Shown here: positions 1 through 64,000 of the stretch, one piece after another
How the letters are laid out: each line of letters starts with the position of its first letter
Position numbering within the stretch: position 1 is the first letter of the stretch
DNA from: Octopus sinensis
Taxonomy: Eukaryota
NCBI RefSeq assembly: GCF_006345805.1
Contig: NC_042998.1
Coordinates: 138,198,001-138,262,000, forward strand
Reading direction: 5' to 3'
Length of the DNA stretch: 64,000 nt
Translations under genes and position numbers: made by a program
The notes under the pieces: model-generated
Told to the model about the DNA's origin: nothing
The model's database searches: none
Seen by the model: the letters and a program-made list of their open reading frames with translations, nothing else

Positions 1-1
1 T

Positions 2-322
2 CAAAATCTTACGTGGAAGTGTCATCCAACCAATGTACAAATATATGGGAAATTACCACCTGTATCATCTCTTGTGAAAGGTAGAAGAGTCCAGTTTGCT
101 GGACATTGTTGTAGAGCTGAAAACGAGGTAATTTCTACTCTTCTCTTCTGGAAGCCATCTGCTCGCGATACCAGAGGGCGTACACTCTCCTACCCTGATG
201 TAATCTCCAAGGATACAGGCATCCAGCAACAGGACCTTCGTAGTGCTACGATGGACTGTGAAGTCTAGCGTAACATAGTAAGTTCCATTGTCTCGACCAC
301 GGTCGAACAATGATGATAATGA
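2..322 (+). mobile_element. 3' end of RTE-like non-LTR retrotransposon (ORF C-terminus plus short TGA tail), truncated by window start
   Basis: Frame from 2 reads [58 protein letters not shown], the typical RTE-clade C-terminal 'RR..FAGHC.R' region; followed by tgatgataatga. Confidence 0.7.
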
Positions 323-418
323 ACAACATCCCCACCTAGTTTCTAACCATTCACACGTTTCTCGCGTCTCTCTTCCTTCGCCATTTCTCTTCCTCATTTC
401 TATGCTTCTTTCATTCTT

Positions 419-451
419 CTGACGAAGAATTAACAACCGAAACGTCACGTA
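419..451 (+). ncRNA. Degenerate minimal hammerhead-like motif
   Basis: CTGACGA-N13-GAAACGTC just before a (TA)n tract; stem II does not pair well. Confidence 0.3.
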
Positions 452-460
452 ACAACACTT

Positions 461-583
<123 letters not shown>

Positions 584-613
584 CATACATACATACATAC
601 ATACATACATACA

Positions 614-645
<32 letters not shown>

Positions 646-903
646 AGTGGGATGACCAATAAGTGAACATCCATTATGCTAGCGGTAGACCCCATATGGT
701 CTGACCACTAAGAAAAAATTGTTCTCAAGAAAATTCAGCAAACGCCAGAACGTAAGCGAGCAAGACAAATGAGAAGATACAAAATATAAATACAAAATAT
801 ATGTATGTAATATAATTTTTCTGAATCTTCAGATTTTTCAATATGCTAGGCCACTGGTTTTAAATTAATATTAATCAAATTAATATTCAATTTTTCACCC
901 TTA

Positions 904-965
<62 letters not shown>

Positions 966-1285
966 TACTTAGTACAGAATGGATGTGAGCTTCGATCCCT
1001 CAATGGGAACATGTATATAATTATCTAATGAATACATACTTATCTCTTTACATATAATAAATATTATTACTCGAAGCATTATCTGCTCACCAAAAACTGA
1101 TTCCTTTTGTTTGACTGTGCCAAATTCCCGCAATAACATCTGTTAATTCTGTAGTCTTGCACTTAACTGTATTAAGACCTCGAATAGTAAATACAGAATC
1201 TTTCAATGCCAGGATGTGAAAAAATGTGCAATTATATCCATCGCATGGGCGCGCGCGGCCTCACTCCTACATTTATGAACATACA

Positions 1286-1351
<66 letters not shown>

Positions 1352-2394
1352 ATGCATATACCCACCTCAGAAACTTATAGCAAGAAATCTAGGTAAACAG
1401 AGAGAGTGTGTGTGTGCGTGTGTGTGTGTGCGTGTGTGTGTGTGAGAGAGAAGAGACAGTGAAATAGATAGACTGAGAGAAAGGAAGATAGAGAGAGCTC
1501 GTATTTTTTAATACAACCATGCCAACACACGCACATACACACAATCACACATACGTACACGTGTTCAAGTACATACACATGTAAGCATATGAGAGACAGG
1601 AGTAGAGAGAGAAGGCGAGAGAGAGAGAGAGAAGCTGACAGACAGGGACAGAGAATATGCATGTGTGTGAGTGAAAGAGAGAAGTGAAAGAGAGAATGAG
1701 TGTGAGAGAGAGATGATGTGTATGAGTAGAGGGGGAGAGGTCGAGAGAGATACAGAAGAGACCGAGAGACTTCATATTTTTTCAATATTTCCACAGCCAT
1801 TTTCTTTTACACACGAACACATATGCCCAGACAAATACACACACACACACATACACGCACATACACATACAAATAGACGTACACGCACCCACCCACACCG
1901 CCGCACAAATGTATATAATAACTAATTTAGCGAACGCTACCAGTGGAACGGAACTGTCGTTTGTGTAGTTAGTGATTTAACATCGACCTCCAACTTCCTC
2001 TCCCGGTTATCGTTTCTCTTTATGCTACACCCTTCCATTCTATCCTGCTCTTCCAACTAACTTCATCTGAGCGATAGCAACTGTGTCACGTGATCAGCTT
2101 CGCATTGATGCACATCTTTCTCTTCTTTTCCTTCTCTTTTTTCTTTTTTTTTCTTTTTTTTTCTGTCTTCTAAACGTCCTTTGTAACATACGCTAAATGA
2201 ATTTTAAGCTACAAACAAATCCTACACTTCCCTTTGCAAAAACACGGAAATTTGCACAAAAAAATGCATACAGTCACGAAAAACTATTAATACATTCACG
2301 CATGCACGGACACATGCGCCCGCACGCGCCCACACGCACGCACACACACACACACACACACACACAGAGATCTTCAAAAATCTCTGATACCAGC

Positions 2395-3009
2395 AGCGCT
2401 ACCACCACCATCACCACCACCACCACCACTGCGGCCGCCGCTGCTGCCACGATGAAAACCACTTCCAAAGCCACCACCACCACCACCAACCCAACCGTCT
2501 CTATTATGGCCATCGCTGCCGTCGCTGCTCCACCATCCACCATTACAGGGTTACTGATCCAGTGATGCATATCACTTTGTAATATGAGAGAAGTTCCGTC
2601 GCCTTCAGTCGCATTTATGCTAATGATTGGTGCGAGGTCATTGAGCGGCGTTTTAAACATAGCAATAGAAAGATTACTAGTTAGGCTGAAGATTGTGATC
2701 GTCATCGCTGTCGCCTATGCAGCTGCCGCTACAGCTATACCTATCATCATCATCATCATCGTCGTCGTCGTCATTATCGTCATCATCATTAGCATCGTCA
2801 TTATCATTATCATCATCATTATCAGAATCGTCGCTGGCAGCAGCAACACCAGCGACAACGTCATTCACTTCCTTTTCTTTCCTTACTTGACAGTAATATC
2901 AATGATAAGAATAGCAGAAATAACATGACAACGGCAACAGTATCGACAGCAGTAGCCACAGCACCAACAACAACGGCAGCAACAACAGCACCATCAACAA
3001 CAACAACAA

Positions 3010-3050
<41 letters not shown>

Positions 3051-3120
3051 GCAACAACAACAGCAGCAGCAGCCGCAGCAGCCGCAGCAGCCGCAGCAGC
3101 CGCAGCAGCCGCAGCAGCAC
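2395..3120. repeat. Low-complexity trinucleotide block: (ACC)n, (ATC)n, (AAC)n, (GCCGCAGCA)n
   Basis: Directly visible tandem triplets and a 9-mer array at about 3061-3118. Confidence 0.85.
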
Positions 3121-3486
3121 CGATACCAAGAGCAAAGAGCCAAAGCAGGTGTTGGAAATGGTCCATTCTCCACGTAGTGCCACCAATCACCAGGGCTAAA
3201 TTGATACGAAAAGAACAAATCATGTCGTTAATATGGAAATATTGGTATACTGGAATAAATTACTGTCTTTGAACATTAGCAAACCTTTGGCTGAAGACAC
3301 GAATGCAGAATTCTTACATTGGTACCAGGTTACAAACGTATAATGCATTGAACCAGCCTTATATTATGTTCGGTCTTTATTGGAGAATGTTGTGGAGTAT
3401 TTTTTTTTACTTTACACTAATAATTTCTTCCATCTCCGATAGCTGCTGACAGTCCATAAGGTTCACAACTGAGTACTTCTCCAACG

Positions 3487-3700
3487 CTTCTTCTTCTTCT
3501 TCTTCTTCTTCTTCTTCTTCTTCTTCTTCTTCTTCTTCTTCTTCTTCTTCTCTTCTTCTTCTTCTTCTTCTCTTCTTACTCTTCTCTTCTTTCTTTTCTC
3601 TTCTTCCTCTTCTTCTTCTCTTCTTCTTCTTCTTCTTCTTCTTCTTCTTCTTCTTCTCTTTTCTTCTTCTTTCTTCTTCTTCTTCTTCTTCTTCTTCTTC
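3487..3700. repeat. (TTC)n microsatellite
   Basis: Direct observation. Confidence 0.95.
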
Positions 3701-4172
3701 CAATCAGGACTCACGCCGTTAGCCATAAAGAATACTCTCTAATTCGAGCCTACTCTAAGCTACTAAGAATGCGTGTGACAACTTGAAGGTCCACCCACCA
3801 CACGCGATAGACTGGCGGTTGCACGGGCACGAAAGCTACGTTGTTATCCTCATTCCGTAAACGGCGGCTTTTAATGGGTGGAGAGCTGAACCATCCTGGG
3901 GTACAGAGGATTCGCAATTTAGACTATAGTCTGAAAGTTTACCACACCATAGTGGGTTACACCATGGTTCCTCTGCTTTGTGGAAGAAGTAGGAAGAAAG
4001 AGTGAGAGAAAGTTGTGGTGAAAGAGTACAGCGGAGTTCAACACCCACCCACCCCCGCCGGAGCCACGTGGAGTTGCTCAATAAACACTCACAATGCCCG
4101 GTCTGGGAATCGAAACCGCGTTCTTACGACCGCGAGTACGCTGCACTAACCACTGGGCCATTGCGCCTCCAG
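3700..4172 (-). mobile_element. tRNA-derived SINE (family C head)
   Basis: Minus strand starts TGGAGGCGCAATGGCCCAGTGGTTAG (A box)...GGTTTCGATTCC (B box); head is shared with the SINE at 33290-34011; runs into a (GAA)n tail. Confidence 0.7.
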
Positions 4173-4377
4173 ATGCTGCTGCTGCGTGTACTACTGGAAC
4201 TGTAACCATGATGAGCGGCACCATCTGAACGTAGTAGTAGTACTCTATTGTTAGTCTCACCTGAGCTGTTGGAGATGGAGGAATTCTAACTATAAAACAA
4301 AACAAGTATTTTTTAACATTTTCCAATAAAGACCGAACATAGTTTAAGATTGGTTCAACGCATTACAAACATGTAAT

Positions 4378-4455
4378 GCGTTGAGCACTGGGGACGATGT
4401 AATCGACTTGCACTCTCACTGAAATTGCTGGCCTTGTGCCAAAATTAGAAAGCAG
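4378..4455 (+). mobile_element. SINE family B 3' fragment
   Basis: gagcactggggacgatgtaatcgact matches 54063-54089 and the reverse of 55390-55415. Confidence 0.5.
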
Positions 4456-4551
4456 TATGTCTGTGTTTGAGTGTGTGTGTACGTATGTATGTTTGTGTCT
4501 AATATATGCGTGTACATAGATACGTACAAGCATAAATACACCTGTGAATAA

Positions 4552-4585
4552 ACTAGGCTATATCCATACGACGCAGAACAAATGA
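4552..4585 (-). mobile_element. Possible Helitron 3' end
   Basis: Minus strand has a decayed subterminal hairpin followed by CTAG|T. Confidence 0.3.
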
Positions 4586-4879
4586 TACTGTAAAAAAAAA
4601 TCGCGATACATTCACAGAGTTTGCTTCTTCAAAGAGAGATCATATCATTTATGATTTTTTAGTCCCAAAACTACAAAACCAGCTTAAACTTTTTGACTTT
4701 TATCTAACTTATAAACTTACTTGACTAATGCTATGCTTAAAATAAACATCTGTCATTTGTCTTTCATTTCAAACCACCACCGACTTAAATGTTTTGTATT
4801 CCTGTTTCATCTACGTGTTCTAAAAGCAGTGCTAGGCAACTTACGCGCGCGCGAGCGCTCGCACACAAACACATACACA

Positions 4880-5045
4880 CATGTATGCGTATATACATAC
4901 ACAATACTCGAAGCGGCAAGTCGCGTATTTGGCGTGGGAGATTATTTATCAAAAATACGATGAATACTATCTCTAACTTTGGAGCCACAACTATCGGCCT
5001 TGTTGAATAAATGGTTAATCTCCAGATGAATTAACTGAGGGAGCC
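4880..5045 (+). repeat. ~160-bp unit, inverted copy at 5432-5585
   Basis: atgtatgcgt..acaatactcgaagcggcaagtcgcgtatttggcgt..aatctccagatgaattaactgagggagcc; its reverse complement is at 5432-5585. Confidence 0.85.
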
Positions 5046-5091
5046 ATTTATTCACGATCGTAGTGATTTTTGACTGAAACTTGAATTTAGC

Positions 5092-5580
5092 ATGCAGAGA
5101 ATAACTACAAACAACATGGCTGGACACAACATCAAAAACAACACAACCGAGGAACAGAATGAAAACAACAGTTCAACAAGTAAACAAATTCTTTCTAGCT
5201 GTAGTTACAGAAGAAACCGTAACTACAAAACTCATTTCTCTTGGAGTTATGAATTGAATAATGATCTATTTAACTGCTACGAAAAAGCGAAACAAAACTC
5301 TGCTGTTGGCTATATGAATCGACTGAAATCATATTGGGACGATCTGCATCCAGAATTAAATCATTTTATTGCGAAGCAACTACGCCAACAAGCAACATTT
5401 GTAGAACATAGAAAGAAGGTTAGTAATAAAAGGCTCCCACAGTTAATTCATCTGGAGATTACCATTTATTAACCATTTTTTCAACAAGGCTGATAGTTGG
5501 AGATAATATTATTTCGATAAATAATCTCCTACGCCAAATACGCGACTTGCCGCTTCGAGTATTGTGTATATAAATACGCA

Positions 5581-5645
<65 letters not shown>

Positions 5646-7590
5646 GTGTGTATAAAAAATCGAAAATTAACCTTCTTCCCAACTCTATTAACGGAAGCGT
5701 GAATGATATAAGGCCACCACGTAGTTTCGCAGCTAGCGACATTCCAACAGATTCCATAGAGCCTGCCAGCCAAACTACATTACTGGCTCAAGTAACTGAC
5801 CACTGTCCCCCTACTACGACAATGGTAAATAGCAGGCACAACAGCAACGATTATTGCAGTAGTAGTTAGTAGTAGTAGCAGTCAGGATTATATGCCGGTA
5901 AAATGTGCCCTTACTGAAATTTTTCGAGAAAAATAAATCTGGCTTTGAAGTATTCTCTCGAGGATAGAGTATTCTCTACTAAAGTAAGTAAAACACCACC
6001 AGATACGGTATTAAAAGCTGTTAACGAAATTCATGAGGAGTACTTACAACAGTGTGATAAACCCACATACTGGCAGATTAACGCCTGTCTATATGCTGTG
6101 GCTACTATTGTAAAACAGTACATGAATGATGTTAAAAAAGTAAACAAACCCGAAATAACAAAGAAAGTACCATCATGGGTTTTGAAGATAGAAAAAAAAA
6201 ACTGGTTTACGGAAGACAATCAGTCATGTGACGATGCTTATTGCATGTAAACAAACAAATCACAATACGTCCCACCAACAGACAGTAAAGAAGGACATAG
6301 AAATGATGTTTGGAGACAACTAAAAAGAGGGCACTCACTTGCAAATTGATTACCTTAAAGCAGGAGCTAAAAGCTGTCAGTGAAAAACTCCGACATCACA
6401 AGAGAATAACCGAGAGAAGAACAATAAACAAAAAATTTAACCGCAACCAGGCAGCAGTATACAGCTAGCCTGACTTCATCATGGGCCACCATCTTGAAAT
6501 TAAACACAAAGAGTCACTATTATCACCGATAGAATACAGTATTGCAAAGGCATATTCCAAGGAGACAGCCTCTCTGTAATGTTGTTTATACTTTCTGTAA
6601 ACCCCTTGTCATTTATGTTAAGGAAGTCTAAACGATATCTCACTGGTTCATAAAATTACGCACTGTTTCTTTGTGGATGACTTAAATCTTTATGCAAAGA
6701 ATATGCATGAGATGAAAAAGATCCTTGACCTAGTTACAGCATTCTCGAAAGATGTAGGGTTGGAGTTAGGTTAGGATAGATATTGTTATATGGTGGTGGA
6801 AAGAGGTAAAACTATAAACCAGACTAGTAACATCTCCAACAATGATTTGACTGTTCCCCCTGTATCAAACGAGGAATGTTACAGGAATCTAGGGGTGGAT
6901 GAATATATATCTTACAATGGCACCTGCAACAAAACACGTGTCTCTAAAGAATATTACAGCCGAATAAAGAGAATTTGGATCAAAGAACTCTCTGCGTTCA
7001 ATAAAACAGTGGCCCACAATGTTTTTGCAATGCCGGTACTCATACCTGCATTTAGGCTGCTTGATTGGACGCTTGGTGAGATCCGAGCCATCCATGTGAA
7101 AACCTGAAAAATATCAACAAGCACACATGATTTCCACATAAACAGTGATGTAGACCGCCACTACCTAAAATGAAAACGAGGCGGTAGAAGCTTAACATCA
7201 ATCCAAAATGCCTTTGAATGTCGCATCATATCCCTTCGGCAGCATCTTTTAACCATAAAGTGTCGAAGCGTATCCCTTGACCAGGTTTGCATACATGTGG
7301 CTGATAACATCATAAGACTTAAAAGGCAGCTCCTTGAGCAACACACTTTGTCTGATAACCTAGAATACATGCCCAAAGAAGTCGCGCGACTCTATTGCAA
7401 TGTATCATCAGATGAAAGGATGAGCCTATAAGAGCAGAAGACTATGCATTGATATGTTTGTAGAAAGCTTCGTGATGATAGTAACATCGTTCATCAAAGT
7501 AGTTTATTGTGGACCAATAGTAGGATTACTACTCCTGCTTTGAAGGGTATGCGTTTGCAATCCAGGAACAGGAAATATCAACTAAGTAAG
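5092..7590 (+). mobile_element. Degraded R4/Dong-clade non-LTR retrotransposon (internal deletion, stops, frameshifts)
   Basis: N-terminal W..ELN.DL..CY...GYM.RL..W motif; RT motifs GIFQGDSLS..LF...VNPLS (6543) and HCFFVDDL.LYA (6661); KEYYSRIKRIW..ELSAFNK; GGRSL; EGYAFAIQEQEI (7542). Confidence 0.8.
5432..5650 (-). repeat. Inverted copy of the 4880-5045 unit plus (TG)n, interrupting the R4/Dong ORF
   Basis: Reverse-complement match; ataaaa on both sides is a possible TSD. Confidence 0.8.
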
Positions 7591-8635
7591 ATGCAGGAAA
7601 TTTTGTAATTTTGTGAATTGAAGAAAGACCAACATTTTTATCTTTAATTTCAAATTTGTAGCTGCTTCTCTACCCATGGGTTTTTCTCAAATAATCTTTT
7701 GTTTCCTTATTTTTCTAGCTGTCCACTTCGAAGTAGAAATCCCCCTTTGTATCCCTTATTTATCGAAATAACAAGAGAAAAACATCAAACTTTCATAAAA
7801 TTAAAAAAGAGAGAGCCCATATACTTCACAGGTTCATTTCTTCATTTGATTTTATGATTGGGGATTGATTTAAAGCAAACAAGATCAGGCATTAGAATTT
7901 ATTTGTTTCGTTCATGCTGGACACTTAATATAAAATGTTATTTATTCTCGCTTGTAACATTTACTACGAAATTTATTTCTTTGATATTTGTGAATTATAA
8001 CAGTTTTAAAGATCATTGAGAAACTTTAACTTCCAGATATAAAGTTTTTCTTTTTAACTTTACTACTAAGCGCAGCAGAAATAAATAAGTCATCAGTTTT
8101 CTAAATCTTACGAAAGATATCTGTGTATTTATTAGATGTCCCTGTGTGTTTGTGTTTAAGAGATCTGTATGTAATTATAAAATAAAACAGAAGAATTCAA
8201 GGACGCTATTCATGGTCTGCATCGGTAAATAAGTACGAAATGCTCACAAAACGGAATGAGTTACTCTGTTTTGATAAAGTTGAAAAATCTGACGTTTCGA
8301 ACCATGTTTAACTTTTATAACCTTTTCTACATTCTGCAGATAGAATCGAGTTCATATTTTTATTTTGTGGGTCTGCCTATTGAAACTAGCCATTTAAATA
8401 CATGAAATTTTATTTTTAGTCAACTCAATGAATGATGCATATTAGAAAGTAAGTTCTTTTACTCATTGAAGGATGCCTACCAGTAATCAAGGAACAAAAT
8501 TTAATCGGTATCTTTCGTATCTATTGAAACGAACCTTTAAGATATAAAAAAATATAAAAACGAGGTATTAAAAGATTACAAATAAGGTATAATAAAGAAT
8601 GAAAATGATAAATAACAATGCAAACAGTCGATAAA

Positions 8636-9440
8636 TCAGTGTGAAACTTGATACTGTTTGTTGCTTGAAAGATCCCCGATATCGCGTACCCGACTTGTTG
8701 ATACCAGTCAATAAACAAAACAATATCCAGACGGACATAATAGTTTTCTTTTTAAATACTTCTTAGTGTACTTCACTTATGGAAAATAATTAATGCGCAC
8801 ACCGATAAGTGCTGCCAAACAATGATGTCATCTTTTTTTTGTATGGATAACTAATTTAGGATAATTCCCATTTGGGTGACTATATTTTATATACAAGTCA
8901 GGCACTGACACATCTTCAATCAATTCCTTTTCATAATTTTTTCATGCAGTATCCACTTTCACATCAAATGAAGAAGCAAACAGATTGAACTCATTAGCAT
9001 GCAAACGAAAATCAGTAAAACGATATCTTTTCTTAATTATTGGACCATATTCATAAAAATGCGTGGATCCTAGTTTTATTTTATTTTGAAAACCGGGAAA
9101 AAGATTTGCAATTTCATTTTTGAAGCTGCTATTCTTTCAGTTGCAATTTCCTTTCGAATACCATGTTATGATATTTATCTTATGTATCAAGTGATTTTTG
9201 TTTTGATTGAAGTTATTAATACAAGTTAAAATGGTATTGCCAAGGTTGAAAGTGAATAAGAATCACAAAAATGTAAAACATCCACGTTTTTGCTTTCAAG
9301 GAAAATGGCCGCCTCTTTATGCAATGCAAACGCACTTTCCAGCACTGACTCACAATTAACCCAGTCTTCATTGCAGAAATAAACCAAGCTCCTATATTCT
9401 GATTTTTTTATACAACCTAAGCTGCTGAAACTGGACATTT
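8636..9440 (-). pseudogene. hAT (Buster/Charlie-like) transposase C-terminal relic
   Basis: EYRSLVYFCNEDWV..SVLESAFALHKEAAIFLESK..F.D..LSTLA resembles the hAT 'LL...VRWLS.G.VL.R...L..EI..FL' region; terminal KQYQVSH* at about 8636-8660. Confidence 0.65.
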
Positions 9441-9544
9441 TAATCCATGGGTAGCATCAGATTCCCTACCTTCACAATAATACAGATAACATTGTATAAT
9501 TTCAAAGTCGTGGCACGTAATGTGTTGTAATGGATAATTTTTTA

Positions 9545-10021
9545 TCTTTCGTCTTGGTTTCAGTCATTAGACTGCGGCCATAGTGGGGAATTTTAGTCGC
9601 ACTAATTGACCCCAGTACTTATCCTCTTTTTCAGCTTGGTACTTATTCTATAGTACTCTTTTGCCAAACTGCTAAGTTATGGTGGTGGTGGTGGAGAACA
9701 CACACACACACACATATGTATGTGTATATATATATATATATCTATATATATATAATTATAGATATATATATAATATATAAAATATTATTAGAGACAAAAC
9801 CACTATTTTGCAAAACAAACAAGGAAAGACTTAATCAATACATAAAATTTTAATAAATATATACGAGGGGCTTCTTTCAGTTTCCGTCCCCCACATCCAC
9901 TCGCAAGACATTTGTCGGCCTAAGGCTATAGAAGAAGACACTTGTCCAAAGTACCATGCAGTGGGACTGAACCCAGAACCATGCGGTTGAGAAGCAAACC
10001 TCTTACCACACAGCCACGCCT
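9545..10021 (-). mobile_element. tRNA-derived CORE-type SINE (family A) with internal microsatellite
   Basis: Matches the better copies at 62505-62982 and 63391-63789. Confidence 0.85.
9775..9860 (-). mobile_element. Truncated copy of the 61229-61630 palindrome family, inserted in the SINE's (TA)n
   Basis: aatattattagagacaaaaccactattttgcaaaacaaacaaggaaagact..catataaaattttaataaat is nearly identical to 61234-61310. Confidence 0.85.
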
Positions 10022-11039
10022 GGTAATGGTTTTTAGCCATTTACTATTGCTATTTCCAAACTTTCCTATTGACTTTATAGCAATGTGATGATAGTTTTTC
10101 CTGTTTCACAGTTACTGATATTTACTAATCTGTAGATTATCTCATGCATTTTAGCCACTAAATCTGAAGAAGCATCACTACGCAGAGAATATAAAAAGGG
10201 ATGATTAGTACTAAATATCCTATGCAAATTACTTGCCTGTCAACTGTATTTAAGCATGAAAGAGTTGACAAATTACATATTTATCAGAATGAATTATATT
10301 TTCTTCTCCGAGCAGATATCTTGCGTGGATTTCTTGTTAAAAAAAAGGTAATACTTTTATATTTACAAATTTAAACGATTCCAAATGTAAAAGTTCACAT
10401 ACATTGAGAATATCTAATATATGTTAACAAAGTAGACCTATATTCCCAGGATTCGCATATAACAGTATTCGGTTTGGAACAAAACAGAATCTCTTGCAAG
10501 TATCAAGACATCATTCATAATTCATCGGTGTGGTCATGTGAGTCAATTAGAAAAAGGAAAACTCGGTTGCAGCTGGTTAAATTTCCTATTATGTGCTCTT
10601 AGGTCAGACGAAATCCTTTCGTATGTCATAGGTTGCATAAACTAGTTCTGTTCTCTACATAAATCCCAATTCATCGTTCTTTAGGAATCTTGTCTAAATT
10701 CTTATTCGCTATAATTGTTCTACTAATATCCATTTTTCGATATTGCTTTAACATGATTTTTCTACGGCATTGTTTTACAAGAATAAACGGGTCAATATAA
10801 TTTTGGCCGCCAATGATATTAACTCCCGGCTAGAAAATCAAATTGGCATACAGGATTGTTTCTGTTGTTGTACACCAAATTCTCTTGAGAGTCTGTGATA
10901 AACTGTGGGAAAGAAAAGAACATTATTGATAGCTAATCAAAACAAACAGCAATAACAACAATAACAGCAACAACAACAACGACGATGACGGTGACGATGA
11001 CGACGACGATGACGACGACGATGGCGGCGACGATGATGA

Positions 11040-11235
11040 TGATTCTTTCAAAATTTGGCACAAAGTCAGTATTTTATAGAAGGAGGGAATTAGTCGATTG
11101 CATAAACCCCAGTATTTGGCTAATACTTTATTTTATCAACTCCGAAAAGATGGAGAGCAAAGCTGACCTCAGCGGAATATGAGGTTATAAACATAGATAC
11201 CCGGAACAAGTACCGCAAGGCAATTTTTCTCACTG
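11040..11235 (-). mobile_element. SINE family B (Nin-domain-like), diverged
   Basis: agtcgattgcataaaccccagt..tacttattttatcaactccgaaaagatggagagcaaagctgacctcagcggaat matches 55390-55480. Confidence 0.7.
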
Positions 11236-11389
11236 TCACTCTGTCGCACAAAGTCACTGTAATTTGTTCTGTTTTAAGGGGTGGCTATTACCGATTCATT
11301 AATATCCAGTTCTTGGGAACCAATAGATCAGTCCGAACTGATCCATTGATACTGAATTGATGAGCCATCCATTGATATCGTTCACAGCC

Positions 11390-11620
11390 GATACATGGAG
11401 TGGGTTTGCTGGCCACTGCTGTCAAGCCGAAAAACAGCCATATTGAATACTGTAATTTGGAGATTTCTGCACCCTCATAAAAAATGAAGTCTATTCAATT
11501 ACTTGGTAGAAACACAATATGAAAATTTGGAACTACCAAAGCTAATAGGGGGTAGCGATTCCTGGAAGTGCATGGAGAAATGCATCTTGCACTCGTTTGA
11601 AGAACAATAGTAACGTATTT
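11390..11620 (+). mobile_element. Degraded RTE-like 3' fragment
   Basis: tttgctggccactgctgtcaagccgaa encodes FAGHCCQAE, homologous to positions 95-121. Confidence 0.5.
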
Positions 11621-11762
11621 ATGTAGAGAACAACTAAGCACGTATGACATTTACTCTGACACTAACGCTCCTTCTAATTCATCTTTTAGAAAGGTGAAAA
11701 TTCAGTTTTTATCTGGTAAACAGATATGTTCAATAGAGTCGACCACTTTATAACTACCAAAC

Positions 11763-11842
<80 letters not shown>

Positions 11843-11845
11843 GCT
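11763..11845. repeat. (CTA)n microsatellite
   Basis: Direct observation. Confidence 0.95.
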
Positions 11846-11929
11846 ACGAACAACATCACCACACAATGTTAAGAAGGGAAGCTAAGTATAATAATTGGTG
11901 CTCATTTTAATGGTTTCTGCTCGTTCAAC

Positions 11930-12105
11930 TCTTATTAATTTCTAAAGGCAACGATTAGGGAGGAGACATTTAGTGGGCATAATCGTCTCAGTCTACGCCT
12001 GGTACTTACTTTATGGACCACAATTGGATGAAATTCAAATACGTCGCCATCGAAATTGGAACCCAGGACGTAAAGGAACTTAACTAGATAATCTCCAGGC
12101 ATTTG
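11930..12105 (-). mobile_element. SINE family B, highly diverged
   Basis: ctggtacttactttatggacc..ggatgaaattcaaa..gaaattggaacccaggacgta. Confidence 0.45.
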
Positions 12106-12549
12106 TAAAAATTTCTATTATTTCATACTCACACCACTTATGCATGTTAAATTGATACAATAAACAATTCATGACCAATATGTCCTATCTTTAGAGTTAA
12201 CTATATGTGTCGTCAAAAATACAGTTGTGTAGGATATAAAACAAATGTGTTGGAAGTCTCGTTTTATTATTTATAACGATTAAAATATAAATTCACATCA
12301 ATTGTATACATTAGAAAGATAACAGATAATGCACCAGAATCAACAATACTATATAAAGCGAACTATATCAATGATATTTATATATCAATGCAAAAATATG
12401 TGTGTGTGTCTGTGTGTGTACACATATGCACACGTATGTATTATTGGGTATATGTGTATACATAATATATGATACATATATAAATGTATGTATATGTGTA
12501 CGCATGTGTATGTGTGTGTTTGTGAGAGAGAGAGGAAAGAGATTTTGAA

Positions 12550-12604
<55 letters not shown>

Positions 12605-12636
12605 TATTATATATATATATATAATATATATATATA

Positions 12637-13879
12637 CAGGGGTTGGACAAAATAATGGAAACACCTAGCATCATAGCATCATAATTTAAGAATATCTATA
12701 TAACCGTCAAAAGTTTATTTTTATGTTTTTTGATTTGTGTTCCTTAATATTTTTTGCTAAAATTGCTGTTTCTTTTCAGATATCATCAGAAAAAGGTAAT
12801 TAAAATTCATTAAAATGACAGATCTATCAGACTTTCAAAGTCCTTAAATTGTTGGTGCTCGTATGCCTGGCGCTAGCGTAACGAAAGCAGCCGAAATGTT
12901 TGGTATATCAAGAAGTACTGTCTCGAAAGTAATGACAGCCTTTGAGAAAGAGGGGAAAACCTCCTCGTCGAAACAAAACTCCGGAAGAAAACCAAAACTT
13001 TCAGATATGGACCGTCGGACTCTTACGCGAGTTGTTAGAAAGGATGACAAAAGTACAGCTCACAAAATTACTGCAGAGCTTAATGCACACTTCGAGAACT
13101 CAGTTTCCACAAAAACTATTCACCGAGAGCTGCACAAAGCCGGATTTCACGGGAGGGCTGCAATCAGAAAAGCACTACTTTCAAAAACAAACGTTGCAAA
13201 GCGTTTAGAACGGAGTAAAAATCTACAGAATTAGTCCCTAGAGCAGTGGAAGAATGTTATGTTCTCAGACGAGTCATCCTTTACCTTATTTCCGACCACC
13301 AGCCGAGTATACGTGTGGAGACAGCCAAAAGAAGCATTTGACCCAGACTGCCTTCTTCCAACTGTTAAACATGGAGGAGGATCTGTGATGATCTGGGGGC
13401 TATAGCTTGGAAATCCGTCGGCCCATTGGTTTCCCTCTTCATGGCAGAATTAATAGTCAAGACTATTTAAGCATTTTATCTGATCAAAGTCATCCTATGG
13501 TTGCGGAATTGTTACCGGAGGGAAACGCAATCTTTCAGGCTAATAATACACCAATTTACACAACAAAAGTTGTTACTGAATGGCACGGAACATCTAATCT
13601 GGCCATCACAGTCCCCAAATCTCAATATTATTGAACATTATGGTGCATTTTTAGAAAAACAAGTCAGGAGTCGATATCTTCCACCATCATCACTACAAGA
13701 ACTAGACACTGTCTAAGCTGAAAACTGGACAAAAATTCCTTTGGAAACAATTCAAACTTTGTAGGAGCCCGTACCTCGTAGAGTTCAAGCTTTAATTACT
13801 GCCAAAGGCGGTCCTACCCCATATTACAATAAATTTGTTTGAAATTTTAAGGTGTTTCCATTATTTTGTCCAACCCCAT
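12637..13879 (+). mobile_element. Tc1-family DNA transposon, near full length
   Basis: TIRs CAGGGGTTGGACAAAATAATGGAAACACCT (12637-12666) and AGGTGTTTCCATTATTTTGTCCAACCCC (13850-13877); TA flank on the left. Confidence 0.95.
12815..13827 (+). pseudogene. Tc1 transposase pseudogene
   Basis: MTDLSDFQ..HTH..SGRKPKLS; W.NVMFSDES; VKHGGGSVMIWG; IFQ..N.PI; WPSQSPNLNIIEH; GGPTPY; stops and frameshifts present. Confidence 0.92.
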
Positions 13880-14091
13880 TTATTCTTTTACTTTTTTCAA
13901 TTATTTGACTGCGGCGATGCTGGGAAACTGCTTTTAGTCGAACAAATCGACCCCAGAACTTATTCATTGCCAGCCTAATACTTATTCTATCGGTATCTTT
14001 TATCAAACCGCTAAGTTACGGGGGCGTAAGCACACCAGCATCGGTTGTTAAGCGATGGTGGAGGGACATAAACACACACATACACACACAC

Positions 14092-14147
<56 letters not shown>

Positions 14148-14309
14148 CGACAGGTTCCTTTCCATTTTTGTGTGACCAAATCTCACAAGGCTTTTTCGGC
14201 CCGACGCTGTTGTAATAGGAGACATTTGCCCAAGGTGTCATGCAGGGACCTGAACCCGGAACGATGTGGATGGGAAGCAAACTAATTGCTACACAGCCAC
14301 TCCTGCACC
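13880..14309 (-). mobile_element. SINE family A
   Basis: Full head-core-microsatellite-tail organisation. Confidence 0.85.
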
Positions 14310-14995
14310 ATGTATATATGCATATATATATTATTTATATTATTATATGATTGAATGTCACACATCCCCTTCCATGTTTTTCTCTTTTTTCTCTCTCTTA
14401 TTCTTTTACCTCCTCTTCTCCCACTAATCTATCCTATTACTCTGTCACTCTGCCTCCCTCCTCCTATATTGCTCACGTGGCTCCCACGTGACCATCGGCC
14501 ATCTTTTTCTCTTTCTCAAGAAGAAGTGTTCTTGTTTTTCCCCTGTCCTAGCTTGAGTGATGCGTTCGCCACCACAACCCTGTTTAGGCTTAACAGCCTT
14601 TCCTGTTTGTTTTCACTGTCATGTTTGTGTCACAAATTTTGGCTCTCCGCAAAATCCCCAATCTTATTTAATTTGCTTTGCAGGAGCAACTGTGTTATTG
14701 CAAGCGTATATTGTTGAAATGCTCGAAATACGAGACTAGAAAAACATCCAACAACTGATGAAGGGTCGTTCTTTATGTTGTTTGTTTTCCATTTGTGTCT
14801 TCCGTTGTTCGAGAGAATAGTTCATAATCCATGTACTCGTACTTCGTACTTTTTTGTTGTACACGTTTCGTGACGTCCTGTGCCCACATATACATATATA
14901 TACATATATATATACGTATAGATGTATGTACATATACATATGTATATAAGCATACATATATATTATTTATATCATTATATATAATATATATAATA

Positions 14996-15045
<50 letters not shown>

Positions 15046-15188
15046 GAATGTGTTTGAGAGAGATAGAGAGGTAGATAGATACACAGACACACATATTCCC
15101 ACTCACCTATATGCTTCATTTACATAGATATATAATACATACATATATCTATAGATTTTCATCAGGTTATCTGACACACACACCCACA

Positions 15189-15239
<51 letters not shown>

Positions 15240-15351
15240 ATATGATACATACATATATACATACATACTACATACATACATACATACATACATACATACA
15301 TACATACACATATACTATATATATATATATAATATATATACACAATATATA

Positions 15352-15403
<52 letters not shown>

Positions 15404-15405
15404 TA

Positions 15406-15457
<52 letters not shown>

Positions 15458-16102
15458 CTACACCCCACACTCACATCATGCGTGTTTGTGTATCGACGAA
15501 CTAACTTACCTGTATAAATACATATATGCGTGTAAACATGTCTCGCTGTAATAAATATCACAGTAAAATCAATGCTCTTCCGTTTTCACAATGGCGAAAA
15601 AGCTGCTTAACAACTTCCGCCTTTTACTGTATTTATTCTTCTCTGCCTTCTACCGAACTCAGCAATCGCAGTTCCTGTTGTTTCTATAGTTATTGTCACT
15701 GTTGTTTGTGTTTTGCTGGGTGTTGATTGATGTTTTGGGGCTATTGTTCCAATTATACTAGTTATCGTTGTTTTTCTTGTGTTGACCCATTCAGCCGTAG
15801 TTGAGTACAACCTCCTCTCTTTCCTGCTGTTAGTAATAGTAGTATTGGTAATAACGAAAGTAGTATTGACGTTGTTGTTGCTGCTCTTGTCGTGGTGGTG
15901 GTGATAGTGGGGATAGTGGTGCTAATGATGGTGATAGTTGTGGTAGCGACATTAGGAGTTGAAGTCAATATTGTTGATAGGGCACAATCTCGCTTCTCAA
16001 GGTAGATGATATTTATTGTTGCCCTTGTTTTTGTTGCTGTTATTGTTGTTGTTGTTGTTTTTCTTCTTCTTCTTCTTCCTTTCCTCCTCTTCTTCTTATT
16101 GC

Positions 16103-16172
<70 letters not shown>

Positions 16173-16227
16173 GTTGTTGTTATTATTATTATTGTTATTA
16201 TTTTTATTATTATCATCATCATCATCA

Positions 16228-16283
<56 letters not shown>

Positions 16284-16431
16284 TATTTTTTACGAAATAT
16301 ATAAGATAAGATATATTATGATATATTTCATTATTATATATATATATGATATAAAAGATGCATACTAAATATTATTATATATTATATATTATTATATATA
16401 TACACATATATAGATATATAGATATTATATA

Positions 16432-16464
<33 letters not shown>

Positions 16465-16499
16465 ATAATAATATTATATATATATATATACAATATATT

Positions 16500-16530
<31 letters not shown>

Positions 16531-17168
16531 CTACACCCCACACTCACATGCGTGTTTGTGTATCGACGAACTAACTACCTGTATAATTACATATATGCGT
16601 GTCAACATGTCTCGCTGTAATAAATATCACAGTAAAATCAATGCTCTTCCGTTTCACAATGGCGAAAAAGCTGCTTAACAACTTCCGCCTTTTACTGTTT
16701 ATTCTTCTCTGCCTTCTACCGAACTCAGCAATCGCAGTTCCGGTTGTTTCTAGTTATTGTCACTGTTGTTTGTGTTTTGCTGGGTGTTGATTGATGTTTT
16801 GGGGCTATTGTTCCAATTATACTAGTTATCGTTGTTTTTCTTGTGTTGACCCATTCAGCCGTAGTTGAGTACAACCTCCTCTCTTTCCTGCTGTTAGTAA
16901 TAGTAGTATTGGTAATAACGAAAGTAGTATTGACGTTGTTGTTGCTGCTCTTGTTCGTGGTGGTGGTGATAGTGGGGATAGTGGTGCTAATGATGGTGAT
17001 AGTTGTGGTAGCGACATTAGGAGTTGAAGTCAATATTGTTGATAGGGCACAATCTCGCTTCTCAAGGTAGATGATATTTATTGTTGCCCTTGTTTTTGTT
17101 GCTGTTATTGTTGTTGTTGTTGTTTTTCTTCTTCTTCTTCTTCCTTTCCTCCTCTTCTTCTTATTGCT

Positions 17169-17237
<69 letters not shown>

Positions 17238-17309
17238 GTTGTTTGTTATTATATTGTTTTATTATTTTTATTATTATCATCATCATCATCATCATTATTA
17301 TTATTATTA

Positions 17310-17350
<41 letters not shown>

Positions 17351-17500
17351 TACGAATATATAAGATAAGATATATTGATATATTTCATTTTATATATATA
17401 TATGATATAAAAGATGCATTACTAAATATTATTATCTATTATATATTATTATATATAACACATGTATATATATTAATATATATATATATATATATATATA
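15458..17500. repeat. Tandem duplication, period ~1.07 kb (copies start at 15458 and 16531)
   Basis: ctacaccccacactcacat...gcacaatctcgcttctcaaggtag...(TTA)n is repeated; differences are mostly 1-3 nt indels. Confidence 0.95.
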
Positions 17501-17964
17501 ATACCTGTTTTTATTTTATTGTTGCTTCTGGTTGTTGTTATTGTTCATGTTGACGAGAAATCAAAAAGAAAAAAATCTCGTTCATAAACTTTAACAATAG
17601 AGCGACGTTTGTGATAATTGCTATTGATTTTGTTGCTGTTTGCTATTGTTAAAGCTGTTATCATTTTTGTAGTTTTTTTTTTATTATTGCTTATCTTATT
17701 GTTGCTGTTATGGTTGTAGTTGCTTGTGGTAGTGACAGTGACCCCATCCGGTTGACCGTAAGCAAGAAGTCTTATGATCAAAGCTCTCAAGCCGTAACCA
17801 CTACATCTTTCTATATTACACTACATTGTACAATAACGCCCCTACTTTTAAGACAGCGGGGTATGGCTTGATGGAAATTTGTTGCTATTTCTAGCAGGCA
17901 GAGCACTCACATGGAGAATCCTTCTGCCGTTGCTGTCTCTGTTGTATATATGCGATTGCCCTTT

Positions 17965-18445
17965 ATCAATTACTTCTTTCAATCATTGGACAGCGAACAT
18001 GTTGGGAAACCGCATTGAGGGGATTTTGTCGAACAAATCGACTTCAATAAATTATGTTTTTAGTTTTTAGGAGTGGTAACATTTCTATCGAACTCTTTTG
18101 CCGAAGCGTTAATTTACGGGAACGTAAACCAGCACCGATATGGAGACTTAATCAAACCAGAACCAGTTGTCAAGCGCTCATGGGGACACACACACACACA
18201 CACACATACACACACATACAGACACACACACTATCTCTCTCTATCACACACACACACACACACTCACACACATTATATTACATGATTGGCTTCCATAGTT
18301 TCCATCTACCAAACTCGAGCACAAGGCATTGGTTGACCCGTGGCTATAGTAGAATATATTTGCTCAAGGTGCAGCGCAGTGGGACTGAAAGTGAAACCAC
18401 ATGGCTGGAAGCGAGCTTCTTAACCACACAACCGTACTTGCGTCT
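17965..18445 (-). mobile_element. SINE family A, diverged
   Basis: Tail, internal (CA)n, core and tRNA-like head are recognisable. Confidence 0.8.
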
Positions 18446-19925
18446 GTAGATAACTTTTTTCAGAAGACATTGCACCTAATCTAGCGGTAAGATAATCTAG
18501 ATTAACTGCCATACTTACAGAGACATCAAAACGCTTAGAAAAAGAAATCCCAGTCACCTGATTTAGCCCCACTTAACCCTCATGACCTTAGCAGAGTCCA
18601 CTTTGTTGTTAGCTTTTGGATCAGCACCCTCCCCGTTTAATGATAACTTCCTCTTTCCCTACCCCCATTCTCGAAGGTCCTTCGAAAGGTAATAGGGGTT
18701 ACCCTTCCTTCACCGACTAAGCTATATGATATTTTTAATAAATCTCACATCTGAACTTTGTTATTCTTTTGACGCAAGTCAGATCTTATGAAGCTGATTC
18801 TATAATCAAAGACACTCCAAGCAGGATCAGCTTGAAAATGTTTATGCTTAAGCTATCATGTCCAACTATTTCTCACAAGTTGAATGAACTCATAGAGACT
18901 CCCTCGTTGATTCATGTCTAGGCGTCTCCAGTTTCTAAAAGTGCTATGCTTAGCTCCACTTACATGGCATTAAATAATCAAAAGAAAAATCTCTGTCTCC
19001 ACCTTTCTCTTTCTCTCTGTTTATTTCAAGAAATTTTACATAGTTCTCTAACATTTTACATAGTTCAACCTAAACATGTGTGAAATACAAAATAGGAAAT
19101 TTGAAAGACGTTTCTATAAAGCTAATTTTTAAACATCGAATTACCATGAGGCTGCGGTGGGGGTGTCCACCGGAATAAAATAGTAATCAAAGGGATCTAT
19201 AGATAAAAATTAGTTGAGAAATCCTGTTCTACATAATATGTTAATCTACCGCAAGTACTATTCCTAGATAATCTAGTATCAACTCATACTGATAAGTCAA
19301 CACCTGTGCATAAATTTCTAATTAAATCTATTCGTTTCTATCTCCATTTCTCTTTCTGCTAATCATTCTGGCCCAGACTCTGTCGATGTCGATGTAAGAC
19401 ACTGCACAACTGCTAAGAAGCTGCACAGATCTAGGAACCCAATGCTAATTTATATATGTCATTGGTTGTGCATGTAAGAGCCTCGGTACATTGCTCACTC
19501 TAGAGGTCCTACAGCGTTGTTAAAACAATCTTGCAAAGAAAGCTACACACAGAAAGTCTTTTTATATAATAGACAGAAAACGAGCTCTGTGCTGTAGAAG
19601 CCTCACATTGTGTCTAACAGACTACTATAAAAGCAAAAGCGGTGAGAGAAAGCTAGTAATACTAATATTCAATAAGATGAATTGATAAACAAATTTTAAA
19701 TATCCAGCAAAAAATTTGGATAATGGAGGGAAAAATAGATGCTACATGTTTTCTGGATGCTAAACGCTAAAATAGTGCATATTACTTTCGCAACAGAGAG
19801 AACCTTCTCCAAACGAGAAGACACTATGCTGCTAGATAGATTATATATATTACTACATAGACGATATATATACATACATACTGAGAAAGTGAGGTGGGGA
19901 GAGAGAGACAGGGACAGACAGACAA

Positions 19926-20006
<81 letters not shown>

Positions 20007-20399
20007 AAAATATATAGAAGACAGCGAATTGGTCGAGTTGAAGTTAGAATTCCTTGCTTTAATCGATCTACCTCTTTGCGCACTGGGTTCAATTATCAGC
20101 CTAGTAAAACTTTGCTTTTCATCATTCTGGTGTCTATAAATAAAGTGCAAAGCTTGAACAAGAGTCGATTCTTCTCTTTGATTCCATCTTCCTTTCTATT
20201 ATTTCTTTTTCTTGGAAAAGTTTGACCCAGAGGATGGACATTGCCAAATCTTAAGATGTTCATGACAATTTCGACGACGGCCCTGCGATACCATGAGGAT
20301 TTGAGGAGTCAAGGTAAAGTAAAATATAAATGAAAGGAGTAGAGTAAAACAGAGAGCGATAGAGATAAAGTGTTATATATATATACTCGGATTCTTCCA

Positions 20400-23010
20400 T
20401 CTTACCCATACTCCGCACCACATCTTACCGCCTTATGCGGGCCACCATTCGCTCCAATCTCTCCAAACTACATGCCATCAACCGCCTTCTTCTCCTGCTT
20501 CTCCACCTTCTTCTCCTCTCTGCCGCTCTCTATGCTCCAAACACGCTACGCTTCATTATCCATTTGAATCAACTCTTCCATCAATTTCTTTCTGATACCA
20601 AACTTCGTAAACTCCAATCACTCTTCCATTCCACCCTACCCGACGCCACTACCCCAACTCCTCCACCACCCTTCTCCCCTCCCGATAGGCTCCATCACCC
20701 ACACCTAACCACCCACTGCCCCTCCCTACAACCCCTTCTCCCCTCCCGTTAGGCTCCATCCACCTACACCTAACCCTACTGCCCGCCCACCCACCCCCCA
20801 CACACCTCCCCAATCCCTCCCCCTCAGACCTCAACGAGACCTACCACCCCTCCTACTTCTATTCCAACCCCCCCTTCTCCACTTCCGTCTGTTGTTACCA
20901 TTCCCCCCGATCTTCCCCTCTCTGCGGCTGAAACGCTCCGTCCTTGGTAGGGGTCTGCGTTTCATCCCTCCTCCCTCCATCCTGTAAGGATTCCAGACGC
21001 GAGTTGATGTCCACAGTTTGTGCGCCGTGTCCGGTTGGGTGCGCATTACACCACGACTCGCCACCCACACCCAACGAAGAGGACGACTGCTTCACTGGCC
21101 TGGGCCGCCGACCATCCCCGTGGACGGCCTGCCCCTGCCAGATTCCTAGCAGTGGATCTTTTCGCGGGCGCTTGTCAGCGTGCATTGGAGCGGTTCACTT
21201 CTCCAGCGCCAACGCCGCCTCAACATCTCCCCGGCTGAGCTCTTGGCTCTTCGTTCCCTCCAACGGCGCGCTGACATTATCATCAAACCGGCTGACAAGG
21301 GGTGGAGCTGTAGGGTGTGTGGCGCGCGGAACCTCTATAGGGCCGAGGCTTTCCGCCAACGCAATGACAACTCCTCTATTCCCCTCTGCCCTCTAACCCC
21401 AACACGTAGCTACCAACAGACGGTATCCTCTACTGTCCAAGACCTCATTCTCGTCTCCCGTCTCCCCCGAACCGCATCCAACCTAATTGTGGCGAACCCA
21501 CGTACCCCACCATTTACTTCCTCCCCAAAATCAACAAAACCAACAAACCGTGGCCGCCCCATCGTCTCCGCCTGTAACTGCCCCACGGAGCTCATCTCTA
21601 AATACCTCGACCGTGTCCTTGCCCCCCTAGTGGCATCTCTTCCCTCCCACATCCACGATACCAACCATGCTCTCCGGCTTTCAACTCTTTCTCCTTTCCT
21701 CTCCCGGCTCCTCCAAAATCCTTTTTACTATGGACATCCAAAGCCTCTATACTGTTATCCCTCACCACGAAGGACTGCAGGCCCTTCGACACTTCTTGAC
21801 CTCCGCTCTAACCACCTGATTCGCTGGCCGAGTTCTCCCATCAGGTTCTCGGGAGTGGCCATGGGAACGCGATGGGCCCCAACTATGCGAACCTGTTCGT
21901 TGGCTATGTTGAGGCCCAAATATTCTCTAATTTCACTGGTTCCCACTCCTGAACTATATGGTCGTTATATTGACGACATTATCGGTGCCACCTCACTCTC
22001 CCGCGAACATCTAGATTCCTTCCTCTCCTTCGTCCAATCTTTCATCCCGCCCTCCAACTTCACTTCCACTATCTCCAACACCTCTGTCTCCTTCCTCGAC
22101 ATTTCGGTTAGCATTCTTCACTCCACTCTTACCACCCCTCCATTCACTACAAACACACAGACTCACACTCATACCTCAACTTCTCTTCTTCCACCCAGAA
22201 CACAACCAAGCTTTCCATCCCCTATTCCCAATTCCTCCGTCTACGTAGGCTCTGTAGTGGACGACCATGACTTTGAGACTCAGTCTCAACGTATGGCTCA
22301 CCACTCACCCTACGTGGATACCCCCTCACCACTATCCACACCGCCCCCTTGCCAGAGCACGGTCCGTGGACCGTGTATCTGCTCTCTCTCCCCGAAACCG
22401 CCCTGTAGTCTCCCGCCTCCCTTTTTCCCCTCACTTACCACCCACGACCCTACGTCTCCAACGCACCATTCTTGAGCTTTCCGTCATCTCCAGTCCGACC
22501 CGTCCACTTCACACCTTCCCTAAACCGACCCCTCTCCTCTTTCAAACGAGCCCACACCTTCGAGACTTTTGGTCCTAGCTCCTTCCCTGAACCCTACCTC
22601 CCAACCCGGCTCGTTCCCCTGCTCCCGCCCCACGTTGCCGCACTTGCCCTTACCTCTCCAACACCCCCCCTCACTAGCACCCACCATCGACCCTATCCCA
22701 TCATCCACTCCTTCACCTGCACCTCCAGCAATATTATCTCTTGCTCTCTCTGCAATTCCTTGTACATCGGACAAACGGGACGCCGCTTGGCTGACCGGTT
22801 CGCGGAACACCTTCGTGACATCCACCTTGCGACGACACACCGGTCTCACGCCATTTCCGCTCAACCGGTCACTCCTTGCATACCTATCTGTGTTCGGTTT
22901 GTCCTTACACAGAGGCCATCCGGATTCCCGTTTGCGCCGTGAACAGGAATTAATTTTCTCTCTTCGCTCTTTACGCCATTTGGTCTCAACTCTCCCCCCC
23001 TCTCTCATCT
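20400..23010 (+). pseudogene. Penelope-like element RT plus GIY-YIG ORF, heavily frameshifted
   Basis: IIIKPADKG; GRPIVSAC.CPTELISKYLD; TMDIQSLYTVIP; GVAMGTR; YGRYIDD; SFLD; C..C..LYIGQTGRRLADRFAEH. Confidence 0.92.
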
Positions 23011-23781
23011 TAACCCCCCTCCCCCTCCTAACCTATCCTTTCTCCCCCGACCCCTACTTCTTCAGTCCTTCATCCTTTTCACCCCTACTCCCCTTCCCTT
23101 CTTCCCTCTTTCTCCCTCCCTCTTCCCCTTCCCTCTGCTCCCTCTCTCCTTTCCTTCTCTCCCCCTCCTCTCCTCTTCCCCCTTCTCCTCCCCCTCTTCT
23201 TCCCCTCCCCTTCTCTCCCCCTCTTCTCCCCCTCCCCCTCTTCTCTCACTACACCACATGACTTTACACATCACATCACATATGATGTGCCATACTAATA
23301 CACACACCAACTAATACATACTATACGTACTAATACATACTAGTCCATACTAATACTCACACCAACCCTATACATACACACGTCCAGACCCCGCATACGC
23401 ACTTTACTCTCTCACACACACACACCCTATACATACCAATACGTACTAATACATACTAAACATACTATACATACACCACCCCTACATATCGCACGTCCGA
23501 CCAATCCTACGCACTAATACTCTCTCATACACACACCACACACACACCCTTATACATACTAATACATACACCAACCCTATACATACACCACATCCAGACC
23601 CCTCCACGCACTTTTAGCTGGTCCCTCAACCCTTTTATCAACCCTATAATCTCCCTTATTTCGCTCTCGCGTCTCATGTTTGATCTTTGACCTCTGCCGA
23701 AATCAGATCGCCATGTTGATCGTTAGCTACTGCACGCATTTTTTTTTCTCTCCTTCTTTCTGTGTTTTCTCTCTCTGTGTA

Positions 23782-23819
23782 TCTTTCTGTTGAAGAGCGT
23801 AGGCTCGAAACGTTAAAGA
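23782..23819 (+). ncRNA. Minimal type I hammerhead-like motif, variant core CUGUUGA
   Basis: tcttt-CTGTTGA-a-gagc(gtag)gctc-GAAACGTT-aaaga: stems I and II pair, stem III is the palindrome ACGT. Confidence 0.7.
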
Positions 23820-23921
23820 CTTGTTTATTTATATTCCTGAGCGCCATACTAATACAATTGTTCGTTTTGTTTTTCACCTGCCTCGTCTTTTGTTTATTTT
23901 CATAAATTTCCCGTTATATAT

Positions 23922-24001
<80 letters not shown>

Positions 24002-24010
24002 GCATATATA

Positions 24011-24043
<33 letters not shown>

Positions 24044-24090
24044 ATAATACTACAATGAATTTGAGTGATACTACAAATGATAGAACTACA

Positions 24091-24121
<31 letters not shown>

Positions 24122-24157
24122 ATTAATAATAATAATAATACTAATAGCAATATCCCC

Positions 24158-24575
24158 AGCTGCAATTGTAGGGTAAGATCCTAATGCCCGCTATTAGGTC
24201 GATGTTTAGCCCAAAATGTTGTTTACATATGTACAGTAATGACTGAAACTAGTAACTTTATTTACATCGGATGCTCGAGAAATACGAAGAAACGCCTTAA
24301 CCATCTTTCATCTTTTAGATTTAAACATAAAGCTAACGGTGCATCATTATCTTGTAAAATCCGGGATAGCAATAGTAAATTTAGCCTCAAATGGGATATA
24401 ATAGGAGGATCTCAGCCATACAAAGATAGCCGATATGGATGCGAACTATGTTGTATAGAAATTTACAAAATTTTAAAGTATACAGATAAGAATAACCTAA
24501 TTAATTATAGATTAAACTTTAGGGTATCTTGTGTGCATAGGATTACCTGTACTTTCAAATATTTTAGAAGCAAAT
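24158..24575 (+). pseudogene. Penelope-like GIY-YIG endonuclease fragment (Naiad-like Cys/His pattern)
   Basis: CNCR..CP..G.C..NVVY.C.V..YIG..KKR..H.SSF..W.I..C.LC..E..LIN.R..C.H. Confidence 0.75.
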
Positions 24576-25329
24576 ATTATACATATTATACTATGATTTG
24601 GTTGCAGGAATTATTTGGGGTATCATATCTTTCATAACATACCCTCTATTGTATGGAATTATACGTTATATTGCCTTCTTATAACCCCTACCTGTTTAAT
24701 CTGCATTCATCCTATACTTAGACTTTCTTCCCTATCAGTCATATTAGGTATAGTTACAATTGATTACCAGATCTTATATCTCCCTTGAGTATATTATATA
24801 CCCCCTAAGAACTGTTATGATTCTACACACATCTGTGCCTGTAATAATATATCTTACAAATATTTTGTAATACCATTTCCAATGTTATCTTTATCTTATT
24901 TTATTTATCGTTTAATTAGCTTTTGTTATGAATACCATGACTTATCCTTATTTTGTTTATCTTTTAACTCTTTTTATATCCAGTATGTTTTTTATGGTAT
25001 TCAAAATGAAAAGAAAATTATCTTTATTTCTATCTTTTCATTTTATAAATCCTTTATTGAAATTTTATACAAATATTTTTTCCTTTTAGTCATTCTTATT
25101 TTATTCTATTTATTCCTTTATCTTATATTACATTATTGTATGTTGTATATCTATATACCATTATATATACTGGTGTAATTTCTATGGATTGTGAAACGGT
25201 TTGCAACTTATCTCTATTGTAATCATGATGCAATATAATACAACGTGGTATTTATATTTATTTTTTATTTATATTTTATTTAATTTCATATATATATACA
25301 TATATAGCAGAGGCGATTCCAGGTCATCA

Positions 25330-25488
25330 GCGTCACTCGGGCTCGAAGAATTTCACGTTTTCCCGCTTTATTTCTAACCCCAGATGGTTTCTTTTAATAT
25401 CTAACACTATGTCTTTCTCCATTTCTAAGTTAAGGGTAAAAATAAAGTAACCCTGCAAAACAAAACTGATCTTTACACACACACACAC

Positions 25489-25547
<59 letters not shown>

Positions 25548-26370
25548 TACCACCAACACACAGAATAACAGGAGTCAAAAAACGACAACAAACATCAGCG
25601 ATCTGACTGTCACCTGTACTCTTGACAAGAGATGCTGGATAATTTTTCGTTCCTTTAAAAATATCGTAGAATGGAAACTTTTCATAGATTGGAATTTAAA
25701 TCCTAATCTCTATAGAGATTAGGATTGTTTGAAGAAAACATTGAATTTGAATTTCCTTTAATTTTTTACGATTATAGATAATAACTCAGGTTGTAACTTC
25801 TGAGCCCGATTTTTTTACAGTGTTGGTAATTTTTATATAAATATATTTTTCCAAGGTTTTTAAATAAGTTAACCTGTTATAGAAATGCTTTTCTTATCTT
25901 TTTAGCCTTTAATCTTTGGTTTTGATTCAATAGAAAATGTGTACCCCTACTCAGATGAATTTAATTATGGATTCATTGTTGAATAGTTTTATCATGACTA
26001 CCTTAACATTATGCTAGGTAGAAGCACTATGAGATTTCTAGTTTATATAAAAGTACCCCACTTTATGGCTTAGATTGTTTTATCTATCCTTATTCTTTTA
26101 CTTGGTCCTTAAATCCTTTTCTAAATTTTAATATCTTAATATATAAATATTGCTAAGTTTGGATGCACATTTCCCCCGTAATTTTAATTCCCATACTTAG
26201 ATTTCATTGTGACCCCCTTTGTTTTCCATTTTAGGCCCACTTTAGTTAATAACCATATGTTAAGTCAACCCAAGCCTTCCTCTTTCTGGTTATCACCTCG
26301 TCTCTATAGAGATGCTAGCATCTTCTAAGACATATTATTTTATGTAGATATGGCTAATTTTATGGTCGCA
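25330..26370 (-). mobile_element. Possible highly degraded Penelope-like RT/pLTR remnant
   Basis: Minus-strand LYRDE and GPKME-like remnants near 26230-26315; CTGATGA near 25324-25330 next to (TA)n. Confidence 0.3.
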
Positions 26371-27489
26371 GTAAAACAGGAGTAGGGAAGAGCATATGAC
26401 ATTACTTAATTTATCACCAACAGCAAGAACTTAGATTGTAGACTACTTGCTGCATGTATTATCTTTTGAATGTGATAAGGATAAAGATGAATGTACCTAT
26501 ATCACCATTCCTCTATGTACGTATGTACGTATGTATATGTGTATGCATGAATATATATTTTTCTTTGAGATATATTCAAGTTCATAGAGTTCACTAATCA
26601 AGTGACAAAGCTCTTAAGGTAAGATCGTTCCCAGGTTTTGTAAATATGTGGTTGAGTTAGTATGTGTGTATATATGTAGGTGTAAGCACCTATACGTTTG
26701 CATAAACATGTCTCTATAGTACTGAAATGTTTCTGCGTATGCACGTGTATGTTTATAGTCCAAGCTGTTGGCCACAATTATATTCCTTTGCAGACTAGAT
26801 CTTACAAAAGGGTACATTGTTACAAAAAAAGAAGGTTAGGCGTTATGTGACTTTTCTGAATTTTGTTCTTTTTGGTTCCTGATAAAAATTATGAGAATCC
26901 TGTACACCATCAAGCGCAGTCATAGATATTCGAAAATTGTACTTAACAAGAAAAACTAACTAATGTCAAGAAATTATTAAATAAGTAAATAATTTTGAAA
27001 GAATTGTGCATTTTTCCACATTTTAAATAGTTTGGAGCAACAATCTTGAGCAAATTAACATTGTTGGACAAACTGCAGAATGTCAGCATGTTTTTACAGC
27101 AATTTATGTAAGATATAGTAAACTGATATGTCTATTTTAAGAACGCGCGCGCACACACACATTAATTATTGAAAATGGAAGCAATCCAACTTAACGTGAA
27201 TGCCTTGTTAGAACATCGAATGCTGCGTTATTAGCCTTGAGAGAACTTCTCATATAGGCGCTTGGTGCATAAAAATGCACACACAGACCGTAGCGGACGA
27301 AACATCCATCTTAAGTTGGATATAAAGACTACTACTACTACTACTACTTACTACTACTACTACTACTTACTACTACTACTACTACACACACACACACACA
27401 CACATGTATATGCACATATAACGGGGAGTAATATCCCCCCTAATTTTCAATCCACTTGTACAGCAGATAGACATGGAAGATATCAACAG

Positions 27490-27710
27490 TATAAGTAAAA
27501 AAACAAACAAGAAAAATTATCCAGAATCCTTGTCCGGTACCGGATAGATCTCTAAATCTAATCAGTTCGTGCCAGTCACGTGGCCAGACATCCCTGAAAG
27601 TTTCATCCGAATTCATCCAGCGGTTCCTGAGATATCTTCTCCACGGACAAACAAACAAGTAAACGCGACTGAAAACACTTCTTCCACTTTTGCTAAGGCG
27701 GAGGTAATAA
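27490..27710 (-). mobile_element. Non-autonomous Helentron/DINE-1-like element fragment
   Basis: Minus strand TTATTACCTCCGCC..short hairpin..(GTTT/GTCC) microsatellite..GATATCTCAG..GGATGAAACTTT. Confidence 0.5.
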
Positions 27711-27933
27711 TTGATTCTGAAGCAGTCTGCATGCATATATAGATATACATATATACGTATATATGTATGCATCTATGTATGTATGTATGTATGTATGTAT
27801 GTATGTATGTATGTATGTATGTATGTATGTATGTATGTATGTATGTATGTATGTATGTATGTATGTATGTATATATATATATAATTTATATTATTATGAT
27901 TGAACGCCACGCACCCATTTCCAAGTAAGTTTT

Positions 27934-28006
<73 letters not shown>

Positions 28007-28020
28007 AATCTATCTATCTA

Positions 28021-28173
<153 letters not shown>

Positions 28174-28202
28174 GAGTTAATTTATCACTAACTGCACTCT
28201 CA

Positions 28203-28378
28203 TACAAGAGGGCTGTTGACAGTGACTTCCAAGTTTCAGTCCGCTAAACCATCGACAGACTGTCCGAAACTTCGAATTCAACGAATTCACAGTCAGCATT
28301 TTGTATAAGAATAATAAATTTGTACTTTACTAAACATTGAAGTAACCCATCAGATAAATGTAAAATTGTTTTTATTAT
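28203..28378. mobile_element. Hammerhead-like insert family P, copy 1 (related to 50465-50883)
   Basis: ttgacagtgacttccaagtttc..gctaaaccatc..gactgtc and aagaataataaatttgtact..gtaaccc..aatgtaaaattgt are shared with 50465-50883. Confidence 0.7.
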
Positions 28379-28766
28379 AGCTGAACATAAAAGCAAATAT
28401 ACATATTAATTTTTCTTTTGTTTTCTGTCTTCTTCTGTCTTCCTCTGTCTCCTTCCCTCTTCCTTCCTTCCTTCTTTCCTTCCTTCCTTCCTTCCTTCCT
28501 TCCTTCCTTCCTTCCTTCCTTCTTTCCTCTGTTCTCTTTCTCCTTTTCTAAACAAGACAAAACAACATCTTTTTGATTTGTATGAAAAATAAAAGAAATT
28601 TTCTTTAAAACTTACCTGAAGAGTCTTCTTGAACGAACAAAAGCGCTATTAAACAATTATTCAAAATTCTGACTGTCTCTTTTTTAATACACAATATCTG
28701 TACATCACTTCAAACAGTCTATATACACACACACACACACACACACCATGTGCAGACGGAGGGAGT

Positions 28767-28854
<88 letters not shown>

Positions 28855-29459
28855 AGCTTTATCATATGGCAGTATGTGAAATCTTTCACCAGTTCGAAAG
28901 TACATCGAGAAATTAAGAGAACAGTCCAGTCTCCAAATAAATATAACTGCTGCTTTCTTAAGCTTCATAGCGAAACTGATTTTGTCTACTTCGAACTATA
29001 TTTCACCAAGTTAATTCAAAACATAGAAACATTTCCAGCCTTATTTACGTTAACTATGGAAAAAAAATTTAATATAAAACATTAAATATTTGAAAATATG
29101 TGAACATACATGTTAACGTAAATTATTTTATATGCATTTTACTTTTGTTTTATTACATATTACATCCCTATTTTTCACTGAAAATGTAGGACAATTATCA
29201 TCTCAAATCAAAATTATTTTAGATTTATAGTAGGACTGGTACCTTCCAGTTACGATCGAACGTCTAGAATTCTTTAAGAGTTATTAAAACATTAAACTTT
29301 AAACTATTTTGACCAATCAAGTATTCTTTATTAAACACGTTGGAGAAGGTTTGATTTAACTAAACTCTAGAATATGCTCGTGTGACTGCAGTTTAATAAC
29401 TGAAAAAAGTATAATAATAAAATCATAAAAGAATATGTATGCGTGTGTATGTGTGTGTG

Positions 29460-29722
29460 TGCACAAGGGATGTTAGGTGACAAACACAGACACACAAACA
29501 TATATACAACACAGATATAAATATATATATAATATATATTATATATATATTATATATATATATATATATATGCGACAGGCTTCTTTCAGTTTCCGTCTAC
29601 CAAATCCACTTACAAGGCTTTGATCGGCCCGAGACAATTGCCCAAGGTGTAACGCAGTGGGACTGAACTCGGAACCATGTGGTTGATAAGCAAGCTACTT
29701 ACCACATAGCCACTCCTGCGCC
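29460..29722 (-). mobile_element. SINE family A, 5' half
   Basis: GGCGCAGGAGTGGCTATGTGGTAAG head on the minus strand. Confidence 0.85.
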
Positions 29723-29763
29723 TATACACACGCACACACATATATATGTACACACGCATATAT

Positions 29764-30140
29764 ATTCTTTTATTCTTTTATTTGTTTTAGTCATTTGAAT
29801 GCGGCCATGCTGGAGCACCGCCTTTTGTCGAATAAATTGACCCCAGGACTTATCGCTTGTAAGTTTAGTATTTATTATATTGTCTCTTTTGCTGAACCGC
29901 AAAGTTACGAGCACATAAACACACCATCATCGGATATCAATTGATGGTTGTTGGGACAAATACACACACACACACACACACACACTTACGACGGGCTTCT
30001 TTCAGTTTCCGTCTATCAAATCCACTCACGGGGTCTGCCCGAGGTTACAGTAGAAGACACCTGCCCATGGTGCAATGCAGTGAGACTGAACTCGGAACCG
30101 TATGGTTGGGAAGCAAGCTTCTTTCCACACAGCCACATGC
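29764..30140 (-). mobile_element. SINE family A
   Basis: Near full-length copy in tandem with the previous one. Confidence 0.85.
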
Positions 30141-30733
30141 ATATATCATTACGTAAGAATCACTAGCTAAAATATATACACGTACATATTACGCATAGTG
30201 CAAATATTATCTGATATAGAACTGAGTTCTTGGGACAGAGTGGGAAGATATGTTATTTCAGTAAACATGAGAGACGTGATCAACTGCATAGTAAAACTTG
30301 AGTAGACTGATACTTTTATATATATAATAAACGCACGTGCACAAACACACGCACGCACACACACAAACACGCACGCGCACACACACACACACACATATAC
30401 GCACACATACACACACACTCACACACATACTCATAAACAATTAAACAATTACCACATGCGCATGCATCCCGTTGGACTACATACATTCGTACACGCAAAC
30501 ACACACACACACACGAATACACACATCTCAAAATTAAATAGACACCCCTTAATTAACCGTTTTATTTGTGCTAACATTATCTGGTGCTTCGAACGTAATT
30601 GTTAATGTATTAAACACAAAGTACATCTACTAAATGTTAGATTAAGTATTTAAAATACGTGAGATGACATTATTTTGCTTCCAGAAATAAATCTTTCAAA
30701 AAATGGTGGTGTCTCTTTTGAAGACGTGTGTGT

Positions 30734-30823
<90 letters not shown>

Positions 30824-31605
30824 ATATGTATATGTATAAACATGTATATATATGCACACATTATATTTATAGAAGTTTTCATGTATACGGAGTATAGACA
30901 TTTATACTTAAGTGCAGACCAGCATTGCAATAAATACATACACATGTGTATGAGCACGTGTGTATAGAAGCATACACACACATACACATGCATACATAGA
31001 TGTAGACACACACACACACAAACACACAGAAACACACACACACATAAATATATATATATATACATACATACATACATGCAGACATACATACATATATAAA
31101 TGCCTATATATGTGTGTGAATGTATCTGTGCGTGAGTGTGTAGCTCCTGTGAGCAAGAACATTGGCATATGTCTTCTGTTTCACATTCTATTATCGGCTT
31201 GAAGATTCCTCTCGTCAGTTCGGTTCTAGATGAGTAAAGGTCATCGGTCTCAGAAGGCCAGAATGGCCATACAACATTCCTGGCAGTTACCAAGAGACCA
31301 GAACTGCTGAGCTAGCAGAGAATATTATGAGAAGTACTTCGAACCAGGTGACCTCAAACGAGAAGACACTTTGGACACAAGATATCAATGGCTCTGCAAC
31401 AGAAGCAACTAGGAATCAAATATGATGTATGCGTGTTCATCACTCCCTTGCTCTCCCTCTCTTTCTTTCTTTCTCTCTCTCTCTCTCTTTCTCTCCCTCT
31501 CTCCACGCTTTCGCTTTCTCTGTCTCAAGTTGATTTTTTTATTCTTCCAGTTATAGACACGCGCACACATACACATTCACTCAATACTCGCTCATATAGA
31601 CAGAA

Positions 31606-31651
<46 letters not shown>

Positions 31652-31699
31652 CTCATTCCCTTCTGAGTAGGATGAGCTGGAAGACCTTATGTCGATATG

Positions 31700-31733
<34 letters not shown>

Positions 31734-31796
31734 TTGTTTATAACATTACACACATCAGATATATATGTAAAATACATCAGATATATAGATAATATC

Positions 31797-31837
<41 letters not shown>

Positions 31838-32201
31838 ATATATATATATATATTATATATATATAATATATTATATATATATATTACATATATATATACA
31901 TATATATGTGTGTGTATATATATGTATATTATATACCATATATATATGTATATATATATATCAATACATACATATATATGTGTGTATATACAAATACACA
32001 TATATAAACACATAAATATGCGTATATAAATATATATACATGCATATCTATTAATATATATGTTTATGTAATTGTTGTACTATGTAATACAATAAATATG
32101 CCTATCTTTGTGTAGAGACAGTCACACACCCCCACATATATACACATACACATATATATGCATACCTATATATATGTACTCATGCCTGTATATGTATCAA
32201 T

Positions 32202-32251
<50 letters not shown>

Positions 32252-32561
32252 ATGTGTCTATATGCATGCATATATATATATATGTTTATATATATTTATC
32301 TGTGTGTAAGTATTCATGTGTATATATGCATATATGTTCGTGTGTGCGTGCATGTGAAGTCGTGCACCTCGACGATATGCAGTCTCATGGGAGTTGCTGT
32401 CAATGGCAAGGTGTATAGCCTCGGTGTCAGGTCCTTGAAACCGAAGCAGGTTGCAACAGCGTCGTAACTGTCATACAAATATCAGAAGCAAAGCATTCGG
32501 TAAAATGAAGTTCTCCGAAGTTTAACGGGAAAGAGGAATAGATAGATAGATAGATAGATAG

Positions 32562-32632
<71 letters not shown>

Positions 32633-33289
32633 AGGAAAGAGAGAGATTTGGTATGGTAGAACGGATAGGATAAACATAAATGAAGATAAGAAGCAGAATG
32701 CCACAACAGTGAAATATCGAGCAGCAACTCGGAAAAGGCTCAGCCTTAAATAAAATTCTCCTCTCTCTCTCTCTCTCTCTACATGTATGTATGTATGTAT
32801 GTATGTATGTATGTGTGTATGTATGTATGTATGTATGTATGTATGTGTGTAAGGCTGGATAGATGGGTGGATGGGTGGGTGGATAGATGCGTTCTCATCT
32901 GTGTTCAATTATTTGGAGTCTTCTTGTAACGAAGGAGGCGATATCTAACGAACTTGCAAACCTCTGTCGTTGGAAAGTAGTTAAAAAAAAAAACAAATCC
33001 CTGTTTTAAGCTTAAGTAAAGTCTTGCATATTTTTACTGTTCGCTTAAAGACTACATTTGTAATGTGCATATTTGCTAGTTATTTTTTCTTTTTCTGAAA
33101 ACCCTACTTTTTCCACTTAGGCATTTACTTACAAAACAAAATGAAGCACACCAATTATTAATGGTATAAAATTGAATTTATAATCTAGATATAGAAACTG
33201 GTGGTTTCAAGAAGTTGTCCGTAGTTATCCTCTTTCCATTTTATTTTTGAAGAGATATTCACATGAAATGTGTAGCTGACGTCTATGAA

Positions 33290-34011
33290 ATAAATGCGCC
33301 CCTTTAAAGCCTAGCCAGGCTCATGGGCCCAGTTTCCCGGTTTCCATGGCGTATGTGTTCCCAAGCTGGATGGCACGCCAGTCCATCGCAGCGTTACTCA
33401 TTTTTGCTAGCTGAGTGGACTGGAGTAACGTGAAATGAAGTGTTTTGCTCAAGAACACAACGCATCGCCCGGTCCAGGAATCGAAACCACAATCTTAGTT
33501 AGTTAGTTAATTTTTTGGCTCAAAAAGCAAAAAGCAAGGCCATGTACGGGGACATGGAGTTATGTACAGGGTGGTGTTCATGTAAAGAGTTCAGGCCACT
33601 TGTGGTCAAGGGAGACTTTGAACCGAGCGGTCGTCGGCATCTTCACTATCTCGTCCGGCAGCTTATTCCACGGATCCGCAACCCGGACGGAGAAAGGCCC
33701 TCTCCTTCGATTGAGATGAAATCGTCGCAGATAGAGCTTTTCGGAGTGATCCGACGCTCTGGAGCAGGAGTGAAAAACAGCTCTTTCGAGAGGTTACACT
33801 TTCCGCTTATGATGCTGTGAGCAAGAATGAGATCACCACGGCATTGTCGTTTTTCTAGAGAATAAAGGTCGAGCGTCTTCAGCCTTTCTTCATAAGACAA
33901 ATGCTTGAGACCAAGAACCATGCATGTAGCCAGCTTCTGGACTCTTTCGAGATGCTGTATGTCTTACGATCATGATGCTGATACCCTAACCACTAAGTCA
34001 CGCGCCTCCAC
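33290..34011 (-). mobile_element. tRNA-derived SINE with V-domain-like body, split by a CR1 insertion
   Basis: Head GTGGAGGCGCGTGACTTAGTGGTTAG..|..GGTTTCGATTCCTGG; TGTGTTCTTGAGCAAAACACTT; GCGATGGACTGGCGTGCCATCCAG..GAAACCGGG. Confidence 0.8.
33498..33961 (-). mobile_element. 5'-truncated CR1-clade LINE 3' end
   Basis: MVLGLKHLSYEERLKTLDLYSLEKRQCRGDLI; (TAAC)n tail; tctta duplicated at 33493-33497 and 33962-33966. Confidence 0.9.
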
Positions 34012-34397
34012 AGCAGACGTCTATGACGATACATTTATTCTTGCCTGTCTCAAACAATAATGTCTGACTTGTTATGTTTGCCCCTGGTAGAAGCTTTGAT
34101 GAAAATGCTCCACCAATCTTCCTTGAGTCGATATATGTATGTATGTATGTATGTACGTATGTATGTATGTATGTACGTATGTACGTATGTATGTATGTAT
34201 GTATGTATGTATGTATGTATGTATGTATGTATGTATGTATGTATGTATGTTTGTATGTATGTGAGTGTTTGTGTTTGTATGTATGTATGTATGTATGTAT
34301 GTATGTATGTGTCCTAGTCCTTGTCTGTTTATGTTACTTTGTTTAAAAGCGGTATTCAGTTTATGTTGTGTCTTTTTCTATTCCTTACCATAGTGGT

Positions 34398-34470
34398 TCT
34401 ATAAATAGAGACGGATAAAGTAAGTACCAAAAATAAATTAGTACTGGCTCCAATGACTGAAACTAGTAAA
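34398..34470 (+). mobile_element. SINE family A 3' tail fragment
   Basis: taagtacc..caatgactgaaactagtaaaa. Confidence 0.45.
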
Positions 34471-35397
34471 AATCAGTAGATAAAAAACCATATATTTACA
34501 CATATCTCCACACACGCAAACGCACAGACACAAACATACCCAGATACAGACACACACACATACGCATATATCCATACACACGTATATGCATATATGTGTT
34601 CGTGTATGCATATATGTTGGAGATTCAGCAAACCAGTATCGTAACACCTACTGCAAGAGGCGTCCATGATTTCTACATTTGTAGATAAGAGTGTAAATCT
34701 CCAGCAATTGAGAAAAGCTACACCCACGATGTGCATATTTAAGAGAAAAATCAAGCAACGGCAGCCATCGTGTAAGTATGTATGTATGTATGTATGTATG
34801 TATGCATGCATGCATGCATGCATGTATGTATTTATGTATCTACGTGTGCATATCTATATGCATAAGTATATATATGCATACCTATACATGTCGTCTGCTT
34901 TCCATTTGGTCGTGTGATATAGTGCGTCGTCTGCCCTATATCAAGTTGTACACCTTATGGAATACTGATTTTTTTGAAAAAACAAAATAATATAAACGTC
35001 TAAAAATGCTGCCCCAAATTTAATGGCTATGAATACATAATCCCACATTTCAAAACCTAATTTTATAGTTTGGACGAATTAGCATTAATGTTAATATTTT
35101 ACGTAACCAAATGAAATATAAAGTTAAAACAGAACAGTAAACTATTTTGTAGCGTTGCCATTTACAATCCCAGTTCCTGTTATAAAAAATGACGCATTTA
35201 AAGTTGCACAAATAAAAAGTAAATTAATTGTAAAATATATTTATGTATTTCAATATAATAATGAGTTTTGAAAATGTATAAAAATATAAGCCATTCATCA
35301 TATATTTCGCAATTTTTTAAAAATCTAATGGTAAAATACAGATAAATCACCAATTCCTGTACATTCGAATATGACTCTGTAATTGGAGATGTATATA

Positions 35398-35444
<47 letters not shown>

Positions 35445-35475
35445 CTGTGTGTGTGTGTTTGTGTGTATGTATACG

Positions 35476-35528
<53 letters not shown>

Positions 35529-35864
35529 GCATATATATGCATATATGTATATATGTATATATGTATATATGTATATATGTATATATGCATATATGTATAT
35601 ATGTATATACATATATAGATACATACATATATACATACACATACATACATACATACATACATACATACATACATACATACATACATACATACATAATACA
35701 CGCACGCACACACATATAGAGTCTATTTAAAGTTAGATTTACATAAACTCTTTTTGACTGACCGTGTGATGATGATTTTAATTGGAAAACAAAAAAAAAG
35801 AAAAGAAAAATCCTTAGACGAAAGCAAAAATAAGGTAAAACGCGAGAGGAAGAGAAAGATAGGT

Positions 35865-35896
<32 letters not shown>

Positions 35897-37027
35897 GGGG
35901 AGAGAGACAGACAGACAGAGTGGGTAGTGTTTGGAGAGAGAATAAGAGGGAGGGAGCTAGAGAGATATAGAGAGTGGCGGTGGTGGGGAATGAAGAGTAA
36001 AAATACTGTGTGTTCTTTAACAACCATTCCACGTTTGATTCTCATAAAGGCTTCGCAGATATTTATTGTCCCGGCTCTGGTACTCATTTGAAGTTTGTGA
36101 ATTATAGAGTTACTGATACAATCCAATATCCCTATAAACAGTGAAAAATGTGTATTTCAGACCGACATCCATTTAACAGCATCAACATTGTCCGTCGGTT
36201 TTAGTCTGAAATATTTTATATCATTTTTCTATAATCTTTTAATGTTGTGCTCTATAAATTTTCCATTACGCCCGATTATGTAACACATTAAAAATACAAT
36301 TTCATCGTATCGCACGTTGAATATAACATGGCACGTATATCTCTCTAACTCATAGAATCTGTGGACATTTTATCGTCAGATTCTTTAACGGTCGTTTTGG
36401 TTTTAGCACATTAAAAACGGTGGATCGCCGTCTATGACTGAATGTATTCTACTTCATAACAAGAGCAAAGTTTGAAACTTTGCTCGGTGATAAGTACATT
36501 TTGAAAATGAATATAAAGTTAAAAATAAATAAATAAATAGTGAAGCAATGGTCGCTGGAAATGAGTTTACCATTTACCTTCTCTAGTAAGAACAATGTCA
36601 GAAAGACTTTGTTTTTGTTTTTATTTTGAGGCCTAAATAGACGGTTCTGTTCAAGGATGTGGCATTAGATGAGATTTCACACTTATTTAAACTGAACTCA
36701 CTATTTTACGACCCACGCATATTTACATGGGGTAGTAGACTTAGTCCATCACCCGTTTAACAGTAATATCACCTGGTACCCTTGTTGCCTTTAGCGGAGT
36801 CTATTTGGTTGCAAGCGTTTGGACCAAATCCCCAGTCTGTAGATAACTTCCTACTTCCCTCCCACCAGTTCTTGGAAGCCTTGTAAAGGTTCCCAGCCAT
36901 TACCTTTACCCTTCAATAAAAAATGAAAACCACACACTTGCATATACATATCATCATAACCATTTATAAGACAATGAAGAAATCTGTAAATGTTAGCTAA
37001 ACCTTAAAATTAACAGCCATATCTTCC

Positions 37028-37420
37028 TTAATCCTTTTGGTAACAACTTGACTAAGACAATCCTGGTTCTATGACATAAACTCCCTATTGTTAAGGTTGA
37101 CTAAATTAAAACCATGCATAAAAATTTCAAATTCGTTCATGTTTTAAACCTCAGCTTAATAATAACAAAGTTATTTAACTAAATTCCCCCTTATTTTCAA
37201 AAATAATTCTTACAAAGGCAGTGTATCTCAACAGAAAATACGCTAAGAAAAGTGTTGAAGTGATCTAAATTACAATCTTCCACCAAATTTTCACATTAAT
37301 TTACATTCCAAACACCACATTAATAATGACTGAATTATTTTACAAAATTTTTCCTTATCTTCGATATTCATTGTAACAAAAGCAATGTATTTAAGAAAAA
37401 TATCTTAATAAAAGCATCAA
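37028..37420. mobile_element. Degraded piggyBac-like MITE with duplicated distal half
   Basis: ttaatcctttt start, aaaagtgttga end at about 37258; 37095-37258 is repeated in diverged form at 37259-37420. Confidence 0.35.
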
Positions 37421-37833
37421 AAACATTTCTCTCTTAAAAAGTGAGAAATGCATTGAATATCTTGTATAGATATATTATGTATAAAGGACGGCTTCGTTGG
37501 TTACGACTGAAACTAGAGACACCACTGTAGTTGGTGTCCCCCAGTGCAACTGCATCTAGTTCAACAGCAGCTGGCTAAGTGAAAGACTATCAAATCGTTT
37601 AGATTTCGTGTAAGATAAATTGCGTTAGATATTTGATATATCTGATGTCCATTGATCGCATCTGTTTAATTCACACAGAAATATAATCATAGCACCGACT
37701 GCCTATTGATTCATTGTGCACTTGAATGATTAGTCAGTTGAACTTATATATTTACTGATAATGCTAATGTTAAGTAATGAACACATGTGGGCTATTTTGC
37801 CTAATCCTTTCTTCCTTTTTTACCATGTTGGCT

Positions 37834-37872
37834 CTATGTTCCCGAAGAAGGAATAATATCGAAACGTCATAG
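37834..37872 (+). ncRNA. Degenerate hammerhead-like motif
   Basis: ctatg..CCGAAGA-N12-GAAACGTC-atag. Confidence 0.3.
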
Positions 37873-38239
37873 TTAATTCTTTCCACTTCTCCGAGACTCA
37901 TCATTAAAATTCTGATCGCGAACTTATTCAATCTGTTTTGTTGATTTTATTTGGTTCCTTCCCCAACCCTTTCCTCACTATCTGCTTATTTCTGTATGAA
38001 GGTGTGTGTGTGTGTGCGCGCGTGCGCGCGTGTGTATACACACATATACGTACACTCATGTGCTGACACGTATACACACATATATACATATATGTTTTAT
38101 ATGTATGTTCATGTATATATATATATATACATATATATACACACACACATATTTATACATATATATACATATATATATACATATATATACACCATACATA
38201 TATATGAGTGTATGTAAACACACACATTCACGCTCACAC

Positions 38240-38294
<55 letters not shown>

Positions 38295-39147
38295 GTGCAT
38301 TTGGTGGTTAAACAAGTGAATTATGTTCCTGTCATTCGCGCCTAACTCTGCACCTCTCCAGGACCACAAATTACGCGGGATCGGACCGAAACCAAACATC
38401 TATAATTCATAACCAAACGTCGTTCCAGCGATGTAATGTCTACGAGCAGCGTCCCGGAAAACTTAAATGGAATGGAATAGACGTTTAACGGATGACCAAG
38501 TGTACGACTTGTTTCACTTGGTCTGGGTTGGGTTCGGGGCTATAGGAACGAGAGGCTCGATTAGTTTAATCAAACAGTTCTTCTTTCACTTAAGTTTTCT
38601 CAGCCTACGCCTTTGCATTCACTCGTTGCCCTGTCTTGTTTCCCATTAATCGTCTCTTTCCAACCTTCTCATTTTTTTCTCTGCTCATCCCTTTTTCGTT
38701 CTGCATTTCTTTCTCCCTCCCCCACTGTCTCTCACTGACCCTGTGTCTCTGTATCTCTACACAATGGAAGCTTGCCAGTGTCTATTGTTTCAGACTATGG
38801 GAGGTCTTAAGCACTGATACTAAGAGCCCTAGGTGGTCGAAATGTTGCCGATGATGCCTAAATTCACCTTCCATCTTTTTGTTAAGATGATATATTAATC
38901 ACTTATGCACACACAAACACACTGATAAACACATGAACAACTGATAAACACATGAACAACGTATATACTTATACATACTCATTTTGAAACACAAGCATAT
39001 TGTAACTTAGTTAAATAGTCGCAAAAATATACGTGTAGAACATACATCGACATAAGAAATATATTTACATATAACTAACGTTTATAAACATATCCTCATC
39101 TGCTGAAGCACGCACATATGCATAAATACATTTAGACATCCACAAAG

Positions 39148-39183
<36 letters not shown>

Positions 39184-39544
39184 GCACGCACACACTTGCT
39201 CGTATATAGATGCACAGAGATGCACACGTGCATGACTTATATATTTCTTTAACGCTTAAGCAGACCCACACCGTAGCAGTCTTAAGTAAGGGAAACCTTT
39301 AAACGAAATGGAGACAAAAGCAAGCTTGGCAAAGAATGACGGGTGAGTGAACGATAAAAAAAAATAAAGACTGAAAAGAGAAGGGAAAGAAAGAAGTGTT
39401 ACAATTTTTGAAAGACTTTCATCCAACCACGGATTTCTCGCATAGAAATACATCATGCTGTCGAAAATTTAACTATCATGGTGCATTGTCTATTTGTCAT
39501 GGTAAGGCAGTAGCAAGAGATAAAAAATTCATTTCGTTAAATAC

Positions 39545-39620
39545 GATTAACCGGAAGTGATGATGTATATTCGCCATCTTGAGACCTGATTGACGTAATC
39601 ATTCTGTTTTCATGACGTTT
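39545..39620. promoter_or_regulatory. Promoter-like motif cluster (ETS, YY1, CRE-like)
   Basis: CCGGAAGT (39551), CGCCATCTT (39572), TGACGTAA (39591) and TGACGT (39613) within 70 bp of non-repetitive DNA. Confidence 0.4.
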
Positions 39621-39900
39621 GTTTTTTTCCCCTACAATCCAGAAAGAGTTATAGAAGAAGGAGAGTGGATTGTTAATTTCTGAGTTTAAATAGAGCTTTC
39701 AAGAAAATGATTAACATTTTCGTCATAATTTTTTGCTTTATTTATTGTTTTGCTTTTCTAGAAAAATATTGTTTTCCACTTCACCTGGATCACACTAGTG
39801 ATATTGTATACAAAATAACCGGTTGTCCGAACGCACCGATAAACATACATACGTACATACATATATACATACATACATACATACATACATGCATATATGC

Positions 39901-39952
<52 letters not shown>

Positions 39953-39960
39953 ATATATAT

Positions 39961-39993
<33 letters not shown>

Positions 39994-39998
39994 TATAC

Positions 39999-40062
<64 letters not shown>

Positions 40063-40435
40063 GGGGGGGGGGAAGGTAAGGAGAAAAATAAGCGAAAATG
40101 CACACTGGAAATCAAAAAAAGTAAAGGCGTTTTATGAAAAGTAACCATAGATATATACAATTAGATAACTGAGGTAGGAATAAAAGTAATAAAAGTCATT
40201 ATTGTGAATTGTTAAAGAGATGTAAAAGCACACCGGTTTCGTAAATTTACTAATAATTACTTTGAATGCACACCGATTAATGAACGGTGCCAGGTCGACT
40301 AGTCCCTGAATAAAAAGATCATGTGTAAGGGAGGTAAGTAGTTCTGGATTTGGTGCAATTAGGGTAGATATAGATCTGTAATGTGAATGGGGGTTAGTGG
40401 TATTAATTGAAAGGTTGGTAGTGTTCTGTATTATG

Positions 40436-41655
40436 TTATGTGTTCATATTGAGTTGGGGAAGATATTTATTGATAAAAGTTGCCTCTTTATTCATTCTTT
40501 GTTTTACTGAGGTATTCTGTGAACATTGATAGAAGGTGAAAATTAGGAAATTAGGATTAAGATTCCTAGCACACCGATCTATGTGCTCACTAACCTGTAT
40601 CTGTCTGTATTGTGAGTGGCGGATTTGTTCTTTGTGGAGAGTGGTTCTTCGATGGAGTGATATTCCTGTTTGGCCAATATAATTATTACCACACCCTAAG
40701 CATGTAATGGCATAGATTAGATTTTCCGAGGCACAGATGAAATTTGATTTGATCTTAAATATTTCACCTTGTTTAAAGTGGAATTCTGAACCCTCCAAAA
40801 GGTGGGAGCATGTACCACAGTTAGGTCGACCACATTTTTTCACTTTTGATTCTGTTCTTAATGGATATAGTCTTGCGCTGGTTAATATTTTTTTTCAGTG
40901 ATTTAGGTTGCATTTTGCTTTTGATAATTTTGTATGAGCTTAAAATTTTGTTCATTGTTTTATCTCCAGTGAGGAGGGGAAGATTTTGGGTGATAATGTT
41001 GAAAGCTTCGTTGTTTCTAGGGTTATGTGTGGAGATGTACGGGAGTATTTTTAAGTCTGGTTTAGTATTTCGGTTGACTTCCCTTAATGTTCGTATATCT
41101 ATTTCCATAGCTCGTTTAATGCCCTCATTTATTAATGATATTGGGTAATGTCTTTTGATTAGTATTGATCTGAGTTCAAGGAGTCTTCGTTCACGAGTAT
41201 AGGTGTCTGAAACTATGGTACAGATTCTTTTCGCTAGATTATAAGGTATATTAATTTTTATGTGTTTGGGGTGGCATGAGTTGAATAATAGGTATTGTTT
41301 AGAATCTGTGGGTTTATAAAAGATGTCTGTTTCGACGTGGTTATTGACTGTTTTAATTAGGCTGTCAAGAAAAGGGAGTTGTTTACTGCTGTGCTCCATG
41401 GTGAATTGTATGTTGCTATCAATATTGTTAAGCATTATTTTGAAATCGAGGAGTTTGTCCATGCTGTCTTTCCAAAGTATAAAGCAATCATCCGAATACC
41501 TCTTCCAGTTCTCCTTTAAATAGCAATGAAATGAGGTACCATATTTTTGTAGTGATGATTGATATAACTTAAGCTCCAGTGATTGCGAACCTTGTAATGG
41601 GTTACCATTACAAGGTTCGCAATCACTGGAGCAGCTCGGGTTCCAATTGCAGCAC
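40436..41655 (-). pseudogene. Penelope-like RT C-half plus GIY-YIG endonuclease
   Basis: AIGTRAAPVIANLVM; WKRYSDD; LPFLD; TDIFYKPTD..YL.F.SCHP; C..C..C linker; NLIYAITCLGC..YIGQT..R..H; LN terminus; frameshift near 40840. Confidence 0.92.
41573..41632. repeat. Perfect 28-bp-arm hairpin inside the RT coding region
   Basis: gctccagtgattgcgaaccttgtaatgg-gtta-ccattacaaggttcgcaatcactggagc. Confidence 0.95.
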
Positions 41656-42679
41656 TCAAATTCATCCTACTGAACAACTATTTCATGTTCGATACAGTTT
41701 ACTATCGACAAAAATGTGGAATTGCAATGGGAATGGAATTGCTACTCAAACTGGATTATCGTGGTTTGAAGCTTCTTTTGATCTTGTGTGTGCTATAGAA
41801 GCAAACGAAGTCGTTCGACCTGTTAGAAATAGTAACCGAATCTCCCGCAATTACAACCTGCTGTCTTAAAAAAGATGGATATTCCGAGGGGCAGAGATGC
41901 AATCTTAAATAAAGTATTTGAAAAATGTCTTCATGGTCACTCAGTCTGCTAGAAATAGAAGCCAAATTTTCCTTAAATTTCATCCTCTTGGTCATAGGTA
42001 GAATGTCTTTGATCACAGATCTTTTCGATTTGGGAATACCTATGGTAAAAACAACAGCAAAACGACAGTTGATAATGTTTGAATATTTAACTGAGTGTAA
42101 AATATTTCGTGGAAGTCATATATTGAATACTCAGAGCTTTGTCACTTGTATAGCTTCTCAGAGTAAGATGTTGCCACCGACCAAGCAAAACAGACTACTT
42201 ATCGTCTCCTATAAAATAGTTTAAATACCGTTATTATTATCCCTATCATAATATATGTTCTGATGTATGAATGTTTTACTGCATTTTAACAATATTTTTG
42301 ATGTGTAGTTGCTATGAACATAAATATATTTTATTATTTAAGCTAATGCGAGAAATCAATATTTAGTTTTTACAATGATTTTCATATTAATAATCATAAG
42401 GGCTATATGATTGAAATTTATCAAATCTTGATAAGTAATAGTAAATAGGAAATATAAAGGGAGAAAATGAAAAATAAAAAAAAAACATAAAAAGTATGCG
42501 TCAGATTATTACATATGAAATTGAGGAATATTGTTTATGTTCATTTATAATATACTTGATAGATTTGGTTTTTAACCTACAATATTAATATATAAATATA
42601 TTAAAATTACTGTAAAATTAAATAGGAAAGTAAAAATGTTTATTGTAATATAAATAGTAATATTGATTTCTTACATGGT

Positions 42680-42820
42680 CCAAGACTACGAGGTATTTAT
42701 TGGAAAGGAAGGGATCAACAGTCAGTAGAATATACCCAAGAAAATGAATGATATTCATTTTATCGTCTCCAGAGAGACGAAATCTAAAAGCATCCCGGCA
42801 ATATTTGAACCTAAGTTGTA
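42680..42820 (-). mobile_element. SINE family B, highly diverged
   Basis: tttatcgtctccagagagacgaaatctaaa..cggcaatatttgaacc. Confidence 0.35.
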
Positions 42821-43809
42821 ATTAAATAATGAAATGGCTCTACGACTTCTTTGACGCTACAATATTGAATGAATAAGAAATAAATATATTTTTCCTTTAG
42901 TAATAAGGGCATTTTTGTGTGGAGAGGTAAAGAATGAAACACCTGGTGAAAATATACCAATTTTATGGGAATATGAGAACCTTAAAAAATTTTCCATTAC
43001 ATTTTGTTATGGCGCAGAAATTTTCGCTGAAGGTAAACTGCATTAGAAAGCCTTTACAGGTTCAAATATCTCTCAAACACATTTGAACTGGTCTTAAGTT
43101 AGTGTTTTCCTTCACTGCTTCACGCATCTACTCACGTATATCAATATTTAATTTCGTTCCCGACAGTTCTCAGTCAAGACTGACTTTCGAATTTATCTGG
43201 ACCGGAAGAATATTGCAGATTTGATCGACAGTTTAATCCTTCTCTAACTTTATCGCGCCACGCCACTAGACAAAAACGCTTAAGCATAGTTACCTATAAT
43301 TTCAGTAATCTGCGCAATCATTACCTTCTATTAATCCCGTATTTTTCATTAATCAAGAATTTTTGCGACGTGTGTTATAGTGTAAGAAGTCGACCGCACA
43401 ATCTGGATTTCGATTCGAACTTGAAGACCATTTCATTCACTCTGATTATGGATTTATGAGTTGGGTATTAAACCATTTCATTCCATATACTCATAATTCA
43501 ATGAAATAAGCAAATATTAAAAAAAATTAATTCGACAAACGTTCTATCAAAAATTATACTGAACTTTTGAATTGCTATAAAGTATGCTAATTATATTGCT
43601 GCAAATTAATCAGAACAGAAATAAACTACAGTTGTCATATTGTCATCCAACTATCTGATTAAATGAATTACAATCTTTCCATCAATCTATATTTTAATCT
43701 ACTCATCACCTATTTACTTCTCTGTCTCTATATTCATATAACTATATTCATAAATATCGTCTGCTTAGTTACCCATTTCCTATATATTTATATATTTTCT
43801 TTCTTCAAG

Positions 43810-44200
43810 TGTCAACCACCGAGATTAGTCTCACTGCACTAGTTATCTCTGACCCCAAATGGCTTTCGTAGATCCTTAATTTCATGTTGCATGTCCCTGT
43901 CAATAACATCAACATAGTTGGGAGGTTATATTTTGGGTTCCCAAAAATTAATATGCGATATGGGCTGGTGTTCAGCACGTTAGGAGTGACAAGCAAAGAC
44001 TTCACTGTGCTGAGCAACAAAATTAGAAAAGAGGGATGGACTATGTTCGTAAATCTTCTCTTTGGTCTTGTACATATATAATGATATGTTTTGAACCCTC
44101 ATTGAGAAACCTGATGTATCTGCCAAAAAGGCGCCCAAGAGAAAACTGTTCTCCATACATGTTCTGAAAAAAGTCTTTGAAATATTTTACCTAACAGGTT
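43810..44200 (-). mobile_element. Highly degraded CR1/L2-like RT fragment
   Basis: Remnants resembling QGS.LG..LF, KC.VL and RDL.V motifs across frameshifts. Confidence 0.3.
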
Positions 44201-44268
44201 TATCTATAAATTTTCTCTCTCGATCTCTCTCTGTCTCTCGCTCTCTTTCTCTCTCTCTCTTCTCCCTG

Positions 44269-44337
<69 letters not shown>

Positions 44338-44382
44338 ATTATATAAATATTTATGGAGATATGTATGTATCTATCTATCTAT

Positions 44383-44456
<74 letters not shown>

Positions 44457-45174
44457 CTATGATTGCTTAGCTGGCCAAAACTACGAAGTCAATGTCAATA
44501 CTATTCTCACTTAAAGAATAATAAATTTGTTCTTTAACAAGTGATTGAGTAATCCTCCAAATCATTGTAAATTTTTTTGTATTATAACATAAAAACAAAC
44601 ATTAATTTATGCCTTGTCGCTTCTTTAGTCTCTGGAAAATGACCGTCACCCTAAGGCGGCCTATGCGCATGGTCAAAGCAGAAAACTTTCACTGGCATCT
44701 ACCTATAGACATATGTGTTTGTATGTGTGCAGGTGTGGCTGTGGGTGTGTGTGAGAGTTTGTATATACTATATACACACGTCTATCTATCTTTCTATATA
44801 TCCAACGATACACACGCATTCACATTACTTATTCAACTTTTACATGAACCCAGCCATTAATCGACCTCAGCCGACATACGGAAACAAACAAGAACGACAG
44901 CAAAATAGAAATAGTTTAGAAGTCTTGAGATAAAGACAATTTCTTCCTTACTGCGAGATAATATTTCTTCTCCATAATGATATAACCTTCGAAAGAGCAG
45001 AAACATCCAAAATGAAATAATAAAAATAATAAAGGCGTAGATGCATAAACAACATAGAATAAAATAAACCCTTCTGGGAATTGTTGTTGTTGTTGCGGGT
45101 AATATTCCTTAACGTCATGTGGACCACTGCTTTGCTTGCCAAGATTTTCTGTGATTTCAAACATAAAAAAGATG

Positions 45175-45207
<33 letters not shown>

Positions 45208-46060
45208 ACATATATTTATTTATATATATATATATATGTGTGTGTGTATGTACATATATATATTTTTATATGTGTGTGTGTGTGTGAGTGTGTGTGCATA
45301 CAAAAAAAACATGGCAAAGCAAAACGATCGAAACATTAGCTACCAGACCCGTTTTACCTTCATTGTTTTCGTGTTAAAACGGGCAATAATAAATCGATCC
45401 CTCTAAAGAGAGGAAGAGGGGGAGAGAGAGAGTAGGGGAGGAGGAAATATGGAGGAAGAGAAAACAGAAGAGGAAGTCAAAGGTGTCGGTTGTGAACATT
45501 GCACGCTGTTGTTTCAATAGAATAAGACCCGATATTACCGGCATAATGGTACGTAGCTTCAACCAACCAATACAACCTCACCCTCCCTATTAGCAAAAGA
45601 AAGGGAAAACATAACATTAAAAAAAAGTGGAGAAAAAAATAAATGATAATAATAATAATAATAATACGACTTTCCGTAGCTGCTTGTTTCGTAACGGAAG
45701 TCAATTTGGAATTTAAATATGAAAGGTCACAAAAGCGGATTGCTGTTAATCAATGCATTTGGGCTCTGCCTCATGAATTACTGTGAAGCCAGCAGCATGG
45801 GTGGGAGGGAGCTTGAAAGGGATATTAGGAGAGAGAGAGAAAGAGGGGACAGAGAGATAGAGAGATAGAAACAGGTAGAGGGAAATAGAGTGTAAGTTGT
45901 TATATAGAAGACATTACGTGTTAGTGTGTGTGTGTGTGTGTGTGTGAAAGAGGGCTTATTAGCATGTGAGAGGAAGACGGAGGTTAGAGATGAAAAGAGG
46001 GACAAACACTTTGACTCTGTGGGTGTGAGTGCCCGGGTGATTTGTATCTGTGACATTGTC

Positions 46061-46154
46061 TTTGAGTGTGTGCGTGTGTCTTTGAGTGTGTGCGTGTGTC
46101 TTTGAGTGTGTGCGTGTGTCTTTAAGTGTGTGCGTGTATCTTTGAGTGTGCATG
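46061..46154. repeat. 20-bp minisatellite, ~4.7 units
   Basis: tttgagtgtgtgcgtgtgtc repeated. Confidence 0.9.
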
Positions 46155-46617
46155 TGGATATGTGTGTTGTGAGCGTCTATATCTTTGAGTGTGTGTATTT
46201 GTTTGTGTGTATGTGTGTCTGCATGTTTATGCTTGTTTTTGTGCATGTGTGTGTATTTGTAGTGCATATGTGTGTGCATGTGTGCGCGCGTGTGCCTACA
46301 CTGCAGCTAATCGTATGCGTAAGTGTCAGAGAGAAAGAAAAAATATATATAATAAAAGAATTAAAGAAAGAGAAAAAGATCTGAAGGAAGACAGAAGCAA
46401 TATAAAACGTGATTAAATGTTGCAACAGTCAATTTTTGAGCAGAACCTTCTTCTTCACGAGACGAACTGTAGCTGCCAGCTTTCACGCAACATAAACTGC
46501 AGTTAGGTTCGTAAAGGGAGCACAGTGACTTCCGATACGGATTTGTTTCAAGCTCACTCAGCCGATACAAATTTGTCAATAGTTGACGGGGTCAGGGAAG
46601 GAGAGGGCAAGTGTGGA

Positions 46618-46727
46618 GAAGAAGAAGAAGAAGAAGAAGAAGAAGAAGAAGAAGAAGAAGAAGAAGAAGAAGAAGAAGAAGAAGAAGAAGAAGAAGAAGA
46701 AGAAGAAGAAGAAGAAGAAGAAGAAGA
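46618..46727. repeat. (GAA)n microsatellite
   Basis: Pure array. Confidence 0.95.
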
Positions 46728-47104
46728 CGACCAGATGGGAAAAATTGAACGGAAAAGAAATACTCGCCAACGTGGTCCCTGTCCACTAGACATAACAACA
46801 AAATTATCTCAAATTGCATCCTACCATTCCAAGTAAAGAAACGTGACTTTGTACAATGTAGTCTATATACTTCTAGATAAAAGAGTTGATCTATGCTGGA
46901 ATACCTTTGATCATAGTCCTACTCAAACAGGACCTACCTTGGGTCAAATAACAACAACAACAATATCTTCAGCAAAAAAGAACGATGTGATAGGATGAAA
47001 TATAGAAATTGAAAGAAAAGAGGTTGGTTGGGGCCTGGGGAACTGGATAAGGAAAAATAAGTCAAGTATAAAAGAAAAGCGATGAAAGATATGTATTAAA
47101 ATAT

Positions 47105-47275
47105 CGGTTTCAAATTTTTATATCGACCCGAGTGCTCAACTGGTACTTATATTGTAGACCCGAGATGATAAAAGGCAAAGCCGACCTCAGAATTCGAACT
47201 CAGAACCTAATGACTGACGAAATGCAGCTAAACATTTTGCCCGGCATGCTAACGATTCTCCCTGCTCGCTGCCTT
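47105..47275 (-). mobile_element. SINE family B
   Basis: Minus-strand head AAGGCAGCGAGCAGGAGAATCGTTAGCATGCCGGGCAAAATG..TTCTGAGTTCGAATTCTGAGGTCGGCTTTGCCTTT. Confidence 0.8.
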
Positions 47276-47280
47276 ATATA

Positions 47281-48516
47281 CGAGGGGCGTTCAATAAGTA
47301 ATGCCCCTGACCCACTTCCCATAGCAGTAGAGCAACGAAACTTGGCACAGTTATTAGTCTTTTTCTACATAGAAACCACCCAGAGTTACGCATTTTCCCA
47401 TCGTTTGATGCAGCTCTGGAGACCGTTTTTGTAGAAGACCCCAGCTTGGTCCTCCAATCACGACGTGACTTCAGAAATCAAGGCTGCATCATCTGGGAAA
47501 CGCTTTCCTTTCAAAAACAACTTCATGGCTGGGAAGAGGTGAAAATCAGAGGGTGCAAGGTCAGGAGGCACACGAGTTGTGAACCGGAGCGTTGTCCTGC
47601 AGGAGGAGGATGCCTTTCCTGATCTTGCCCCGCCTCTTGATTTTGGTAGCTTCTCTTAAATTCCTCAAAAGTGAAGCATAATAGGCTCCTGTAATTGTGG
47701 TGCCCCTTGCCAGGAACTCTGTCATCACTACTCCGCCCTGATCCTAGAAGACTGTGAGCACGACCTTGCCAGCGGAGGGCTGCACCCTTGCCTTCTTTGG
47801 ATGAGGTGAGTCACGTTGCTTCCACTGCATTGACTGGGCTTTGGTCTCTGGATCATAGTGATGGACCCAGGTTTCATCCTGTGTAATCAGTCTTTTGAAA
47901 AATTTTGACTCATCTTCTTGGCACATCTCTAAATTCAACCTCGAGCACTCGACGCGTTCTTGCTTCTGGAAAGGTGTGAGCAACCTGGGAATCCATCTGG
48001 CAGACAACTTTTGGATATGCAAATGGTCATGAATGATAGTTTCCACGGACCCGGTACTAATCTTGACCTCATGGGCTATTTGGCGAATAGTTATGCGTCG
48101 ATCTTCCAAAATAGCAGCCTCAACTTGACGGACAGATGCCTCATCAATGGCAGAAGGGGGGCGACCAGATCTGGGAGCTGTTTCCACAGAGTTCCGACCA
48201 TGCTTGAATTCACGATGCCTGCGTTTTACAAGGTCATATGATGGGGCATCATCACCATAAGTTACTTTCATTTCATCAAAGGTCTCCCGCGGTGTGCGTC
48301 CTTTCAAATACAAAAACGGAATCACTGCTCGACACTGAACAGGCTCCATTTCACACTTGACTCGGTTCAAACACCTGTAAATCAGAAACCACAATTAATT
48401 CAGAGCTGTAATTTGCCACTTAATCTATAGAGATATAAATAATTGCACATGCAAAATTTCAGCTAGATCAATCAACTACAAGTGGGTCAGAGGCATTACT
48501 TATTGAACGTCCCTCG
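47281..48516 (-). mobile_element. Mariner DNA transposon, near full length
   Basis: TIRs CGAGGGGCGTTCAATAAGTAATGCC / GGCATTACTTATTGAACGTCCCTCG with TA on both sides. Confidence 0.95.
47340..48349 (-). pseudogene. Mariner transposase pseudogene
   Basis: MEPVQCRAVI..RSGRP..SARWIPRLL..ITQDETWVHHYDPE..SAGKV; downstream LLQDNA and PDLAPSDFHLF occur in broken frames. Confidence 0.92.
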
Positions 48517-49504
48517 TATAATTAAATATTGAGTGAATTTTCACTACCGTTTAATCTAATCTGATTGTTTTCAACTTCGGTCATTTATGTATATGTACAC
48601 ACACACACACACACACACACGTGCATGCATGCATGTATGTATGTATGTTTGTACATATATGTGTGTCAGTTCATCTAATTGTATATATCTGTCGTTACCT
48701 TTCATAAAAAGCTTTTCCTTTTTTTATTTACAATGTGCATTTTTGTTGATTTTTCTTTCTTTCCCCTTACATTTTCACGTGTAGTTTATATTTTCTTATT
48801 GTAACATATTTCTATTATATATATATACATACATGTATGTATGTTCTTGCCTGTTTTAAATTTGTCTAGAAATTTCCTTTGAAGAAGGAGCTGTTTTCTA
48901 ACAAAGATACAAAGTTCCATCATTGGAATGTAGATAACCAAAACAATGTCACGTTTTAAAACCGAGAAAAGTCTTGCAAAGTTTTGCTGTTCCGCTTACA
49001 GATTTTATTTGTAATGTGCGAGCCTGTTGGTTGAAAATCTAAGCTTATCCAGACTGACAGTTAAACATTTTTCTTACAAAACCAACCGAACCAATTATTA
49101 CTGTTATAAATGTAAATTTGTAAGGTGCATGTATATTTGTATGTATGTATATCTGTGTATACCTGTCAATGTCATATATGCCATAAGGTCTGTAAATCTA
49201 ACAGAGGCCTCAAAAGACATTTTATGATCCACAAAGATCAGAACTTAACTGCAACTCTTGATGGTCCAAAGTAGATATGCAATTTACGTGGGTATCTTTT
49301 CAAAACGTTGTCTGGTTTTAAAAAACCCACGTCAGACGCCATGATAGATCTAATGTGTAAGTACAAGAGGTGGTCAAACTCTGCATGAGGAGTAGACAAC
49401 CACCATGTATGTATGTATGTTATAGTAAAACACAAAAGTATTATATAATAATAACACAGAAAAGGCATTTAAATTAGCGACAGCTGTCTGTGTCTCAGTG
49501 TATT

Positions 49505-49640
49505 GTAGTTTTTTACTTGTTTCAGTCATTGGACTGCGGTCATGCTAGACTAGCACTTTGTAGGATTCGATCAGATCGATCTCCAGTACTTGCTTTCAAT
49601 TTCTTTATTATTGTTGAGGTCACATTTGCCGAACCGCAAT
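49505..49640 (-). mobile_element. SINE family A 3' fragment
   Basis: ttttacttgtttcagtcattggactgcggtcatgct..tttgccgaaccgc. Confidence 0.7.
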
Positions 49641-49659
49641 TTTATATATTATATCAATA

Positions 49660-50270
49660 CTATACGAACTGAGCAGCTCATGTCCAGCACCTCAACTCCT
49701 TCGCGAGCATCATTCAAAATGCGAAGTATGTTTCCATACATATCACAACCTCCAAGCTCTGCCGTTTTCCAGACTGCAACCGATTCTTTTATTCTTTTAC
49801 TAAAAGCATCTTTAACAACTTTTGTGGGGTCCTCATTTCCTTCATTTCTCAAACAAAGCGATTATCTGATCAGTACTTCTGCAGTCAAACATTCTATATT
49901 CACTGTCTCTTTTGCATTCAACTCGCCACTGCAACCATCAGCAAAATCTCTTCCCAAATTATCTTTTTCAATCCACTAGGTCTTCACCATGTGCACACAC
50001 AATAAATATAAAAGTAGCTCTGATCACTTGAAACCAACAAGTTCACTGTCCCTAACAACGTGACTCCTTTTACCTGAAACAATCCACTTCAGGTCTACGG
50101 GAAATCTACTCTCCTATATTACTAACCAGTGGGATCTCGTTCACGAGAAATTGGTGAAAACAGTGTTCTTGTCCACGACGTCAGCAAACCATACAACATG
50201 AATCTCCTTACAAAACTGTCAGCATATGAACCCTGCACAATTTCCCGTTTACTTAATTTGACTTAAAAGA
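49660..50270 (-). mobile_element. Degraded RTE-like RT fragment
   Basis: Remnants of 'VR..MLYG..W' (about 50180-50215) and 'YG.ILR' (about 49720-49745). Confidence 0.4.
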
Positions 50271-50464
50271 TATCGATCGACACGAATCTATACAATATGA
50301 CATGTGTGAATGTGTGTGTGTGCGCGTGTATGGGTTTATGTAAATACGTGAGTGTTAGAAAAAGAGAGTATTCAGTACTTTAGAGTGAAGTAACTGATTT
50401 GACGTTGAAACTTCATAGTTACTCCGAGGTCCTCACAGCATATATATATATATAAAATTCTTTA

Positions 50465-50883
50465 GCAAAAATAGTATTGACAGTGACTTCGAAGTTTCGA
50501 TAAGCTAAACCATCATTGGACTGTCATTCATTTAAGTTCATCTTAGCCTTATGTAGTTTCTGTTAGGTTATGAATTTTCTAACACACTTCTCCATGTTTG
50601 ATCAATAAACAGTTTCCATACTACGTGGTTACTGCAACCTACCATTTAGCATTATTACCATTCAACGGAACTCAGGTCACCAAAGAGAATTTTTAACTGA
50701 ACAGAGACTATAAAAAGCCATGATGAATTTAAATGAATCACATTCCGCTGATGGTGTAGCTGGCCGAAGTCACTCTCAATATTATTCTTGTCAATATTAT
50801 TCTCTAACAAGAATAATAAATTTGTACTCTACCAAATGTATTGAGTAACCCTTCGATTTAATGTAAAATTGTGTTTATCGTAA
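50465..50883. mobile_element. Hammerhead-like insert family P, copy 2, with inverted arms (50465-50515 / 50748-50790)
   Basis: Minus strand tgacagt-ccaa-TGATGG-N11-GAAACTTCGAAGTC-actgtca; right arm ctgatggtgtagc..cgaagtcactctcaatattattcttg. Confidence 0.65.
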
Positions 50884-50947
50884 CATAAACAGACACAGAC
50901 ACACAGGCGCACGCGCACACTCACACACACACGCACACGTACACACA

Positions 50948-50985
<38 letters not shown>

Positions 50986-51086
50986 ACACACACACACAGT
51001 TCAAATGTACAGTAAACAAAAGACAGAGACAGGTGAAGGAACAACAAGCAAGGTATTTGTTTGACGCTCAGGGATAATGGAAAAGT

Positions 51087-51122
51087 CTTTGACGTTTCGA
51101 GCCTGCCCCCTTCGGCAGAAAG
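51087..51122 (-). ncRNA. Hammerhead-like motif, variant core CUGCCGA (same family as 23782)
   Basis: Minus strand cttt-CTGCCGA-agggggcaggctc-GAAACGTC-aaag, followed by the family's cctgagcgtcaaac flank. Confidence 0.55.
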
Positions 51123-51183
51123 GGATAAAAGGGAAAGGAAAGGGAGAGAGGGGGAGAGAGAAAGAAAGAGAGAGCCAGCGAGC

Positions 51184-51234
<51 letters not shown>

Positions 51235-51459
51235 CGAGTATATATATATATATACATGTATTACAAGGAGAAAATAGAGAGTTTTAACTGATTAAATTTA
51301 TTAACCGATTGCCAAATTCTCTGTAGCCTACAATTTGTTTCCATACTTAATTACAAATTAATAAATTAAAATTTAAAATTGCACCTTTCCTCAGGTTGAG
51401 AATTAGACATATAAAAATCACATCATAAACGAACATCTTTTAAGAGGTATCAATATACT

Positions 51460-51505
<46 letters not shown>

Positions 51506-51554
51506 AAACAAGTCAAAAATAGAAAATGCTAAATTAATTTTATAGTGAACATTT

Positions 51555-51592
51555 CAGTAGCGGTTTCGGTCATTTTGAGACCTTTTCAACTG
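51555..51592 (-). ncRNA. Minimal hammerhead-like motif with U3-A8 covariation
   Basis: Minus strand cag-TTGAAAA-ggtc(tcaaaat)gacc-GAAACCGCTA-ctg, within a ~230-bp insert flanked by (TA)n. Confidence 0.6.
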
Positions 51593-51799
51593 TAACGATT
51601 AAATAATTAAATTTAGAAAAATTAGAAGAAAAGTTTTTTTAAAAGAATATTCTATAGTAGTGTTCAGGTTTAAGTGGCATTCTGCCTTTCTCTGACTCCC
51701 TTGTTTGCACTTGTGTGTTGGAGGTCGTTGTGTATATATATATATATATATACATATATTTATATATATTAATTATATATATATAATATATATATATAA

Positions 51800-51859
<60 letters not shown>

Positions 51860-51911
51860 ATATATATTATATATATTATATATATATTACACACACACAC
51901 ACACATATATA

Positions 51912-52143
51912 CAGGGCTGGCCAAAAGTCACCCGACAGTAAATAAAAAAAAATTCATAAATATTCAATTTTATTTATTATTCCAATTACGAATATTTAAT
52001 AATTGGACGCTGTGAGTTAAAATCACCCTTTTTGCTCAACATTTGTCTATTTATTAGCGAAGTTTCATATAAAATAACTTATTGTTTTAATCTTGGAATT
52101 CAACGAGTTTGATTTACTGTCAGGTGACTTTTAGCCAACCCTG
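51912..52143. mobile_element. Tc1/mariner-type MITE
   Basis: TIRs CAGGGCTGGCCAAAAGTCACCCGACAGTAAAT / ATTTACTGTCAGGTGACTTTTAGCCAACCCTG; TA flanks. Confidence 0.9.
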
Positions 52144-52159
52144 TATATATTCTTTTTTT

Positions 52160-52370
52160 TCTTTTATTCTTTTATTTGTTTCAATCATTTGACTGCGGCC
52201 ATACTGGAGCACTGCCGTTTTAGTCAAGCAAATAGACCCCAGGACTTACTCTTTGTAAGCCTAGTACTTAGTCTATCAGTCTATTTTGCTGAACCGCTAA
52301 GCAACGGGGACGTAAGCACACTAGCATCGGTTCTCAAGCAATGGGGGGAAGCGACAAGCACAGACACACA
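52160..52370 (-). mobile_element. SINE family A 3' half
   Basis: Matches 62505-62720. Confidence 0.8.
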
Positions 52371-53448
52371 CACACGCATACATACATACATACATATATG
52401 TATGTATATATATATATTCGTTTTATGTCAAGTTATGAATAAAAACAATTTAACATTGAACTGAAAGATTTCCAATAGAATATTTACAATAAAAAGGTTT
52501 CGGCTTGCTCGCGTATCACACACACAAACAAACATAATTATTTGAATTTTGTCGTTTTAGTGAGTTTGTATATGACTTGTGCAAATAATACATGCTTGCG
52601 TGCATTGCGTATGTATTTGTACATTCGTGTGAATGTTTTTATATATGTGCAAGCGTTAGTGCATGTATATCTATATGCGTGTCAGTGTACATGTATGTGG
52701 GAGCGAGTGTATGAGCCTACATGTGTATGTTACTGCATTCGTATTCTTGTACGTTTGTGCGTTTGCGTGTACGTGTGTCTGTGTGGGCGTGTGGGCGTAT
52801 TTGCGTGTGCGATGCGCATGTGTATGACCGTTTTCATTCGTTGAACTTTTCGCTCCAGTAGGTCGCTTCCTGGTGACATTTCTCATTGTTACAGCCACAC
52901 CGGGTCGCCTGCCCTTCACACTTTACGACGTATTTATAATGTTTATAGTGTTTAAAGTGTGCCGCCGTCAAAACAACCAGCCAATTGACGATGTTGTAAA
53001 AAATGCTAAAAACTTTACATAAAAGCCAGTCATGACATCTAGACTTCACCTGCAACAATAAACGTTGGTTTAGACACGTCCCCTTTCTCAATGAAATCAT
53101 TTGTCACGCTTTATTCTGCAAATACTCTTTCTTTTCTCTCTTTTCTTTGTTGTCTTTCTTTCGTTTTCTCTTTCTATCTTTCTTTACTGTTTTTTTTTGT
53201 TGATTTTTCCTTCTTTTTCTTTTGTATTGTAGTTTAATTTTATTTGCTGGCTCATTTCCTCCTTTCTTTTCTTCATTTCTTTCTTGTATTTTCAGTTTCT
53301 TTTTTCATATTTTGTTTTACATTATTTCCTTCTCTCACGCACGTTGTTGATCTGTCTCTATCTATCCCTCTGTCTTTCTGCGCGCACGTATATATATATA
53401 TATATTTATAATAAGTGTAGGTATACGAGTGGGTATATATTTATAAAA

Positions 53449-53613
53449 AAGAAGTTTGAAAACGCCACTATATAAGATAAATTTTAATTTTCTTAGAAAT
53501 TTTACATGTTTCGGTTCTTCTTGAAAAGAAGTTCTTTTTCAAGAAGAACCGAAACATGTAAAATTTCTAAGGAAATTAAAATTATCTTATATAGTGGCGT
53601 TTTCAAACTTCTT
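53449..53613. repeat. Near-perfect palindrome, ~82-bp arms, centre 53531
   Basis: aagaagtttgaaaacgccactatataagat...gtttcggttcttcttgaaaagaa-g-ttctttttcaagaagaaccGAAACATGTA... Confidence 0.95.
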
Positions 53614-53660
53614 ATATATATATAATATATATATATATATATTATATATAATATATATAT

Positions 53661-53706
<46 letters not shown>

Positions 53707-53718
53707 TGTATATGTATG

Positions 53719-53752
<34 letters not shown>

Positions 53753-53760
53753 AACACATA

Positions 53761-53797
<37 letters not shown>

Positions 53798-53965
53798 CAC
53801 ACAACACACATTCATATAGTATGACAAAGGGGGAAATGTCGAAACTTCGAAGTCACTGTCAAACTTTACATAATGCAAGTTTAATAAACAAGGCACTCAA
53901 TATACTCTACTGAAAAGTATTGAATAATCCATCATTTTTGTAGTCTTGATATGCAATTTCACATA

Positions 53966-54135
53966 AGGCGGAGAGCTGGCAGAATACTTAACGGAATTTC
54001 CTGTCTTTATGTTCTGAGGAAATTCCCTTTCATCCTTTCGGTGTCGATAAAATAAATCCATTTGAGCACTGGGGTCGATGTCGTCGACTAGTCCCCTCCC
54101 GCCAAAATATCAGGCTTCGTGCTCATTGTAGAAAG
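53966..54135 (+). mobile_element. SINE family B, internally deleted
   Basis: aaggcggagagctggcagaat..cctttcatcctttcggtgtcgataaaat..gagcactggggtcgatg. Confidence 0.8.
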
Positions 54136-54213
54136 TAATGTATAATACAAGCATTATTGACCGCTAACTCCAAAAGTTTTTTTTAATTCTCTCTGTTTAT
54201 TTCCTCGTGTTCC

Positions 54214-54248
54214 CTTCTGTTGAAGAGCATTGGCTCGAAACGTAAAAT
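54214..54248 (+). ncRNA. Hammerhead-like motif, CUGUUGA family
   Basis: CTGTTGA-a-gagc(attg)gctc-GAAACGTA; stem II is conserved with 23782 while the loop differs. Confidence 0.6.
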
Positions 54249-54384
54249 ACTTTCTCACTTTCCCGGGCGTCAGACTAAAGCACATGCTTGTTTGTATATA
54301 TATATATATATATATATATGTAGGTCCCGGGTTGATTCGGGGTTAACCACAGTAAATAAGGTACTCAATACATAGTAGAGTAAA

Positions 54385-54501
54385 ATTAATTTATTATATA
54401 GAAGGAGCTTCTACAGGACTAGAACTGTTTCATTCAAGAAGATTTCTCTTGAATGAAACAGTTCTAGTCCTGTAGAAGCTCCTTCTATATAATAAATTAA
54501 T
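54385..54501. repeat. Perfect palindrome, 55-bp arms, 7-nt loop
   Basis: attaatttattatatagaaggagcttctacaggactagaactgtttcattcaaga-agatttc-reverse complement. Confidence 0.95.
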
Positions 54502-54518
54502 ATATATATATATATATA

Positions 54519-54561
<43 letters not shown>

Positions 54562-54701
54562 AGAGGGGGGAGAGAGAGAGAGAGAGTATTTCACTTAGGA
54601 ATTACGATACTAATAACTTGGTATAGAACTCAATAAGCATATGCCCCAGAACGAAGAGTTAGTCGAATACAGAACAGTAATAAGAAAATGAGATAACAAA
54701 T

Positions 54702-54798
54702 AAATAGATTATTTAAGTACTTCATAAGCTTATAGCTGTTTCTTTATAAGATGCAGTGAAACAGCTCTAAGCTAATGAAGTTCATGTGATAATCATTT
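54702..54798. repeat. Older imperfect palindrome with GAAACAGCT(C/A)TA arms
   Basis: acttcataagcttatagctgtttc-N15-gaaacagctctaagctaatgaagt. Confidence 0.7.
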
Positions 54799-54843
54799 AT
54801 TCCTTCATCATCTCATTTTCTTATATATAATATATATATATAT

Positions 54844-54913
<70 letters not shown>

Positions 54914-54942
54914 TATATATATATATTGTATATATATATTGT

Positions 54943-55303
54943 ATAAAGGATCGTGAGTAAGGCCAAAGCAGTGCGAAGTAAATCACAAGAAAACAAATAT
55001 GTGAATAATGTAGACTTACCTAGTATTCAATATTTCGGGGTTATGACCCGATTTTCAAGAAATTGACGAATGTTGCCAATGTACTGCTTGGCATTCGAGC
55101 CTGAAGCTCCAAAACAAACAGATAGTGAACACACAGAACAACCGTTGACTTACAGTGTCCCCACACGCACATCGACAACATTCGTCAATTTCTTGAAAAT
55201 GGGGTCATAACCCCGAAATATTGAATACAAGGTAAGTCTACATTAATTCACATATTTGTTTTCTTGTGATTTACCTTGCATTTACTTACCCACAATCCTT
55301 TAT
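54943..55303. repeat. Inverted repeat, ~135-bp arms, 87-nt spacer, hammerhead-like motif in each arm
   Basis: Arms 54943-55082 / 55170-55303; plus-strand motif ttc-TTGAAAA-t-gggg(tcataa)cccc-GAAATATT-gaa at 55190-55225. Confidence 0.9.
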
Positions 55304-55324
55304 GTAATATATTCTATGCAATGC

Positions 55325-55525
55325 TTATTTCTTTATTGCCCACAAGGGGCTAAACATAGAGAGGACAAACAAGGACAGACAAAGGGATTAAGTCGATTAC
55401 ATCGACCCCAGTGTGTAACTGGTACTTAATTTATCGACCCTGAAAGGATGAAAGGCAAAGTCGACCTCGGCGGAATTTGAACTCAGAACGTAGCGGCAGA
55501 CGAAATACCGTTAAGCATTTCGCCG
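55325..55525 (-). mobile_element. SINE family B (Nin-domain-like), well preserved
   Basis: Minus strand GTTCTGAGTTCAAATTCCGCCGAGGTCGACTTTGCCTTTCATCCTTTCAGGGTCGATAAATTAAGTACCAG. Confidence 0.85.
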
Positions 55526-55801
55526 CATTTCAATGCTTCTTAGTAATCATTTCATTGTGATATATATGTATGTATGTATGTATTTATGTATGCATGCATG
55601 TATGTATGTATGTATGTATGCATGTATGTATGTATGTATGTATGTATGTATGTATGTATGTATGTATGTATGTACGTACGTACGTACGTATGTATGTATG
55701 TATGTATGTATGTATGTATGTATGTATGTATGTATGTATGTATGTATGTATGTTGTGCATGTATGTATGTATTTATGTATGTATGTATGTATGTATGCAT
55801 A

Positions 55802-56488
55802 CAGGGTGCGTGGGTAAATTGACGCCATTTTATATTTTTCATTTCGTGCATTGTTTTTTTTTTGCCGACTACACAGTTTAGTCGGGTCAGCTGGGCACCG
55901 TCTGTGAGAAAAACAGCAGCACCATGACGCAGTTCACTCCGCCAGAAATTTGGAAACGACATGCTGTATTGCTTGGCTCTCGCGCCGGAAGCTCCAAAAC
56001 AAACAGATGGGGAACACACAGAACAACCGTTGGCTTGCTGTGTCCCCAGAACATGTACCAAGAGTTATAAAAATCAGACATCCAGTCAACATGATGGTGT
56101 TTGGAGTGCTCACTGGTGATGGCCATTTTATGCTTCTATTCATCTTCCTACACGGCCTCAGACACAACACGGAGGCCTGGGTGAAGTGGGTGGCTGTCAG
56201 ACAATTTCTGCGACCACATTACCCCTAACATCTGGCCACCTAACTCCCCAGACTGCAACCTCCTTCATTATTATTTGTAGGGTGCAGTGGAACGAGAGAC
56301 CAACAGAACTCTTTGTAACACCAAAGATGAACTAAAGTCACGGATTATGGCAGCATTAACCAACTTAAGCAAGGAGACCGTCCAGAAGATTTGTAGGAGA
56401 TTCCAAAGTCGTCTGGTAGCAATGGTTGAGATGTCAGTGTTATTTTCATTTTTGCGTAACTCAGACGCTAATGTATTCACCGACCCTG
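55802..56488 (+). mobile_element. Internally deleted Tc1/mariner-superfamily (maT/DD37D-like) transposon
   Basis: TA-CAGGGT...ACCCTG-TA ends; HPVNMMVFGVL..DG; WPPNSPDCN..YY..GAVE..KDELKSRI..CRRFQSRL. Confidence 0.8.
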
Positions 56489-56589
56489 TATATATATATA
56501 TGTATATATGTATATGTATATTTATAATGCATGTATATATATGTGTATATATATATATATATATATTATATATATTATATATATATATA

Positions 56590-56621
<32 letters not shown>

Positions 56622-56669
56622 ATTTATGATGGATATATATATATATACACACACATATATTCTTTCGCC

Positions 56670-56800
56670 AACTCCTTTGTTTGTTTCAATCATTAAGCTG
56701 CGGCCAAGCTGGGGGTCTTGCCTTGAATGGTTTATGAGAAGAAAACGACCTTAGTACTTATTCTAAGTTTGGCCTTTATCCTGGTATTTATCGTGGCGCA
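56670..56800 (-). mobile_element. SINE family A tail fragment
   Basis: ttgtttcaatcattaagctgcggccaagctgg..agtacttatt. Confidence 0.55.
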
Positions 56801-56821
56801 GAAGTATTTTTGACTTCTGTT

Positions 56822-56837
56822 TTTAGTGATGCAGGTG

Positions 56838-56874
<37 letters not shown>

Positions 56875-56893
56875 GAGCACCTGCATCGCTAAA
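56822..56893. repeat. 20-bp inverted repeat enclosing a pure (TA)n
   Basis: tttagtgatgcaggtgctca-(TA)n-tgagcacctgcatcgctaaa. Confidence 0.9.
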
Positions 56894-56894
56894 G

Positions 56895-56932
<38 letters not shown>

Positions 56933-57957
56933 GTTTCCGTTTTGTTTTACTTTTTGTTTCCTGTACTTATTCATTTTGTTTTTCTTTCTTCTTTTCAATG
57001 TTTTTCTTTTTATCTCCTCCCTTTTCTTCTTTAATTCTGTCTTAGACTTTCACTTTATTTCTCCGTTCGTCTTTGTTTCCATTCTTAGCCGGTTTTTTTT
57101 CTGTTTTTACTCATTTGTTTGATTGCTTTTACTATTATTGCTGTTGTATTTGTAATTAAATCGATTACTTTCATAGGGACAAATACTTTGATGAAATTCT
57201 AAGGCATCTTGATAAAAGAAACAGGATTTCTGACGAGAAAGTTTAATATTTTTTCCGTAAAAGGCATTATTAACGAAATGAAGAGGTTTCAAACTAAAAT
57301 TGAAACCGGGACCACAACTCATTTTATCAAGGCCTTTGTCATGTTTTCAGGGTTTTATTTTATTTATTTTTTTTTACTTGGAGGTATCGTAAGCTTTCCT
57401 CTCCCCTAATGGTGCTCACGACACTGAACTAAGATTTACAGATAAATCCATATCCCTCACGAAGATCTTATCATTTGTTGTTGAAAATAGTGACAATTAT
57501 CTCAGATTTCGTGCGTAAAGAATTTTAAAGGTCTAATGTCATAAAAAAAATAAAGAGAGGCGAGTTGGAAATATAAATTGTCATTTGAATCATTTGTGAA
57601 TGATAATAGAGAAATGTTTCTAAATATCTCCACTAACTCTATAAAATTTTTCTCTTTCCCATTATGGCCACCACTACTAACATCGTAGCCATCTTTACCA
57701 TCAGCAATAATTCCCATGACAAACAATGAGGAAGATTAAGTATTGCTGTGTAAAACCTATCCATTTAACAGCTAAATCTCACAATAAACTCTCTAGCTTC
57801 ATCGAAATAGAGAGACATCTACTTAAGTTTCAAATCTTTGGACGGCATGCCTCACAGTAATAATGGAGTGTATAAAGCTGGACCGCAGACCAAATATTTA
57901 ATTAGTTTCTTCCCAGTGAATAAGGTGTTACGTATACACATCGCTTAAAGAGAAGAA

Positions 57958-58410
57958 GTGTTCTCAGGTGGCGAAAAACTACAGCAGTCAGCATATTCAC
58001 GTTCGAATCTATCAGAATGTACTAACATTGAATAGGTACGTTATTTTTGGATTCTCGCTTTTCTGCGTGTACCCCATGAATCATCATTAACTTGGTAGAC
58101 ATGTAGAATCCATCAGAAAATAATTTGCCGATTCCTATAAACAAGAGCTCATGCTCTTGTGAGATTCATTGGTCCGGCGGGGTAGGTTTTACTGAGATGA
58201 CCCACATCGAGGTTGGAACACTGCAGTGTCTCGAAAGCCCCTTACACCAGTGAACCACGTGTATTATGACCACACAATGCTTGCAGGGAGATGTTCTCTG
58301 GTGGCAAAAAATAATAACAGCCAGATATTCACGTTCGAATGTGCCAGAAAGTACTAAGAATAGATACGTTATTGCTTTAATTCTCGCTCTTCTGTATGCT
58401 TCCCTGAAAT
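57958..58410 (+). repeat. Diverged ~120-bp direct repeat pair (57958-58080 / 58291-58410)
   Basis: tgttctc.ggtggc.aaaa...atattcacgttcgaat..cagaa.gtactaa..aatag.tacgttatt...attctcgct occurs twice. Confidence 0.8.
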
Positions 58411-58589
58411 ATTCCAGGATACTGTTTTACTTAAAAAGCTAGTTGATAACAATAACGGCTACAGTTTACAACTACGTAATACGAATATCTTACACTGACA
58501 CAGGGCAAATTTTTTTAGAGTAGTGTATAACAGAAAAGGGGTTTTATCAAACATCATGGCAAAGTTTAAATTCAAAGACCTTACTAATC

Positions 58590-58650
58590 AACACCTTGTG
58601 ATTGGAATTTGGTAGACTGAAACTTCGCGGAACCTTGTTGTCTATGTGTT
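58590..58650 (+). mobile_element. SINE family A core fragment
   Basis: ccttgtgattggaatttggtagactgaaact. Confidence 0.5.
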
Positions 58651-59127
58651 TATATGTCTCTGTCTGTCAGTTTGTCTGTTTGTCATTTTCTTTCTTTTTT
58701 TTTCATTCCTTAGAATAGATCCTCAAAGGAAAACGAATTCCTTAGAATAGATCCTCAAAGGTAACGAAGTCCTATTGTTGGAATTTGGACAACGATAATA
58801 AGTGTTATGTAATGAGCGTTGTACGTACGTATGTATGTATGTATGTATGTATGTATGTATGTATGTATACATACGTACGTACGTACGTACGTATGTATGT
58901 ATGTATGTATGTATGTATGTATGTATGTATGTATGTATGTATGTATGTAGGCATTCTTGTATACATTTATGTGTCCATGTATGTTTGAATGCATGTATGC
59001 AAGTATGAGTATACGTAAAAATGTATGCGTGCATATACATTTGCATAGATGTTATTAAATTCAAATAGACGCAATTGTACACACACACACACACGTACAC
59101 AAACGCACACACACATACACACACACA

Positions 59128-59173
<46 letters not shown>

Positions 59174-59444
59174 GCACAAACATGTACGTATATGTATATG
59201 AACGGCTTAAAATTCTTTCTAGAAGGAAAGAGACAGTTTCTAACATAGAAACAAAGCTCCATCGCTGGAATTTGGATGAAAACAACGAAATATATTATTT
59301 ATGTATACAAACAAACCAGATTAGCCGATTATCAGTGCAGAAGAATCAGATTATCAGAATACCATGGCACAGTGTACCAGATAAACTATATTTACAGAAT
59401 ATCAGATAAAAGAATGTAGAATACCAGATTGGCAGAATGAGAGA

Positions 59445-59590
59445 GTGTCAATGACGTCACTATAAGCAAATAAAATGCAACAACTACTACTAAGCAGATA
59501 CATTCCGTTGTTACATGACATCTGCCTAGTTGTCACTTCAGGGGAAATACTCCAGGGACGACTTGTGTCTTATGATTGGCGGAAATAGTA
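59445..59590. promoter_or_regulatory. Possible regulatory motif cluster (CRE, reverse CCAAT/E2F-like)
   Basis: TGACGTCA at 59452-59459; GATTGGCGGAAA at 59574-59585. Confidence 0.25.
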
Positions 59591-60374
59591 AAGATTTTGA
59601 TAGACTTCAATATTGTCAAAGACATACTGCCGTGCATCGCACCAAGCATTTGACACGTTAGAACTGTCAAAATGTACACTCTTGCCAAAACCAAACAGTT
59701 AGAGATACATCAGTTGTTAGCGTGACCGGAGATACTGAAAGATAAAAACAAACAATCAAAGAAAGAAATGGATATTTTTCTTTTTTATATTTTAAAGACC
59801 TATTTTTCACTCTAGAAAGACATGAGAATTGCGTTTTCCTCCATGCATTTTCGCACTTTCCATATACGACGTGCTGAGAGCTATGTCGAACGTGAAACGA
59901 ATTTAAATGGATAGGAAATACAGAACCAAGAACGTTAGAAGAATATAAAACTAGTAAATGAAAGTAAAATAAACCTTAATTCGAAACCCTGAGAGACGCC
60001 AAAACCACCACTGTTTTATCTGCGCCAACAATCACTATCGACATAGCCACCATTTTCGACATCATCATAACCACTAATGTCTATTCCTCTATTCAACATT
60101 ATTTCCTATCAGCAAAACCGTACCCGCCGCCATCACTTATAACACTGCTTCTTTCATCATCACCTTCATTTATCACCACCCGTCACACACACTTTTACCT
60201 TCACCGCCTCCATTTCTCAACACTATAATTTCACAATTACTACAATCGTATTCACTGTCATCACCAACATTGCACCACCAGTAACAACAACAAAAACAGC
60301 TGTAACAAAGCCACATCAACCGAAAAATAATGGATAATGAATATGCCAAAAATGGATATTCCAAAAATGTTATA

Positions 60375-60449
<75 letters not shown>

Positions 60450-60461
60450 TAATAATAATAA
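60375..60461. repeat. (AAT)n microsatellite
   Basis: Direct observation. Confidence 0.95.
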
Positions 60462-61324
60462 GAAGAAGAAATTAAAAGAGATGTCGCAGAATCTTAAATT
60501 AATATGTAGATAGATGGCGTTGGCTGAAAATCAATTTACGAGCGATTTTCGAGAGAAAGAAACAAACTATTTAATCAATTAATTAAAAATATCAAAAATA
60601 TAAATGTTCAGAAGAAAAATAAAACAAAGACTATGACGAATGTGATAAATATTATGAATTTCATATAGATGTGGCTCTTTTTCTTGTTTGAGAGAAGTAT
60701 TGTGTAAAAATAAATACACACAGGTTAGCAAACAGCTCTATGTTTCTATGTTTGTGTGTGTGAATCATGTCCTTGTATATGTTAAGCACAAATAGCAGGT
60801 AAAACACACAAGACTAGGAATATTTCAAACATGAGTACAAATCTCTCCTCATCAGCTGTTCAATAAAGGTCAGGGCAATTTCGGCATATTAATCAACAAG
60901 ATTGCTCACTTCTGATAGAATTATAACAAATTCCACCAAGGAAAGATTTAATGAAGGCGATGTGAGGGAGCGATTGGCACAACGAGATTGGGCGACAGCA
61001 ATATACGAAAATTTTAAGAACAGTTAGATTACAACAAGCATTGAAATCTGTACGACAAGGATCGTGCGCGCTCACGGTGAGAATAGCAAATTTGAAAATT
61101 TATCTCAAGCCAATCCTTTGTTATTTCAAAAATTAGTAAGCCATCTCGTATTTATGTTTTAACAGCTTTTCTTTCTTTCTTTTTAAGTTAAACATAACAA
61201 GCCTATATACAATATATATATATATATATATAAAATATTATTCGAGACAAAACCACTATTTTGCAAAACAAACAAGGAAAGACTAATTAATACATAAAAT
61301 TTTAATAAATAGTCAAAAAAACCG

Positions 61325-61367
61325 CCACTACAATCGTTTCTTGTCTTGATCGACAATCTTCAGGTGG
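61325..61367 (-). ncRNA. Mirror copy of the hammerhead ribozyme
   Basis: Reverse complement of 61415-61457. Confidence 0.85.
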
Positions 61368-61414
61368 ACTTCCAATAATTCAGTGTCATAATTTGACACT
61401 GAATTATTGGAAGT

Positions 61415-61457
61415 CCACCTGAAGATTGTCGATCAAGACAAGAAACGATTGTAGTGG
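61415..61457 (+). ncRNA. Minimal type I hammerhead ribozyme, canonical core
   Basis: ccac-CTGAAGA-ttgtc(gatcaa)gacaa-GAAAC(gatt)GTA-gtgg; predicted cleavage after A61453. Confidence 0.85.
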
Positions 61458-61905
61458 CGGTTTTTTTGACTATTTATTAAAATTTTATGTATTAATTAGT
61501 CTTTCCTTGTTTGTTTTGCAAAATAGTGGTTTTGTCTCGAATAATATTTTATAATATTTTACTATAAAATCGATTTAATCATAAATCTGATTTTTTCCCT
61601 GTAAATTTGGATTTATTCCCTAATATTTATTATATATATATATATATATATATAGTCAACGAATTCCAGATAAACTATCTACCCCCAGATATATCTCTGC
61701 AAACAATAACTCTCTACTCAAATGGGCTATGGTACCCTCAAAATGACTAATATGAAACATCTTTAAATGTCTTTTCCAGGAGATGCTATTAAGTTAGACA
61801 TGGCTTGGTCCAATGCAGGCCGAATCCTATCCTAGTAGCTATGTATCTAAATATATATATATACGGGGGTGCATGTGTGTACATGCTTCAAAATTATTGT
61901 CAGAG

Positions 61906-61954
<49 letters not shown>

Positions 61955-62504
61955 TTCATCAGGGAATTCATTCCTAGTTACATAAAGAAAACCAGTTTAT
62001 GGCTATGTATACTAAAAGCACACCCAACTGAAACAAAATTGGTTTGTCTAATTTGTATTACAGTGTATGTGTATCTCTCCGTGAATTATTGTAGTGCTGA
62101 AAGTTCAATACAGCGTAGCTGAGATTTTAATAAAGGTTCAAATTAATCGGAATAATGTGTTTTACTGGTTACAGATAGAAAAAAGACTTTTTGCTTAACC
62201 TTAGCGTGTAGAAATTTATCTATGTACTTGAAACTATATTAAATTAAAATACTGGTGTATATAACATTGATAATGTATATACGAACATGAAAAGGCACTA
62301 GCTGTAATATTTTGTCTCAGAGGAACTTCTCAAAGAGAAATGTGTTAAAAAAAAAACATGATTTCCCTTGGAGTACCGGAGTGTTACCAGAAACGGTGTT
62401 CTAGTCCTATTTACGACGAATGTCACGGACATTCTGTTCACAGCTAAAATAAATGTGTGTCTACTAAAATAAAAAAAAAGGTTGAGTGTAAACATATATA
62501 TATC

Positions 62505-63111
<607 letters not shown>

Positions 63112-63124
63112 TATATATATATAA

Positions 63125-63165
<41 letters not shown>

Positions 63166-63197
63166 TATTTATTTAATATGTTACAATTATTCAATAG

Positions 63198-63265
63198 TCA
63201 AGATAAAACTCTGAGTTTTCGGATGCCGAAGTGGAAATCCACAACACCATCTCTTCGGTTATCTG
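63198..63265 (-). ncRNA. Hammerhead-like motif with long stem II in a (TA)n-flanked insert (63160-63340)
   Basis: Minus strand agataa-CCGAAGA-gatg..gtggatttccac..catcc-GAAAACTCAGAGTTT-tatct. Confidence 0.45.
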
Positions 63266-63333
63266 GCCATCTCTATTTCCTCTATTTACATAATATTGAA
63301 CTCTTTCTTTCTTTTGTTATCTTACCGTTTTTA

Positions 63334-63390
<57 letters not shown>

Positions 63391-63392
<2 letters not shown>

Positions 63393-63786
63393 CTCTCTTT
63401 TACTCTCTTTTACTTGTTTCAGTCATTTGACTGCGGCCATGCTGGAGCACCGCCTTTAATCGAGCAACTCGACCCCGGGACTTATTCTTTTGTAAGCCCA
63501 GTACTTATTTAATCGGTCTCTTTTGCTGAACCGCTAAGTGACGGGGACATAAACACACCAGCATCGGTTGTCAAGCAATGCTAGGGGGACAAACACACAC
63601 ACACGCATATATATATATATATATACATATATAAACGACGGGCTTCTTTCAGTTTCCGTCTACCAAATCCACTCACAAGGCTTTGGTCGGCCCGAGGCTA
63701 TAGTAGAAGACACTTGCCCAAGGTGCCACGCAGTGGGACTGAACCCGGAACCATGTGGTTGGTAAACAAGCTACTTTCCACACAGC

Positions 63787-63789
<3 letters not shown>
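63391..63789 (-). mobile_element. SINE family A, near full length
   Basis: Highly similar to 62505-62982; GGCACCTTGGGCAAGTGTCTT core; (GTAAAAGA)n tail. Confidence 0.92.
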
Positions 63790-63820
<31 letters not shown>

Positions 63821-63902
63821 CGCGCAGACATATACATACATACAAATGTACAAGAGTGTTATGCAATGTATAGCATGCATATAAAAGCAGACATGTAAAA
63901 TA

Positions 63903-64000
63903 ATCTTTATATATATAAAACTGAGAATGTGTATCTGTCTGTCTGTGTGTTTCTCTAAAACTTGAGAACTACACAACCAATTTCATTCAAATTTTACATA
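63903..64000 (+). mobile_element. Non-autonomous Helitron 5' end, runs off the window
   Basis: a|TCTTTATATATATAAAA..gaatgtgt..(CTGT)n..aaccaatttcattcaaatttt. Confidence 0.55.

What the first reader, a model, noticed from the sequence alone, without database searches (positions are those of the whole stretch)
53449..61553. Fold-back centres coincide with the ribozyme in five unrelated palindromes
Seen: the palindromes centred at about 53531, 54443, 54750, 55125 and 61391 share no obvious sequence. All are head-to-head with a GAAA-stem III-UH half pointing outward (GAAACATGTA, GAAACAG..CTGTA, GAAACAGCTCTA, GAAATATT, GAAACGATTGTA). Three turn within the stem II position, and in the other two the arm starts about 25 nt 5' of the core. 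Inference: reverse transcription stalls or snaps back at the ribozyme fold and generates MITE-like hairpin retro-inserts. Sequence 5' of the cleavage site is retained, so the templates were uncleaved or circular RNA. This could be an undescribed class of ribozyme-anchored palindromic retroelements.
Basis: inference. Interest (0 to 1): 0.8.

Follow-up and report, generated by a model that had tools for sequence, protein, structure and literature searches.

The report
Penelope stubs marking capped mRNA starts
The five mirror-image inserts are real stub copies of Penelope-like jumping genes, and in the two best-sampled families their centres pile up at what is likely the capped start of the element's messenger RNA (intron already removed in one family), just upstream of the hammerhead ribozyme, rather than at a stall inside the ribozyme.

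Summary
All five palindromes are real. Each arm is the hammerhead-bearing 3' end of a Penelope-like element (PLE), with the PLE 'tail' on one arm only. Head-to-head PLE insertions are known, and this scan noted similar stubs in other genomes.

Centres are not random in two families. In P2, arms stop at a wall 6 nt before the core, 29 nt behind a TATA box, often with an extra non-genomic G. In P5, 37 of 100 arms start in a 23-nt first exon spliced onto the ribozyme exon; long copies keep the 1.8-kb intron. Only 5 of 100 P5 arms start inside the ribozyme. The tail lies on the 5'-shorter arm as often as on the longer (P2: 22 vs 18), against simple snap-back.

Best reading: two cDNAs run off the capped 5' end of the sense mRNA and are joined head to head. 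P1 and P4 show no sharp wall; the window's P1 and P3 copies are plain truncations. No RNA data confirm the start sites. This is not a new element class, but it is genomic evidence on an open question about PLE templates.

The parts
53405..53613 (.). P1: head-to-head PLE stub; left arm (minus) carries the ~45-nt tail, arms turn inside stem II at ~53531
   Evidence: family is the 3' pLTR of an RT + GIY-YIG ORF (L472)
53551..53560 (+). P1 right arm: 3' half of a minimal hammerhead (U3-A8 variant in relatives)
   Evidence: PMC4209133
54320..54501 (.). P2: head-to-head PLE stub; left arm carries the ~75-nt tail; arms start 2 and 11 nt inside the core, i.e. 8-17 nt inside the family wall
54455..54474 (+). 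P2 right arm: stem III and cleavage triplet
54593..54824 (.). P3: older head-to-head PLE stub; left arm carries the tail; turns in loop II/stem II, 70-90 nt inside the family's likely start site
54758..54769 (+). P3 right arm: stem III and cleavage triplet (one substitution)
54925..55322 (.). P4: head-to-head PLE stub with foreign filler; right arm carries part of the tail
   Evidence: family is the 3' pLTR of an RT + GIY-YIG-like ORF (L473)
55086..55163 (+). P4 filler: piece of a Tc1/mariner-like repeat family (family name by recall), similar to the copy at ~55803-56490
   Evidence: 76 of 99 columns identical
55190..55227 (+). P4 right arm: minimal hammerhead, U3-A8 variant with an unpaired base before stem II
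   Evidence: PMC4209133
61229..61632 (.). P5: young head-to-head PLE stub, 160-nt arms, right arm carries the ~80-nt tail
61386..61405 (+). P5: 20 of the 23 nt of exon 1, joined directly to exon 2; in long genomic copies a ~1.8-kb GT-AG intron lies at this junction
61415..61457 (+). P5: complete type I hammerhead (core at 61419, predicted cut after 61453); mirror copy on the minus strand with core at 61363

Best explanation
These are stub insertions of Penelope-like retrotransposons in which, most likely, two cDNAs primed from opposite strands of a (TA)n target ran to (or near) the capped 5' end of the element's sense mRNA and were joined head to head by short sequence overlaps, so the centre likely marks the transcription start, which sits 6-36 nt upstream of the hammerhead. 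Shown here: fixed outer ends with a tail on one arm; a sharp upstream wall for arm starts in P2 and P5; a spliced exon1-exon2 junction in short P5 arms against an intron in long ones; a TATA box 29 nt before the P2 wall; an extra non-genomic G at the wall; tails on either arm. From published biochemistry of another PLE (PMC11167929): both strands are nicked and extended, reverse transcription starts internally at two sites that bound the tail, uncleaved RNA is the substrate, and product length follows the RNA 5' end. Inferred: priming in the 5' pLTR copy of the mRNA gives the short spliced stubs; priming in the 3' copy gives long, mostly intron-containing, randomly truncated arms; the extra G is the copied cap. 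The window's P1 and P3 copies are ordinary truncations that fall in the ribozyme because it lies close to the priming sites.
For: P5: long copies read promoter-exon 1-GT...~1.8 kb...AG-exon 2. L299 and L483 hold the whole element with an RT/GIY-YIG-like ORF behind hammerhead and tail. Of 100 arms recovered around the first 100 listed of 842 exact matches, 37 start in spliced exon 1, none of these beyond its first base, 5 start in the ribozyme and 24 are long and intron-containing (p 3e-11 and 4e-7 against uniform). With promoter context present, 95 of 100 listed copies go on into the intron. P2: 1275 short palindromes genome-wide, control 0. 12 of 29 head-to-head pairs have gaps of 15-35 nt, 0 have 36-199 and 17 have 200 or more. 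11 of 30 tail-selected arms start at -6/-5 and none clearly at -7 to -30 (p 1e-14). A TATA box lies at -29/-28 in most upstream contexts, with the same spacing by eye in two other subfamilies. Solo copies next to an AT repeat have G before the wall in 22 of 47 places, where the genomic base is T or C (p 1e-3 against 0.25). P3: all 5 non-genomic starts at -28 carry a G. The tail is on the 5'-shorter arm in 22, the longer in 18, equal in 21 of 63 P2 palindromes. An extra G marks cap copying at full-length L1 insertions (PMC11702581, passage). D. virilis Penelope has a 46-nt exon 1 and an intron ending at helix I (PMC2377424, PMC4209133).
Against: No RNA evidence for the start sites or the splice: one search had contigs only, of runs merely guessed to be RNA. 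P1 and P4 show no sharp wall in 30 loci each. No ORF-bearing source was found for P2 or P3. In P5 the tail favours the longer arm 14 to 6. The extra G is weak in P5: 51 of 100 complete exon-1 copies have it, but only 11 cannot be borrowed from the partner arm, and only about 2 of 13 copies next to TA repeats have it (counted by eye). 16 of 100 P5 arms cluster at +42 to +57, just 3' of helix I, and three arms start at the predicted cut site (L452, L005, C18:31889428). Two spliced copies run at least 90 nt upstream of the start site (L477, L480). The two arms of one palindrome nearly always share subfamily variants (by eye), which snap-back would also give. The P2 wall also looks like a splice acceptor, so a 2-nt first exon is not excluded.
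Confidence: 0.75

Rival explanations
1. One reading: reverse transcription stalls at the ribozyme fold and the cDNA snaps back on itself to make the second arm.
For: P2 arm starts do fall in and at the edge of the ribozyme. 16 of 100 P5 arms cluster at +42 to +57, near the base of the predicted outer helix. Arms share subfamily variants.
Against: The P5 peak lies in a spliced exon upstream of the ribozyme, and the interior is depleted. The predicted monomer folds are not the hammerhead and are no more stable than shuffles (z -0.1 to 0.6). A copied arm cannot gain a tail that its template lacks, yet the 5'-shorter arm has the tail in 22 of 40 P2 and 6 of 20 P5 cases. The commonest P2 junction has no loop (4-nt overlap in 22 of 63).
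Confidence: 0.08
2. Ordinary random 5' truncation plus selection: short palindromes must be centred near the ribozyme because it lies within 20-130 nt of the priming sites.
For: Fits the window's P1 and P3 copies. In P1 only 5 of 100 listed matches' pairs lie within 500 nt, with scattered gaps, and most arms run 50-300 nt past the core. P4 starts are spread.
Against: Cannot give the sharp walls, the empty gap class in P2, the splice junction or the extra G.
Confidence: 0.12
3. Self-priming on an antisense transcript, as proposed in PMC3846280 to explain head-to-head palindromes and intron retention.
For: Long P5 copies do retain the intron. It is the published interpretation for rotifer PLEs.
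Against: Short P5 arms carry a sense-strand GT-AG splice junction and stop at the sense start site. A host gene captured between P5 arms is intronless and in the sense of the arm.
Confidence: 0.03
4. DNA MITE-like elements that move as a palindromic unit.
For: Hairpin shape, high copy number, TA-rich flanks.
Against: Outer ends are asymmetric (tail on one arm), the centre differs from copy to copy, and the same arms occur solo, in tandem and as 3' ends of RT-bearing elements.
Confidence: 0.02

Closest known systems
Endonuclease-bearing Penelope-like elements with inverted pLTR and tail (Arkhipova et al. 2013, PMC3846280; Craig et al. 2021, PMC8557442; passages read)
   Same: Head-to-head 5'-truncated copy, tail on one end, insertion into microsatellites, initiator-like and TATA-like motifs in the pLTR, capture of host sequence between pLTRs.
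   Different: Here very many copies are stub-only palindromes whose centres form a sharp wall. They include spliced, G-tipped copies, whereas those papers stress intron retention and one proposes an antisense self-primed template. Tails here are 45-80 nt rather than 30-40.
Anolis Poseidon PAc in vitro mechanism (Frangieh et al. 2024, PMC11167929; main text parts 1-2 of 4 read)
   Same: Two internal reverse-transcription start sites bounding the tail, nicking and extension of both strands, AT-rich targets, uncleaved RNA as template.
   Different: That work does not address the head-to-head junction, caps or splicing; here these are read from genomic copies only.
Drosophila virilis Penelope promoter and 5' UTR intron (Schostak et al. 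2008, PMC2377424, passages; Cervera and de la Pena 2014, PMC4209133, parts 1-2 of 4)
   Same: Start site, short exon 1, intron ending at or near helix I of a minimal hammerhead.
   Different: The P5 exon 1 is 23 nt and its intron ~1.8 kb, ending 12 nt before the core; P2 appears to start directly at helix I behind a TATA box.
Non-LTR retrozymes (bioRxiv 10.64898/2026.07.22.740005; part 1 of 5 and passages)
   Same: Non-coding, PLE-derived, type I hammerhead.
   Different: Retrozymes are head-to-tail tandem units thought to pass through circular RNA; these are head-to-head stubs ending at a linear 5' end.
Cap-derived extra G at full-length L1 insertions (PMC11702581, passage)
   Same: Non-genomic G at the 5' end of complete cDNAs, usable as microhomology.
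   Different: Here the 5' end joins a second cDNA rather than target DNA.

Membership tests
Endonuclease-bearing Penelope-like elements | RT plus C-terminal GIY-YIG ORF next to the pLTR | tested here: inconclusive
   Found for P1 (L472; RVT_1 E 0.006; a fragment similar by eye to an ORF with GIY-YIG E 8e-7), P4 (L473; GIY-YIG E 0.065) and P5 (L299; no Pfam hit, Atlas score 0.93 to an RT cluster). Not found for P2 or P3.
Endonuclease-bearing Penelope-like elements | pLTR carrying a minimal type I hammerhead | tested here: met
   features as in PMC4209133
Endonuclease-bearing Penelope-like elements | Inverted 5'-truncated copy and partial tandems | tested here: met
   (L473, L483)
Endonuclease-bearing Penelope-like elements | [quoted passage not shown] | tested here: met
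   61 of 63 P2 and 24 of 25 P5 palindromes; seen in P1, P3, P4
Endonuclease-bearing Penelope-like elements | Insertion into AT-rich or microsatellite targets | tested here: met
   flanks
Endonuclease-bearing Penelope-like elements | Spliceosomal intron in the pLTR, retained in genomic copies | tested here: met
   P5 only: retained in 95 of 100 listed promoter-bearing copies, removed in the short class. Not shown for P1-P4.
Minimal hammerhead ribozyme | Conserved core boxes, helix I and II, short palindromic helix III | tested here: met
   complete in P5 in the window and in relatives of P1-P4; no hammerhead among the 150 Rfam rows shown of 334
Minimal hammerhead ribozyme | Self-cleavage | not testable with these tools
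   monomer folds do not predict the active form
DNA MITE | Symmetric fixed terminal inverted repeats and an invariant body | tested here: not met
   asymmetric ends, variable centres
DNA MITE | Fixed-length target-site duplication | tested here: inconclusive
   flanks are (TA)n, where a duplication cannot be read
Non-LTR retrozyme | Head-to-tail tandem hammerhead units | tested here: not met
   the five inserts and most short relatives are head-to-head
Non-LTR retrozyme | Circular RNA intermediate | not testable with these tools
   indirectly disfavoured by the fixed, G-tipped 5' ends

The most novel reading that the evidence does not exclude
The stubs are natural 5'-RACE products. The PLE protein primes twice on the capped, spliced, uncleaved sense mRNA at its 5' pLTR, and the two run-off cDNAs anneal to close the insertion. 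Long copies are primed in the 3' pLTR, whose intron is rarely spliced. This one scheme would explain the head-to-head repeats, the one-sided tail and the long-standing puzzle of PLE intron retention without an antisense template or circular RNA, and it would let PLE promoters be mapped from DNA alone in any animal genome.
Probability: 0.55. Interest if true: 0.7.

Novelty: new variant of a known kind. Interest (0 to 1): 0.55.

Why it matters
How PLEs make inverted repeats and keep introns is stated as unresolved (PMC3846280, PMC8557442, PMC11167929). If the reading holds, the template is sense, capped, spliced and uncleaved mRNA, and the inverted arm is a second cDNA rather than a fold-back. 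That predicts exact start sites and splice junctions that one CAGE or long-read experiment can test. It also warns annotators that abundant 'MITE-like' hairpins in such genomes are PLE stubs.

Tried and rejected
Rfam scan: the rows shown were microsatellite and hairpin noise, with no hammerhead among 150 of 334. Search for an ORF-bearing P2 source: two tail-end patterns found only insertions into repeats; a supposed ORF remnant inside a long P2 copy proved to be another repeat family; no conserved splice donor fitting a tiny P2 exon 1 was found in 17 long loci. Pfam did not recognise the frameshifted P5 ORF pieces. A refined mapping of arm starts for P1, P3, P4 and a second P2 set was not completed, so those families rest on the coarser BLAST mapping, which is unreliable for the diverged P3 copies. 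A main peak at the ribozyme cut site was looked for and not found (three arms only). Literature searches found no report of spliced or cap-tipped PLE palindromes. The 2003 and 2005 papers on PLE introns were not retrieved and no supplements were read; either may bear on novelty.
Full report
Setting. The window lies at G000:C2:138198001-138262000 in a 2.72-Gb animal genome rich in TA and CA repeats. Positions below are relative to the first base of the hammerhead core (C3 or U3 = 0). P1-P5 are the palindromes centred near 53531, 54443, 54750, 55125 and 61391.

All five are significant inverted repeats in five separate repeat families with hundreds to thousands of copies: exact-pattern counts are 248 for P1, 2533 for P2, 135 for P4 and 842 for P5, and 82 within two mismatches for P3. 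Relatives show the full minimal type I hammerhead in each family, including the U3-A8 variant and the unpaired base before stem II that PMC4209133 describes for Penelope-like elements (PLEs). Three turn in core/stem II/loop II and two start 24-33 nt upstream.

What they are. One arm ends at a fixed point and runs into (TA)n; the other carries a 45-80 nt extension. This holds for 61 of 63 P2 and 24 of 25 P5 palindromes. It is the inverted-pLTR-plus-tail unit of PLEs (PMC8557442, PMC3846280). ORF fragments with RT and GIY-YIG features lie on the same strand upstream of the P1 and P4 motifs (L472, L473), and a whole, frameshifted element was found for P5 (L299, L483). No source ORF was found for P2 or P3. 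Centres differ between copies, so the palindrome is rebuilt at each insertion and is not a MITE.

Are the centres non-random? In two families, yes. For P2, among the first 100 listed matches, 12 of 29 head-to-head pairs have gaps of 15-35 nt, none 36-199 nt and 17 have 200 nt or more (gaps read by eye). There are 1275 short P2 palindromes, control 0. In 63 of them (gap-limited by the pattern, so partly selected) 58 of 126 arms start at -6 or -7 and one beyond. In 30 copies chosen by the tail end alone, 11 start at -6/-5, none clearly at -7 to -30, 5 are long, 8 start in the ribozyme, 5 further 3', and one is ambiguous. For P5, 17 of 32 pairs have gaps of 226-278 nt, 6 are shorter, 1 is 347 and 8 exceed 1 kb. 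For P1 and P4, 30 loci each show spread starts and no sharp wall.

What the wall is in P5. Long copies read: upstream sequence, a 23-nt segment starting in an initiator-like motif, a consensus GT donor, about 1.8 kb, an AG acceptor, 12 nt, then the hammerhead. Short palindromes have the 23-nt segment joined directly to the acceptor position, so they are copies of spliced RNA. Of 100 arms, 37 start in this exon (two more by eye) and none of them beyond its first base; 24 are long and intron-containing; 7 start at -14 to -5; 5 inside the ribozyme; 16 at +42 to +57; 8 beyond +60; one is unclear. Against a uniform null the exon excess has p 3e-11 and the ribozyme deficit p 4e-7. Where the upstream promoter context is present, 95 of 100 listed copies continue into the intron and 5 are spliced; two of those run far upstream, so the 3' pLTR is occasionally spliced. 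D. virilis Penelope has the same layout with a 46-nt exon and a 75-nt intron ending at helix I (PMC2377424, PMC4209133).

What the wall is in P2 and P3. The P2 wall is the 5' base of helix I and lies 29 nt behind a TATA box; two other subfamilies keep this spacing by eye despite different intervening sequence. Solo copies adjoining an AT repeat have G before the wall in 22 of 47 places, C in 9, T in 12 and A in 4, while the genomic base is T or C (counted by eye). In 543 copies with this G, the 100 listed show no common sequence further upstream. In P3, all 5 starts at -28 in a non-genomic context carry a G, and TATA-like motifs lie about 28-33 nt upstream in 4 of 7 contexts printed. An extra G is the recognised trace of cap copying at full-length L1 insertions (PMC11702581). 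In P5 the signal is weaker: 51 of 100 complete exon-1 copies have G, 11 of them unambiguously (by eye).

Snap-back or two cDNAs. A snapped-back copy cannot hold a tail its template lacks, and the template strand must be the 5'-longer one. In P2 the tail is on the shorter arm in 22 cases, the longer in 18, equal in 21; in P5 6, 14 and 4. Most junctions show overlaps of 1-8 nt, and the commonest P2 junction is a 4-nt self-complementary overlap with no loop. The predicted monomer folds are not the hammerhead and are no more stable than shuffles. In vitro, a lizard PLE nicks and extends both strands, starts at two internal RNA sites that bound the tail, uses uncleaved RNA, and gives products whose length follows the RNA 5' end (PMC11167929). 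Together these favour two cDNAs joined at their 3' ends. Against this, arms nearly always share subfamily variants (by eye), which needs one RNA or one active source at a time.

Model. The mRNA starts in the upstream pLTR, 6-36 nt (after splicing) before the ribozyme, and so holds the priming region twice. Priming in the 5' copy gives a 60-250 nt run-off cDNA, capped and spliced; two such cDNAs give the short palindromes. Priming in the 3' copy gives long arms that keep the intron and break off at random. The steps of priming, cap copying and joining are inferred; the sequence footprints are shown. An intronless copy of a host gene between P5 arms, whose parent lies in 13 pieces on C21, shows independently that this machinery copies spliced sense mRNA. 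This conflicts with the antisense self-priming proposal of PMC3846280, at least for the short class.

Uncleaved templates and a non-random link to the ribozyme are right. The minor P5 cluster at +42 to +57 (16 of the 29 arms ending between -4 and +100; one search tested 15 of 29, p 5e-6, window chosen after seeing the data) may be a stall before helix I, trimming of ribozyme-cut RNA, or an effect of the T run there. Three arms start at the cut site. The window's P1 and P3 copies are plain truncations, its P2 copy lies 8-17 nt inside the wall, P4 has a filler from another repeat, and P5 is the typical spliced run-off product.

Novelty. The elements belong to a known kind, and earlier notes of this scan reached the same filing for shark-type genomes. 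Nine literature searches and two note searches found no account of spliced, cap-tipped PLE palindromes; older subscription papers and all supplements were not seen. No RNA evidence was obtained.

Noticed in passing
L297/L298, G000:C1:~78173600-78179341: About 5.7 kb of intronless coding sequence of a large RCC1-repeat protein (HERC1-like by recall; Pfam RCC1) sits between head-to-head P5 arms. The 2.46-kb part searched matches a parent on C21 in 13 pieces at 99-100%, and a second partial intronless copy lies on C8.
   Followed up: partly
window 55086-55163 and ~55803-56490: The P4 filler derives from a Tc1/mariner-like family (name by recall) with a copy 700 nt away, but at 76 of 99 identical columns it is probably not from that copy.
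   Followed up: partly
window 51908-52144: A true DNA-MITE-like element with ~30-nt symmetric terminal inverted repeats and TA flanks, a useful contrast.
   Followed up: no
window 50466-50790: Probable sixth head-to-head PLE insertion (73% arm identity) whose centre lies about 100 nt from its hammerhead-like motif; a related piece occurs near 53840.
   Followed up: no
window 41573-41632, 56822-56893, 4862-5604: Other palindromes without a hammerhead seen at the centre: a near-perfect 60-nt hairpin, one centred on (TA)n, and inverted arms enclosing the start of a retroelement-like ORF.
   Followed up: no
L293-L299, L481-L483: The P5 3' region contains ~830-bp tandem repeats, so exon 1 and its donor occur twice (three times in two loci), giving alternative promoters.
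   Followed up: partly
L292, L456: P5-like arms share a different sequence upstream of -13/-14, the splice-junction position, suggesting another subfamily or first exon.
   Followed up: no
L341-L370: An unrelated abundant repeat (1643 first-look candidates) with ~870-bp tandem units, also inserted in (TA)n and nested in P2 copies; retrozyme-like by appearance.
   Followed up: no
P4 family, window ~55232: A consensus splice donor lies just 3' of the P4 hammerhead, and the hammerhead begins only about 65 nt after the ORF stop in L088.
   Followed up: no

Follow-up and report, generated by a model that had tools for sequence, protein, structure and literature searches.

The palindromic insert in the window (the whole 64,000-nt stretch of Octopus sinensis contig NC_042998.1 that was analyzed) is almost certainly a spliced retrocopy of the 5′ end of a Penelope-like element (PLE). 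The best overall explanation, which we regard as probable from the sequences compared, is that approximately the first 250 nt of a spliced PLE RNA would have been copied twice, with one cDNA primed on each strand of a (TA)n target.

The insert, its RNA template and its parent element

Positions within the element are given as p, where the window position equals 61381 + p. The two arms (61229–61388 and 61394–61553) comprise 160 nt each and are 100% complementary, which bears out the exact palindrome of the original prediction. The 5 nt described there as a loop do separate the arms, but they are not a spacer; they correspond to right-arm element positions 8–12, and at the joint the two arms overlap by 3 nt, the microhomology TCA. 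The right arm is ~77–80 nt longer than the left, close to the ~75 nt anticipated, and reaches a (TA)n tract. Such tracts flank the palindrome on both sides, and a unique target-site duplication was unreadable within (TA)n at this locus. No frame of at least 100 aa overlapped the insert in the window, in agreement with its predicted non-coding nature. When the right arm was compared with the genome, 40 of 1112 first-look candidates were scored, and among those, five other loci matched its 237 nt at 100%, supporting the very young age proposed for the insertion. The coordinates of the features are collected in Table 1. An older short-arm fragment of the same family, 94% identical, adjoins (TA)n at 9765–9859 (−) of the window. 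The window also contains Tc1/mariner transposase fragments detected by Pfam (12848–13234, +; 47744–48394, −) and two diverged copies of a common dispersed repeat (62511–63034 and 63398–63850), ~820–890 bp apart and broken by (TA)n.

Table 1. Features of the palindromic insert, in window coordinates
Feature	Position	Strand	Remarks
Left (TA)n target tract	61212..61232	.	A few bases of overlap with the arm end (AT microhomology); same context at most family loci
Short arm, p13 to ~p173	61229..61388	−	Outer end is the putative proximal RT start; shared by 73/75 two-armed elements
Short-arm minimal type I hammerhead	61325..61367	−	Mirror of the + copy; predicted cut between 61329 and 61328
Head-to-head joint, 3-nt microhomology common to both arms	61386..61388	.	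Joint varies between copies
Exon 1 remnant, p5–24	61386..61405	+	GTAAGT donor comes next in the parent (L182 7154–7176)
Exon 1/exon 2 junction	61405..61406	+	1828-nt L182 intron absent; mirrored at 61376/61377
Minimal type I hammerhead	61415..61457	+	Self-complementary stem III octamer (dimer type); predicted cut after 61453
Exon 2 segment of the tailed arm, corresponding to the 5′ UTR of the parent ORF	61406..61553	+	
One-sided tail of ~80 nt	61554..61633	+	Between the putative proximal and distal RT starts; parent reaches the ORF ATG ~55 nt later
Right (TA)n target tract	61630..61654	.	

The arms join p24 directly to p25, and the 1.8-kb intron of the parent is gone. Moreover, the 5′ end of these stubs is fixed: parent upstream sequence was present in 0 of 54 complete-end matches, and both arms end at p2 in one copy (L261) and at an added G in another (L145). 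Exact matches to the spliced junction that were preceded by genomic upstream sequence numbered 20. Short-read contig depth, which is not copy number, fell from ~790,000 to ~27,000 across 61400–61380. Position p2 sits in TCACTT, which we take to be an initiator-like motif, and the fixed stub end is likely the transcription start. The genomic base before p2 is C, whereas ~8 ends, those of the two L145 arms among them, carry a G that is not accounted for by either arm or flank; the search pattern required a G, six unselected complete ends lacked it, and most of the G's lay in an ambiguous junction. We lean towards reading the added G as a copied cap. Since the arms consist of exon 1 joined to exon 2 from the likely transcription start, the template would be a spliced sense RNA, which the original prediction had overlooked. 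For this stub class, the spliced junction together with the fixed 5′ end contradicts the antisense template proposed for PLE palindromes (PMC3846280). The stubs are promoterless, and their haplotypes match parent exons. Assembled contigs from runs guessed to be RNA also contained parts of the unit.

The derivation from a PLE, which had been proposed, is supported by the recovery of an ~8-kb parent with a reverse transcriptase (RT)/endonuclease ORF. The link was found genome-wide in loci where matches to the ribozyme region (828 exact) are widely spaced, in pairs kilobases apart. In the parent, an acceptor ending in TTTTAG directly precedes p25, and exon 2, with the hammerhead and the tail, runs to the ATG. 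Downstream lie the ORF, with RT and a C-terminal endonuclease, and a long region with tandem promoter repeats, each of which ends in p2–24 and is followed by the GTAAGT donor. In L182, an 1828-nt GT-AG intron comes next, and then exon 2 again, ending in (TA)n. The donor and acceptor lie exactly at element positions 24/25 in L182, L235, L236, and others, and the repeat period is ~8.0 kb in L182 and L235 and 7.3 kb in L236. Promoter and exon 1 are tandemly repeated in the pseudo-LTR (pLTR; L182 4950–7800) with a period of 830–1020 bp, providing alternative first exons, one with a damaged donor.

Most parent copies are frameshifted, and the longest open frames are 859, 762, and 748 aa. The 859-aa frame, in L232, carries the YRDD motif of RT and a C-terminal VY..YIGST, and its first ~60 residues are unrelated. 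The parent protein had 469 relatives at E ≤ 1e-20, and Pfam gave no significant family for the L182/L184 protein pieces. The protein contains DKT, KWK in place of RWK (RWK/RWR in aligned relatives), the linker CTCRDKSNC (CxCX5C), and CYLC..E (CxxC before E); the CxH after N reads CRH in J183, L234, and L238 and CRN in L182 and L232. A pLTR hammerhead and (TA)n insertion are both present in the family. These protein motifs, the hammerhead, and the (TA)n target place the parent as a new family of the Hydra clade. The clade (PMC8557442) likewise has the C-terminal endonuclease, DKT, the CxCX5C linker, and the CxxC and CxH motifs, as well as a hammerhead near the 3′ end, the (TA)n target, an inverted 5′-truncated partner, and a one-sided tail. 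However, its listed families measure 1.1–3.0 kb, whereas the octopus unit is ~8 kb with a multi-kb promoter/intron region; a size below 3 kb is a tendency of the clade, not a defining motif. The tail is 30–40 nt in the Hydra clade compared with ~80 nt here, and the hammerhead of Hydra-1_Obim, a family already known from octopus, is a different one (PMC8557442 supplement).

Long asparagine-rich inserts lie between RT and endonuclease in L182 (2820–3330) and L232 and are missing from most relatives; N-rich inserts have been reported for Adineta PLEs (PMC3846280). The Pfam GIY-YIG route to the parent was rejected, as it led to Neptune-like families with other 3′ ends. A broken Neptune-like PLE in the window (40439–41666, −), with RT, a CxxC linker, a Pfam GIY-YIG match, and a (TA)n end near 40060, was also rejected as the parent, being unrelated to the palindrome family. 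Other Neptune-like PLEs (L093, L102, L064, L095, and L109), several of which contain long open frames as well as a separate ORF upstream, have pLTRs with a CCAAT/TATA-like promoter and a minimal hammerhead, and the L095/L109 family shows an apparent U3-A8 core variant, as read by eye.

Origin of the two arms

A head-to-head inverted partner was present in 29 of the first 30 loci inspected. A partly selected set comprised 81 distinct elements, 75 of them two-armed; 73 of these 75 had one tailed arm (to ~p250) and one short arm (to ~p173), two tails were never seen, and the other two elements were irregular. Because this set was partly selected, 68 loci were sampled without selection, namely all those behind the first 100 of the 1167 exact spliced-junction matches. 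There, 55 of 68 loci were two-armed, with exactly one tail in 54/55 and two tails in 0/55. The remaining 13 included 12 single-armed copies, nine short and three tailed (three rows reclassified by hand). Extrapolation from 100 matches in 68 loci gives a lower bound of ~800 spliced loci. Genome-wide, exact matches numbered 1167 for spliced-junction arms compared with 608 for intron-acceptor arms, the latter pooling 3′-pLTR copies and unspliced cap-proximal copies. The one-tail rule also held in nine multi-kb inverted pairs, mostly intron-retaining, so the reaction seems general to the family.

The center is variable, with 29 distinct sequences among the readable junctions, mostly short microhomologies. 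The arms of one copy share subfamily variants: in 123 elements, 5 of 544 site comparisons were discordant compared with 168.6 expected for random pairing, although the diagnostic sites are linked and the comparisons are therefore not independent. The variable centers and concordant arms indicate that each insertion assembles its palindrome anew from a single sequence source. In L021, L192, L132, and L151, the center joint contains captured sequence, either unrelated or from the host flank, which suggests template switching during joining. In L191 (577–2792), an inverted pair of 2.2 kb, both arms carry ~700 nt of foreign sequence joined at the exon 2 acceptor, which might be a foreign exon that was spliced to this acceptor and retroposed. 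Sister palindromic or one-tailed elements with other hammerheads (L069 742–1250; L097 581–865 and 5764–6875; L063 55–415; L095 5007–5220; L105), most with a similar tail, are probably further PLE families.

In the mechanism that we propose, the template would be a spliced, probably capped, uncut sense mRNA, and a minority of templates would be pre-cut by the hammerhead. Reverse transcription would start at two internal sites of the cap-proximal pLTR, where the distal site gives the tailed arm and the proximal site the short arm, with one protein subunit per start site acting on a single RNA molecule or on RNAs from the same source locus. Both cDNAs would run to the RNA 5′ end, and microhomology would then link them head to head. 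At the 3′ pLTR, where the intron is mostly kept, this reaction would yield long, intron-retaining, promoter-bearing copies. Priming near the cap would accordingly leave dead stubs, and priming at the 3′ pLTR would give copies that bear a promoter. In LINE-1 twin priming, two cDNAs from opposite strands are joined by microhomology, giving a 5′ inversion. The proposed reaction resembles it in the opposite-strand cDNAs and their joining; however, LINE-1 twin priming is occasional, with variable internal priming and non-overlapping products, whereas in the octopus family it would be the rule, with a fixed second site and mostly overlapping arms.

The main alternative is that a single cDNA, running from the tail to the RNA 5′ end, folded back and copied itself, with the second arm trimmed at ~p173 and later rearrangements accounting for the exceptions. 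A cDNA 3′ end able to form a hairpin (−5.5 kcal/mol) would permit this; in the literature, self-priming has been suggested as the source of PLE palindromes (PMC3846280) and resolution by an endonuclease as that of the tail (PMC8557442). Fold-back would also explain the near-perfect arm concordance, which does not separate it from copying of one RNA. If the short arm was copied from the tailed cDNA, however, it should never hold more 5′ sequence than the tailed arm. Among the 55 unselected two-armed copies, the tailed arm was more 5′-truncated by at least 10 nt in 13, the short arm in 8, and the two were similar in 34, so that 13/55 copies violate this expectation. Furthermore, the arms are wholly non-overlapping in three copies: the tailed arm of L264 and that of L304 end at p172–173, exactly at the second (proximal) start, as in twin priming, and that of L306 ends at p188, leaving an inversion without a palindrome. 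The excess of short over tailed arms among single-armed copies also argues against fold-back, and its antisense-template version conflicts with the spliced junction and fixed 5′ end described above. Center junctions occur in mirror-image forms, the commonest in a ratio of 19 to 5 in the 81-element set and about 8 to 2 in the unselected sample; the existence of both forms speaks against a simple fold-back, whereas the skew runs in the direction that fold-back predicts and against dual priming. Deletion or inversion of the center after insertion could mimic both the asymmetric truncation and the mirror junctions. Taken together, the simple fold-back origin originally put forward is unsupported and, even with trimming and rearrangement, appears unlikely, and dual priming on one RNA probably fits better.

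We tentatively extend dual priming to a general scheme, to which we give slightly less than even weight: PLEs would integrate by obligate asymmetric twin priming, in which a dimer on one sense RNA uses two fixed starts and primes both target strands. The cap-proximal spliced pLTR would then produce ‘strong-stop-like’ palindromes, the unspliced 3′ pLTR would rebuild the promoter, and copies starting at p73 would preserve in the genome the trace of in vivo cutting by a PLE minimal hammerhead.

Hammerheads, hairpin RNA and further alternatives

The + strand hammerhead consists of stem I (61415–61418 with 61454–61457), the core CUGAAGA (61419–61425), a 5-bp stem II (61426–61441), GAAAC (61442–61446), the loop GAUU, and then GUA, with the predicted cut after 61453, between p72 and p73. 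A motif scan of the window confirmed the two intact hammerheads predicted, one per arm, and gave one weak unrelated match (60855, −); the same scan of 1.92 Mb of shuffled window gave 0 matches. Rfam found no hammerhead family on the palindrome at E ≤ 1; the matches it gave were sub-threshold ones to miRNA hairpins. A single arm folded freely formed no hammerhead, and its stability was no better than that of shuffles (z 0.25–0.97). Since the motif is of the dimer type, the Rfam miss and the misfolding of a lone arm are both expected, and neither counts as support. The predicted dimer type is instead supported by the stem III octamer, which pairs fully with a second copy of itself (self-duplex of −5.8 kcal/mol). 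The G66A variant, in 16 of 174 arms, turns this octamer into a perfect palindrome, as it likewise is in the sister family L069. Thus, the intact core, short helix I, and self-complementary helix III of a PLE minimal hammerhead are all present.

Arms whose match breaks at one base were classified by hand, and those starting at the cut site were counted. A break at p73 was found in 21 matches in 20 loci, of which 12 were true starts, nearly all preceded by T; the other 8/20 were substitutions or small indels. At the control positions, true starts were 2/8 at p75 and 1/14 at p66, with two further internal deletions uncounted at p66. This excess compares raw counts with those at two control positions under unequal one-base filters, and 2–3 of the 12 starts are ambiguous. 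We consider it somewhat probable, as far as genomic copies can tell, that a minority of templates was cleaved by the hammerhead in vivo.

At the palindrome's own locus, a modelled read-through RNA folds into a 160-bp hairpin (−274 kcal/mol) that would mask the ribozyme, in line with the original alternatives of a long dsRNA or a self-masking ribozyme. As the antisense arm comes first on either strand, both ribozymes at the locus would be masked, and the model makes the two hammerheads likely silent passengers. Splicing as a ribozyme off-switch was rejected, as the folding penalty was 3.0–3.1 kcal/mol in spliced and 3.5–4.9 kcal/mol in unspliced RNA. The same duplex might suggest that the host keeps or uses the hairpin, either as a dsRNA source for ADAR or Dicer or as a self-masking ribozyme switch, and the ~800 or more loci of this kind could supply dsRNA. 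However, five other loci are 100% identical to this copy, which makes it brand new, and the hairpin shape follows from the insertion reaction; since inverted pairs with a single tail are also found flanking multi-kb copies, the hairpin appears to be a by-product of insertion. Such a host role is therefore very unlikely.

Even less credit is due to the view that the whole palindrome is a non-autonomous MITE-, foldback-, or retrozyme-like element that spreads as one unit from master palindromes. In its favor are the large number of copies, the constancy of the outer ends, the recurrent center junction (19 copies), and some tandem arrays of whole palindromes (L022/L023), but it is largely refuted by the 29 different center sequences, by subfamily variants that occur in both arms and not in one, and by stubs that lack a promoter and match parent exons. 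A MITE or foldback DNA transposon, which has symmetric TIRs and is copied whole, was ruled out by the asymmetric ends, variable center, and spliced junction. A non-LTR retrozyme, built of head-to-tail tandem monomers, was ruled out since the copies are dispersed head-to-head pairs or singles, with a few tandem duplications of whole palindromes. Finally, an artefact of assembly or long-read fold-back is extremely improbable: long-read chimeras can create inverted duplications, and among the short-read contigs listed none spans the whole stretch, but the same asymmetric ends recur at dozens of loci, each with unique sequence on either side; in run X18, contigs connect the end of the left arm at 61388 with right arms that are truncated; and the sister family L069, which has another hammerhead, is built alike.

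Relation to known elements and implications

PLE inverted partners, tails, opposite-strand hammerhead pairs, and minimal hammerheads are already in print. The closest biochemical counterpart is the anole Poseidon protein PAc (PMC11167929), which nicks and extends both strands of AT-rich DNA, uses uncut RNA, has two internal RT starts that bound the tail, and is predicted to be a dimer. Both-strand priming, two starts, an uncut template, a weak hammerhead, and a predicted dimer are thus shared with the scheme proposed here. However, PAc belongs to another clade, and in vitro it showed no coupling of strand and start, in contrast to the near-obligate use of one of each in the octopus copies; it also gave no reads at the cut site, where some octopus genomic copies start. 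Metazoan PLE minimal hammerheads (PMC4209133) are alike in their 4-bp helix I, weak palindromic helix III, and dimer logic. The same paper describes opposite-strand hammerhead pairs 100–700 bp apart in Schistosoma, as here, which it leaves unexplained, and an intron end adjoining helix I in D. virilis, as in the octopus parent; it gives no evidence of in vivo cleavage for metazoan PLE hammerheads in the part cited.

Penelope elements of Adineta vaga (PMC3846280) also have head-to-head palindromic junctions, a tail on one inverted pLTR, and a TATA/initiator in the pLTR, but self-priming on an antisense template was proposed for them, whereas the octopus family points to a spliced sense RNA. Animal non-LTR retrozymes (bioRxiv 10.64898/2026.07.22.740005) are similarly short, non-coding, and PLE-related with a type I hammerhead; they are head-to-tail tandem repeats, in contrast to the dispersed head-to-head octopus pairs with a known coding parent. 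The spliced start-stub class is not described in the main passages and the part of the supplement of PMC8557442 covered here. A literature search, largely confined to the main texts of open-access papers, found no paper on spliced start-stubs or twin priming in PLEs. In that search, no precedent was found for dominant spliced start-anchored stubs, near-obligate one-of-each start use, or copies from the cut site.

The palindromic locus itself is most likely an inert by-product. The family to which it belongs bears on points left open in the PLE literature (PMC8557442, PMC3846280, PMC4209133, and PMC11167929, in the parts cited), namely the origin of the inverted ends and tail, the survival of the intron, and cutting in vivo. 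Since there are hundreds of near-identical copies and a recoverable parent, each of these questions can be addressed by counting within a single genome and by experiments on a defined RNA, and the family supplies exact predictions for the start, the splice junction, both priming sites, and the cut site. Intron-free copies outnumber intron-retaining ones, yet they lack a promoter; priming at the 3′ pLTR would offer an explanation of how introns are retained that differs from the selection argument of PMC2377424 (as given in the part cited). If obligate asymmetric twin priming is true, the inverted ends, one-sided tail, and intron retention of PLEs would be explained together.
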